The translations under genes and the position numbers were made by a program. This document shows positions 1 to 46,979 of a DNA stretch of 46,979 bases, one piece after another. Every line of letters begins with the position of its first letter. Position 1 is the stretch's first letter. The DNA comes from Candidatus Aenigmatarchaeota archaeon (GTDB lineage: Archaea > Aenigmatarchaeota > Aenigmatarchaeia > QMZP01 > QMZT01): the NCBI GenBank assembly GCA_043808015.1, contig JAZDFI010000028.1:1-46979 (forward strand), given 5' to 3'. The notes under the pieces were generated by a model that saw nothing but the letters and a program-made list of their open reading frames with translations, was not told where the DNA came from and did not search any database.

Positions 1-2
1 AT

Positions 3-404
3 TTCCTTTTCGTCTCCGCCGATTGCGAGAATGTCAATGTCCGAATGCTTGTCAGCGACGCCCTTCGCGTGCGAGCCGAAAAGCAGCGCGATTAAGGGGA
101 ACGTCAGCTCAGCGAGCCTGTTGCGGATGACGAGAAAGTCCTTATTTTTCAGGAGTTCTTCTCTTCTGAGGTATTCTGCTTCGAAAACCCTGCTGCCGAA
201 CTTGTGCGCGAACTCGCAGATATTGGAATTGCCTGTCCTCGTTATTTTGAGCAGGCCATCCTTTTCGAGATTCATGGCCTGTTCATACGCTATCCTGTAA
301 TTGATTTTCAGCGTTTCAGCTATCTTTCTTATCGTAAACCTGTCATCTTTCCTGTCAAGCAACAGCTTCAGTATTCTGACATCACTGCTGATCTTACTGT
401 CCAT
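3..404 (-). CDS. HTH + minimal nucleotidyltransferase (MNT) domain protein, 3' end runs off the window
   Basis: Not in the ORF track. Manual translation from ATG at 404: MDSKISSDVRILKLLLDRKDDRFTIRKIAETLKINYRIAYEQ...LFGSHAKGVADKHSDIDILAI. This has an N-terminal HTH-like segment and the GS-x-DxD pol-beta NTase motif. Confidence 0.8.
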   Translation of the reverse strand, partial: MDSKISSDVRILKLLLDRKDDRFTIRKIAETLKINYRIAYEQAMNLEKDGLLKITRTGNSNICEFAHKFGSRVFEAEYLRREELLKNKDFLVIRNRLAELTFPLIALLFGSHAKGVADKHSDIDILAIGGDEKE

Positions 405-516
405 ATTATTACCTTTTGTAATAGTATTATTACAAATAGTAATATATAAATGTTTGCTTGGGCAAATTAAACGGCACCATATATACATTATAAACAACGG
501 AGGCGAATAATCAAAC

Positions 517-879
517 ATGGCCGAAAAGACGCATGCAAAGAAGCCTGCTCGCTTGCGACATATGCCCAGCCAGGTCGAGCGGAAGCGATACGTCTTCTTC
601 AGGATACAGTCCAGCATGAGGCTCGACTTTTCGGAGGCGAGGAACGCCATCATGGGCTCGATGATCGGCTGGATGGGCGAGAGCGGCATGGCGAAGGCCA
701 AGCCGTGGGTCATCCGCAACCTGTGGAGCGACAGGGAAGGCGTCATCCAATGCTCGCACAAATACGTCGACGACGTGAAGTTCGCTTTAGCGCTTGTGAG
801 GCAAATAGGCGATTCGAAGGCGATATTCCAGACCGTGCGCGTCTCGGGCACGCTCAAGTCCGGGAAGGAAAAGCTCTAG
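517..879 (+). CDS. rnp2: Ribonuclease P protein component 2 (Pop5/Rpp14 family)
   Basis: ERKRYVFFRI near the N-terminus, GVIQCSHKYVDDVKFAL, and C-terminal VSGTLKS are typical of archaeal Pop5; 120 aa. Confidence 0.85.
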   Translation: MAEKTHAKKPARLRHMPSQVERKRYVFFRIQSSMRLDFSEARNAIMGSMIGWMGESGMAKAKPWVIRNLWSDREGVIQCSHKYVDDVKFALALVRQIGDSKAIFQTVRVSGTLKSGKEKL

Positions 880-915
880 TTCTATAGCTTCCGGAAACCG
901 AAGAAACTGGAAACA

Positions 916-1428
916 TCACGCTTTCTTTTTGAGAAGCGCCTCCCGCATCTTCTCGTAGGAAATGCGCGTGCGGCCCAGCGTGAAGTCTATTATGGCGAAA
1001 TGCCTGTCCGTGCCCGACTGCAGGAACGAGTCCTCTATGAAGCCGGAGTCTCCCTTGAAAAATTCGAAATATTTTTCCACGAGCGCCTCGTCCGGGCCGA
1101 CGACTATCAGGCTGGCGTTCCTGTACGGCTTGTTCAGCGGCGGGTCCAGGGCAAGGTCGCGTATGTCTTCCGGCTTGTTCACATGCCATCCGAGGATATT
1201 CGAGTCGATCATGAAAAGCCGGGGCGTGCCTTCCAGCGGTTTGAAGAACATGGCCCTGTAGAGCTCGGTGTCTGGCGTTTTGACGATGAGCTTGCCCAGA
1301 TACTCATCGTTCGCGTTTTCTTCGGGCATGAAGCCCCCGCCGTAAAGAAGGTGTATGCTGTTCTGGTTGCATTTTATGCGCGGGTATTTGGGCAGCGGCT
1401 CTATCGGTGGCGGCTCAATCATCTGCAT
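916..1428 (-). CDS. Hypothetical protein (start may be ATG at 1329)
   Basis: Protein-like ORF filling the gap between rnp2 and nadA; no recognisable motif. Confidence 0.55.
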   Translation of the reverse strand: MQMIEPPPIEPLPKYPRIKCNQNSIHLLYGGGFMPEENANDEYLGKLIVKTPDTELYRAMFFKPLEGTPRLFMIDSNILGWHVNKPEDIRDLALDPPLNKPYRNASLIVVGPDEALVEKYFEFFKGDSGFIEDSFLQSGTDRHFAIIDFTLGRTRISYEKMREALLKKKA

Positions 1429-1511
1429 CCTTTCACATTATTGAGTTGGAAGTTAGCAATTAATTTATTTATGTATCCTGAAGCCAGAATATCAAAAGGT
1501 CAGGTGTCCGC

Positions 1512-2414
1512 ATGAAGACAGAGGAGCTCATCAGGAAGATCAAGGAACTGAAAAAGGCGAAGAATGCGATAATCCTCGTCCACAACTACCAGCGGCCGGA
1601 GATATACGAGGTCGCGGATTGCATAGGCGATTCCCTGGAGCTGGCGCTGCGCGCGAAGAAGGCGAAGGCTAAGATCATTGTTTTTTGCGGGGTCGACTTC
1701 ATGGCAGAATCGGCGAAGCTGCTGAACCCCGCCAAGAAAGTGCTGATTCCCGACGTCGAAGCGAAATGCCCGATGGCCGCGATGGCGACTGCCGGGAAGC
1801 TGCGCCAGAAAAAGACAGAGTACCCGCGGGCGTGCGTGGTGGCATACATAAACACGAACGCCGCGACTAAAGCCGAATCGGACGTGTGCTGCACTTCCGC
1901 GAACTTCAAGGAGGCAGTCGAGGCGCTTTCCGCGCACGAGGTCATATTCGTGCCGGACTACAACATGGCGAAACACGTTCAGTCGAAGACGAGGAAGAAG
2001 ATAATACCGTGGCCGGGATTCTGCATCGTCCACGACGCCGTCGACCCTAAGGCCGTGAAGAAGCTCAAGTGGCGCCACCCGAAGGCGAAGGTGATAGCCC
2101 ACCCCGAAAATCCGGAAGACGTGCTGGCGCTGGCCGATCACGTGTGCGGCACGGGCGGCATGATAAAATACGCCAAAACATCGAAAGCGAAGGAGTTCAT
2201 AGTCGTCACCGAAGAGGGGATGTGCGAGCGGCTGCGCCGCGAAGTGAAGGGCAAGAAATTCTTCGCCGCCGCGGGCGTGTGCCAGAACATGAAGAAGACG
2301 ACGCTCGAGAAGGTTTACGCCTGCCTACGCGACGGGACGGGCGAAGTGCTCGTCGATAGCGCGGTCGCGGAGAAGGCGAGACGCGCTCTCGACAGGATGC
2401 TCAAGCTCAAATGA
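1512..2414 (+). CDS. nadA: Quinolinate synthase NadA
   Basis: HNYQRPEI, GDSLEL, FCGVDFMAE, CPMA, YINT, CIVH, AHPE and CQNMK motifs, including the three Fe-S cysteines. Confidence 0.95.
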   Translation: MKTEELIRKIKELKKAKNAIILVHNYQRPEIYEVADCIGDSLELALRAKKAKAKIIVFCGVDFMAESAKLLNPAKKVLIPDVEAKCPMAAMATAGKLRQKKTEYPRACVVAYINTNAATKAESDVCCTSANFKEAVEALSAHEVIFVPDYNMAKHVQSKTRKKIIPWPGFCIVHDAVDPKAVKKLKWRHPKAKVIAHPENPEDVLALADHVCGTGGMIKYAKTSKAKEFIVVTEEGMCERLRREVKGKKFFAAAGVCQNMKKTTLEKVYACLRDGTGEVLVDSAVAEKARRALDRMLKLK

Positions 2415-2425
2415 AGCGTTGAACA

Positions 2426-2860
2426 ATGTCGCTTTTTATTTTTAACCTCGAAATTATACGGATGGGAGAAAAGCCATTTAACAGAAAACTCAGAAAAGAG
2501 ACAATTGCTGACAAAGCTTTCAACCAGCCGTACATCCCAGAGGAAGACGTCTTTTCACCCGGTTCTGATGCCCCGCTGGCAATCCCTTCTCCTGCAAAGA
2601 CACGCACTGACGTTTTAGCAGAATATAAGATGCAGGAAAATATGCTCAAAAGGTTGTCCAGAACGCAGAGCAGCCAGGACTTGCACCTTTTTGGAGTCGA
2701 GCCCTTGGGCGCGCGCGAAACTTTTAAGGCCGGCAGCGAAGTCACATACACCCACAGGCTTTTCCCACGCACGTTTTTTGTTTATGAAGTAGGCAAATTT
2801 ATCAGCTCGGCAGGCGCCCCCAATTACCTGCTCGAATTTAAGCGTGTCACGAATTATTAG
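2426..2860 (+). CDS. Hypothetical protein (start possibly 2462)
   Basis: Co-oriented ORF between nadA and nadB with lower GC than its neighbours; no motif. Confidence 0.5.
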   Translation: MSLFIFNLEIIRMGEKPFNRKLRKETIADKAFNQPYIPEEDVFSPGSDAPLAIPSPAKTRTDVLAEYKMQENMLKRLSRTQSSQDLHLFGVEPLGARETFKAGSEVTYTHRLFPRTFFVYEVGKFISSAGAPNYLLEFKRVTNY

Positions 2861-2910
2861 AAAGCGCGCAAATTGTGATTTTTAAACACGCTAAATGATA
2901 ATTAACCTTA

Positions 2911-4437
2911 ATGATAAAGTCTGATTTTCTGGTCATAGGCTCCGGGATTGCGGGCCTAAACTTCGCTCTGCAGGCCGGCGAATACGGCAGCGTATGCCTC
3001 GTGACGAAGAAGGACGCCGTCGAATCGAACACGAATTTCGCCCAGGGCGGGATAGCCGCGGTTTTTTCGAAGACGGACAGCTTCAATCTGCATGTACGCG
3101 ACACGCTCAAATCCGGCGATGGTTTATGCGACAAATACGCGGTCGAAATTATGGTTAAGCAGGCGCCTGACGAGATAGAGAATCTCATGGCGCTTGGAGC
3201 GACGTTCGATAAAGATTCCAAGGCAGGCGGACTGCAAATGGGGCAGGAAGGCGGTCACTCACGAAAGCGAATCGTTCACAGAGGCGACATGACGGGCGCG
3301 GAAATCGAGAAGGCTATGATCGAGGCCGCTAAATCGAGAGGCATCCGCATCTTCGAGAAGCACGTCGCCTTCGACCTCATACTCAAGGACGGCGCGTGCA
3401 TAGGCGCGCGCGTCTTCGACGTCGGGAAAAGGCGCGTCGTTGACTTCTTTGCAAAGTCGGTAGCGCTGGCGACTGGCGGATTGTGCGAGATTTACGAGAA
3501 CACTTCCAATCCCGAAATCGCGACCGGCGGCGGGCTGGCGATGGGCTTCCGCGCAGGATGCGAAGTGGAGGACATCGAGTTCGTCCAGTTCCACCCGACC
3601 GCGCTGCGCCGCAAGGGAAAGCCCTTCTTCCTGATATCCGAAGCGGTCCGCGGCGAGGGCGGGAAGCTGGTGAATGCGAATGGGAAACGCTTCGTCAAGG
3701 AGCTCGCTCTCAGGGATGAGGTGTCGCGCGCAGTGCTCAGGGAATCGAAATCGGGGAAGGTTTATCTTGACATGACTCATATGGGCAAGGCGTTCGTGCG
3801 AGAGCGGTTTCCGACGATTTACAGGACGTGCCTCGAGAACGGGGTAGACATAACGCAGGATAAAATCCCGGTCGAGCCTGTCGCCCACTACACGTGCGGC
3901 GGGCTGAAGACTGACGTCGACGGGAAGACGAACGTCCCGGGGCTTTACGCGCTCGGCGAGGTCGCGTGCACCGGCGTCCACGGCGCGAACAGGCTCGCCT
4001 CCAATTCGCTGCTCGAGTCGCTTGTTTTTTCATCACGTGCGGCCGAATCGGCGCACGCATACAACGTCGGCAGGGAGATCGGCTTTGCGAACACCGGACA
4101 GATGAGCGTCGCCAGCGCACGCCCGACGGAGCTGAAGACGAAGCTGAAGTCCGTCATGTGGAAGCACGCGGGCATAGTGCGTGACGAGAAAGGCCTGAAG
4201 AAGGCGCTCAGGGAGATATCGCTCATGCAGGCTTACATGTCCAGGATGAAAGGAGTCGATGAAGAGATAATCGAGATAAACAACATGCTTCTGGCGGCGA
4301 GGCTCGTCGTTAGCGCCGCTCTAGCGCGCACCGAATCGAGGGGCTGCCACTTCAGGGAGGACTATCCGGAGAGGACGGAAGAATGGGAAAGGCACATCTC
4401 GCTGAAGAGGGCTGGAAAGGGAATCCTGAAGCTCTGA
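2911..4437 (+). CDS. nadB: L-aspartate oxidase NadB
   Basis: GSGIAG FAD motif, AQGGIA, EGGHSRKRIVH, QFHPT, LISEAVRGEG, HYTCGG, GVHGANRLASNSL and ESRGCHFR; lies next to nadA. Confidence 0.93.
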   Translation: MIKSDFLVIGSGIAGLNFALQAGEYGSVCLVTKKDAVESNTNFAQGGIAAVFSKTDSFNLHVRDTLKSGDGLCDKYAVEIMVKQAPDEIENLMALGATFDKDSKAGGLQMGQEGGHSRKRIVHRGDMTGAEIEKAMIEAAKSRGIRIFEKHVAFDLILKDGACIGARVFDVGKRRVVDFFAKSVALATGGLCEIYENTSNPEIATGGGLAMGFRAGCEVEDIEFVQFHPTALRRKGKPFFLISEAVRGEGGKLVNANGKRFVKELALRDEVSRAVLRESKSGKVYLDMTHMGKAFVRERFPTIYRTCLENGVDITQDKIPVEPVAHYTCGGLKTDVDGKTNVPGLYALGEVACTGVHGANRLASNSLLESLVFSSRAAESAHAYNVGREIGFANTGQMSVASARPTELKTKLKSVMWKHAGIVRDEKGLKKALREISLMQAYMSRMKGVDEEIIEINNMLLAARLVVSAALARTESRGCHFREDYPERTEEWERHISLKRAGKGILKL

Positions 4438-4537
4438 AGACTCAACTGAGCTGATACGTCTTGCGAATTCGAACATTATATGCATCAGCAATTATGTTTA
4501 AACATAGGTTTAATAGTCGTGTAAACCATCTTTTAGA

Positions 4538-5035
4538 ATGGTGTTTTTTCATGTTGATTTGTCAAATCAAATACACAATAAGTGGTATAGAGATACCGTT
4601 TTAGCTGCCGTCAGCGAAAATTCAAAATATGCTATTAGATTATGCGCTAAAGATAAAGAAACATTAAAGCATAGATTTATTGGTAAAACTGGAGATTCTC
4701 GCGTTAACGATGTAAAAACAATAGCAATTGTTTATGCTTATTTAGTTTACAAAATGGTTAAACTCATAAACGATTACGAAGACCTAACATTGAATCTTTG
4801 CCGGGATCACAGGCCTGACACAACTGTATACAAGTGCATACAGCAGATTTTTTCTATAATGGGGATATCACAAGATGTAAGGATAAAATTTAGAAGGAAA
4901 CAAGAAGGTAAATCTAAAGCTCACAAACATGCCAAACACGTATACAAGAAAAGAGCAAGAGAAAATTATAAGATAAACAATAACGATATTGCAGAACTTT
5001 CTAGATTAATAGAGGAAATAAATGAAAATGTGTAA
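4538..5035 (+). CDS. AT-rich hypothetical protein, possibly RNase H-fold / DUF3800-like
   Basis: 165-aa basic ORF, much more AT-rich than its flanks. N-terminal FHVDLS resembles the hhDES strand of DUF3800-like proteins (weak resemblance). Confidence 0.6.
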   Translation: MVFFHVDLSNQIHNKWYRDTVLAAVSENSKYAIRLCAKDKETLKHRFIGKTGDSRVNDVKTIAIVYAYLVYKMVKLINDYEDLTLNLCRDHRPDTTVYKCIQQIFSIMGISQDVRIKFRRKQEGKSKAHKHAKHVYKKRARENYKINNNDIAELSRLIEEINENV

Positions 5036-5112
5036 GGATTGGGCATTTTCGCCCCAAGCCAAGCAACGCCCTTTCGGCGAACCTATTTAGGCGATACACA
5101 AGGTATCCTTAC
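5032..5112 (-). ncRNA. Putative ~81-nt multi-stem structured RNA convergent with ORF 4538-5035
   Basis: 8-bp closing stem GTAAGGAT/ATCCTTAC encloses hairpins CGCC-GAAAG-GGCG, GGGC-GAAAAT-GCCC and GCCT-AAAT-AGGT (minus strand). TATA-like TTTAAG lies 26 nt upstream. Confidence 0.55.
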
Positions 5113-5138
5113 TACAATATGTTATTAACGTATGTGAG

Positions 5139-5144
5139 CTTAAA
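5139..5144 (-). promoter_or_regulatory. TATA-like box for the putative ncRNA
   Basis: ATTTAAGC on the minus strand; same word and nearly the same spacing as the box upstream of tRNA-Ser. Confidence 0.45.
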
Positions 5145-5319
5145 TATCCACGTTTAAACTCTTCTGCGTCTTTTTGGCTTCAATTTTCATGTAATTTATC
5201 AATCTTATCTGTTATTTTTGACACGCGTGCATCTTCTATTACAAAAAAGACATAACTGCACGAGTCCGGCACAAATTTAAATATATACATGGAGTATATG
5301 TGTATATTATGGTGTTTTG

Positions 5320-5499
5320 ATGGGCAAACTAAAATTCCCCGAGGCTGAAGCGAGGCTTTTCACTCACATATTCATCTGCCAGTCATGCGGCGCGCGCATC
5401 AGGGCCGACCCGGCGAAAGTGAAGGCGAAGAAAATCAAGTGCAGGAAGTGCCGCAAGAAACAGCTGAGGGCAATCAAGAAAGAACGCAAGACAGTCTAA
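5320..5499 (+). CDS. rpl40e: 50S ribosomal protein L40e
   Basis: KFPEAEARLF...ICQSCGAR...KCRKC...LRAIKKE, the zinc-ribbon pattern of archaeal L40e. Confidence 0.9.
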   Translation: MGKLKFPEAEARLFTHIFICQSCGARIRADPAKVKAKKIKCRKCRKKQLRAIKKERKTV

Positions 5500-5553
5500 G
5501 GCGCTCGCGACCGTTTTCCGGATTTTTATACGGGTTAGCCCAAAGATTATACT

Positions 5554-6459
5554 ATGGATCTAATCGAACTGCTGGGCATGATGAGGCCGGGCAACTGCCT
5601 GATGGCTGCCGCGGGCGCTCTGATAGGCGCGCTCATCGCTATCGGAGGGATTAACGGCCTGTTCAGCGCGCAGTTCATGCTGGTCGCGGTTGCCGTCATC
5701 GCCATAACGGGCGCAGGCAACGTGATAAACGACTACTGCGACGTCGAGGCGGATAAGGTTAACAGGCCGCGAAGGCCGATTCCTTCAGGCGCGGTATCGA
5801 AACGCGGGGCGCTCGTTTTCGCGGTCCTGCTCTTCGCTCTCGGCAGCTTCTGCGCGCTCACCATAAGCTGGGCGTGCTTCTTCATCGCGCTTTTCAACAC
5901 ATTGCTGCTCGTCGTCTACTCGTGGACGCTGCAGCACAAGGTCTTCATAGGCAACATAACGGTCGGGTATCTTGTAGGATCGGTGTTCTTTTTCGGCGCG
6001 GCCGCTTTCTTCAACGGCAGGATAGGCATCGCCCTCGTCCTGACCGCGCTCGCGATGATGGTCAACGTGTCGAGGGAAATCGTCAAGGACATGGAGGACA
6101 TGGAAGGCGACAGGAAGAGCTTCCTGAAAAGGATCGCGTCTTCAGGGAAGAAACGCGGCGAGCGCTTCAAAATGACGGATGACGGCGCGAGGCTGCGGTA
6201 CAACGAAAGGATGATGATAGTCATATCCATATTCTGTCTGCTGGTGGCGGTCGCGCTTTCGGCGGTCCCGTATTATTTCGGCTATCTCAGGGCAAGCTAC
6301 GTCATCGTCATCCTCGCGGCGGATGCTCTGTTCGTCTCCTGCATCTACTCCGTGCTCAGGGGACAGCGGAAGAAGAAGGGCTATGCGCGCATAAGCAGCC
6401 GTTTGAAATACGCCATGCTCATAGCCATGGCAGCTTTCGTCGCAGGGGTCATTTTCTGA
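5554..6459 (+). CDS. Digeranylgeranylglyceryl phosphate synthase (UbiA prenyltransferase family)
   Basis: MRPGNC, GNVINDYCDVEADKVNRPRRPIPSG and REIVKDMEDMEGD motifs; multiple TM helices. Confidence 0.85.
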   Translation: MDLIELLGMMRPGNCLMAAAGALIGALIAIGGINGLFSAQFMLVAVAVIAITGAGNVINDYCDVEADKVNRPRRPIPSGAVSKRGALVFAVLLFALGSFCALTISWACFFIALFNTLLLVVYSWTLQHKVFIGNITVGYLVGSVFFFGAAAFFNGRIGIALVLTALAMMVNVSREIVKDMEDMEGDRKSFLKRIASSGKKRGERFKMTDDGARLRYNERMMIVISIFCLLVAVALSAVPYYFGYLRASYVIVILAADALFVSCIYSVLRGQRKKKGYARISSRLKYAMLIAMAAFVAGVIF

Positions 6460-6537
6460 CGCCGGTTCGGATAGCGAACCTAAATCTAATAAGGAAGTTC
6501 CACAATACAAGTATAATTCAGGATACCGGGTGCGATT

Positions 6538-7935
6538 ATGCTGGGAAAACTCAGGAAGATGAAAAGGGGAGAAAGGGATTTGACCAAAGGCGACACGGCA
6601 AGAACGCTTTTCATGCTCTCGCTGCCGGTCATAATAGGCACATCGCTGCAGATAGCCTTCAACCTTACAGACACGTTCTTCGTGAGCATGATGGGTTCCG
6701 ACGCACTCGCGGCTATAAGCGTCACGTTCCCGGTCTTCTTCATCGCGATAGCCATAGCATCCGGGCTCAACATCGGCTCGACCGCGCTCATCTCGCACTC
6801 TATAGGCGCGGGCAGGAGCAAAGACGCTGCGAACGTGTCGATGCACGCGATAGTGATGGCTCTCGTTTCGGGCGCGACCGTCGCGATAGTTGGATTTTTG
6901 TTTGCGAGGCAGATATTCGGCCTGATGGGCATTAGCGGAGCGACTCTCGAGATGACGCTGCAGTACATGAACATCATATTTTTCGGCTTCGTCCTGCAGT
7001 TCCTGGGCATGATATCGCAGGGCATAATACAGGCGGACGGCAACACCGTCACGCCGACCAAGAACCTCGTCGCGGGCGTGATAGCGAACGTGATACTCGA
7101 CCCGCTCCTGATATTCGGCTTCGGCCCGGTGCCTGCGATGGGCGTCACGGGCGCGGCGCTAGCGACGGTTGCGACGATAGCGATAGTGGCGACGCTGAAT
7201 TTTTACCACATATTGTCCGGCAAGACGTCGCTGTGCATAAAGAGGGAGTGCTTCAGGTTCGACGGCAAGCTGGTGAAAAAAATATTCTTCATCGGCCTCC
7301 CGTCTTCGATAAGCCAGTCGTTCAACAGCATAGGCATGTTCCTGCTTATGAGCCTGGTCGGCACGTTCGGGACGTCCGCGATCGCCGCGTTCGGAGTGGG
7401 CATACGCCTGGAGTCGATAGCCATCATGCCCTCGATAGGGTTAATGATAGCGCTCATCCCGTTCGTGGGCCAGAACCTCGGCGCGGAGAAGCCGGACAGG
7501 GCGCGCGAGGGCGTGAAGCTGGCTTCTTACGCCACGATACTTTTCATGCTTTTCTTCTCGGCGGTATGGTTCCTTACGCCTGAGTCGCTTTTCATCCCGT
7601 TCACGAGCGACCCGGCAATCCTCGCTACGGGCGCGATGTATTTCAGGATAATCGCCCTTGGTTACGTTTTCATGGGTCTCAATTTCGTCCTCGGCGGCGC
7701 GCTGCAGGCGGCAGGGAGGACAGACCTCCAGCTGATTATAAACATAACGCGGTGGGTCGTCGTCATATCGCTGGCGTATTTTTTCGCCTCTTTCATGGGG
7801 CTCGACGGCGTGTGGCTCGGCTTCCCGATAGGAAACTTCGCAGGCTTCCTGCTGGCATACTCGCTGTTCAGGTCAGGATACTGGCTGAAGAACCGCAGAA
7901 AACTGCACAGTTTCGTGCCGCAGGAAACCGCATGA
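6538..7935 (+). CDS. MATE family efflux transporter
   Basis: DLTKG...LFMLSLP, DTFFVS, NVILDPLLIFG...GVTGAALAT and GQNLGA; about 12 TM helices. Confidence 0.92.
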   Translation: MLGKLRKMKRGERDLTKGDTARTLFMLSLPVIIGTSLQIAFNLTDTFFVSMMGSDALAAISVTFPVFFIAIAIASGLNIGSTALISHSIGAGRSKDAANVSMHAIVMALVSGATVAIVGFLFARQIFGLMGISGATLEMTLQYMNIIFFGFVLQFLGMISQGIIQADGNTVTPTKNLVAGVIANVILDPLLIFGFGPVPAMGVTGAALATVATIAIVATLNFYHILSGKTSLCIKRECFRFDGKLVKKIFFIGLPSSISQSFNSIGMFLLMSLVGTFGTSAIAAFGVGIRLESIAIMPSIGLMIALIPFVGQNLGAEKPDRAREGVKLASYATILFMLFFSAVWFLTPESLFIPFTSDPAILATGAMYFRIIALGYVFMGLNFVLGGALQAAGRTDLQLIINITRWVVVISLAYFFASFMGLDGVWLGFPIGNFAGFLLAYSLFRSGYWLKNRRKLHSFVPQETA

Positions 7936-7958
7936 ATTTTTAAGAAGGCAATGCAATA

Positions 7959-8258
7959 ATGATTACTATGAACAAATACAAGTTCGTCAGCAACAGGCTA
8001 ATGAAGAACTCGAAAGGCGAGGAAAAGGGCAAGATGCGCGTGATGGTGCCCAGCGGGACTGAAACCGCGCACATGGATTACGTATGTCCCGAATGCGGCC
8101 TGGCGAAGCACGAGGAAACGCCCTGGATAAGGCCATTCGCCTTCAAATGCCCGAAGTGCGGTTTCCTGATGAAGCTGCCCAAGCTCAAGGAAGAAATAAA
8201 GAAAGAAAAGAAGCTGGCGAAGAAAGAGCTCGAAAAAAGCTCCGGTTTGGATGTTTAA
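7959..8258 (+). CDS. Zinc-ribbon hypothetical protein
   Basis: CPECG...CPKCG pair followed by a lysine-rich C-terminus. Confidence 0.65.
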   Translation: MITMNKYKFVSNRLMKNSKGEEKGKMRVMVPSGTETAHMDYVCPECGLAKHEETPWIRPFAFKCPKCGFLMKLPKLKEEIKKEKKLAKKELEKSSGLDV

Positions 8259-8304
8259 ACATCGTAAAAACGCATTTAAAACCGCCAACTAATTTTTAAA
8301 TGGT

Positions 8305-8511
8305 ATGATAGATTCCAAGCTGTTTGAGCTCATGGCGTGCCCCAAATGCAAGGGAAGCATACACGAAAAAGGCATGTTCGTCCTGTGCAGGAAATGCGAG
8401 CTCGCTTTTCCGGTCCTGGACCAAAGCATACCCGACATGATAATAGACGAGGCATGGCCGCTCCAGAAGGCTGAGAAAAGCGGTTTCAAGCACGACCTGA
8501 AAATAGAATAA
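8305..8511 (+). CDS. Trm112 family methyltransferase activator
   Basis: MIDSKLFELMACPKCKG...LCRKC...FPVLDQSIPDMIIDEA is the Trm112 signature. Confidence 0.8.
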   Translation: MIDSKLFELMACPKCKGSIHEKGMFVLCRKCELAFPVLDQSIPDMIIDEAWPLQKAEKSGFKHDLKIE

Positions 8512-8546
8512 AGCATCGCTAGCGCTAGTTCTGAGACGAATTAGTA

Positions 8547-8552
8547 TTTAAG
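8547..8552 (+). promoter_or_regulatory. TATA box of tRNA-Ser
   Basis: TTTAAG located 25 nt upstream of the tRNA 5' end. Confidence 0.55.
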
Positions 8553-8577
8553 CAGGGCAAGCATTAATTAAAATTAC

Positions 8578-8845
8578 GCCGGGATGGCGGAGTGGTAAAC
8601 CGGTAAGGGAGACTTTTCCGGCCTACACACGCGCCGGACTTGAAAACTGGATCTTAAGAGCAGGCAGTCGGCATGCGTGAGCATGCCATTCGCTTGCGAT
8701 GACTTCATGGCTTGACTCTGATCGGCGGAATATGAGGAGCAACCCCAGCAATCCTTTCAGGAGATCCGGTGGGCGAAAAGTAAACGACGCGGAAAGCGCG
8801 TCTTTCGCTCGCAGGCCCACACAGGTTCGAATCCTGTTCCCGGCG
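8578..8845 (+). tRNA. tRNA-Ser(UGA) with a D-loop intron (~8598-8628), a canonical 37/38 intron (8645-8763) and a ~40-nt variable-arm insertion (within 8775-8814)
   Basis: Acceptor stem GCCGGGA/TCCCGGC with discriminator G. Anticodon stem CCGGA/TCCGG with TGA at 8641-8643. T-arm ACAGG-TTCGAAT-CCTGT. BHB helix CTTG/CAGG at the 37/38 junction. Confidence 0.88.
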
Positions 8846-8924
8846 CTAATTTTCTTTGAATATCGATGGGAAATGGATACAAAAAACCCTGATAAAATCT
8901 TTTCGGGCAGCGATGCCGGAGGGC

Positions 8925-9206
8925 CTATTTAAAAAGGACTTCTTTCCTGTAGCTTCTGAACTCTTCTGCGGCTTTCTTGTCTTCCTTCTCCAGTTCGTTC
9001 AGGACGCACGTGCGGATTTCGGATGTTCTTATTTCCGCACATTTGCTGAATTCCTTTTCAACTCTTCTCGTAATCTTGGAAGCGATATGCTTCGCCTTGA
9101 ATCCCTTCAGCTTCGCCCTTCTGGAAGCTTCCTCTATGCCCTTCGCTATTTTTTTGCTGCTGAACTTTTCCTTCTTCATGTTCTTTTTTATTACGTTCGT
9201 TGCCAT
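8925..9206 (-). CDS. Stand-alone ATP-cone domain protein
   Basis: VIKKNMKKEKFSSKKIAKGI...IRTSEIRTCVLNEL...AAEEFRSY matches the ATP-cone pattern. Confidence 0.75.
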   Translation of the reverse strand: MATNVIKKNMKKEKFSSKKIAKGIEEASRRAKLKGFKAKHIASKITRRVEKEFSKCAEIRTSEIRTCVLNELEKEDKKAAEEFRSYRKEVLFK

Positions 9207-9286
9207 GATCTATCGATAAGAAATTGTAGCAGAAACATAAAAAGGGAAATACATGAAAAACGGGCTTGTGCTTGAAAATGCGGACG

Positions 9287-10072
9287 TTATGCTTTTTTGG
9301 TGTATGTTGCTTTGTTCAGCGTCAGGAAGAAATACATGCCGTATCCTATGGTGAAGAACGCGAGGCAGTATAATATGTCGACCCAGCAGCCCGTGTAATA
9401 GATGCCCGCGCTGGCCGTGTATGAGAATGAGAAGTCGGCTATGGCTTCAAGTATGAAGCCCGCGCTCAGCACGCTGACTGATTTGAAAAGAACGCTTCTG
9501 TAAGTCATGGTAAGTATGAGCAGGCCCATCGAGAGGAAGACGGCGTCGCCGACGACGTAATAGACGTTGAAAAACTTGGTCATGAGAGGCGCTTCCTCGA
9601 CCGCTTTTTCATATATGAAAACAGGGAAAGCGATCGCGAAAACGATTACCGGCAGTATGAACAGCTTTGCTACCGTCATGGCGTCGAACTTGATTTTTAT
9701 GCTCCTGAGCAGCAGGAAGAGCCCGTAGTTGGCCAGTATTATGGTGGCGGAAAAGCCGATATCAGCCAGGCATGGATACGGCGCTTCCGTCTGCAGGAAG
9801 ACGTTGTAGTAGAAGAATACTATGGTCCCGAGGCCGTACGTTATCACGCCGAGAGAGATGAAAAGCAGCGCCTTTCCGAAAGCGCTCTTGAACGTGAAGA
9901 ATTTCGAGGCCTCGATGCCTATCCAGGCGCCGATGAACGGGATGAGTGTCAGGCCGACGCCATTGAGGACGTAGCGAATCATCGCATAGCTGTCGTCAGT
10001 CGGCGTGGCAATCATGCCGAGCACGGTGACCGCAGTAACCGCAATAAGCAGCAGCAGTTTGATGTTCATCAT
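9287..10072 (-). CDS. Multi-pass membrane protein (resembles membrane sensor modules)
   Basis: About 8 hydrophobic helices; PYPCLADIG and YYTGCWVD segments. Confidence 0.7.
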   Translation of the reverse strand: MMNIKLLLLIAVTAVTVLGMIATPTDDSYAMIRYVLNGVGLTLIPFIGAWIGIEASKFFTFKSAFGKALLFISLGVITYGLGTIVFFYYNVFLQTEAPYPCLADIGFSATIILANYGLFLLLRSIKIKFDAMTVAKLFILPVIVFAIAFPVFIYEKAVEEAPLMTKFFNVYYVVGDAVFLSMGLLILTMTYRSVLFKSVSVLSAGFILEAIADFSFSYTASAGIYYTGCWVDILYCLAFFTIGYGMYFFLTLNKATYTKKA

Positions 10073-10124
10073 TTAATATTTTCCGCTGGTTGCTAATAAA
10101 CGTTATATATCGAATGTTTAAACG

Positions 10125-10715
10125 TCAGGACTTCTCGATTTTGCCGCTGGGCCTTTTCTCGCTGAATATATCGGAATGGAAGCTGAATATCTCGGCGCCC
10201 GGGCTTGCCCATGCGTCCGCGGGCAGCGACGCCTTCATGCACAGGTGCTCGAGGAACGTTTTCGCGTCCCAGGCGTATTCGACGGCGACCTGCGGGAGAA
10301 GGAGGCCGGAATGGAAGCCCTTGCGGATTATCAGGCCGTCGCGGCCTATTTTTATTTTTTTGGGATAATCGGCGGGGCTTTTGACGTTTATCTTCTGCGG
10401 CTTGGTGAGAATCGAAACCTCGACTATTATCTTCTTCAGTTCGCTCTTGTCCAGGTCCGGGAAGCGCGGGTCCTGGGCGGCGCTCACTGCGGACTCTATT
10501 ATCGCGTCGACCAGCGGCATGACCGGCGTCGGGAAGCCTATGCAGCCGCGCAGCTCGCGCTCCGGATACGTGTGGAGCGTGGTGAAGACGCCGGACTTAT
10601 CGAGGAATTCCCTGCTCACCTTGTCCGGCCTTCTGGACAGCTCGCCTTTTCTCGTCCAGTCTTCCAGCGCTTTTCGCGCCAGCTTCACGGCGAACTCTCC
10701 ATGAGATGCGTTCAT
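10125..10715 (-). CDS. AMMECR1 domain protein (TIGR00296-like)
   Basis: GVFTTL, LRGCIG, AAQDPRF, EVSILT, GRDGLII and GLLLPQVAVE motifs. Confidence 0.92.
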   Translation of the reverse strand: MNASHGEFAVKLARKALEDWTRKGELSRRPDKVSREFLDKSGVFTTLHTYPERELRGCIGFPTPVMPLVDAIIESAVSAAQDPRFPDLDKSELKKIIVEVSILTKPQKINVKSPADYPKKIKIGRDGLIIRKGFHSGLLLPQVAVEYAWDAKTFLEHLCMKASLPADAWASPGAEIFSFHSDIFSEKRPSGKIEKS

Positions 10716-10748
10716 GAGAATAATTTGATTGCTGTAGCAGAAAAAGCT

Positions 10749-11405
10749 TCAGTATCCATTTTTCTTCATAGTCTTCAGCAGGCCTTTCTTGTCAACCCAC
10801 AGTTCGCCTGATTCCTTGTCCACGTGGGTGACCTTCCTGAGGCTTATGTCCATGCCTTTTTTAAGCACTTTTTCATGGGGTATCCTGTCCAGCTGCGTCG
10901 CTATGTATGGCACGAATTTTTTTGAAGTCATCCACCCCTTTTTGTCGAACATTGCCAGGTTAAGCGGCTTTTTAGAGAAGCTGCGCATGGTCTTCTTGCC
11001 CCAGTAGTTGAAGTAGAGTTCGAAATAGGACATGGCCAGCTCGCGTATCGTCTTGTAAACAGGCTCGCGGTAGGCGAAGAACGCGTATTCCGACTTGCCT
11101 ATCGCTCCCCAGCGGCCTTTGTGCTTGAAGACGGCGAGGACGTGGTCGCTGTCGTCATTCGAAGACGTGATGTCGAGCAGCAGAGGCGGATATCCATGGA
11201 AGCGGAGCACGGCGGCAGCGAAAATCGCTCCCTCTATGCAGTCCGCCTTTTTGTACTTGAGGACCGTTGCCGGCGAATAATACGTATCGCCGTTCTCCTC
11301 GAGGTTGTATTCGAGCTTGTCTATGAAGTCCTGTATTTTGACAGGAGTGTCCAATCGCGAGAGTATCCTGCATTCCCTTCCAGAAAAGCCGAAACTGCGT
11401 CTCAT
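10749..11405 (-). CDS. Transglutaminase-like (Cys-His) hypothetical protein
   Basis: YSPATVL...ADCIEGAIFAAAVL...DHVLAVF...WGAIGKS...YREPVY pattern. Confidence 0.65.
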   Translation of the reverse strand: MRRSFGFSGRECRILSRLDTPVKIQDFIDKLEYNLEENGDTYYSPATVLKYKKADCIEGAIFAAAVLRFHGYPPLLLDITSSNDDSDHVLAVFKHKGRWGAIGKSEYAFFAYREPVYKTIRELAMSYFELYFNYWGKKTMRSFSKKPLNLAMFDKKGWMTSKKFVPYIATQLDRIPHEKVLKKGMDISLRKVTHVDKESGELWVDKKGLLKTMKKNGY

Positions 11406-11430
11406 AACATCACACGGAAACGCTTAAACG

Positions 11431-12390
11431 TCACGTCGTCTTGAGAAGCCTGTTGACTTCCCTGACGAAATCCTCGAACTTGTCGAGCGGTATGCGCGCG
11501 CCTGCGGCATGGGAATGGCCGCCGCCTGATCCGCCGACCGCCTCGCCTGCGTTTTCCGCCAGCTCGCTGAGCTTGACCGAATAGTCGCGGGAGCGCATGG
11601 TTATGTCCAGCTTGTCCTTCCTGAGAAACGCAGCCAGTCCGACACGACTGTCCGTGACAGTCGCTGCAAAGAGCGCTGAAGGCCCGCGGAAGCCGAACGA
11701 ATAGACGTCTTTCACGTAGCCGACATCGCCCGATTTCTCCGCGTTTTCCTTGACGAGCTCGTAAAGCCTGAACTCGTCCGTGACCGCGCGCCTCGCCGCC
11801 TCCATCAGGCCGGGAATGTCCGAGGGGTTTTTGCCGGAAGCGAGCGTCTGGACCATGCGCCTTTTCGAATCGTAGTCGTCGAAGTCCTTGTCCTTCATGC
11901 CCAGGAATATCATGCTGGCCTCGAAGTGAAGCGCCCTCGCGTCCCAGTTGTTCAAGCGGTCGCGCACGAACTCGGTCTTCTCCTCGTAGTCGCCTATCGC
12001 GCCGTATATCGCCACCCACACGCGCTCGGGCGGGATGTCGTCCTGGTAATACTTGTATATGAGCTCGGACGCGCTGGCGTCGCCGAAGATATACGTCTTG
12101 AGTATTTCTGACATCCGCTTTCTGGCGCTGTCCGGCAGCGGGTGGTGGTCGAAATAAAGGATTTCGCCGTCCCTGCTCTTATCCTCCAGTATCCTGATAA
12201 TCTCAGGGATGTCCTTGTGCGTGATGGCTATGTCCGTTATTATTATACGTCCCGCGTCGCACGCCTTCAGGTCTTCGACGAAGGAAACGGGCTTGGTGAA
12301 GAAGACCTGGGCGTCCGGGAATCGCGACAGCGCTACCGCCCCGGCGCAGATGCCGTCAGAATCGGAATGGGTCAGGATTATCGTTTTCAT
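11431..12390 (-). CDS. DHH/DHHA1 family phosphoesterase (RecJ/NrnA-like)
   Basis: HSDSDG, ITDIA, FDHH, GAIGD and C-terminal GGSGGGHSHAAGA. Confidence 0.88.
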   Translation of the reverse strand: MKTIILTHSDSDGICAGAVALSRFPDAQVFFTKPVSFVEDLKACDAGRIIITDIAITHKDIPEIIRILEDKSRDGEILYFDHHPLPDSARKRMSEILKTYIFGDASASELIYKYYQDDIPPERVWVAIYGAIGDYEEKTEFVRDRLNNWDARALHFEASMIFLGMKDKDFDDYDSKRRMVQTLASGKNPSDIPGLMEAARRAVTDEFRLYELVKENAEKSGDVGYVKDVYSFGFRGPSALFAATVTDSRVGLAAFLRKDKLDITMRSRDYSVKLSELAENAGEAVGGSGGGHSHAAGARIPLDKFEDFVREVNRLLKTT

Positions 12391-12468
12391 ATTAGAGAAT
12401 TGCAGGAGCTCACATAAATAAATCTTTTGAAAAAAGGCTTTAGCAAAATGTTTTGATTTTTATGGCGA

Positions 12469-14226
12469 TTAAGTGCTCATCTTCAGCTTTATCCTGCTCT
12501 CCAGGTTCTTCACGCTGTCGCGGAGCTCGCGCTCCAGCTTTGGCGGATAGCGGAAGGTGAATGTTATCGCGTGTTTCATGCCGTTCACCGGTTCGACGGC
12601 GAGCGCCTGCCAGAACACGTATCGAACCGGTACGATATCGCTCTGCTTTATGTCGATGTTCCTTATGGCGAGCAGGAACGAGCAGCAGGCGAGCCTTAGG
12701 CAGAACGAGATAAGGAAGACTATCTGCAGGCCGGCCAGCCACATGAAGCTTGACGTCTCGAGGTTGAAAACGAGGAAGGCGCCGAACAGGTCGCCCAGGA
12801 CCATGCCGAATCCCGTGACGAAGTTGTGCGCTGCGACGTATTTCGGCCTGTTCTTGGCAGGCGTGACCTCGAGGAGATAGTTGAAAATCACGAGCTCGAA
12901 ACCCGAGTATATGACGCCGTCGTAGATTTTTATGAATATTATGTGGATTATGTTCGAGACGAACATCCAGAAGAACGGTATGAAACAGCTCATGACGCCG
13001 CAGATTATGAGTATCTTCCTGCTGCCGAACTTGTCGTTCATCCTGCCCCAGTACTGCTGCGTCGTTGCCCTGAACACCGCGCTTATGACGACCGCTATGG
13101 CGAACCACTCGTATCCGATGCTGAGGTTCTTCAGCATGTACACGACGTAGAACGGCGCGGCGATGTCGACGGCGAAGTTCATGAACGTGAGATACGAGGT
13201 GAATATTACGAACTCCTTGTTTATCTTGAGGCTCGTCCACCAGTCCCTGGGGCTGAAGTTGAAGTTGTATTTGTAATGGAATATCCTCTCCACCGGCGGC
13301 TCATACATCCTGACGAAAAAGAATATCGCCACCGCGGCCAGCACTATTGACATCAGGATTATGCCGGGGAAACCACAGTATTCCAGCAGGAATCCCGCTG
13401 CCAGCGTGGCTAAAAGACCAGAAACGGCGATGAACATGTTCCTTCTGCCGAAATATCGCCCACGCACGTTCGGCGGGACGAGATCGCCCATGAGGCTCGA
13501 CCAGGCCGGTGAGCGCACGTAAATGAAGAAGTTCGAGGCCGCCAGCAGTATGATTAAAAGCCACACCCTGTTGTCCACCGGCAGCAGAGGCAGCAGCATT
13601 ATGGGGATCCAAATGAGGATTTTGCCCAGCACCTGCGCGATGAGCCATATGTGCTTCCTGCTCCAGAACTTCGTGAGCATCGCGCCGGGCAGGTGGGAGA
13701 CCGTCCCCGTAAGATTCTGCAGGGAATTGAGTATGCCTATTTCGGCGCTGGAAGCGCCAAGCGCCAGCGCCAGCGGAGCCGTGTAGGACGTCTGTATGCT
13801 TCCCGAAGCCGAGTTGAAGATGCCCTCGGCTATCGAATTTTTAAGGCTCCTGTCGACCTTCTCCGGCTCGCCGTCGGTTATCTCGACCTTGACGTGCTTC
13901 CCCGGCGGCTCGGGTTTCTCGCGCCTTTTCGCTTCAGGCGCGTTTATTATGTCGCCGTGCGGCGACTTTTTATCCTCTTTGTCTGTGAACTCGCCGTTCT
14001 CTATTACCCTGAAACCAGAACTTCTGCGCGGTTCTTTTTGTTTACCCTTTTCCTGAACGTTCTTATCAGAGAAAACAAGCTTCGGCTTCTCGGGCCTGAC
14101 GAATGGCTTCGGGGCGGGCCTTTCCTTCTTCTTTACATGCTCCGGCTCCCTGATAATTTCGCCGTCGACTATTTCCTTGAAGCTGGAACTGTGCACGTCA
14201 GCTTTCTTTTCTTTCTTTTCGGCCAT
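12469..14226 (-). CDS. MFS transporter with a long charged N-terminal extension
   Basis: About 12 TM helices from residue ~130, with WSSLMGDLVP...RGRYFGRR and WGRMNDKFGSRK MFS loop motifs. Confidence 0.85.
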   Translation of the reverse strand: MAEKKEKKADVHSSSFKEIVDGEIIREPEHVKKKERPAPKPFVRPEKPKLVFSDKNVQEKGKQKEPRRSSGFRVIENGEFTDKEDKKSPHGDIINAPEAKRREKPEPPGKHVKVEITDGEPEKVDRSLKNSIAEGIFNSASGSIQTSYTAPLALALGASSAEIGILNSLQNLTGTVSHLPGAMLTKFWSRKHIWLIAQVLGKILIWIPIMLLPLLPVDNRVWLLIILLAASNFFIYVRSPAWSSLMGDLVPPNVRGRYFGRRNMFIAVSGLLATLAAGFLLEYCGFPGIILMSIVLAAVAIFFFVRMYEPPVERIFHYKYNFNFSPRDWWTSLKINKEFVIFTSYLTFMNFAVDIAAPFYVVYMLKNLSIGYEWFAIAVVISAVFRATTQQYWGRMNDKFGSRKILIICGVMSCFIPFFWMFVSNIIHIIFIKIYDGVIYSGFELVIFNYLLEVTPAKNRPKYVAAHNFVTGFGMVLGDLFGAFLVFNLETSSFMWLAGLQIVFLISFCLRLACCSFLLAIRNIDIKQSDIVPVRYVFWQALAVEPVNGMKHAITFTFRYPPKLERELRDSVKNLESRIKLKMST

Positions 14227-14274
14227 GGCTACCAGTAATAGAATAGTTGGAGGCAGCCGAATAAATAAGTAAAA

Positions 14275-15276
14275 TTACCAGCTGAAACCGGAAACGTCGA
14301 AAGCGAATGCCGCCTCTGCAACGAACTGTTTGCGGTCTTTCTTCGGCGGCGTTGGATTGAACCTGTTCCATATTCTCGCGTCGTTGAAGGCCAGGTGCAA
14401 ATTATCCACGCATTCTGCGCTTTTTCCCAGCACGGGCAGCGCGTCGAAGCTGCTGACGTTTCTTATGCGGCTGCTGAAAAACGAGTCCTCGTTCTGGCCT
14501 CTGGGCGGCTGTATTGTGGTTTCCGCGACCCTGTGCGTCATGAGATTGCTCGTGTCGACGAATGACGCCTGCACGTGACCGCCGTAATTCTTCAGGTCAC
14601 CGGCAACCACATGCACCAACGGAAGCAGAATGCTGTTGTATTCTTCCGGGCTCAGCGAGTTCTTGGCGGGCATGGTGGCCAGCCTGGTGAAGAAGAGCGC
14701 CTTGTCCTCGCAGTCGCCTCCTTTCGTGCCGGCGACTTGCAGGTATTGCTTCGGGAACATGTAAACGTTCTCGGTTGTGAAGTTCTGGGCATCCGGCTTG
14801 TAAAGCCTGAACTGCCTGCTGCCAAGGAAGTGCCTGTAGAATTCGGCGACATGCTCGTTGAAATCGCCGCTGAGTACCTGCTGCAGTTTGATGTCGCCGG
14901 GCAGGCCTTTTTCCTTGATGTATTTGTTCAGCTCTTCCATGCTCAGCGGATCGTCCAGGAACTCGTTGACGGGAATCAGGTCGAGTTTTATTGACCTGTC
15001 GCCGAACATCTCGTGCTTGCTGTAGCCATACCTCTTATGGGACACGTTGAGGGCTTCCATGTTCGCGGGTTTATTAGCGACTGTCTCCGTGAACTCGCCG
15101 GCCTTTATGAAAACGGCTTTGTTAACCTCGAAATCAACCCTGTCGATGTTAGCGGTGATGTAGTTGTCTGCCTGTAGCGCATCGAAATCGCAGTGCGCCA
15201 TGAGCTGCGTCTTGTAATCGGCAAGCAGTTTCTTGTAAAGGCTTTTCCTGAAATTGTAGCTGCTGAACAGTCCCAT
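14275..15276 (-). CDS. Hypothetical protein with a transglutaminase-like GDCED motif
   Basis: GGDCEDKALFF followed by YGGHV and AETT. Confidence 0.55.
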   Translation of the reverse strand: MGLFSSYNFRKSLYKKLLADYKTQLMAHCDFDALQADNYITANIDRVDFEVNKAVFIKAGEFTETVANKPANMEALNVSHKRYGYSKHEMFGDRSIKLDLIPVNEFLDDPLSMEELNKYIKEKGLPGDIKLQQVLSGDFNEHVAEFYRHFLGSRQFRLYKPDAQNFTTENVYMFPKQYLQVAGTKGGDCEDKALFFTRLATMPAKNSLSPEEYNSILLPLVHVVAGDLKNYGGHVQASFVDTSNLMTHRVAETTIQPPRGQNEDSFFSSRIRNVSSFDALPVLGKSAECVDNLHLAFNDARIWNRFNPTPPKKDRKQFVAEAAFAFDVSGFSW

Positions 15277-15355
15277 GATTGACTGTTCGGGAAAAGTTTT
15301 AAATCCGGTGCGTGTGCTGAAAAAATGGGGTTAAAAATAAAATGGAATGCGAAAA

Positions 15356-16033
15356 TCAGCCAGCAAGAGCCGCGTCGATTTGAGCCTGGAAGCTCGCGTA
15401 TGGCTGCGCGCCCACGAACTTCTTGCCGTTGATGAAGAACGTCGGCGTTCCCGTCACTCCGTACGAGCTGCCTTCGGCCGTGTCCTTGTCGACGTCGGCT
15501 TTGTACTTGCCCGAGTCGAGGCACGCGTTGAACTTCGCCGTGTCGAGGCCCAGTGCGCTGGCGTACGCCTTAAGGTCGTCGCTGGTCAGCGCGCCCTGGT
15601 TGTTGAACAGCTTCTCGCTGTAGGCCCAGTACTTGTCGTTCCCCTGCTCATACGCGCACTCGCTCGCCTCTGATGCGATCTGCGCCGTGTCGTGGACTAT
15701 GTAGTCGCGGAAGACGAATCTCACCTTGCCCGTGTCGATGTAGTTGGTTTTTATCAGCGGTAACGTGTCGCGTGCGAAGCGGCCGCAGAACGGGCACACG
15801 AATTCCGAGAATTCGACTATCGTGACTTTCGCGTCCGCGTTCCCGAGCATCGGGTCGTTGTCGAGCGAGATGCCGCCGACCGTTTGGTTGCCACCGCCAT
15901 TCGGGTTTGCGGGCCTGTTCATGTTGTAGATGAAAATTGCCGAAAGCGAAATGGCTATGACCGCTATTATCAGGGCAGCCGATATTATGTAGACGGGCTT
16001 GCCGTCCTTTTTCTTCTTGAATAAGCCGAACAT
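15356..16033 (-). CDS. DsbA family (Thioredoxin_4-like) membrane-anchored oxidoreductase
   Basis: N-terminal TM helix, GNADAKVTIVEFSEFVCPFC, and GVTGTPTFFING...GAQPY. Confidence 0.9.
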   Translation of the reverse strand: MFGLFKKKKDGKPVYIISAALIIAVIAISLSAIFIYNMNRPANPNGGGNQTVGGISLDNDPMLGNADAKVTIVEFSEFVCPFCGRFARDTLPLIKTNYIDTGKVRFVFRDYIVHDTAQIASEASECAYEQGNDKYWAYSEKLFNNQGALTSDDLKAYASALGLDTAKFNACLDSGKYKADVDKDTAEGSSYGVTGTPTFFINGKKFVGAQPYASFQAQIDAALAG

Positions 16034-16067
16034 GCCAAACCATCTCCTTTCAGTATTTTATAATGAA

Positions 16068-16259
16068 TTATAGTTTCTTCATCTTTATGCACTGCACCGG
16101 GCAGGCGTCCATTGCTTCCTTGTTGCAGCCAAGCTCCTTGACTTCGGTCTTCCTGGGCTTCGCTTTATCGCCGTCCATAACCCAGTTGTCGGGGCAGACT
16201 GCCGCGCAGGCGCCGCATCCTATGCACGCATCGTGGTCCTGTATTATTTTGAAAGACAT
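16068..16259 (-). CDS. Single-cluster ferredoxin
   Basis: CIGCGACAAVCP...CPVQCI. ATG at 16259 is preceded by a GGAGGTG RBS; last gene of the por operon. Confidence 0.88.
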   Translation of the reverse strand: MSFKIIQDHDACIGCGACAAVCPDNWVMDGDKAKPRKTEVKELGCNKEAMDACPVQCIKMKKL

Positions 16260-16304
16260 ATCACAACACCTCCATTTTGAAAGCATGATCAACTTGACGG
16301 TGGA

Positions 16305-17216
16305 TCATTCGGAGCACATCTTGCTCGTGCGTTCCCAGTCGCTGTCCACGTGCTCCTGAATCTTTTTTATAATATGACTGTTGTCCGGCTTAAATAAATG
16401 GGAGAAACGCTTCTGCGGCTTGAGGTATTCCTCGACGGGTTTCTTCTCAAGGACTTCCTTGGTTATTTTCATGACGCCTTTCTCGCTCTCGAAAAGTATC
16501 CACATTCCAGTATCGACCGCGAGCCGTGCGAGTTCGACTGTCCTCCACGAATCAAAGCCCCATCCCACAGGACAGGGGTTCAGGATGTGCAGGAACGATG
16601 GTTGATTCTCTTTCTTAAGCGCTTTCACCACCTTCGCCTTCAGGTCGTCTATGTGGCCGACGGTCGCGGTCGCTATGTATGGGATGTGGTGCGCCGCAAC
16701 GATGTCGACTATCGACTTTTTCACGGTAAGGTTGCCTGGCTTCACCGAGCCGGAAGGGCTGGTCGTGGTCGACGCGCCCAACGGGGTTGCGCTGGACCGC
16801 TGCACGCCAGTGTTCATGTAAGCTTCGTTATCGAGGCAGATGTAGCACACCTTCTCGCCTCGCTCGAGCATGCCGGACAGCGCCTGTAAACCGATGTCTA
16901 GCGTGCCGCCGTCGCCCGCGATGGCGATGACGTTCGCTGTGCGTCCCTGTTTATCGAGCGCGTGGGACACGCCGCCCGCAATCGCTGCGGTGTTCTCGAA
17001 AGCTCCGTGAATGTAATTGACTCCCCATGATGTGTTGGGATACTGGGAGCTGAATATTTCCAGGCATGACGTCGCGTTGACTATCACGGTGTTCTTGCCT
17101 GCAACGCCGAGGATTACGCGCACGGCTATCGTTTCCGGGCATCCGGAGCAGTTGCTCGCGCCCTGGAAGAACAATGCGCAGCCTTCGCAGCCTTTCTTTT
17201 CGTCAGTCATATTCAC
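16305..17216 (-). CDS. porB: Pyruvate/2-oxoacid:ferredoxin oxidoreductase beta subunit (TPP-binding)
   Basis: CSGC, NATSCLE, AFENTAA, AGDGGTLDIG, LDNEAYMNTGVQRS and PCPVGW. Confidence 0.93.
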   Translation of the reverse strand: MNMTDEKKGCEGCALFFQGASNCSGCPETIAVRVILGVAGKNTVIVNATSCLEIFSSQYPNTSWGVNYIHGAFENTAAIAGGVSHALDKQGRTANVIAIAGDGGTLDIGLQALSGMLERGEKVCYICLDNEAYMNTGVQRSSATPLGASTTTSPSGSVKPGNLTVKKSIVDIVAAHHIPYIATATVGHIDDLKAKVVKALKKENQPSFLHILNPCPVGWGFDSWRTVELARLAVDTGMWILFESEKGVMKITKEVLEKKPVEEYLKPQKRFSHLFKPDNSHIIKKIQEHVDSDWERTSKMCSE

Positions 17217-18375
17217 ACCCAGACAGTCCCCTTCGTCTCTTTGCGGATATCGTCGAATATTTTCATGAAATCATCAATCTTGACATCGCGCCCTCCGAGG
17301 CCTCCGATGAACGAGCTGACGTTCTTGGTCTTGACCGTGCCGCGGACCTCGTGACACAGCGCCCCGCCCAGACCAGGGGAAAGAACCTTTTCCAGAACGC
17401 CCAAAGCATGGACGTTCTTTATCGCATTCTTTATCTCGGCGAACGGGAACGGCCTGAAGCTCTTGATGCGTATGAGGCCGACGTCGTGAATCTTGTGCTC
17501 GCGGATGACGTGCTTCGCCGTGCCGGCGAGTGAGCCCATGGTTATCAGCGCGTACTTGGCGTTCTCCATGTTGAACGTCTCGATGAGACCATCGCCATAG
17601 CCGCGGCCGAACTGCTCCTTGAACTCCTTGTTGACCTCGTGTATGACTTCAATCGAGCGCTCCATCGCGTCGTTCTGCTCCTTCTTGAATTCCTGGTAGA
17701 CTTCAGGGCCGGCCCACATGCCCTGGCTGACCGGCTTCTCGAAGTCGATGACAGGGCCGGCGAATTTCGGCAGGAACTTGCCCACCGTGTTCGCATCGGG
17801 AATGTCGACCGGCTCGTAAACATGCGATAGAAAAAAGCCGTCTATGCATACCATGACGGGAAGGCGGACTTTGGCGTGCTCAGCGATTTTGTACGCCTGT
17901 ATTACCGTATCGAGGGCTTCCTGCGCGCTCTCGCAGTATAACTGTATCCATCCCGAGTCGCGCGCGCCGAACGAGTCGGACCAGTCGTTCCATATGTTCA
18001 GAGGCGCGGAAAGCGCGCGGTTGGCGTTGACCATGACCACAGGCAGGTGCATGCCTGAGACGATGTATAACATCTCGTACATGAGGGCGAGTCCCTGGCT
18101 CGAAGAAGCGGTGAACGTGCGCACGCCTGTCGCCTGCGCTCCAAGGCAGACGGACATGGCCGAGTGCTCGGACTCGACGTTCACGTATTTCGCGTCCATC
18201 TCGCCGTCCGCGATTATCTCCGAGAGCCGCTCGATTATGTGAGTATCCACTATTCAATAAACCCAAGTTCATTGAATAATTGTGGCGTAATCGGGTAAGC
18301 TGCTACTACACCCGGTTCACACAATTTAACGGCTTCGGCAATCGCGTGGCTTCCTTCCATGACTTTTTTTGACAT
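17213..18375 (-). CDS. porA: Pyruvate/2-oxoacid:ferredoxin oxidoreductase alpha subunit in two exons (18280-18375 and 17213-18244); spliced product 375 aa
   Basis: Exon 1 translates as [32 protein letters not shown]. Exon 2 begins THIIERL...VESEHSA...TASSSQGL. Removing 18245-18279 restores YPITPQTH in frame. Confidence 0.9.
18245..18279 (-). other. 35-nt bulge-helix-bulge intron in porA mRNA
   Basis: Minus strand reads CCAC AA|T TATTCAATGAAC TTGG GTTTATTGAATA GTGG AT|A. This gives a 4-bp CCAC/GTGG helix, two 3-nt bulges and a 12-bp inner stem. Confidence 0.85.
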
Positions 18376-18411
18376 AATATCATTACCTCTGTTATTTCTC
18401 TAATATCTCAG

Positions 18412-18702
18412 CTACTTCTCCGTGCTCTTCTCTACCGCCTTGAACGGGCAAAGGACCATGCACAACAGGCATCCCTTGCAGTAATCATAATCCACTTTCG
18501 CCACTTTCGTTTTTTTATCGGCGACCTCGTGCAGCTCGATGCAGCCCTCCGGGCAATATTGCACGCAGATTCCACATCCGCGACATTTGTCATCGAGGAA
18601 CACAGGCTTTAGCGAGCGCCAGCTGCCCGTTTTCTTGGACTTCGAGCTGCTCGTGCTCGGGCACATGCTGCCTTTGCTCAAGTCATGCTCCTTGGTCGTC
18701 AT
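18412..18702 (-). CDS. porD: Pyruvate/2-oxoacid:ferredoxin oxidoreductase delta subunit
   Basis: TGSWRSLKP plus two CxxCxxCxxxCP motifs, and DYDYCKGC. Confidence 0.92.
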   Translation of the reverse strand: MTTKEHDLSKGSMCPSTSSSKSKKTGSWRSLKPVFLDDKCRGCGICVQYCPEGCIELHEVADKKTKVAKVDYDYCKGCLLCMVLCPFKAVEKSTEK

Positions 18703-19235
18703 GCTTTCGTCTCCTCGTAGGCGCGCTTTATCGCCTGTACGTTCTTTTCCTTTACAGGGCCGCTGAATCGCTCGCTTATCGCCTCTATCAGGCTTTCGAT
18801 GGTCAAGAGTCCCGTCGCTTTCGCGAACGCGCCGAGCATTATGGTGTTCACTATCGGCCTGCCCAGGACTTCCATGGCAATCTTGTTCGCGTCGACCGTG
18901 TAAGTCGAGAACGTCCCGAAGCCCTTCTTGCCTTCTGCGTTGATGAGTATGACGCCGCCTTTCTTCAGGCCCGTCGTCACGTCAAGCGCGTGCGTGAGCG
19001 ATTCGTCGAGAACTATGACATAATCCGGCTCGTAGATGTGCGTGCGCAGGGTTATGAACTCCTTCGCCAGCCGGCAATATGCTTCGACCGGCGAACCCCT
19101 TCGTTCGGGCCCGAATTTCGGAATGGCCTGGCTGAACTTGCCGTCTTTGAAGGCTGCGACTGCCATGAGCTCTGCTGTCGTGACCGCGCCCTGCCCGCCT
19201 CGGCCGTGAATGCGAATCTCGGTTATCTTGTCCAT
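18699..19235 (-). CDS. porC: Pyruvate/2-oxoacid:ferredoxin oxidoreductase gamma subunit
   Basis: EIRIHGRGGQGAVT, PKFGPERRGSPV and NTIMLGA. Confidence 0.93.
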   Translation of the reverse strand: MDKITEIRIHGRGGQGAVTTAELMAVAAFKDGKFSQAIPKFGPERRGSPVEAYCRLAKEFITLRTHIYEPDYVIVLDESLTHALDVTTGLKKGGVILINAEGKKGFGTFSTYTVDANKIAMEVLGRPIVNTIMLGAFAKATGLLTIESLIEAISERFSGPVKEKNVQAIKRAYEETKA

Positions 19236-19398
19236 CTTACCAACCCATTATTAAAGACAAAATGAAAGTCCAATAGAAAATAAACGTGTAGCGGAAATAT
19301 ATAAATATGGGATGAAAATACCAAAAACCGCCGGGAGTGGACAGATGAAGCCGGCAGTAAGCTTATAGTATTTAAAATTTACCACTGTAGAATAACAT

Positions 19399-20322
19399 AT
19401 GACAGATAACTACAGAGGAAACATAAAAAACATAAGAGCGAAGATTCCAAGCGCGTCCGATTTTGACGCCAATGAAATGAGACTTCTTTCGGATTTGCAT
19501 AATCATTCCCACGACGTCAGCACGGATATCCTGAATGAAATTTTCATGGAATTGTCCAACGGGGAGAAAGTGGCCGAAAACACACAAAGGGTCATGGAAA
19601 TACCGTGGCTCAGCGCTAATGTCTTCTCTTTGTTCAAAAGAGCGGAAATGAGGACTAAGCTGCTGAGATGCAAAGACGTGCTGGATCCGCCAACCTTTTA
19701 CCCGAGCAGCGATCCTGACCTGGCTGATTATGGTTTTATAACTGAACCGGGCTTAAGCCATGCCGCACGCAGTGTATGGGGATTGATAGTCAAATATGCG
19801 AGGCTTAAGAATGAAACGGGACAGGGCAACAGCCACCACGAAGGCGTTTACAAGCTCGTGAATTTTTTGGCGGGCAAAGGCATCGGGAAAAACAAAAAAT
19901 GGATGGCCAGGGTGGGAAAAAGCCCGGATTATCTGATTCTGGGCGGCCAAGAATGCTCAGTGAGCTATATAAAAAACAATGAAAAAGCCGAATACGTAAA
20001 AGACACGCCGGACATGATGACAGGAAGGGCAAAGGATATAGTTGCCACGTTTGCCGCTTACGATGCGGTGTCTGATTTAAAACCGTGCCCGGGCTCGGAA
20101 GATGGCCAATCCACTGTCGCAACATCGAGACCCAACCCGCTGGCCCCGCTTGTGGAGATATACGAGAATGGATTCATGCTGGGGCATCCAAGACTTGAAA
20201 TCGGCAGAGCTGAAGGCGCTTACATGGGTTTCCCATCTAGCGATTATATACTGAACGATAACGCCGCCAGAAAAGTCGTCCTGCGCACGGGCGGGATGGG
20301 AAAATTAACAATAAGCGTGTGA
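19399..20322 (+). CDS. Hypothetical protein
   Basis: 307-aa ORF divergent from the por operon; no recognised motif. Confidence 0.65.
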   Translation: MTDNYRGNIKNIRAKIPSASDFDANEMRLLSDLHNHSHDVSTDILNEIFMELSNGEKVAENTQRVMEIPWLSANVFSLFKRAEMRTKLLRCKDVLDPPTFYPSSDPDLADYGFITEPGLSHAARSVWGLIVKYARLKNETGQGNSHHEGVYKLVNFLAGKGIGKNKKWMARVGKSPDYLILGGQECSVSYIKNNEKAEYVKDTPDMMTGRAKDIVATFAAYDAVSDLKPCPGSEDGQSTVATSRPNPLAPLVEIYENGFMLGHPRLEIGRAEGAYMGFPSSDYILNDNAARKVVLRTGGMGKLTISV

Positions 20323-20460
20323 ATCCGGTTTATTTTATAATGCTGAAAATCTTTTTGAAGCCTTGCCGTGCCCGTCATGCCCTCACAGCCGCGGGAATTT
20401 TATCACAAGAAGTCTAAATTTTGTTTAATTTTTTATAAGTAAAGCTTCAAACTATTAATT

Positions 20461-23274
20461 ATGAAGCCTGCATTTTTTGTGGCCTGCGCCATGACAACAT
20501 TAATAATAATTAATGCGGCGGCGGCCCAGGACAAAATTTTAGATTTATACGTTAAGCCAAAAATAAACGGCGTCTCATCGCCAAACACCGCCTTCACATA
20601 CACTTTCGCCTTTACCGACAGCGAACTGTGCGCCGATGTGTTGCTTTCAAAATCTGCAATCGTCACGACCGATTCGGATGGAATAGCGCATATCCCGATA
20701 AACATAAGCTCCCTGGCGAATGCGACGGATTACATCTGCGAATACAGGAACGGCGTTTTGCGGGCGGTGCACAACTGGACCATGCCGTCATGGTTCTATT
20801 TGAAAGATTATCCCACGCAGCTCTCGAATTTCACCAACGACATCGTCAACACCACACAATCAGAAGATAGCGGCGGCATCTGGTCGATAAACACCACGTG
20901 GCTCTACGACACCGTTTCCGGGTGGATAGAATTTCCAACATGGGACCAGTCCCTCAACACCACCGACAACGTCACGTTCAATAACATAACGGTAACCGGC
21001 AACCTCACGGTCGGTTCGGGGACGCTGTTCGTTGACGCAGTGAACAACAACGTCGGCATTGGCACGACAACTCCTGTTGATGGATTACAAGTAGGTTCTG
21101 ATGCTGCCGGTTTGAATGTTTCCATTAAGAGCACTCTTGGTCCTGAACTCGCTCCCGCTTTAACTGCTGGAAACTGGACATTGAGTGCTGATTGGAGATA
21201 TTTGACTTCGCCCGATAGATTAGAAAAATACGCCGAGGGTGTTGGAACAGCAACTCCAACATCATCAATGGGAGTAACTATTGGAAAAACATACAAAGTA
21301 GTAATAACTGTTGATGAAATGTCTGCTATGTGGATGGAATTCAAATTAGGCGGGTCTGCAGGAAAAATCGCTTATACTGCTGGAACATATACTTATTACA
21401 TAACAGCAGTTACAACTGAAAATTTAGTTATATTTGCTACCAGAAGTGCCTCGAGATTTTCAATATCATCAGTAAGTGTGATAGAATTGAGTGATGGGAA
21501 TTTGGAGTTAAATGGTCTTACAGTAAAAGGCCCATCATTATTCAGTGGCAGAGTAGGAATTGGAGCAACCGCCCCAAGAGGAACTTTAGATGTAACAAAT
21601 GGTAATGATAATCAGAAAGAAGTCAATATTTATTTTGGTTCTTACGGAGCATTAGGGCAAACGGATTATGGAACGGCTTGGGGAACAGTAGATAAGGGTC
21701 TTATAATGGGTAATAATGCTCATGGCGGGGTGCAGGGTTATAGGATAACTTACGATAGTAGTGGTTATGGTTATCGAGCAATGACCATGGATGCTTTTGG
21801 AATGTATTTTTATGCTATTAATGGAGCGACAACAGCAGATGCTTTGATTTCCGAAACAGCAAAAAGGATGGGTATATTGAATTCTGGTTATGTGGGTATT
21901 GGTTCAAATTCAACAACCGCTGTTTCAACTTTAGATTTATCTTCTGCAACTACCCCAATTCTAACTTTAAGAAGAGTGGACACGTCAATTAATGCTAACG
22001 ATTTGATAGGACAGATTGATTGGTATGCTAAAGATGATTCAACCACAACAACATTTACTCCTGCGTCCATAAGGGCTTATGCCTCCAACACGATTGCATC
22101 AGATATAAATCCGGGATATTTATCATTTTGGACTACTCCTGAAGATGTTGCTGGGGCTTTAACGGAAAGGATGAGGATTGACGCATCAGGCAACGTCGGC
22201 ATCGGGACTACAATCCCGACACAGAAGCTCGACGTGAACGGCAGCGCGTCAATTACGGGCAACCTATCAGCAGACTCGGGAACGTTTTTCGTGGATGCGG
22301 AGCATGACATGGTCGGCATCGGGACTACAATCCCGACAAGACCATTAATGGTTGCCGGTTCAACCATGATTTACAAGGGAACGCCCCTTGTTTATGCGGA
22401 CCCGGAAGCCGTTGACCTTGCAGTCACGAACTCTGCTGGGGATTCCCGTTTTTTCTTCGGTCAAGCCACTTCAGCTTTTGGCGGATTTAACTGGTTATAT
22501 AATTCCGACGTCATGCTATCAAAGCTGCAACTGGGCTGGGGCATGTCAGGAATGACATTTTTGAGAAACAAGAATGTCGGCGTCGGCACCGATTATCCCA
22601 CTGCCAATTTTCAAGTAGACCAATCAACAACAGGTCCGGGCGGAAGAGTTTCCGTGAGTGGAACAACAGTATCAGAAGTGTTACCGGGCTCTATGCAGTT
22701 TACCAACACTTTCAAAGTCGGGGATACAATTACTGTAACAACAACGGCCGGTTCAGAAACGAAAACAATCACTTCAATAACTTCTGATGCGAGCTTGGAA
22801 ACAGAGGCCTTTGCGGGAACGGCAAGCAACGCATACTATTATCTTGCAGGCAACAATAACACGCTCGCAGTAAAGGGTTATGGCTATGTGGGCATAGGGA
22901 CGAACAACCCAACACAGAAACTCGACGTGAACGGCTCCGCCAACATCGCAGGCAACCTTACGGTGAACTCGAACACGCTCTACGTGGATGCCGTGAACAA
23001 CAGAATCGGGATAGGAACCGATACGCCGAACGTGGCGTTGAATGTGATAGGGAGCGCGAACGTGACCGGCAACATGACGGTGGGCGAATCCGCCACCATA
23101 ACCGGCAACCTGACTGCATCCGCCCTGAACATCAGCAGCGTCATGTTCATCCCCACCGACACCGCGCCCCAGTGCATCAAAGGCATGGTATACTATGACG
23201 ACAGCATGAACGACCTGTGCCAGTGCAACTCCACGGATTTTGTAGTCGTGGGAACGACAACATTATGCACATAA
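20461..23274 (+). CDS. Large secreted/surface beta-rich protein with repeated VGIGTTxP modules (fibre/adhesin-like)
   Basis: Signal-peptide-like N-terminus, about 8 VGIG(T/S/A)-type repeats, many N-x-T/S sequons and a Cys-containing C-terminus. Confidence 0.8.
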   Translation: MKPAFFVACAMTTLIIINAAAAQDKILDLYVKPKINGVSSPNTAFTYTFAFTDSELCADVLLSKSAIVTTDSDGIAHIPINISSLANATDYICEYRNGVLRAVHNWTMPSWFYLKDYPTQLSNFTNDIVNTTQSEDSGGIWSINTTWLYDTVSGWIEFPTWDQSLNTTDNVTFNNITVTGNLTVGSGTLFVDAVNNNVGIGTTTPVDGLQVGSDAAGLNVSIKSTLGPELAPALTAGNWTLSADWRYLTSPDRLEKYAEGVGTATPTSSMGVTIGKTYKVVITVDEMSAMWMEFKLGGSAGKIAYTAGTYTYYITAVTTENLVIFATRSASRFSISSVSVIELSDGNLELNGLTVKGPSLFSGRVGIGATAPRGTLDVTNGNDNQKEVNIYFGSYGALGQTDYGTAWGTVDKGLIMGNNAHGGVQGYRITYDSSGYGYRAMTMDAFGMYFYAINGATTADALISETAKRMGILNSGYVGIGSNSTTAVSTLDLSSATTPILTLRRVDTSINANDLIGQIDWYAKDDSTTTTFTPASIRAYASNTIASDINPGYLSFWTTPEDVAGALTERMRIDASGNVGIGTTIPTQKLDVNGSASITGNLSADSGTFFVDAEHDMVGIGTTIPTRPLMVAGSTMIYKGTPLVYADPEAVDLAVTNSAGDSRFFFGQATSAFGGFNWLYNSDVMLSKLQLGWGMSGMTFLRNKNVGVGTDYPTANFQVDQSTTGPGGRVSVSGTTVSEVLPGSMQFTNTFKVGDTITVTTTAGSETKTITSITSDASLETEAFAGTASNAYYYLAGNNNTLAVKGYGYVGIGTNNPTQKLDVNGSANIAGNLTVNSNTLYVDAVNNRIGIGTDTPNVALNVIGSANVTGNMTVGESATITGNLTASALNISSVMFIPTDTAPQCIKGMVYYDDSMNDLCQCNSTDFVVVGTTTLCT
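22195..22338 (+). repeat. Exact 27-nt direct repeat GTCGGCATCGGGACTACAATCCCGACA (22195-22221 and 22312-22338)
   Basis: Read directly from the sequence; encodes VGIGTTIPT twice. Confidence 0.85.
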
Positions 23275-23289
23275 AGTGATAGTGATGGA

Positions 23290-24360
23290 ATGCTCAAAAA
23301 AATATTGTTCGGGTTTCTATTGTTCGGGTTTATGATATCCGCAGCATCAGCTCTCGATGACCAGGCGTTCATTCCGCAATTCGGCGATGAAGAAACATAT
23401 TTCGGCGGCGGGGATTTGGAATTAGGGAATTTTTTTGCGCATCTGCAAATTCCACCCATTCCACCGGCAGCATCACGATCCGGAAATCCTGTCCAGTTCG
23501 ACACGATAGACCTTAAAATCCTGGAAATGAAGCCGCGGAGCTTAAATTTCTCGTTTTTTGTAAAAAACATGGGTTATTACAAATACCCGGAAGTTATTTA
23601 CCAGTATATAATCACTGACACAGGCAACAATCAGGTTGCCTTCCTGCGAGAGCAGGTCATGCTGCCTGAAGCGGGAACGGACGTCGTAAAAAACCTGAGC
23701 CTGATGACCCCTCTAGAGGAAGGTAAGGAGTATATTCTGGATGTGAAGGTGATATACACGGAAGACTATTCCACTTTCGCTGAAACGTCCATCCATTTCA
23801 AATTCAGCGGGGAAATGAAAATAGCACCGTCCATTCCGACAAAACCGCAAGAAGTAACCACCGTGAAGTTCGACGCGATAGACCTGAAAATCCTGGAAAT
23901 GAAGCCGCGGAGCTTAAAATTCTCGTTTTTTGTAAAAAACATGAGATATTATAATTTTCCGGAAATCATTTACCAGTACATGGTCACGGACTCCAGCAAC
24001 AACCAGGTTGCCTTTCTGAGAGAGCAGGTTATGCTGCCGGAAGCGGAGATAGTTGTCAAAAATCTGAGCTTGATGACTCCTCTCGAAGAAGGTGAGGAGT
24101 ATATTCTGGATGTGAAGGTGATATACACGGAAGACTATTCCACTTTCGCTGAAACGTCCACCCGTTTCAAATTCGACGGGGAATTCGGAATTGCAGGTTA
24201 TCTGCACGACAAGGGAATAATTCTGGTTATCATAGCCGCTATCATGACAGCCGTATTTTTCCTGTTCATAATATTATTCAAAAAAGTGCGTGAATTTCAC
24301 GCCATGGGACTAGAAGAGCAAAGGGATTCGGAAAAAAACAAAAGACGGATGAAAAATTAA
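23290..24360 (+). CDS. Membrane-anchored exported protein with two near-identical beta-sandwich-like domains
   Basis: Signal peptide, duplicated FD.IDLKILEMKPRSL...YTEDYSTFAETS..FKF.GE domain, then a C-terminal TM helix and charged tail. Confidence 0.8.
   Translation: MLKKILFGFLLFGFMISAASALDDQAFIPQFGDEETYFGGGDLELGNFFAHLQIPPIPPAASRSGNPVQFDTIDLKILEMKPRSLNFSFFVKNMGYYKYPEVIYQYIITDTGNNQVAFLREQVMLPEAGTDVVKNLSLMTPLEEGKEYILDVKVIYTEDYSTFAETSIHFKFSGEMKIAPSIPTKPQEVTTVKFDAIDLKILEMKPRSLKFSFFVKNMRYYNFPEIIYQYMVTDSSNNQVAFLREQVMLPEAEIVVKNLSLMTPLEEGEEYILDVKVIYTEDYSTFAETSTRFKFDGEFGIAGYLHDKGIILVIIAAIMTAVFFLFIILFKKVREFHAMGLEEQRDSEKNKRRMKN
23495..24183 (+). repeat. Intragenic ~320-bp tandem duplication (23495-23814 and 23867-24183)
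   Basis: Long identical stretches, e.g. GAGTATATTCTGGATGTGAAGGTGATATACACGGAAGACTATTCCACTTTCGCTGAAACGTCCA occurs in both copies. Confidence 0.9.
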
Positions 24361-24381
24361 ACACAAGCTTACTAAAAACGC

Positions 24382-24945
24382 TTATTTTATCAGGTGGAAA
24401 ACCTTCCTGAACTCTTCCGTGCCCGCCTTGTCGATGAGCTGGAAAATTATTGATTCCACCGTTGTCAGGAAAACGCCTGAATGGACGAGCCGTTTTATGG
24501 CGACTTCGCTATCCATCGTCTTTCTCGACGAAACTGCGTCGCAGACCAGATAGACGTTGCGGCCGCTTTTCATCAGATCTAACGCCGTCTTAAGCACGCA
24601 CACGTGCGTTTCGAGCCCGCAAAGGATTATGTCTTTCGCTTTCGTCGCCTTAAGCGCTTTCATGAAATCCTGCTCCTCGCAGCAGGAGAAATGCATCTTG
24701 CCGACGGGCTTGAACTTGCCGAGCTCATTGGTGATTTCCGGAATCGTTTTGCCGAGCTTCTCCGGGTTCTGCTCGGTGATTATTATCGGGATGCCGAGCA
24801 TCCTGAACGCCTCGGCCAGCTTGCTTACGCTGGTTGCCATTTTGCCGAACTCGAATACCGCTGGTCGAAAACGCTCCTGCACGTCGATTATGACGAGGCA
24901 TGCGCTGCCCCTTTTGGGGATTCCGAAGTTTTTCGTGACGGTCAT
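24382..24945 (-). CDS. Isochorismatase family cysteine hydrolase (YcaC-like)
   Basis: IIDVQERF, TEQNPEKLGKT, KMHFSC, GLETHVCV and DAVSSR. Confidence 0.88.
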   Translation of the reverse strand: MTVTKNFGIPKRGSACLVIIDVQERFRPAVFEFGKMATSVSKLAEAFRMLGIPIIITEQNPEKLGKTIPEITNELGKFKPVGKMHFSCCEEQDFMKALKATKAKDIILCGLETHVCVLKTALDLMKSGRNVYLVCDAVSSRKTMDSEVAIKRLVHSGVFLTTVESIIFQLIDKAGTEEFRKVFHLIK

Positions 24946-24968
24946 GCGATCCTTGCGCTTCCTTGCAT

Positions 24969-26951
24969 CTAGCCGTGGTGCTGCACTATCTTCTTCAGGT
25001 CCTCGACGCACTCCGGGTTCATCAGGGTAATCGTGCTTCCCACGTCCGCATCGCCTCGTACGAGAGCGCGCAGGATGCGTCGCATTATCTTGCCTGACCT
25101 CGTCTTGGGGACGTCGTGGACGAAATATATCTCAGACGGCCTCGCTATCGGGCCTATGGTCTTGTCTATGTGCTTCACGATGTCCTTCTTCAGTTCGTCA
25201 GACGCCTTCGACGGGTCCCTGAGTATGATGAAAGCGACGGGCACCTCGCCCTTTATGTTGTCGGGTTTCGGAACCACTGCGGATTCGCGCGCCAGCGGGT
25301 GCTTGTTTATCGCGTCCTCGAGCTCGCCTGTCGACAGTCGATGGCCTGCAACCTTCATGACGTCGTCGACTCTTCCGGTGATTCGTATGGTCCCGTCCTC
25401 GTTGCGTCTCGCTCCATCGCTCGTGTCGTAGTGGCCGTGGAACCTGGTCCAGTAGTTCTCGATGTATTTCTTCTCGTCCTTGTGTATGCCCCTGAACATG
25501 CCCGGGGCGAACGGCGGTTTCTGGATGAGATATCCTGATTCGCCGGTTGCCACTTCCTTGCCGTCTTCATTGACGATTACGTGCTTCTTGCCGGGGAAGT
25601 CGCGGCCGGATACCGTGGGTATGAAAGGCCCGATTCCGGGCAGCGTGTTTATGAGCGTCCCGCCGGTCTCGGTCTGCCACCACGTGTCTATTATCGGGCA
25701 GCGTCCGCCGCCGACGACCTCGAAATACCACATCCACGCGTCGTGGTTTATGGGCTCGCCTACCGAGCCGAGCAGTCGCAGCGTCCCCAGATCGTGCTTC
25801 TTCACCCATTCGTCTCCGAATTTCATGAACATGCGTATCGCGGTCGGCGCGGTGTAGAATACCGTGACTTTATAATCCTCGACCGTCTTCCACCATCTCC
25901 CCGGATCCGGGTAGTCCGGCGCTCCCTCGAACATGAGCATCGTCGCTCCCACCAGCAGCGGGCCGTAGCAGCCGTATGTGTGACCCGTCACCCAGCCGAT
26001 GTCGGCGGTGCACCAGAAAACGTCATCGTCATGCAGGTCGAAGTTCCATTTCGTCGTCCAATAGGCCTGCGTGAGATAGCCGCCCGTGTCGTGCACGATT
26101 CCCTTCGGCTTGCCTGTCGTGCCGCTCGTGTAAAGTATGAAAAGCGTCTCGTTGCTCTCGACGTACTCTGGCTCGCAGTACGCTTCCGCGTCCTTCATGA
26201 GGTCGTGCCACCAGTGGTCCTTCGCATCGTTCCATGTGATTGCATTGCCCGTCCTTTTGACCACGACGACGTGCTCCACGTCCGTTCCCGCGACTCCGAT
26301 GTCCGCGTTGGTTTTGAGGTCCAGGACCTTCCCTCGCCTGTAACAGCTGTCCGCGGTCACGAGAACTTTTGCGTCCGCGTCTATGAGCCTGTCCTTCAGC
26401 GACTCGCCGCTGAACGCCGAGAATACGACGCTGTGCACCGCTCCAAGCCGCGCGCAGGCCAACATTGAAATTATGACCTCGGGTATCATCGGAAGGTAAA
26501 TTCCGACCCTGTCGCCGCGCTTGACTCCGAGCGACTTCAGCACGTTGGCGAATTTGTTGACTTCATTGTAAAGCTCTTTATATGTCAGCGTTATCGGCTG
26601 CTCCTCGATAAGCTCTGGCACCCACATGATCGCCTTCTTGTCGGCTTTGCCGGCTTTAACGTGCCTGTCCAGAGCGTTGTAGGAGGCGTTTATCTCCCCG
26701 CCGATGAACCATTTGAAATCCCATGGTTTATTCTCGTCGTGGTGGTATTCCCTGTCCCATTTCTTTTTCCAGTCAAGGCCTTCATGAGCTTTTTTTGCAA
26801 GGAAACCGACAGGATCCTTTTCAGCTTCCTTGTAGATGGAATGGTCGGAAACCCATGCCCTCTTCTTCATGTGTTCTGAAGGCCAGTAAACATGCTTCCT
26901 CTTCTCGTCCTCGACAACCCATTTTACGTTTTTCATCAATATCACTCCCAT
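24969..26951 (-). CDS. acs: Acetyl-CoA synthetase (AMP-forming)
   Basis: YTSGTTGKPKG, WCTADIGWVTGH, VGEPIN, DTWWQTETGG, GRVDDV and PKTRSGKIMRR. Confidence 0.95.
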   Translation of the reverse strand: MGVILMKNVKWVVEDEKRKHVYWPSEHMKKRAWVSDHSIYKEAEKDPVGFLAKKAHEGLDWKKKWDREYHHDENKPWDFKWFIGGEINASYNALDRHVKAGKADKKAIMWVPELIEEQPITLTYKELYNEVNKFANVLKSLGVKRGDRVGIYLPMIPEVIISMLACARLGAVHSVVFSAFSGESLKDRLIDADAKVLVTADSCYRRGKVLDLKTNADIGVAGTDVEHVVVVKRTGNAITWNDAKDHWWHDLMKDAEAYCEPEYVESNETLFILYTSGTTGKPKGIVHDTGGYLTQAYWTTKWNFDLHDDDVFWCTADIGWVTGHTYGCYGPLLVGATMLMFEGAPDYPDPGRWWKTVEDYKVTVFYTAPTAIRMFMKFGDEWVKKHDLGTLRLLGSVGEPINHDAWMWYFEVVGGGRCPIIDTWWQTETGGTLINTLPGIGPFIPTVSGRDFPGKKHVIVNEDGKEVATGESGYLIQKPPFAPGMFRGIHKDEKKYIENYWTRFHGHYDTSDGARRNEDGTIRITGRVDDVMKVAGHRLSTGELEDAINKHPLARESAVVPKPDNIKGEVPVAFIILRDPSKASDELKKDIVKHIDKTIGPIARPSEIYFVHDVPKTRSGKIMRRILRALVRGDADVGSTITLMNPECVEDLKKIVQHHG

Positions 26952-27013
26952 ATTCTCATGTTTTCATGGAAATATCAATATAGAAATAGTAATTGCGTTT
27001 TTTAAATAATTTA

Positions 27014-28309
27014 CTATGATGTCTGCTTCGGCGGCTTCAGCAAAACAAAAGCGATAATCATGCCTGCCGCCGCAAGCGCCGCAACGAGCGGCAGGACCGT
27101 CAGGTAGCCGCCGAAGACGTCCTTCGCCTGGCCGGCCAGGAGATTGCCGATGACCGCACCCGCGCCATATGCGGTGAAAATCAGGCCGTAGTTTCTCGCG
27201 TAGTCCTTTGTGCCGAAGTAGCTCGCCGCGGCCGTCGGCGCTATGGCCAGCCATCCTCCGAGGCACGCCCACAGCATGGCGAAGCTCACCATGTAAGCGG
27301 TAATCGACGCGGGGTTCATGAACAGCAGCAGCGACGCGGCGATGATGAGCAGGTAAGTTATCATGACTGCTTTCTGCGGCGTGAGCCTGTCCGTCAGCCA
27401 GCCGAACACGGGCCTGCCGCAACCGTTGAAGAAGGCGAAAGGTATTATGAGCGTCGTCATTAAAGCGGACGCGGCGACGGCTGCCATGCCGGCGTTGCCA
27501 GCGACTTCGAGCCCGACCGGCTTTGCCAGGCCTATGGCCATCAGGCCGGCGAGCGTGCCGATGGTATAGCATATCCACAGCGCGTAGAATGCCCTGGTTT
27601 TTATCATCTCGCTTCTAGAGAATTCTGTCTTCGCAACCTTGGCTTTCGGCTCGGGCGGCTTCCATCCTTTGGGCGACCAGCCGGAAGGCGGGAACTTCAA
27701 AAGCATCGACAGCGCCACTATCACCAGAAGGAAAACGACACCAAGTATGCGGAACGAGTTGAAAATGCCAAAGCTCGCCGTAAGATAATCCGATACCGGG
27801 CCCGTGACCGCAGCTGAGAAGCCGAAGCCGAGCAGCGTCATTCCGACCGCCAGCCCGCGCTTGTCAGGGAACCACCTGGCCATCGTCGTGATGGGACAGT
27901 TGTATGCCAATCCCACTCCAACGCCTGCGACGAAACCATAAAGGACCGCGAGTGTCAAAGGAGACGTGGCGAACGAAGCCAGGAACCAGCCGAGGCCCAC
28001 GACAACTCCGCCTATCATGCCAATCCTTCTCGGCCCGTGCCTCTCTATGTATTTGCCCACCTGCGGCATGGTGAGAGCGAAGACCAGCAGAGAAACGATG
28101 TAAGGCAGCTGCATCTCTGTCGCGCTTACTATCAGGCCGAAGCCGCCGCTTTCAACTGGCTTGGTGAACAACTCCTTCAGCGGGACGCTGAGAATGCTGT
28201 AAGCGTAAACCGCGCCTAAGCAGAACTCTATGAGCAGGCCGGCAATAACAAGAATCCATCTCCCAGTCTCGGGAGCCATGCCGAATATTTTCAAGTCACC
28301 TTTAACCAT
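27014..28309 (-). CDS. OFA family MFS transporter (oxalate/formate/monocarboxylate antiporter-like)
   Basis: RWFPDKRGLAVG, NGCGRPVFGWLTDR and YFGTKDYARNYG motifs. Confidence 0.88.
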   Translation of the reverse strand: MVKGDLKIFGMAPETGRWILVIAGLLIEFCLGAVYAYSILSVPLKELFTKPVESGGFGLIVSATEMQLPYIVSLLVFALTMPQVGKYIERHGPRRIGMIGGVVVGLGWFLASFATSPLTLAVLYGFVAGVGVGLAYNCPITTMARWFPDKRGLAVGMTLLGFGFSAAVTGPVSDYLTASFGIFNSFRILGVVFLLVIVALSMLLKFPPSGWSPKGWKPPEPKAKVAKTEFSRSEMIKTRAFYALWICYTIGTLAGLMAIGLAKPVGLEVAGNAGMAAVAASALMTTLIIPFAFFNGCGRPVFGWLTDRLTPQKAVMITYLLIIAASLLLFMNPASITAYMVSFAMLWACLGGWLAIAPTAAASYFGTKDYARNYGLIFTAYGAGAVIGNLLAGQAKDVFGGYLTVLPLVAALAAAGMIIAFVLLKPPKQTS

Positions 28310-28327
28310 AACGTATCTCTTCGGTTA

Positions 28328-29137
28328 TCATAATGATTTTTTTATCGTTATCTTGTCTCCGGTCTTGACGCCGAACTTGTCGGCAAAGCGGCCCTGGTTT
28401 ATTGCGATCTCGATTCTGCCGCAATCGTCGGGAATGACTATGACCTCGCCCTTCGAGACTTCGCCGAACGCCTTCAGAAATTTCGTGGTTATTCTCTTGA
28501 CGCTCGTGTCTATCTCGATGTCGTCCTTGTATTTTATGCCGGATTTTGTGAACTCGTCGTTGATGATGTTAATAGCAACGCTGCCGAAGTGGTTCACGTG
28601 TATGACTTCGCCGGATACCGTGCCGTTCGAGACCGTTCCCTCCTCGTAAGGCGCTTTGACGAGATTCTTCGGGTCAATCGCCTGGCCGAACTGCTCTATG
28701 CGGGCGCCTTTTGACAGCCACGCGGCTGCAGGCGCGAACACGTCGCGGCCATGGAAGACCGGGCAGACGGGCTTGCGCATGAACTTCTCGTTCGTTATTT
28801 CAACGACCTTGACTATGCCGCCGAGCATTCTCGTCGCGGGTATCAGGAGGCCGTTGTCCGGCCCTATGAGGTAATCGCCTCTCTTCGTCTTGATTATGAC
28901 GCCCCTGCGCTCCGTGCCGACGCCCGGGTCGACGACGCAGACATGGTAGCCCACGGGCAGCTGGGCGACGCTTTCGATTGTCCACGCGCCCTCGGTTATT
29001 TCGAATCCCGGAATGCCGTGCCACAGGTCTATTATCTCCGCGCCGGGGCACATTTCCAGGATGACGGACCTCATTATGCCGATGCCGGGGGTGCCGACGC
29101 CGAAGTCGCTCGAAAGCGAGAAGAATTTGCCGGCCAT
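28328..29137 (-). CDS. SAM-dependent chlorinase/fluorinase family (SAM hydroxide adenosyltransferase, DUF62)
   Basis: SDFG, IIDLWH, VVDPGVGTERR, GPDNGLL and FHGRDVFAPAAA. Confidence 0.9.
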   Translation of the reverse strand: MAGKFFSLSSDFGVGTPGIGIMRSVILEMCPGAEIIDLWHGIPGFEITEGAWTIESVAQLPVGYHVCVVDPGVGTERRGVIIKTKRGDYLIGPDNGLLIPATRMLGGIVKVVEITNEKFMRKPVCPVFHGRDVFAPAAAWLSKGARIEQFGQAIDPKNLVKAPYEEGTVSNGTVSGEVIHVNHFGSVAINIINDEFTKSGIKYKDDIEIDTSVKRITTKFLKAFGEVSKGEVIVIPDDCGRIEIAINQGRFADKFGVKTGDKITIKKSL

Positions 29138-29247
29138 GGAATTATTTTGAACGTCCGGGTTAAAATACCTGCGTTTAAACGCGTGGGAAAATATCCCGAT
29201 TTAAAACTTGCAGCGATAGTTGTAATCTTCATGGATTTTGTGATAAG

Positions 29248-30357
29248 ATGATTGGAGTCGGGTATAAGTGTTCCGGTATTTCATCGCTTAGAAGCCACGG
29301 CATCGACTTCGCGCATCTGGAGGTTTATTCTTCTTCGCACACATTGGCACGCCTTGACGCGCGGGAAGGCTTCAGGCTCACAGACGGCGATTCTCCGGTT
29401 TCCGTAGATATTCCCGTGAACGTTTTTTACAGAGCCAACGGCTCTAAAGTAAGAATTCCGTTTGAGCTCCAGCCCGGAGAAATAATATTCGCGGAGAGTC
29501 CGGTGAAAACTGTTCTGAACGATGGCGAATATCTGTCGCTTGAAACGAAAAGCAATGTGGCAAGAACCGGCCTGAGCGTCCTGGGTTTCTGCAAAGACGG
29601 GAAGTACGCCACGACGCTGGGTTTCGAAGATCGGGCGATGATGGTTTACATGAAGAACGACGCAAGCGTCCCTTATGTGATAGACGACGTCCCTTATCCT
29701 TTTCAGGTTGTGACATCCGTCCCGCGCAGCGACCCGGAGCGCGCCGAAGCTGGCAGTATAAAGATATACAACCCGGAAAGGGAAGACATCACGGAAAAGG
29801 CGGAGAGGAAAATGGGCGGCATGAACGGCTATGTGTTCACACTTTCGCCTGAAATGTGGGGCATGGAAAGCATGCCTGGCAAAAAAATAAGGTGGAGCGA
29901 AAGAAAATACGACGTCAAACATCTTTTCAGGGAAGGCCTCATAGGAGATATGGACCTGGCGAGATTCCCTTTCATTCTCACACTCAGCAACGAGACTATA
30001 GAGGCGGGCTGCCCGGCTTACGTTTTTCCTTTCCGCACCGGAAGCGTGCCTATGGATTATTTTTCAGGCGGGCACGCAAGGGAAAAGGAAATACGCCAAT
30101 ACATTTTAAGTCCCGCCGTTTACAGAAAAATAACAGGCAACGCCGGTCTCATCCAGAAAGGCTCCAGGAACAAAACCGTCTTTGAGATTTCGGCCGGAAA
30201 AAGGTGCGAACGCGACATCGCTGAAAAACTGAAAGAATTTTTGAAAGTCGACGCGGAATTCGGCTTCATGATACCTCTGGTTATGAAACCTCATAATTCC
30301 ACAGAAAATCATTACAACGGCAAGTCCATCGGTCAGGAAAAAATATGCGTGTTATGA
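29248..30357 (+). CDS. Hypothetical protein, possibly a divergent two-domain dCTP deaminase/dUTPase fold
   Basis: FELQPGEIIFAES...ETKSNVARTGLSV resembles dCTP-deaminase motifs; the resemblance is weak elsewhere. Confidence 0.5.
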   Translation: MIGVGYKCSGISSLRSHGIDFAHLEVYSSSHTLARLDAREGFRLTDGDSPVSVDIPVNVFYRANGSKVRIPFELQPGEIIFAESPVKTVLNDGEYLSLETKSNVARTGLSVLGFCKDGKYATTLGFEDRAMMVYMKNDASVPYVIDDVPYPFQVVTSVPRSDPERAEAGSIKIYNPEREDITEKAERKMGGMNGYVFTLSPEMWGMESMPGKKIRWSERKYDVKHLFREGLIGDMDLARFPFILTLSNETIEAGCPAYVFPFRTGSVPMDYFSGGHAREKEIRQYILSPAVYRKITGNAGLIQKGSRNKTVFEISAGKRCERDIAEKLKEFLKVDAEFGFMIPLVMKPHNSTENHYNGKSIGQEKICVL

Positions 30358-30369
30358 TTCAGATGTAAT

Positions 30370-30780
30370 TCAGAGCAGCCCGGCGTCCTTCAGGATTTTC
30401 ATGTGGTCGAAGGCGAACTTCAGTTTTCTCAGCTCGCTCCTGCTGAACGCTTTGACATCGTAAGTCTCGTTGGAGCTTTCTATTATACTGCCTCCGACCG
30501 GCTTGCAAAGATAAACCATGGAAACAGTGTGACCTCTCGGGTCGCGGCCCATCTTCGAATAAACGCCCAGAAGCCTGACTATCTCGACTTTCAACCCCGT
30601 TTCCTCGAAGGCCTCGCGCACGCACGTCTTCTCGACGGCTTCGCCGAACTCTATGAAGCCGCCCGGAATCGCGTAGCTGCCGATGAACGGGAAGAATCGC
30701 CTTCGTACGAGAACGGCTTTCTTTTCCTTAGTCACGATAAGCGCATCTATCGCAAGTCTTGTTTTTTTGTTAATGCCCAT
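30370..30780 (-). CDS. NUDIX hydrolase
   Basis: PGGFIEFGEAVEKTCVREAFEETGL Nudix box and RDPRGH; start taken as MGINKK. Confidence 0.9.
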   Translation of the reverse strand: MGINKKTRLAIDALIVTKEKKAVLVRRRFFPFIGSYAIPGGFIEFGEAVEKTCVREAFEETGLKVEIVRLLGVYSKMGRDPRGHTVSMVYLCKPVGGSIIESSNETYDVKAFSRSELRKLKFAFDHMKILKDAGLL

Positions 30781-30788
30781 ACAATCCC

Positions 30789-31931
30789 TCACTCTTTCAG
30801 GCCGCTTACTTTTCTCAGGTGGGCGACCGTCTCTTTCGTCGCCTTTACCGCGTAATCGATTTCCTTTTGCGTCGTGAATTTGGAAAGCGTGAACCTGAGC
30901 GAGCCCATTATGCACTCCGGATCGGCGTTTATCGCGCTGAGGACGTGCGACGGCCCCTCGTCCCGGCTCGAACAAGCGGAACCCGTCGAGACATGCACGC
31001 CTTTCGTGTCCAGGTACATGAGCAGCGCCTCGCCCTCGACGCCTTTGAATGAGATGTTGGCGTTGTTGCACAGTCGCTCACGTCTCGGACCGTTGAGATA
31101 CGATTCATTTATCGAGAGCAATCCCTTAACGAGCGCATCGCGCAACTTTGCCATCTGATTTATCTCGCGCGGGCCGATTAGCTCAGCCGTCCTCGCCAGC
31201 CCTACGATGCCGGGAATGTTCTCGGTCCCGGGGCGCAGCCCGGTTTCCTGATGACCGCCGTAAGAGATTGGCTGGATTTTAACGCCGCTGCGCACGAAAA
31301 GCGCTCCAATCCCTTTGGGCCCGTTGAGCTTGTGGCCGGAAATCGAGAGCAGGTCTATGTTCATCCGCTTCACATCTATCGGAACTTTCGCGAAGGACTG
31401 GACGGCATCGGTATGGAACAGCACGCCGCGCTGCCTGCATAGCGCTCCGATGCGCGCTATGTCCTGGAGCGTGCCTATCTCGTTGTTGCCGTGGATGACT
31501 GAAACAATGATAGTATCTTTTCTTATAGCTTTCCCGAGGGCTGTTATATCCACGAATCCCTCGCTGTCAACGTCGAGGAACGTGACCTCGAATCCTTCGT
31601 TCGCCAGCGAACGGCACGTGTTGAGAACGGCCGGGTGCTCGATTTTGGTCGTGATTATGTGTTTCCCTTTGCCGCGGTTCGCGTATGCAGCGCCGCGGAG
31701 CGCGAGGTTGTCGGACTCAGTGCCCCCGGACGTGAAAATTATCTCGCCCGCCTCTGCGTTTAGTTTTTTGGCAATTATTTCGCGCGCGAGGTCCATCGCC
31801 TTCTTCGCGTCGCGGCCAGGCTTGTGCAGCGAGGACGCATTGCCATACGCCTTCGAGAAGTAAGGCATCATCACTTTCAGCACGCGGGGATCGACTTTCG
31901 TCGTAGCGCCGTTGTCGAGATAAGCTTCCAT
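30789..31931 (-). CDS. iscS: Cysteine desulfurase (IscS/NifS type)
   Basis: YLDNGATT, YGNASSLH, FTSGGTESDN, HTDAVQ, SGHKLNGPKG and STGSACSS. Confidence 0.93.
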   Translation of the reverse strand: MEAYLDNGATTKVDPRVLKVMMPYFSKAYGNASSLHKPGRDAKKAMDLAREIIAKKLNAEAGEIIFTSGGTESDNLALRGAAYANRGKGKHIITTKIEHPAVLNTCRSLANEGFEVTFLDVDSEGFVDITALGKAIRKDTIIVSVIHGNNEIGTLQDIARIGALCRQRGVLFHTDAVQSFAKVPIDVKRMNIDLLSISGHKLNGPKGIGALFVRSGVKIQPISYGGHQETGLRPGTENIPGIVGLARTAELIGPREINQMAKLRDALVKGLLSINESYLNGPRRERLCNNANISFKGVEGEALLMYLDTKGVHVSTGSACSSRDEGPSHVLSAINADPECIMGSLRFTLSKFTTQKEIDYAVKATKETVAHLRKVSGLKE

Positions 31932-32020
31932 AATATCACATGACTTTGTGGTCAGATAAACGTGATGCTTGTTCATGGCTGATTGGGTTCTTCATTATTA
32001 TCAGTTCGGGTTTAAAAAGT

Positions 32021-32035
32021 TATAACGGCGTTATA
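32021..32035. promoter_or_regulatory. 15-bp palindrome TATAAC-N3-GTTATA upstream of iscS
   Basis: Exact reverse complement of the 15-mer at 33230-33244. Confidence 0.55.
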
Positions 32036-32064
32036 AATTTGGAACATCATGCGTTTAAAAGAAT

Positions 32065-32919
32065 TTGAATGATATTTTTTTCATGAATTTCGAAGGTGTT
32101 TTAGGGCTTGTAAATCCAAGAAACGTCAGGAAAAAACTTTCCGCTTACCCAACAGAAGCAGGAGAGATATCATCAAACACGGTAAAAATGGAGAAATCCA
32201 TGTTTGAAAACTTTTCCCCTGCCGAGCTCCTGTTCATAAAAACGTCCGTGAAAAATAAAGGGCTGAAAAGTCTGGCCCGCGTTGTTTTGGAAAAACATTA
32301 TTCTATCATTGACGATGCATTGTATCCCGAGGTTAAAGTGCAATTGCCCACATTAAAACGCGGAAAAACCCTGACGTCGATTGAAAAGACAAAAGACAAC
32401 GCATACTTCCAGAACGAAGGCATCAATATCGTGAAAGAAGCCCGTGGCAATTCACTCTATTGGAACAATGGCGTACAATTGGTCGAGCTGGCGGCAGATA
32501 GTTCGATGCGCTACAATAAAGGCACACAGATAGTAAAAGTTGGGAATGATAATTCACTCAATTTCAACCGGGGCGTGCAGTATATAGATAATGTTTATGC
32601 GCGCGCGGGAAGTGATAACGAAGGCGTACAATACGTAAGGAATGCCCGTGGAATACCTTTGAAGGATAACAAAGGCCTGTTGCATGTCGGGAGTTTCGTC
32701 TCCGGCGAGCTGATTAGAAACAAAGGCATAGTGGTATGCCCCGATGAAATAGAAGCGCTGGAAAACAACGAAGGCGTGGTGTTCTGTGATGACATCGGCA
32801 GCGAGTGGAACAACACAGGACAAATCCACAAATATGGCGATTTCATGAAAATGAGCGGCAGGGAATACAGCCATCTGATAAAAAAATACCTGCCCGGCCT
32901 GCACGTTTTCGGAAAATAA
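32065..32919 (+). CDS. Hypothetical protein with N-x-G repeats (putative beta-solenoid)
   Basis: NEGINIV, NNGVQLV, NKGTQIV, NRGVQYI, NEGVQYV, NKGLLHV, NKGIVVC and NEGVVFC repeats; AT-rich. Confidence 0.7.
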   Translation: MNDIFFMNFEGVLGLVNPRNVRKKLSAYPTEAGEISSNTVKMEKSMFENFSPAELLFIKTSVKNKGLKSLARVVLEKHYSIIDDALYPEVKVQLPTLKRGKTLTSIEKTKDNAYFQNEGINIVKEARGNSLYWNNGVQLVELAADSSMRYNKGTQIVKVGNDNSLNFNRGVQYIDNVYARAGSDNEGVQYVRNARGIPLKDNKGLLHVGSFVSGELIRNKGIVVCPDEIEALENNEGVVFCDDIGSEWNNTGQIHKYGDFMKMSGREYSHLIKKYLPGLHVFGK

Positions 32920-33229
32920 CAACCGTGAAAGATGCTGCTTTTGGAACAACTAGAATAAAAAAAGTCACGGGTCAAAAAGCGCTTTCTCGGGAAAAACCAC
33001 GATCCCGACATTAGAACCGGGCCACATAAAAACTTCCAGTGATTCGTGCGCCTGAAGTTTTTTGATGTTGGGTATTGCTGCGCTGCTCTTATCCTGCTCC
33101 TGAAAATATTTTTCCAGAAAGGCCAAATAACGGCAAAACGAACCGGGCATGCTTCCGTACATGAATATTATTTATGCGGAAATTTTATATGTTTAATAGT
33201 TGATAGTCAATACAATGTAAAACTTTATA

Positions 33230-33244
33230 TATAACGCCGTTATA
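33230..33244. promoter_or_regulatory. 15-bp palindrome TATAACGCCGTTATA upstream of iscU
   Basis: Same word, in the same orientation relative to transcription, as the site upstream of iscS. Confidence 0.55.
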
Positions 33245-33294
33245 TAAATTAAAAATTCGGGTTGCGTTTAGATTTGTGTTCATGGTGTGATGTT

Positions 33295-33924
33295 ATGTAT
33301 TCGAAGAAAGTCATCGAGTATTTCACCAAGCCGAAGAACGTCGGCGAGATTAAGAATGCCGACGCGCAGGTGGCGGAAGGCTCGCTGGCCTGTGGCGACA
33401 TGGTCAACCTGTATCTCAGGATAGACCCAAAAACGAAGGTCATCAAGGACATCAAGTTCAAGTCTTATGGCTGCGCCGCGAACATCGCGACGACGAGCAT
33501 AATGACCGAGATGGCGAAAGGCAAGACCATAGACCAGGCCAAAAACATGCAGTTCAGCGACATAACGAAGGCGCTCGGAGGCCTTCCGCCGATGAAGATT
33601 CACTGCTCCGTTCTCGCGATAGACGCGCTGAAGGCCGCGATACGCAATTACGAAGAGAAACACGGCCTCGCGAAACCGGAGGACATAAACGAGAGCATTC
33701 TGCGCTCGCGATTGCGTCACGTCATGGACCCGGGCATAGGCAAGGACATCGTTACGCTGGGAATAGTTCAGGACGTAAGGTTCGACGCTAAGAGCGGAGT
33801 CGTGTCTCTCATGCTCAGGCTCCCGAAGACGCACCAGTTCTACGACAATATCCTGCATGAAATCGATGAAAGAATAGGCTTCATACCCGGCATCAAAAAG
33901 ACAGACAAGAAGTTTATTGAATAA
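33295..33924 (+). CDS. iscU: Fe-S scaffold IscU/NifU-N fused to a C-terminal DUF59/MIP18-like domain
   Basis: YSKKVIEYFTKPKNVG, ACGD, YGCAANIA and LPPMKIHCS. C-terminal LRHVMDPGIGKDIVTLGIV is DUF59-like. Confidence 0.88.
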   Translation: MYSKKVIEYFTKPKNVGEIKNADAQVAEGSLACGDMVNLYLRIDPKTKVIKDIKFKSYGCAANIATTSIMTEMAKGKTIDQAKNMQFSDITKALGGLPPMKIHCSVLAIDALKAAIRNYEEKHGLAKPEDINESILRSRLRHVMDPGIGKDIVTLGIVQDVRFDAKSGVVSLMLRLPKTHQFYDNILHEIDERIGFIPGIKKTDKKFIE

Positions 33925-34747
33925 GTTTTACGGCGCCCGCGCCGCTGCTGTTGTGGCCGTTGTGCAGATGCAGATAGTCGTGAACATGCTTTTTTCCGAG
34001 CATGCCGTAAAAAATGCCGGCGAAAACGGGGTCGTATATTACGCCTTCATCGGCCTTCAGTTTTTCCCTTATTTCATTGTGGCTGAGCGTGGGGTGCCAA
34101 AGCCTGCTGTCGTCGCCTGCGGCGTCGATGAAGTCAATGACCCTTATGAGGCGGGAGCATCTGGGTATTTCTTCCCCCTTCAGTCCGAAAGGATATCCCG
34201 AGCCGCTCCAATCCTCGTGATGGTACAGCACGCAATTTTCCACGTCTTTCCTGTTGACTCCCAGTTTGCCTTTCGGATCCATTTTCTGTATTATGTCCCT
34301 GCCGACCAGAGGATGCAGTCTCATGTATTTCAGGTCCTTTTGTGTCATGGGGATTTCGCCGTTAAGCGACCTGCATGATCCGTCTTCTCCGACGAAAGCC
34401 AATATCTTGCCAACGTCATGCAGCAGGCCGCCCATGCGGGTTGAAGGGTATTTCTTTTTCCTGAAGCCGGCGTATTCGGCCAGCTCCTGCATCGCTTCCT
34501 CGGCCAGCTCGCCGACCTTTACGGAGTGGTCTATCCACATAGGATGAACGCCGATCTCCTCGATTTTTTTGAAGAACCAGTCGAGAAAAATGTCCGGGCG
34601 CCTGAAAGTCTCCCCTTTCATCGAGCGCAATATCTCCTTTACCTTATCATCGCTATACATGAGAGGGTCGTCATACGCTTTGTCATCCTCTGCTATTTTA
34701 GGATTAGATTCGCCATATTCGATGCGGTTCATAATGATCTGCCTCAT
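33914..34747 (-). CDS. HD-GYP domain phosphohydrolase
   Basis: HSVKV, LLHDVGKI, HPLVG, HHEDWSGSGYPFGLKGEEIP and IDFIDA. Confidence 0.85.
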   Translation of the reverse strand: MRQIIMNRIEYGESNPKIAEDDKAYDDPLMYSDDKVKEILRSMKGETFRRPDIFLDWFFKKIEEIGVHPMWIDHSVKVGELAEEAMQELAEYAGFRKKKYPSTRMGGLLHDVGKILAFVGEDGSCRSLNGEIPMTQKDLKYMRLHPLVGRDIIQKMDPKGKLGVNRKDVENCVLYHHEDWSGSGYPFGLKGEEIPRCSRLIRVIDFIDAAGDDSRLWHPTLSHNEIREKLKADEGVIYDPVFAGIFYGMLGKKHVHDYLHLHNGHNSSGAGAVKLIQ

Positions 34748-34887
34748 GGACGATATTCGCCGCCCGTGAATTGAGAGAACTAACGTCTTCAGGGGTATTT
34801 ATTGGCAGCTGAAGAGGCCTTTATATATAAGTGGAACGGAAAGCCCTCGATCAAAAACACATTTTACGGCAGCCAAAAAAAAACGGA

Positions 34888-35631
34888 TCAGTCAAACGAA
34901 AAAAGGGAGCGCACGGGGCTGTTAGTATTGACGGCTTCAAACGCCTTGCCGTCCTTTCTTATCATTTCCAGGAAGGCGTCGCAGAAGCCATGGTCATATT
35001 TGATGCCGCTGCTGGCTTCTATGTCCTGGATTATCTGAGCGGGCGCCTTTGGTTTTTTGTAAGGTCTGCCGCACATGGTGTCCGCGCCATCCAGGATGGC
35101 CAGAATCCTGCCGGGTTTTGATATTTTTTTTCCAACAGCTCCGCTCGGATAGCCGCTGCCGTTGTAATATTCGTGATGGTCACCAACGCCCGCCAGAACC
35201 GCTTCGTTTATTCCCAGCCGCCCGCCTTTGTCGAGGTATTGCAGTATTTCAACGCCCACTTCCGGGTGCAGCTTCATGGCATCGGATTCCTCCGAAGTTA
35301 GACCGCCTTTTCTGTTGAGCGCCTTGGGATCGTAACATATTATTTTGCCGACATCGTGAAGCAGCGCCGCATATCTCAAATCCATGCCTTCCTGCCGGTT
35401 CATGCCCATGAACTCAGCAATGCATCTGGCGAGATAATGTACCATTGCGCTATGCGCGACCCATCTTTTGTTCACGGGAATGTTAGGATTCTCGAAAAAA
35501 AGCTTTTCCGCATCTTTGATTTTTTCAACGGTTTTGCCTTTATATAATTCATGCTTGATGGTTTCCACGTGGCGGTCATCGTAATGCTGCAGGTTTAAAA
35601 TCCCATTGTATTGGTATTTGTCGATTTTCAT
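34888..35631 (-). CDS. HD-GYP domain phosphohydrolase
   Basis: HSAMV, LLHDVGKI, HPEVG, HHEYYNGSGYPSG, ILAILDGAD and RPYKK. Confidence 0.85.
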   Translation of the reverse strand: MKIDKYQYNGILNLQHYDDRHVETIKHELYKGKTVEKIKDAEKLFFENPNIPVNKRWVAHSAMVHYLARCIAEFMGMNRQEGMDLRYAALLHDVGKIICYDPKALNRKGGLTSEESDAMKLHPEVGVEILQYLDKGGRLGINEAVLAGVGDHHEYYNGSGYPSGAVGKKISKPGRILAILDGADTMCGRPYKKPKAPAQIIQDIEASSGIKYDHGFCDAFLEMIRKDGKAFEAVNTNSPVRSLFSFD

Positions 35632-35711
35632 CGGAAAACCGGATATTGTCAATTATATTATTTGTGCGCAAAACTTTTAATTGTTAAAAAAAGCATTTCC
35701 AAGCATTGTAA

Positions 35712-36395
35712 CTAGCGCGCTATTTCCAGTATGTCCTCGACGCTTCTGAGAACGTAGTCGGCCCTATTCTGAGGACTGGGTTTCTTGGTGCTGCCGTATT
35801 TCGCGAATGCCGTGCGCATGCCCAGAGCTTTCGCGCCCTGTATGTCGCGCTCCGGCCAGTCGCCGACGAACAGTATGTTTTCCGGCTTCTCGCCTATCTC
35901 CTTAACGGCCTTGAGGAACGGGAACTTCGAGGGTTTCTTCTCGCCGGTGTCGTTGAACGTCACAACCACGTCGAAAAAATGGTCCAACTTCATTTCTATC
36001 AGGCGTATCCACGCGTTTATCGAAGGAGCGTCGGACACTATGCCGAGTTTGAGACCCGACTCCCTGAGCTTCATGAGCGTCCTGACCGTGCCTGGGTATG
36101 GCTTGACGTAAGAGACCTGCGCTTTGCGATAGGCGACTATCCCTTCCGCGAGAATTCTATAATCGACTTTGCCGGTCGTCTTCTTGAGGAAGTCCTGGAA
36201 GATGCGGTTGTATTCTATGCCCTTCTCGCCGTACAGCTCGAAAAGTATCTCCATCGCCTTCTGCCTGTCCATTTTAAGGCCGGCGCTGACCATAGCGTCT
36301 ATCGCGGCCTCGCATGACCTGTGCTTCATCAGCATGAAGTCTATCAGCGTGTTGTCCAGGTCGAATAGAATGGCTTTTATCTTCATACTCACCAC
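35712..36395 (-). CDS. HAD superfamily hydrolase (subfamily IA)
   Basis: FDLDNTL, KKPSKFPF and VGDWPERDIQGA. Confidence 0.9.
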   Translation of the reverse strand: MVSMKIKAILFDLDNTLIDFMLMKHRSCEAAIDAMVSAGLKMDRQKAMEILFELYGEKGIEYNRIFQDFLKKTTGKVDYRILAEGIVAYRKAQVSYVKPYPGTVRTLMKLRESGLKLGIVSDAPSINAWIRLIEMKLDHFFDVVVTFNDTGEKKPSKFPFLKAVKEIGEKPENILFVGDWPERDIQGAKALGMRTAFAKYGSTKKPSPQNRADYVLRSVEDILEIAR

Positions 36396-36425
36396 TAGGA
36401 ATTGGAAAACGAAGTTAAATAATTT

Positions 36426-37016
36426 TCAGCCCTTCCTGCCGCGCTTCTCGAGGAGCTTCCTTATCTTGACCAGCTCGCCGACAACGTCCGCCGGCTCGTC
36501 TTTATCGTATGTCTCGACTGCGATTGGCTTCTGGCCGCGGACGTAAGTAATTATTACATCGCGTATCTCGTCGAAGTTGGTCATGCCGTCTATGCGTATC
36601 TCGGACGTCCTCGCGTTCGGAGCCGAGTATCCGGCAGTCTGCACCTTTATGGAAGCTATGCCCAGTTTCCTGGAGACCGGCCCCTGATCGATGTCGACGT
36701 TGGTTATCCTGTTGTACGGGACGACGCCCGTCTTCCTGAACCACACGCCTCTCTTCCATACCATTTCGCTGTGGTTGAACCTGTATGATATCGTCTTGAA
36801 ATACATGGGTATCCACACCAGCGCTATGACGAACCCTATGAGCACGGGTATGCCAGGGAATATGGCAATGACAAACAAAGCGTCGTATACGCCGAACGCC
36901 AGGAACGGCACGATGAACAAAAGCACGAATATCGCCATGCCTGCAAAAAGATACATGTAATACAATTTCCTAAGCTGGACGGACGGTTTGATGTCCTGTC
37001 CCAATTTTACCACCAT
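36426..37016 (-). CDS. Membrane protein with a bacterial PH (bPH_2) domain
   Basis: Two TM helices followed by RGVWFRK...VPYNRITNVDIDQGP...GIASIKVQTAG. Confidence 0.85.
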   Translation of the reverse strand: MVVKLGQDIKPSVQLRKLYYMYLFAGMAIFVLLFIVPFLAFGVYDALFVIAIFPGIPVLIGFVIALVWIPMYFKTISYRFNHSEMVWKRGVWFRKTGVVPYNRITNVDIDQGPVSRKLGIASIKVQTAGYSAPNARTSEIRIDGMTNFDEIRDVIITYVRGQKPIAVETYDKDEPADVVGELVKIRKLLEKRGRKG

Positions 37017-37070
37017 ATCATCACCACTTTTATTTTTGTAGTTCTCATTTAAAAAAGAAAAGTGAAAATG

Positions 37071-38120
37071 TTAGAATGGCCTGCTGTCGCGTCTGAGCCG
37101 CATTACGCCAGACGCCGCGGATATCTGGTCGCATATGCTTTCTATGGCGCTTTCTTCCATCTTCGCGGCCTGGTCCGCCTCTATGAGAACGCTGGGGAAG
37201 CCGTAGCCCGCGTGGTGGGAAGATATGGCCAGTATTTTACCGGCGAATGCATCGGCGTCGTTTTCGCCACCCATGAAATCGACCCTCACGGGCCTGTCGA
37301 ACTTCGCGGTCTTCAGGTAGAACGTGAATATCCTGCCGGCGAAGCTGCCGAACTCCTTCGCTAGCGGGTGCTCGCCGCTTTCGTCGATGTCGGCATACGG
37401 GAAAGCGAACGTGCGCTCGCCCTCATCGAGCATCCAGAAAAGCAGGCCGGTGTCTCTAGCGTTTGCAAAGGCGCCTTTTGCCCATTCGTTTTGGCCATCG
37501 CTAGCGAACGTCTTGCCGGCGAGATCGCAGAACCTCGTGCCCCTCGAATCTTCTACCACGCCCGCGAGCATTATGCCGTTTTCCGAGCAGAACGAAAAAA
37601 GGCGATTGTAAAGCGCGATGAGCTCGTCGAAGCTCTCGCGGACTTTCGAATTCTTAGCCGGCCTGTCAGAATAGTGAGGGACGATCGAGCCGTCGAGGAG
37701 CAGAAGCGCCGGCTTGAATTTTTCCGCGGTCGCTAGCGCATTGCGTATCTCCAGCTTCTGCCTTATGATGGAGGCGGAGTGAACCCAGTCTAGCTCATTA
37801 AGCGATTCAAGCACGAACAGCTCCGGTTCGGGCATTCGCTCCGGATGGTATTCGGCTTTCTTCACTTTTCCGTTTTCGTATGTGAAGCACGCGCCAACGG
37901 CGCGGGCCATGATCAGGTCGAAGCCGTGCAGACTGCGTTTGACGATTCCGCCGTCCACGCCGGCGATTTTGATGCCGTCCGGAAGCGAAGTGGTGACTTT
38001 GTGCGCCAACCCGAAGCCCGGTTCCGCCTTCCTGAGAAACGTCGCGAGCTTCCTTCTGCCGGACTCCGCGCTGGTTATTCTCTCCGTAACTTCGCGTATC
38101 CTGGCATGCACGTGTTCCAT
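37071..38120 (-). CDS. nurA: DNA double-strand break repair nuclease NurA
   Basis: AGVDGG, LLLDGS, GVVEDS and C-terminal GYGFPSVLIEAD. Confidence 0.85.
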   Translation of the reverse strand: MEHVHARIREVTERITSAESGRRKLATFLRKAEPGFGLAHKVTTSLPDGIKIAGVDGGIVKRSLHGFDLIMARAVGACFTYENGKVKKAEYHPERMPEPELFVLESLNELDWVHSASIIRQKLEIRNALATAEKFKPALLLLDGSIVPHYSDRPAKNSKVRESFDELIALYNRLFSFCSENGIMLAGVVEDSRGTRFCDLAGKTFASDGQNEWAKGAFANARDTGLLFWMLDEGERTFAFPYADIDESGEHPLAKEFGSFAGRIFTFYLKTAKFDRPVRVDFMGGENDADAFAGKILAISSHHAGYGFPSVLIEADQAAKMEESAIESICDQISAASGVMRLRRDSRPF

Positions 38121-38233
38121 GCTCGTTTTTTGTTTCGCGTATTAAAAACGGTTTTTGGCAGAAGACCCGCTTATCAGATTTGACAGTTTTAACCACCACT
38201 TAGTTTTAAAAACTTAGATTCCAGATACTCATC

Positions 38234-39439
38234 ATGCCATACAAGGGTAATAGCGTAGTCGCTGTCATGCTGGTCGGAGGCAGTGCTAAAAGGCTCTGGC
38301 CTTACACCGGGCCATGGCAGTCCAAGGCGACGCTGAGGGTAGCCGGCAAAAGGCTCGCATACTACAACGCCGATTTGATAGATGACGCGAACATAGACCG
38401 TCTTGTCGTGCCGGTTCAATTCAACAGTGATGAGGTTCGCAAGAAGCTCACGTTCGAAGGTTACAGGTTCGAAAACAACGTGGAATTTACCAAAGCTAAC
38501 CAGTTGTATTTTCCTAATGACATAAGGCCACATTTTAGGGGCACTGCCGACGCGGTTAAACAATCCGAGGAAGCGCTTAAAGGCTTCAAATACATGATCA
38601 TCGTCCCGTGCGACCACATAACAAACGTCGATTACAGCGAGTTGGTGAAAAAGGCAATATTCAACTGGGAAAACTATGGAGCTATATCGACGGTAGGCGC
38701 GATGACAAAAGACGAGAAGGAAATAAAGGAGACTTTCGGCAATCCCAAAATAGACGAAAACGGCCGGGTAACCGGATGGGCAGAGAAACCCAAAGAGCCG
38801 ATTTCCAACATCGCGAGTCTTGGAATTTACGCGTGCCCCGTGGAGCCGATGCTTAAGGCCATGGAACTGTCGGGAGGTTTTGATTTCGGCGAGCACGTGA
38901 TGAAATACGTGATGGATAAAGGCCTGCTTTACGTGCATTATTATCCCGGGGAAAAATACTACTGGAACGACGTGGGGCAGCCGCAACTGCTGCTGAAAGC
39001 GAACATGGACCTGATAGACGGGGTGAAGGGCATAAAGATACCTCTGGTAAAGGTGGACAGGGTCAAAACGGGCTTCGGAGGCCTGATAGAAAATTCAATC
39101 GTATCCAAAGACGAGCCGGTGATATACGGCAGCGTCAGGCACTCGGTTGTCGGCGATCACTGCACCATAGCGCCGGACGTGGAAATATCGGATTCTGTGC
39201 TGATGGGAACGAACATCATACTAAGAACGGGCGGGAACGGTGCGAAAGGCATGGAAATAAGAAATAGCGTCATAGGAAAGTACTCGGTTGTTTCTGACAG
39301 CAGCCCTCTCGACGGAGTTTTCATAGGAAAGGCGTCCAAAATACATGGATGTAAAATAAAGAACGGTGTTAAGATCGACTCGGACACCGTGAGATTCAAT
39401 GAAAAGATAGACGGGGACCTCAAGCTCAAGGAATGGTAA
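38234..39439 (+). CDS. Sugar-1-phosphate nucleotidyltransferase, GlgC-like, with a C-terminal beta-helix
   Basis: GGSAKRLWPYT, FRGTADAV, DHI, EKP, ASLGIY, DFGEHV and YWNDVG; hexapeptide-like tail. Confidence 0.8.
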   Translation: MPYKGNSVVAVMLVGGSAKRLWPYTGPWQSKATLRVAGKRLAYYNADLIDDANIDRLVVPVQFNSDEVRKKLTFEGYRFENNVEFTKANQLYFPNDIRPHFRGTADAVKQSEEALKGFKYMIIVPCDHITNVDYSELVKKAIFNWENYGAISTVGAMTKDEKEIKETFGNPKIDENGRVTGWAEKPKEPISNIASLGIYACPVEPMLKAMELSGGFDFGEHVMKYVMDKGLLYVHYYPGEKYYWNDVGQPQLLLKANMDLIDGVKGIKIPLVKVDRVKTGFGGLIENSIVSKDEPVIYGSVRHSVVGDHCTIAPDVEISDSVLMGTNIILRTGGNGAKGMEIRNSVIGKYSVVSDSSPLDGVFIGKASKIHGCKIKNGVKIDSDTVRFNEKIDGDLKLKEW

Positions 39440-39567
39440 GTGCCAAAGCCGATTAGCTTTGCTGCGTGTAATCTTATTATGTATTATAATACATATTTTT
39501 TATCTATAGTATATACAAAATTATATAAAGGCCCGGATAACAATAATTGTTAATAAATCGAATATAG

Positions 39568-39909
39568 GTGGACTTGTTCATGTCTTTCAACCAGATTGAA
39601 AACGCTTTCCTCGGGGCGGCAATTGACAGTCTGAGGAAACAGAACAGAATCATCGGAGCGTATAGGAACTTCGGCCTTGGGAAAGTGTCTTTAATGGTTC
39701 TGAGTGGCGATGACGGATGGGACTATCTGGCTCCGGCAATAACTGAGGAATCGAGAATATGCGTGCCTCACCCGGACTTCGAACCTGTAAAATGCTATCC
39801 GCCAACACCGCAAAGTCCGACCGAAACGACGTATGACCACTTTCTCAGGCACAAGCATGAAGTGGGCGAACCAGCGAACGGCGTTAATTTGAAAAATATC
39901 CGGTTGTGA
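39568..39909 (+). CDS. Hypothetical protein
   Basis: ORF follows an AT-rich promoter-like gap and is co-oriented with rnz. Confidence 0.5.
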   Translation: MDLFMSFNQIENAFLGAAIDSLRKQNRIIGAYRNFGLGKVSLMVLSGDDGWDYLAPAITEESRICVPHPDFEPVKCYPPTPQSPTETTYDHFLRHKHEVGEPANGVNLKNIRL

Positions 39910-39960
39910 AAGATTTCTGGTTTGCCCGGAATTATTAAATAACGGCTACAATTACTTTCT

Positions 39961-40893
39961 ATGCTAGACATGACGTTCCTCGGGACGGGCAGCGGGCCGC
40001 CGACAAAAACGCGCAACCATTCGGCGATTTACCTGCACTACGACACGCACAACATACTCTTCGACTGCGGCGAAGGGACTCAGCGCCAGATGATTATAGC
40101 GAATGGCATATCGTTCATGAAGCTGGACCACATTTTCATAACCCACTGGCACGCGGACCACTGGGTCGGCCTTATCGGGCTGCTTTACACGATGAATCTC
40201 GAAGGGCGGTCGCGTCCTCTGTATATTCACGGCCCGGATGCGGAGCGCTTCATAGGCGACATTCTTGACCTCGATTACTGGGGTTCCGGGTTCAGGGTCG
40301 TTCCCAAGGACGTGCCGTCTGAAGGCAATATTGAAACGAAAATACTCGAAAACGACGAGTTCGAGATAACATCAATCCCGACCAGGCATTCCGTGCCTTC
40401 CGTCGCTTTCGCCTTCCGCGAGAAGGACAAAGTCAACGTAGACATAGAGAAAGCGGAAAAGCTTTACGGCCTCAAGCAGGGCAAGCTGATAGGCACGCTG
40501 AAATACAAGGGAGAGGTCGAGATCAAGGGCAGGAAAATAAAGCTCGAAGACGTCGGCGTCCGCAAGCCCGGCATAAAAGTCGTATATTCGGGCGATACGG
40601 AGCCCTGTCAGAACATGCTTGCGTTCTCGAAAGACGCGGACGTCCTCATACACGACGCGACCTTCATCGAGACGAAGGAGGACATGATGCATTCCGGCGC
40701 GAAGGAAGCCGCGGAGATCGCGAAGAAGGCCGGAGTGAAAAACCTGATTCTCACACATTTCTCCAGGCGCTACACGGACCTCAGGGAAATCGAGGCTGAG
40801 GCGAAAAAGGTTTTCCACAATTCTGTCGTGGCGAGAGACTTCATGACCGTCGCTGTCAGGCATGACGGCATAAAAATCGGAAAGGCTGTTTAG
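39961..40893 (+). CDS. rnz: Ribonuclease Z
   Basis: FLGTGSGPP, FDCGEGTQRQ, THWHADH, SGDTEP, HDATF and THFSRRY. Confidence 0.95.
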   Translation: MLDMTFLGTGSGPPTKTRNHSAIYLHYDTHNILFDCGEGTQRQMIIANGISFMKLDHIFITHWHADHWVGLIGLLYTMNLEGRSRPLYIHGPDAERFIGDILDLDYWGSGFRVVPKDVPSEGNIETKILENDEFEITSIPTRHSVPSVAFAFREKDKVNVDIEKAEKLYGLKQGKLIGTLKYKGEVEIKGRKIKLEDVGVRKPGIKVVYSGDTEPCQNMLAFSKDADVLIHDATFIETKEDMMHSGAKEAAEIAKKAGVKNLILTHFSRRYTDLREIEAEAKKVFHNSVVARDFMTVAVRHDGIKIGKAV

Positions 40894-40918
40894 TTTTTAT
40901 TCAGATAATCGGTTTTAT

Positions 40919-41311
40919 TCAGGCGACGGGCATGCGCGCCGTCATGAGACTCGATAAATCTATCTTGTATTTGCCGGAGCCTATCCTTATCACGATGGGC
41001 TTCTGGGAAAAAAGGTTGGTCAGGTCGATGCGGTATTGGCCCGGCTTTATGACGCGTATTGCCTCGACGTCGAGCATGACCGTCTCGTCGTCATCGACGT
41101 CGCGCTCGGTTTCGGAGACGATGAAGCGGATGTCGCTCTCTATGTGCTCCACGTCTTCCTGCGTGAGTGAGCCTATGTCCTTCTCGGCCTGGACCAGCGA
41201 CTCTTCCTTGACGAAGAAGAAGAATCTCGAGCCGCAATCGCATCCCGTCTTGAGCAGGTATGGAGCTTCGTCCGGATGCAGCTTCCCGCAACGCGTGCAT
41301 TTATTCGGCAT
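40919..41311 (-). CDS. oapC: Zn-ribbon protein OapC (DUF2072-like)
   Basis: MPNKCTRCG...GCDCGSRFF and EAIRVIKPGQYRIDL...GSGKYKIDL; synteny with oapAB. Confidence 0.8.
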   Translation of the reverse strand: MPNKCTRCGKLHPDEAPYLLKTGCDCGSRFFFFVKEESLVQAEKDIGSLTQEDVEHIESDIRFIVSETERDVDDDETVMLDVEAIRVIKPGQYRIDLTNLFSQKPIVIRIGSGKYKIDLSSLMTARMPVA

Positions 41312-41388
41312 TGATAATCACGGTTTTCACGAAAAATTTTGTAATTTTGATATTATGTGGCAAAAAGCTAATAAGTTGCAAGCTTCTG

Positions 41389-42885
41389 TTACACCATCAA
41401 CAAAAACAGCCAAAGTGGTACATAGATAATCTTGCTTTCTTTGTCATATTCTAATTTATCTACAGTTACAACAAAACCGAATGGAGCTTTGTTGTTATTT
41501 TTTACGAAATTATAGATTGCCTTCAAATCAGATTTCTCAATTCTGTTCCTGTATTTGACTTCTATAGGCAAAACATATTTCTTGCATTCGAAAATTATGT
41601 CTATTTCATCGCCGTTTTCCCTCCAATAGAAAGCATCGCTTCTCGTGCCACCAGTAAGATTGAACTTGAGTCGTATGCAGTGATTTAAGACCACAGTTTC
41701 AACGAGTTTACCAAGTTCATTGCCATTCTGCAGAACAGAATCATCAAATGAATTGTTTATGACGTTTCTCAGACCGACATCATTTATGTACACTTTCTTT
41801 ATCTTTTTTCTCACTCTGTTACCTTTTCCTACTCTGAAATTTTCAGAGATGGATATGACAAATGTGTCCTCCAAAAATCCTATGTACTCCGTTATGATTG
41901 TGCCTGTTTCTTCAAGGTCGCTGCTTATTTTGCCCACATTGAGCATTTCAGACGTGTTTCTTGCCAGATACACGAGAAGTGATTCCATCAGTTGTGTTTT
42001 TCTTATAAGAGCGGTTGCCTTTATGTCCGAATTTATGACATCTTTGTAATTAGTCGTCAGGGTTTCTATACATTTCTTCGAATTGGTATCTTTTACTACA
42101 GCTGGATATCCGCCTTTTTTGATATAGTTTTTTAGCAGACTTTTTAGGTAATTTTCCTGTAACATCAAACTCTTGTATGCGTCATAGAAACCGGAATAAA
42201 TATGATTTATGTCTTTTTCCGTAATTTCCATTTTTTCTATGACAAGTCTCAAATTATCCCTCAACGTATTTCTGATTAAAACGAAGTTTTCAGATTTTTC
42301 GTTGCGAGTGAATTTGTCGTATCTTATAGTCTCCAAAAACTTGAAAGGCACCACTATCTGGTTTATGGCTCTGCCGACAAACGGTTTGGTGCTGTCCATG
42401 ATTATTTTTGCGCTTGAAGAACCGGATATTATAAATTTTATTTTTTTGTTTATATCGTACCAGCTCTTGACGGTCTGAGCCCAGTTTTCTATTTTTTGCA
42501 CTTCGTCTATCAGAACATAAATTCTATGATTTATGCGGCTGATTTCTTCCTTGAGAACGTATTCCTGATAAACCTGCAGAGAGTCCTCTATGGGATTCTT
42601 TGAAACCGCGTTTAAACCCGAATTATCCGCCCTGACAAACAATATGTTTTCCGGTTTTTCCTCCCCTAAAACGTGTTCTATCAGCTGTTCCATTATTGTC
42701 GTTTTGCCAACCTGTCTTGCTCCGACTATGGTAATTATTTCATTATCATGCAGACGGCTCTTTGTCGCCTCTAAATCCAGACGTCTGAACTCTTCTACAT
42801 TCTCAATTCTGCCCGTTTCCCACCACGGGTTAAAAGTTTTCAATATCCTTAATATTTCTCTTGATTTTTCCAATTCCATTTTCAT
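41389..42885 (-). CDS. AAA+ ATPase (AAA_14 + DUF4143 type) with a C-terminal PD-(D/E)xK-like motif
   Basis: FNPWW, GARQVGKTT Walker A, LIDEVQ Walker B, SGSS, GGYP and EIDII...PIEVKY; markedly AT-rich. Confidence 0.88.
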   Translation of the reverse strand: MKMELEKSREILRILKTFNPWWETGRIENVEEFRRLDLEATKSRLHDNEIITIVGARQVGKTTIMEQLIEHVLGEEKPENILFVRADNSGLNAVSKNPIEDSLQVYQEYVLKEEISRINHRIYVLIDEVQKIENWAQTVKSWYDINKKIKFIISGSSSAKIIMDSTKPFVGRAINQIVVPFKFLETIRYDKFTRNEKSENFVLIRNTLRDNLRLVIEKMEITEKDINHIYSGFYDAYKSLMLQENYLKSLLKNYIKKGGYPAVVKDTNSKKCIETLTTNYKDVINSDIKATALIRKTQLMESLLVYLARNTSEMLNVGKISSDLEETGTIITEYIGFLEDTFVISISENFRVGKGNRVRKKIKKVYINDVGLRNVINNSFDDSVLQNGNELGKLVETVVLNHCIRLKFNLTGGTRSDAFYWRENGDEIDIIFECKKYVLPIEVKYRNRIEKSDLKAIYNFVKNNNKAPFGFVVTVDKLEYDKESKIIYVPLWLFLLMV

Positions 42886-42984
42886 CACTTTTAACTATAT
42901 ACATCTTATATTTTTATGTTTTAATGCATTTATACATACATTAAATATCTATTTTATTATATTTATAGATATATAAAGCTTTTT

Positions 42985-43323
42985 TCAGAAATAAAGCATT
43001 AATTCCTCAGGCTTCTGCTCTATCCTGCGTATGAGCTTCGCCGGGCCTATCAGCGTGATGCCGCGCTTCTTGCCGGAAAGCTTCTCCAAAAGCGACGACC
43101 TCAGCTTGCCGCCGATGTCTACGTGCGCGAAATCGATGGAGCCGAGCTCTATGCCCGCGAAGCGCTGGTTTATGGCGCGCATGGTCTCCTGTATCAGCTC
43201 CGCCTCTTCCTTCGGCGAGAGCTTCGCATCGACGACGATTATCATCCCTTCTTTTAGCTCTTCAAGAACGGATGCGTGATTGCCTTTCAGCTTCTCGTAT
43301 GGGACGAACTTTATCCTCATCAT
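42985..43323 (-). CDS. oapB: OapB (DUF2073-like)
   Basis: LSPKEEAELIQETM...FAGIE...GITLIGPA; lies downstream of the Era-like GTPase. Confidence 0.8.
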   Translation of the reverse strand: MMRIKFVPYEKLKGNHASVLEELKEGMIIVVDAKLSPKEEAELIQETMRAINQRFAGIELGSIDFAHVDIGGKLRSSLLEKLSGKKRGITLIGPAKLIRRIEQKPEELMLYF

Positions 43324-43339
43324 ATAGATTCTTCCTTGG

Positions 43340-43981
43340 TCAAAGTCTGTTGAGCATCATCTTGTAAAGCTCCTGCATCATGTCTCCGTTCTTCGCCGAG
43401 ACTCCCAATACGTCATAGCCGGGGAATGAGTTGCGTATCTTTGTCGTGTCCGACTTCTTCAGGTCTATCTTGTTCGAGACGATTATGAAGGGGATTTTCC
43501 TCGCGTCGAGGTTGCCCAGAATCGTTATGTTAACCTGGCTCATCGGGTTCCTGGTCGAGTCCATAACGACTAGTACCATGTCCATGTCGTTGAGCCATTT
43601 TATCGACTCTATCACGCCGCGCGTCGCTTCTTTCGCGCGCTGCTTCGCTTCTTCATCGGCGAGACCGTGCTTTATGAAATCCTCGAAGTCGATTCTCGTC
43701 GCGATGCCCGGAGTGTCAACAAGATTGAACGCGAGCGATTTCCCGTCGAGCTTCATCGTGACCTTCTCCTTTATCTGAATCTCGCGGGTCTCGTGCGGCA
43801 CGACGGAAGCGGCGCCCAGCTCTTCGCCCAGCCAGTCCATGCATATCTTGTTCGCGAGCGTGGTCTTGCCGGAATTGACCGGGCCGTAGAGGCCTATCTT
43901 CAGGTTCTTCCGCTTCCTGAATATGGACAGGACTAGCGACGAAAAGCTGTTCTTTACCTTTCTGATATGCCTCAGCATCAT
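43340..43981 (-). CDS. oapA: Era-like GTP-binding protein OapA
   Basis: IGLYGPVNSGKTTLAN, PHETR, DTPG, NKIDL and SAK. The ORF-track 5' extension overlaps dus and is rejected. Confidence 0.85.
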   Translation of the reverse strand: MMLRHIRKVKNSFSSLVLSIFRKRKNLKIGLYGPVNSGKTTLANKICMDWLGEELGAASVVPHETREIQIKEKVTMKLDGKSLAFNLVDTPGIATRIDFEDFIKHGLADEEAKQRAKEATRGVIESIKWLNDMDMVLVVMDSTRNPMSQVNITILGNLDARKIPFIIVSNKIDLKKSDTTKIRNSFPGYDVLGVSAKNGDMMQELYKMMLNRL

Positions 43982-44084
43982 GACCAGCGACCTAAAAATT
44001 TTGTGATTAAAAAATTGGCACGTCTGTAAATATAAATAAACGCCGTCTCGACGCTTATTACGCCAGCCATCATATTCTCGTTTG

Positions 44085-44918
44085 ATGACGTTTCTATTCA
44101 TGCTGGCGCCAATGGAAAACATCACTGACAGCGCTTTCAGGGAGCTGTGCTTCCGGCACGGTGCAGACCTGACTTTCACTGTGATGGCCAGGCTTTCAGG
44201 CCTGGCTGCGCAGAACAGAAATACTGAAAGTAAAATAGAGCTGCTCAACGATGTCCCCTCGCAGATTCAGCTCGTGGCGCTGAGGGAGGATGACCTGAAA
44301 TCGTTCCTCGGGCGCTTCGAGCCTGCTGGAGGATTCGCTGGTTTCAATTTCAACATCGGCTGCCCAAGCCCGCAATATGTGAGTCAGGGATTGGGATGCG
44401 CGATGATGAAGCGGGTGTCGAAGCTGAACAGGATGGTGAGTATCGTAAAGGCTCACGGGTATCCGTGCTCCGTAAAGATGCGCCTCGGCATGAACCTTTT
44501 CGAGAAGCAGAGAAAGGTGTATCTCAACGTCATTCGAAACGTCAGCGCGGATTTTTTCATCGTACATGCGAGGCACGGCGCCGAGAATTACGAAGCGAAA
44601 CCGGACTATTCAGTCATGCCTGAGTGCGTCGCGACAGGCAAGGACATCATAGCGAACGGTAACATCGACTCGGCCGAGAAAATCGCCCTCGTGAGGGATA
44701 TGGGCGTCAAAGGCGTGATGATCGGCAGGGCGGCTGTGCGCGACCCGGGCATATTCGGGCGTCTTAAGGGGATGGAAGAGCCGGGAGCCGAAGAATTGAG
44801 AAACGAATACGCCATGCTGGCGGACAAATACGGTGCAATCAACAAATACAGGAGCAACGTCATGAGACGACTTGGTCAGCAAAACGTCATTAAAGAAAAA
44901 AACAATGAAATGGGCTGA
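44085..44918 (+). CDS. dus: tRNA-dihydrouridine synthase family protein
   Basis: LAPMENITDSAFR, NFNIGCP, SVKMRLG, VHAR, IANGNI and GVMIGRAA. Confidence 0.9.
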   Translation: MTFLFMLAPMENITDSAFRELCFRHGADLTFTVMARLSGLAAQNRNTESKIELLNDVPSQIQLVALREDDLKSFLGRFEPAGGFAGFNFNIGCPSPQYVSQGLGCAMMKRVSKLNRMVSIVKAHGYPCSVKMRLGMNLFEKQRKVYLNVIRNVSADFFIVHARHGAENYEAKPDYSVMPECVATGKDIIANGNIDSAEKIALVRDMGVKGVMIGRAAVRDPGIFGRLKGMEEPGAEELRNEYAMLADKYGAINKYRSNVMRRLGQQNVIKEKNNEMG

Positions 44919-44986
44919 ATTAGTTTCTGGCGAAACAATGATATAAATCGCAGCGCCAATTATCCCAATATATTTGAGGTGATATT

Positions 44987-45262
44987 ATGGCAAATCAAGT
45001 GCATTGCGCCCACATTCTTGTGAAAACCATGCCCGAGGCCGAGGAAATTTACAGGAGAATCAGCAACGGTGAAAATTTCTCCAATCTCGCCAAGGAAAAA
45101 TCGCAGTGTCCTTCCGGGAAGAGAGGCGGCGACCTTGGAACGTTCGGCAGAGGGCGAATGGTAAGGGAGTTTGAAAAGGCGGCATTCGAGCTCGAAAAGG
45201 GTCAGATATCAAAGCCGGTAAAAACGCAGTTCGGATGGCACGTAATAAAGAGACTTGAATAA
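44987..45262 (+). CDS. Parvulin-type peptidyl-prolyl cis-trans isomerase
   Basis: HILVK, SQCPSGKRGGDLGTF, MVREFEKAAF and TQFGWHVI. Confidence 0.92.
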   Translation: MANQVHCAHILVKTMPEAEEIYRRISNGENFSNLAKEKSQCPSGKRGGDLGTFGRGRMVREFEKAAFELEKGQISKPVKTQFGWHVIKRLE

Positions 45263-45292
45263 AATGCAAACATGACATTTTATCATGATAAA

Positions 45293-45365
<73 letters not shown>

Positions 45366-45374
45366 ATATCGTGT

Positions 45375-45881
45375 TCAGAATTTCTTGAAGAAATCCTCTT
45401 CCTTCTCATCATCTTCTTCTTTTTGCTTCTTGCCGGATTTCGGCTGCTCTTCAGAAAAGTGGCTTATGTTCGCCACTATTCTCTTCGTAGTCTCGGCGAA
45501 CATCTCGCTGGACAGCTTCTTGGTGGGCAGTATGCTCTCGAGCCCCGGTGGCCCCTCGGACAGGAACCTTGGAATGACGTGGAAATGGACGTGCGGTATC
45601 ACTTGGCCCGCGGCCCGCTCGTTGCTCTGGCCTATCGATACGCCGTCCGCTTTCATTCCCTTCTTTACCGCGATTGCCATCTTCTTGACAATCTTTGAAA
45701 GCTCGCCCAGTTCATGGTCCGGCATCTGCATGATCGTCTCGTAATGCTTCTTGGGCATGACCAGCGTGTGGCCGGGGTTCCTGGGGTTGATGTCGAGGAA
45801 AGCGATATGCTCGGAATCCTCGTATATTTTCTGCGTAGGGATCTCGCCTTCCGCTATCTTGCAAAACAGGCATTCTTCCAT
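45375..45881 (-). CDS. HIT family hydrolase
   Basis: CLFCKI, FLDINP..PGHTLV and AGQVIPHVHFHVIPR. Confidence 0.93.
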   Translation of the reverse strand: MEECLFCKIAEGEIPTQKIYEDSEHIAFLDINPRNPGHTLVMPKKHYETIMQMPDHELGELSKIVKKMAIAVKKGMKADGVSIGQSNERAAGQVIPHVHFHVIPRFLSEGPPGLESILPTKKLSSEMFAETTKRIVANISHFSEEQPKSGKKQKEEDDEKEEDFFKKF

Positions 45882-45997
45882 ATTATATACCTCTCCCTTC
45901 CGATTTTAAATATTATTCTCCGTCGTTTTTCGCTAGTTTTTTGCTGAACCTTTTATCGTTTTTCGCTAAAGCCTTTTTCTAAAGGCCGTTTTTTGAT

Positions 45998-46020
45998 AAA
46001 CCTTTTTCCTAAAAAGGTTT
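45998..46020. terminator. Hairpin AAACCTTTTT-CCT-AAAAAGGTTT just 3' of tRNA-Pro
   Basis: Perfect 10-bp inverted repeat; a terminator role is inferred only from position. Confidence 0.4.
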
Positions 46021-46021
46021 A

Positions 46022-46096
46022 TGGGGTCACTGAGATTCGAACTCAGGTCTGAAGCTCCCAAAGCTCCGATGCTAGGCCAGGCTACACCATGACCCC
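46022..46096 (-). tRNA. tRNA-Pro(UGG)
   Basis: GGGGTCA...GGAGC-TT-TGG-GA-GCTTC...CTGAG-TTCGAAT-CTCAG-TGACCCC-A. Confidence 0.93.
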
Positions 46097-46160
46097 GTAG
46101 TTAAGATAAATAACAACAGTTTATTAATATAATTATTCTGTAATATTCCATATAACTTGC

Positions 46161-46268
46161 GCCTCAGTAGCTCAGTGGTAATTTCGATGAAGCATTCGTA
46201 TGCTTCAGTCGCTAAAGAGCGATCGCCTCGTAAGCGATAGGCCGAGGGTTCAATCCCCTCCTGGGGCT
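46161..46268 (+). tRNA. tRNA-Thr(CGU) with a 36-nt D-loop intron (~46180-46215)
   Basis: Acceptor stem GCCTCAG/CTGGGGC. Anticodon arm ATCGC-CT-CGT-AA-GCGAT. The D-arm GCTCAGTGGT|AGAGC is interrupted by a TGAAGCA/TGCTTCA hairpin. Confidence 0.9.
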
Positions 46269-46979
46269 TACGGACTCAATTCCCACTTAGGGGTTTTCAA
46301 TATAGACCCTTGGGTGAATGTATGGATATGAATCTGAGTCCGAATGAAGAAATCGCTGAAAAATTCTACGAGTTTTGTGTGTCAGAAAACCTTTCAAAAT
46401 CAAGAATCGACAAGCACAGGCACGCACTAAGAAACATATGCAAATGGCTTGAAGTTGGCTTCAAGGAAGCGACAAGAGAGGACATAGAAAAGCTCGTCGC
46501 CAAGATAAACCTGTCCGATTATGCGGATTGGACTAAAAGAGACCACAGGAAGACCCTGAAGAAATTCTACAAGTGGCTTGAAGGCGACGGGGAAGAGTTT
46601 CCCAAAAAGGTAAGATGGATAAAGCTAGGCCAAGTCAACAACAAAAAAACAGCGGAAGAAATGCTGACACAGGAAGAAGTCAAAAGGTTGATAGAAAGCG
46701 CATCAAACATAAGGGACAAGGCCATAATCGCTATTCTGTATGAATCGGGTTGTAGGATAGGCGAACTTGTCGGCCTGAAGATAAAAAGCGTTGTTTTCAA
46801 GGACAATAACCTTGTTCACATACAGGTAACGGGCAAAACGGGTTATAGGCCGATACCGTTGGTTTCTTCTGTCCCATACCTTTCGACATGGATAAACAAC
46901 CATCCCACAAGGAATGACCCTGAAGCAAAGCTGCTTGTGTCCGTAGGCACGATAAACAACGGAAAACCCATAAAACAGG
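46269..46979. mobile_element. Probable left end of an integrative element inserted at tRNA-Thr
   Basis: The integrase starts about 54 nt after the tRNA 3' end and GC drops; the partner att site is not in the window. Confidence 0.55.
46322..46979 (+). CDS. Tyrosine recombinase/integrase, truncated by the window end
   Basis: Not in the ORF track because it has no stop in the window. Manual translation: ...TLKKFYKWL...MLTQEEVKRLIE...RDKAIIAILYESGCRIGELVGLKI...GKTGYR, containing catalytic Arg and Lys motifs. Confidence 0.9.
   Translation, partial: MDMNLSPNEEIAEKFYEFCVSENLSKSRIDKHRHALRNICKWLEVGFKEATREDIEKLVAKINLSDYADWTKRDHRKTLKKFYKWLEGDGEEFPKKVRWIKLGQVNNKKTAEEMLTQEEVKRLIESASNIRDKAIIAILYESGCRIGELVGLKIKSVVFKDNNLVHIQVTGKTGYRPIPLVSSVPYLSTWINNHPTRNDPEAKLLVSVGTINNGKPIKQ

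Follow-up and report, generated by a model that had tools for sequence, protein, structure and literature searches.

The por operon described here lies on the minus strand of the window, that is, the whole 46,979-nucleotide stretch of an Aenigmatarchaeota genome (G000) that was analysed, and runs in the order porG-porD-porA-porB-ferredoxin. Its first gene, porG (18699..19235), encodes the gamma subunit (Pfam PF01558 POR, E 1.6e-42) and is followed by porD (18412..18702), which encodes the 2x[4Fe-4S] delta subunit (Pfam Fer4 families, E about 1e-11). Beyond porA lie porB (16305..17216), encoding the TPP-binding beta subunit (Pfam PF02775, E 3e-21), and, 3' of it, a small ferredoxin gene (16068..16292; Pfam Fer4_13/Fer4_15). 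Besides porA, the operon is intact by its Pfam matches.

The porA gene itself is split into two coding segments. Exon 1 (18280..18375, minus strand) holds 32 codons, ends in AAYPITPQ and shares 29 of its 32 residues with an uninterrupted orthologue in genome G004. Exon 2 (17213..18244, minus strand) holds 343 codons plus the stop, starts with THIIER and carries the Pfam domains POR_N (E 1e-63) and PFOR_II (E 7e-24). These domains, the YPITP motif that ends exon 1 and the flanking porG, porD and porB identify the product as PorA, and it is the only PorA-like match in G000 with the query used. Since the exon-2 ORF matches the POR_N profile only from position 20 to 231, the N-terminus of the profile is missing from that ORF. 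According to the available text of PMC5020499, YPITP is a catalytic motif in which every residue is essential; the break in porA falls one codon past it.

Between the exons lie 35 nt (18279-18245), which separate CAA (Gln, last base 18280) from ACT (Thr, first base 18244) and contain a TAG in the exon-1 frame. As it stands, the DNA encodes a 41-aa ORF (18375..18250) that reads through YPITPQ into LFNELGFIE and a stop, and, in another frame, a 345-aa ORF (18250..17213) with a GTG start that begins MDTHIIE. Removing the insert joins 32 and 343 codons into a 375-aa PorA and restores YPITPQ|THIIE, identical to uninterrupted orthologues; the insert boundaries are unique, because a one-base slide either way alters the product. 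The ORFs and coordinates bear out, to the base, the exons, the insert, its TAG and the 41-aa unspliced product given by a sequence-only reading. No second copy of the insert occurs elsewhere in the G000 genome. The assignment of positions 18245..18279 as a BHB intron draws on these boundaries, on the fold, on comparison between genomes and on contigs of separate sequencing runs.

Authenticity, selection and distribution

Contigs of runs X1, X3 and X4, which represent three runs from three studies, span positions 18245-18279 without an indel, and the genomes of two more species, together with four metagenome contigs, have a homologous 35-nt insert. A search of sequencing runs for this sequence turned up none from RNA. 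On the question of an assembly artefact, raised by the sequence-only reading, these contigs speak for real DNA. Its check for relaxed selection points the same way: between insert-bearing species, the exons show a dN/dS of 0.11-0.14 at dS 0.39-0.94, a purifying value, with no indel or stop. Exon 1 is also conserved by itself, and an exon-2 ORF of 340-354 aa is kept in all 21 insert-bearing genes with full sequence. One carrier, G257, has an additional frameshifting deletion near residue 178, and its porA may be decaying or misassembled. On these comparisons, the insert is neither an artefact nor the mark of a pseudogene.

Inserts at this site recur across the class. PorA-like matches occur in 131 class genomes; 125 were read, with six not included and second paralogues mostly left out, and 16 of the 125 carry an insert, in 11 of 23 families. 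Eight of 80 metagenome loci are carriers too. Altogether, 24 loci yield 23 distinct inserts of 20-36 nt, all exactly at the Gln/Thr codon boundary. As a negative control, 68 of 74 named-genome loci are uninterrupted, among them every locus from a bacterial, Micrarchaeota or Iainarchaeota record. On a 90-row PorA tree, which is a quick tree and not a careful maximum-likelihood tree, the intron changes between present and absent at least 13 times, and presence and absence differ between near-identical sister genes. The intron also occurs in two divergent oxidoreductase alpha-subunit clades at the identical codon boundary. Taken as sequence comparison, these data describe an intron family with a single codon boundary as its site, shared by many Aenigmatarchaeota and subject to frequent gain or loss. 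As a separate observation made without statistics, sister-pair divergence near the junction is suggestive of mosaic recombination.

Fold and covariation of the insert

The minimum-free-energy fold of the G000 insert is built around a 4-bp central helix, in which exon bases CCAC (18282..18285, minus strand, including the third base of the Pro codon and the first base of the Gln codon) pair with GUGG (18250-18247); fold and pairing counts both identify this exon half. Reading along the minus strand, the intron consists of one bulge nucleotide, a first 12-nt arm (18278-18267), a UUGG loop (18266-18263), a second 12-nt arm (18262-18251), GUGG and two bulge nucleotides (18246-18245), so that a 3-nt AAU bulge separates the central helix from a 12-bp inner stem. 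The 55-nt core has a free energy of -15.8 kcal/mol, shuffled sequences averaging -6.1 (z = -4.3; 0 of 200 shuffles as stable), and the 96-nt fold reaches z = -1.8 (11 of 200 as stable). The 96-nt fold contains a possible distal outer helix between CGAUUA in exon 1 (18288..18293) and UAAUCG in exon 2 (18232..18237, read 18237-18232). One of its pairs is broken in genome G002, and the median exon-exon duplex energy is -4.6 kcal/mol in intron-bearing genes vs -3.1 in genes without the intron, a difference uncorrected for relatedness; the exon-exon outer helix is a weak tendency at most, and support for a distal duplex is weak. The helix, the AAU bulge, the 12-bp stem and the exon-exon pairing proposed from the sequence thus all recur in the minimum-free-energy fold, but the proposed two-bulge form does not: the 3' "bulge" AUA has no adjacent closing helix and sits in a 2 x 9 internal loop, with just one G:C pair available to close the bulge. 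As a BHB, the motif is of the relaxed, HBh'-like type, not the strict hBHBh' form.

Across the inserts, the BHB core alone is conserved and the remaining sequence varies. In the central helix, 91 of 92 cells are paired over the 23 distinct introns; intron L047 has a C.A mismatch there. All 23 distinct introns form a pair with the third base of the Pro codon, using five pair types (A-U 13, G-C 5, U-A 2, U-G 2, G-U 1), a result that none of 10,000 re-dealings matches. Among 20 diverse introns, 91.1% of cells pair vs 65.3% when shuffled and 29-41% when slid, both-side changes affect 45 cells vs 13.7 expected (0 of 500 shuffles), and the covariation score is 0.675 vs 0.143 (0 of 500 shuffles), all the shuffle statistics being inflated by sequence relatedness. 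The central helix is 98.8% paired in A3, and the inner helix reaches 96.3% pairing over its first four pairs, each of which shows both-side changes. The 35-nt family alone shows weak covariation, with two both-side changes, a level that 80 of 500 shuffles also reach. The orthologue check suggested by the sequence-only reading gives both varying presence (16 of 125) and covariation of the BHB core.

At all 24 loci, the predicted 5' cut site falls in a true 3-nt bulge, and the predicted 3' site lies two nucleotides beyond the helix. The outer helix has 0-2 contiguous bp, and no more than 8 of 20 introns retain its closing pair; the 3' site therefore lies outside a closed 3-nt bulge, and predicted cleavage there relies on a relaxed-motif enzyme. 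Applied to sequence, a cut after the second bulge nucleotide gives PQ|T(H/E) in 24 of 24 loci. The cut rule behind YPITPQ|TH and a 375-aa PorA is thus exact at the codon junction in G000 and extends to every carrier locus. The distinct inserts all contain a stop in the exon-1 frame (23 of 23 vs 13.2 expected; 0 of 5000 shuffles; 8 and 12 in the other frames), and their lengths leave remainders of 2, 1 and 0 modulo 3 in 13, 5 and 5 cases. The same geometry reproduces the canonical tRNA-Lys(UUU) intron on contig C18. As a positive control, the BHB rule is exact for one of ten ARAGORN tRNA intron calls, the remaining nine probably being relaxed motifs or miscalls. The cleavage geometry used here agrees with the review PMC4090602 in its available text.

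Splicing model and rival explanations

The enzymes that such an intron would need are encoded in G000. Its EndA (G000:C9, 395 aa; PF01974, 75 bits) aligns end to end with PDB 4fz2/9w2k (E 2e-105); 4fz2 is described in the available part of PMC3488258 as the epsilon2 EndA of ARMAN-2, an enzyme that cuts BHB motifs of both the strict and the relaxed kind. The genome has a single RtcB (G000:C29), which covers profile positions 1-426 without stops. In nine carriers outside the order of G000, the EndA matches are confined to weak, short ones of alpha-unit type (best E 1e-11 to 1e-17), and across the class the epsilon2 type does not track intron presence.

The 35 nt are very probably a BHB intron in the porA coding sequence, cut by EndA, with the exons joined by RtcB. 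In this model, the pre-mRNA would pair exon CCAC with GUGG at the intron 3' end, placing the 5' splice site in the 3-nt bulge between the central helix and the 12-bp intron hairpin and the 3' site two bases past the helix. The three-unit, epsilon2-type EndA would cut after the second nucleotide of each bulge, and RtcB ligation would create the junction CCACAA|ACUCAC in an mRNA encoding PorA at its full 375 aa, with YPITPQTHIIE unbroken. The predicted spliced junction joins the exon 1 end ACGCCACAA to the exon 2 start ACUCACAUA, the predicted junction-spanning peptide is YPITPQTHIIER, and the intron would probably be released as a small circle. Unspliced mRNA would yield only the 41-aa peptide, because the intron stop lies in the exon-1 frame. 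Independent DNA, purifying selection, site conservation, BHB covariation and the presence of RtcB and an epsilon2-type EndA all support splicing, and the dN/dS, site and covariation data favour the proposal of the sequence-only reading that porA is spliced rather than pseudogenised. A dependence of pyruvate oxidation on the splicing machinery, also proposed there, would follow logically; its "regulatory switch" is without evidence. In terms of function, the intron is credited with persistence and nothing beyond it.

An assembly or sequencing artefact is extremely improbable: the assembly is of metagenome type, with 39 contigs, but the same insert recurs in three runs from three studies, two other species genomes and four metagenome contigs, and sequence variants among the inserts preserve the fold. 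It is also highly unlikely that porA is a pseudogene, or that it tolerates disruption by a short palindromic DNA insertion that always stays in place. The broken frame, the stop inside the insert, the second downstream lesion in G257 and the ease with which reduced genomes shed genes would all suit such decay. However, dN/dS stays at 0.11-0.14 up to dS 0.94 with no further lesion, exon 2 is intact in 21 of 21 full-length carriers, the insert structure covaries with the exon, and the gene is the sole PorA-like match in a genome whose other operon genes are intact; a palindromic insertion should be weighed against the absence of any other genomic copy. Cleavage without rejoining, which would make the BHB a site of mRNA destruction rather than an intron, is very unlikely. 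EndA substrates beyond tRNA and rRNA do include a Haloferax 5'UTR element (PMC7714728, available text), yet without rejoining there would be no full-length PorA, although purifying selection acts on the two exons as a single protein, and RtcB is encoded.

Two explanations would leave the mRNA uncut. Translation could yield two polypeptides that assemble, one of 41 aa and one of 345 aa initiated afresh at the GTG within GUGG; fourteen loci, G000 among them, have an in-frame GTG 6 nt ahead of exon 2, and split genes are known in DPANN archaea. There is little chance of this, since in 10 of 24 loci the brief open stretch ahead of exon 2 lacks any ATG, GTG or TTG and the break lies one codon past the catalytic YPITP, whose residues are all essential (PMC5020499, available text). 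Exon-intron covariation that keeps the BHB would also be left unexplained. Alternatively, the ribosome could skip the insert by translational bypassing or programmed frameshifting, in keeping with the stable hairpin in the skipped stretch; phage T4 gene 60 has a 50-nt bypass with such a hairpin. This is just as improbable: the lengths fall in all three modulo-3 classes and an in-frame stop interrupts each insert, which no one frameshift could overcome. Moreover, no matching take-off and landing codon pair exists, the codon after CAA is mostly not a stop, and what is conserved is EndA recognition geometry, not a bypass signal.

A further proposal, that the porA intron actively moves or is selected for, instead of being a passive relic, is rather unlikely. 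Its basis is the shared boundary in two clades, the at least 13 flips and the universal translation-aborting stop. Such an element might re-insert at the conserved site through reversal of EndA and RtcB, followed by copying into DNA, or might spread through allele recombination. If so, BHB mini-introns would form a class of mobile elements in DPANN protein genes, and the pyruvate oxidation of carriers would be tied to RNA-splicing capacity.

Relation to known introns and wider searches

A cbf5 pre-mRNA intron of Crenarchaeota was reportedly described by Watanabe in 2002 and Yoshinari in 2006. This intron, found in Desulfurococcales and Sulfolobales, is of BHB type (Yokobori 2009, PMC2738675). 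In the searchable literature, the only BHB introns of archaeal mRNAs are in the crenarchaeal cbf5 coding sequence and in one Haloferax 5'UTR; a 2025 EndA paper cites cbf5 alone, and the literature search found no paper describing the porA intron. Like porA, cbf5 has a short BHB-type intron in coding sequence with an often relaxed motif and a broad-specificity EndA; some lineages have the intron and others have lost it secondarily (available text of PMC2738675). However, cbf5 encodes an RNA-modification enzyme in Crenarchaeota and porA a central-metabolism enzyme in DPANN Aenigmatarchaeota, and the EndA is heterotetrameric for cbf5 and epsilon2-type in the order of G000. The porA intron also turns over much faster (at least 13 changes on the 90-row tree) and, unlike the cbf5 intron, occupies two divergent oxidoreductase alpha-subunit clades. 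Splicing of cbf5 has been shown experimentally, whereas that of porA is deduced by comparing sequences.

Short eukaryotic mRNA introns offer a further parallel. HAC1/XBP1 splicing uses Ire1 cleavage and joining by a tRNA ligase or RtcB, and is a proven regulatory switch. It likewise involves a short coding-mRNA intron, a protein endonuclease with a tRNA ligase, and a change of frame, but the nuclease and recognition motif differ, and regulation is proven there, whereas porA is known from sequence. HAC1/XBP1 splicing is named in the available text of PMC8718801. The EndA-processed BHB intron of Haloferax volcanii HVO_1309 (Schwarz 2020, PMC7714728, available text) is likewise an EndA-type element in an mRNA, but it lies in an untranslated leader, whereas the porA intron interrupts the reading frame, which would make splicing obligatory for the protein. 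Relaxed hBH/HBh' tRNA introns, such as that of ARMAN-2 pre-tRNA-Cys, share the 4-bp central helix, 3-nt bulge and intron hairpin, and non-canonical tRNA introns of 11-129 nt are cut by epsilon2 EndA (available parts of PMC3488258 and PMC4090602). In porA, by contrast, the host RNA is an mRNA and the exon half of the helix is made up of codons, which puts it under constraint from the protein and leaves a synonymous site as its route for covariation.

The porA intron would be a second, well-supported case from a different superphylum, suggesting that tRNA-splicing machinery serves protein-gene expression more widely than reported. It offers 23 natural variants of a minimal (20-36 nt) candidate mRNA substrate for EndA, and its fast presence/absence turnover makes BHB intron gain and loss directly studiable. 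It would also explain the recurrent "frameshifted porA" in Aenigmatarchaeota annotations, which, left uncorrected, leads metabolic reconstructions to score pyruvate oxidation as absent.

In G000, neither rtcB nor cbf5 is interrupted, and the search for archaeal metK gave no match. The window's contig has no LAGLIDADG_3, GIY-YIG or HNH match that would indicate homing-endonuclease linkage, neighbouring ORFs belong to no endonuclease family, and BHB candidates beside the LAGLIDADG ORFs of the genome resembled noise. Frame-rescuing BHBs show no excess in the genome scan over a control of displaced splice sites (204 vs a control mean of 195 with an inner stem of at least 6 bp; 38 vs 30.5 with at least 8 bp). 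The suggestion that such introns are common in this lineage thus holds for porA, with 16 of 125 class genomes, but finds no support in other genes of G000, where the scan equals its controls. Among the 130,342 BHB-like structures of the ab initio scan of the G000 genome, porA is the top structural match.

Architecture and fold of the interrupted porA gene

The por operon lies on the minus strand of the window, where Pfam assigns porG (18699-19235), porD (18412-18702), porA, porB (16305-17216) and a small ferredoxin gene (16068-16292). Its porA is split into two ORFs in different frames: a 5' ORF of 41 aa (18375-18250), reading MSKK...AAYPITPQ followed by nine unrelated residues and TAG, and a 3' ORF of 345 aa (18250-17213) whose match to the POR_N profile starts at position 20 of 231. 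Between the Gln codon CAA and the Thr codon ACT lie exactly 35 nt (18279-18245), and uninterrupted orthologues read YPITPQTHIIE without a break. Sliding the insert boundaries changes the product, so they are fixed. ORF reading and orthologue comparison bear out the coordinates, sequence and sum (32 + 343 = 375 aa) that the sequence-only reading had given for porA. This gene is the sole PorA-like match in its genome (G000) with the query used, and a genome search with the 96-nt junction region returned no second significant match. Adjoining the operon are three sizeable ORFs without a Pfam family at E <= 0.01, at 19399-20322 (+, 307 aa), 14275-15276 (-, 333 aa) and 20461-23274 (+, 937 aa).

Structure prediction points to a tRNA-type intron. 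The minimum-free-energy structure from RNAfold contains a CCAC/GUGG helix, the 3-nt bulge AAU, a 12-bp hairpin with a UUGG loop and, farther out, the exon-exon pairing CGAUUA/UAAUCG. The 55-nt core reaches z = -4.3, with 0 of 200 shuffles folding as well, and the 96-nt region z = -1.8 (11 of 200). A full bulge-helix-bulge (BHB) had been drawn from the sequence; its helix, 5' bulge, hairpin and distal pairing all reappear here, whereas the supposed 3' bulge lacks an adjacent closing helix, and the motif is of the relaxed HBh' type. The geometry, a central helix then a bulge on each strand with cutting after the second nucleotide of the bulge, matches the review PMC4090602, where a 37/38 intron has a 4-bp helix ending at anticodon positions 34-35. 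A scan by the BHB rule yielded exactly the intron that ARAGORN predicts in tRNA-Lys(UUU) on contig C18; the other nine ARAGORN intron calls gave no match to the rule.

Taken with the strong comparative support from related loci, the insert is very probably a genuine BHB-type intron, whose splicing we infer. Like the cbf5 intron, it would be a BHB intron in a protein-coding mRNA, and in all likelihood it adds a new member to the small known kind that cbf5 defines. Schwarz 2020 names cbf5 as the only BHB intron reported in archaeal mRNA before their own 5'UTR case (PMC7714728), and the reference list of a 2025 paper still cites only the cbf5 work (PMC12397907). Openly searchable full-text literature on introns and the YPITP motif yielded no report of an intron in a ferredoxin oxidoreductase gene, porA included.

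Distribution of the insert and rival readings

Presence or absence of the insert in porA orthologues, a check that the sequence-only reading had proposed, reveals a recurrent pattern. Among 371 genomes of the class, 131 have a PorA-like match at E <= 1e-60, and the junction was read in 125 of these: an insert is present in 16, the gene is intact in 107, and two are unreadable at contig ends, with carriers in 11 of the 23 families read. Eighty metagenome loci add eight with an insert (seven distinct), 66 intact and six unreadable or odd. The resulting 24 loci hold 23 distinct inserts of 20, 28, 29, 30, 31, 32, 33, 35 or 36 nt, every one between the Gln codon and the next Thr codon, in two divergent alpha-subunit clades (YPITPQ/THI.E and FPITPQ/TE.IE, the slash marking the insert). 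A further 74 named genome records, analysed separately, gave four inserts, identical to known ones, and 68 intact junctions; every locus from a bacterial, Micrarchaeota or Iainarchaeota record is among the intact ones.

Judged from sequence, the insert is not an assembly artefact and porA is not a pseudogene. Independent DNA carries the insert: contigs of three sequencing runs from three studies (X1, X3, X4) span 18245-18279 without an indel, with a loop variant at 18262 and 18263 that keeps the fold, and matches to other contigs end exactly at 18244, as expected of insert-less relatives. Among its congeners, G003 (93% aa identity) and G002 (80%) each carry a 35-nt insert at this site, and G004 (78%) has none. 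The exons evolve as expected of the spliced rather than pseudogenised gene first proposed: dN/dS is 0.11-0.14 at dS 0.39-0.94 between insert-bearing species, most differences fall at third codon positions (80 of 111 and 153 of 237), no indels or stops were found, and dN is also low in exon 1 alone. In the intron itself, 2 and 7 of the 35 positions differ. In the 30-nt-intron carrier G257 (L126, C8:24492-25700), porA is missing some 22 codons around residue 178, where its frame also shifts; this copy may be decaying or its contig misassembled.

Frameshifting or simple read-through is excluded, since all 24 inserts contain a stop in the exon-1 frame and their lengths, taken modulo 3, give all three remainders. 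Such a stop occurs in 23 of 23 distinct introns against 13.2 expected (0 of 5000 shuffles), and in the other two frames in 8 and 12 of 23; the excess suggests that selection favours a halt to translation when the mRNA is unspliced. Alternatively, PorA could be made as two polypeptides without splicing, but this is no general solution, because 10 of the 24 loci have no start codon ahead of exon 2. The break also falls one codon past YPITP, a motif whose Thr binds the pyruvate carboxylate and whose residues are all essential (PMC5020499).

Covariation and codon choice

Outside the BHB core the inserts cannot be aligned. Within it, 91 of 92 central-helix cells are paired, the exception being a C.A mismatch in the metagenome locus L047. 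The third base of the Pro codon, the sole variable exon position, is paired with the intron in every one of the 23 distinct cases (A-U 13, G-C 5, U-A 2, U-G 2, G-U 1), a count reached in 0 of 10,000 trials when introns were re-dealt among exon contexts (mean 13.6). For 20 introns (G003, L035 and L040 left out as near-copies), 91.1% of cells are paired versus 65.3% in shuffles and 29-41% with slid partners; both-side changes occur in 45 cells versus 13.7 expected, and the covariation score is 0.675 versus 0.143, each matched by 0 of 500 shuffles, counts that overstate significance because the sequences are related. This inflation does not touch the slid-partner controls or the occurrence of five pair types at a single position. 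Pairing reaches 98.8% in the central helix and 96.3% in the first 4 bp of the inner helix, where all four pairs show both-side changes; the adjacent outer pair is kept in only 8 of 20. Stem covariation, another check that the sequence-only reading had proposed, is found across diverse introns, and is weak within the 35-nt family alone (seven sequences, two both-side changes, a level reached in 80 of 500 shuffles).

Synonymous codon choice, too, seems to be constrained by the bulge and helix at the splice site. The Gln codon is CAA in 20 of 23 distinct-intron carriers versus 51 of 160 distinct insert-less junctions, and the Pro codon is CCC in 0 of 23 versus 47 of 160.

Splicing machinery and intron turnover

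The genome encodes one RtcB (profile 1-426, no stops) and one EndA of 395 aa (contig C9:15186-16370, + strand; locus L003:862-2049), a full-length homologue of the three-unit epsilon2 EndA of ARMAN-2 that aligns end to end with PDB 4fz2/9w2k (E 2e-105). The ARMAN-2 enzyme cleaves strict and relaxed motifs (PMC3488258), which suits the HBh'-type porA intron. Full-length epsilon2 homologues occur throughout the order of G000 (families f1-f6) and in f19, f20, f22 and f31; a 2018 paper knows the type only from Micrarchaeum and Mancarchaeum (PMC5829648). For nine carriers from other families the only matches are weak and of the short alpha-unit kind, and none is listed for G257, so the intron does not follow the epsilon2 type in its distribution. 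The idea that other genes of this genome commonly contain introns of this kind found no support: an ab initio BHB scan gave no excess over displaced-site controls, rtcB and cbf5 are uninterrupted, and an archaeal metK was looked for and not found. Across the whole 91% complete genome, window 45292-46268 included, ARAGORN predicts only about 19 tRNA genes, about half of them with predicted introns and some of them odd, such as a 'tRNA-Stop(tta)'; many tRNA genes are probably disrupted in non-canonical ways. One BHB candidate (C30:10059-10095) seemingly lies in a tRNA D-arm.

On a quick IQ-TREE of 90 exon-2 proteins (21 rows with the intron, leaving out G257 as broken, L058 as partial and L053 as a duplicate), the intron label needs 17 changes, at least 13 forced by well-supported branches, and shows hardly any clustering (46 of 500 shuffles reach as low a value). 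Some pairs of near-identical sisters consist of one gene with the intron and one without: L047/G207, G019/G015, G317/G316, G254/G253 and G106/G086. In the clade of this genome all introns are homologous 35-mers, and the simplest reading would be one ancestral intron with three precise losses (L039, G004, L041). When sisters are compared, the most diverged window tends to be the final 30 nt of exon 1, which would fit intron turnover by allele recombination. L047 and L242 (a metagenome contig and the G207 porA) encode near-identical proteins, differ by a 28-nt intron and are mosaic, some 30-nt blocks being identical and others diverged, a pattern suggestive of recent allele recombination. No homing endonuclease was found on the window's contig; elsewhere, the 0.93-Mb genome has at least seven ORFs with a LAGLIDADG_3 domain (C7:73226-73465, C34:41066-41584, C30:39993-40481, C8:22270-22497, C8:33931-34077, C15:3215-3418 and C14:40787-41071).
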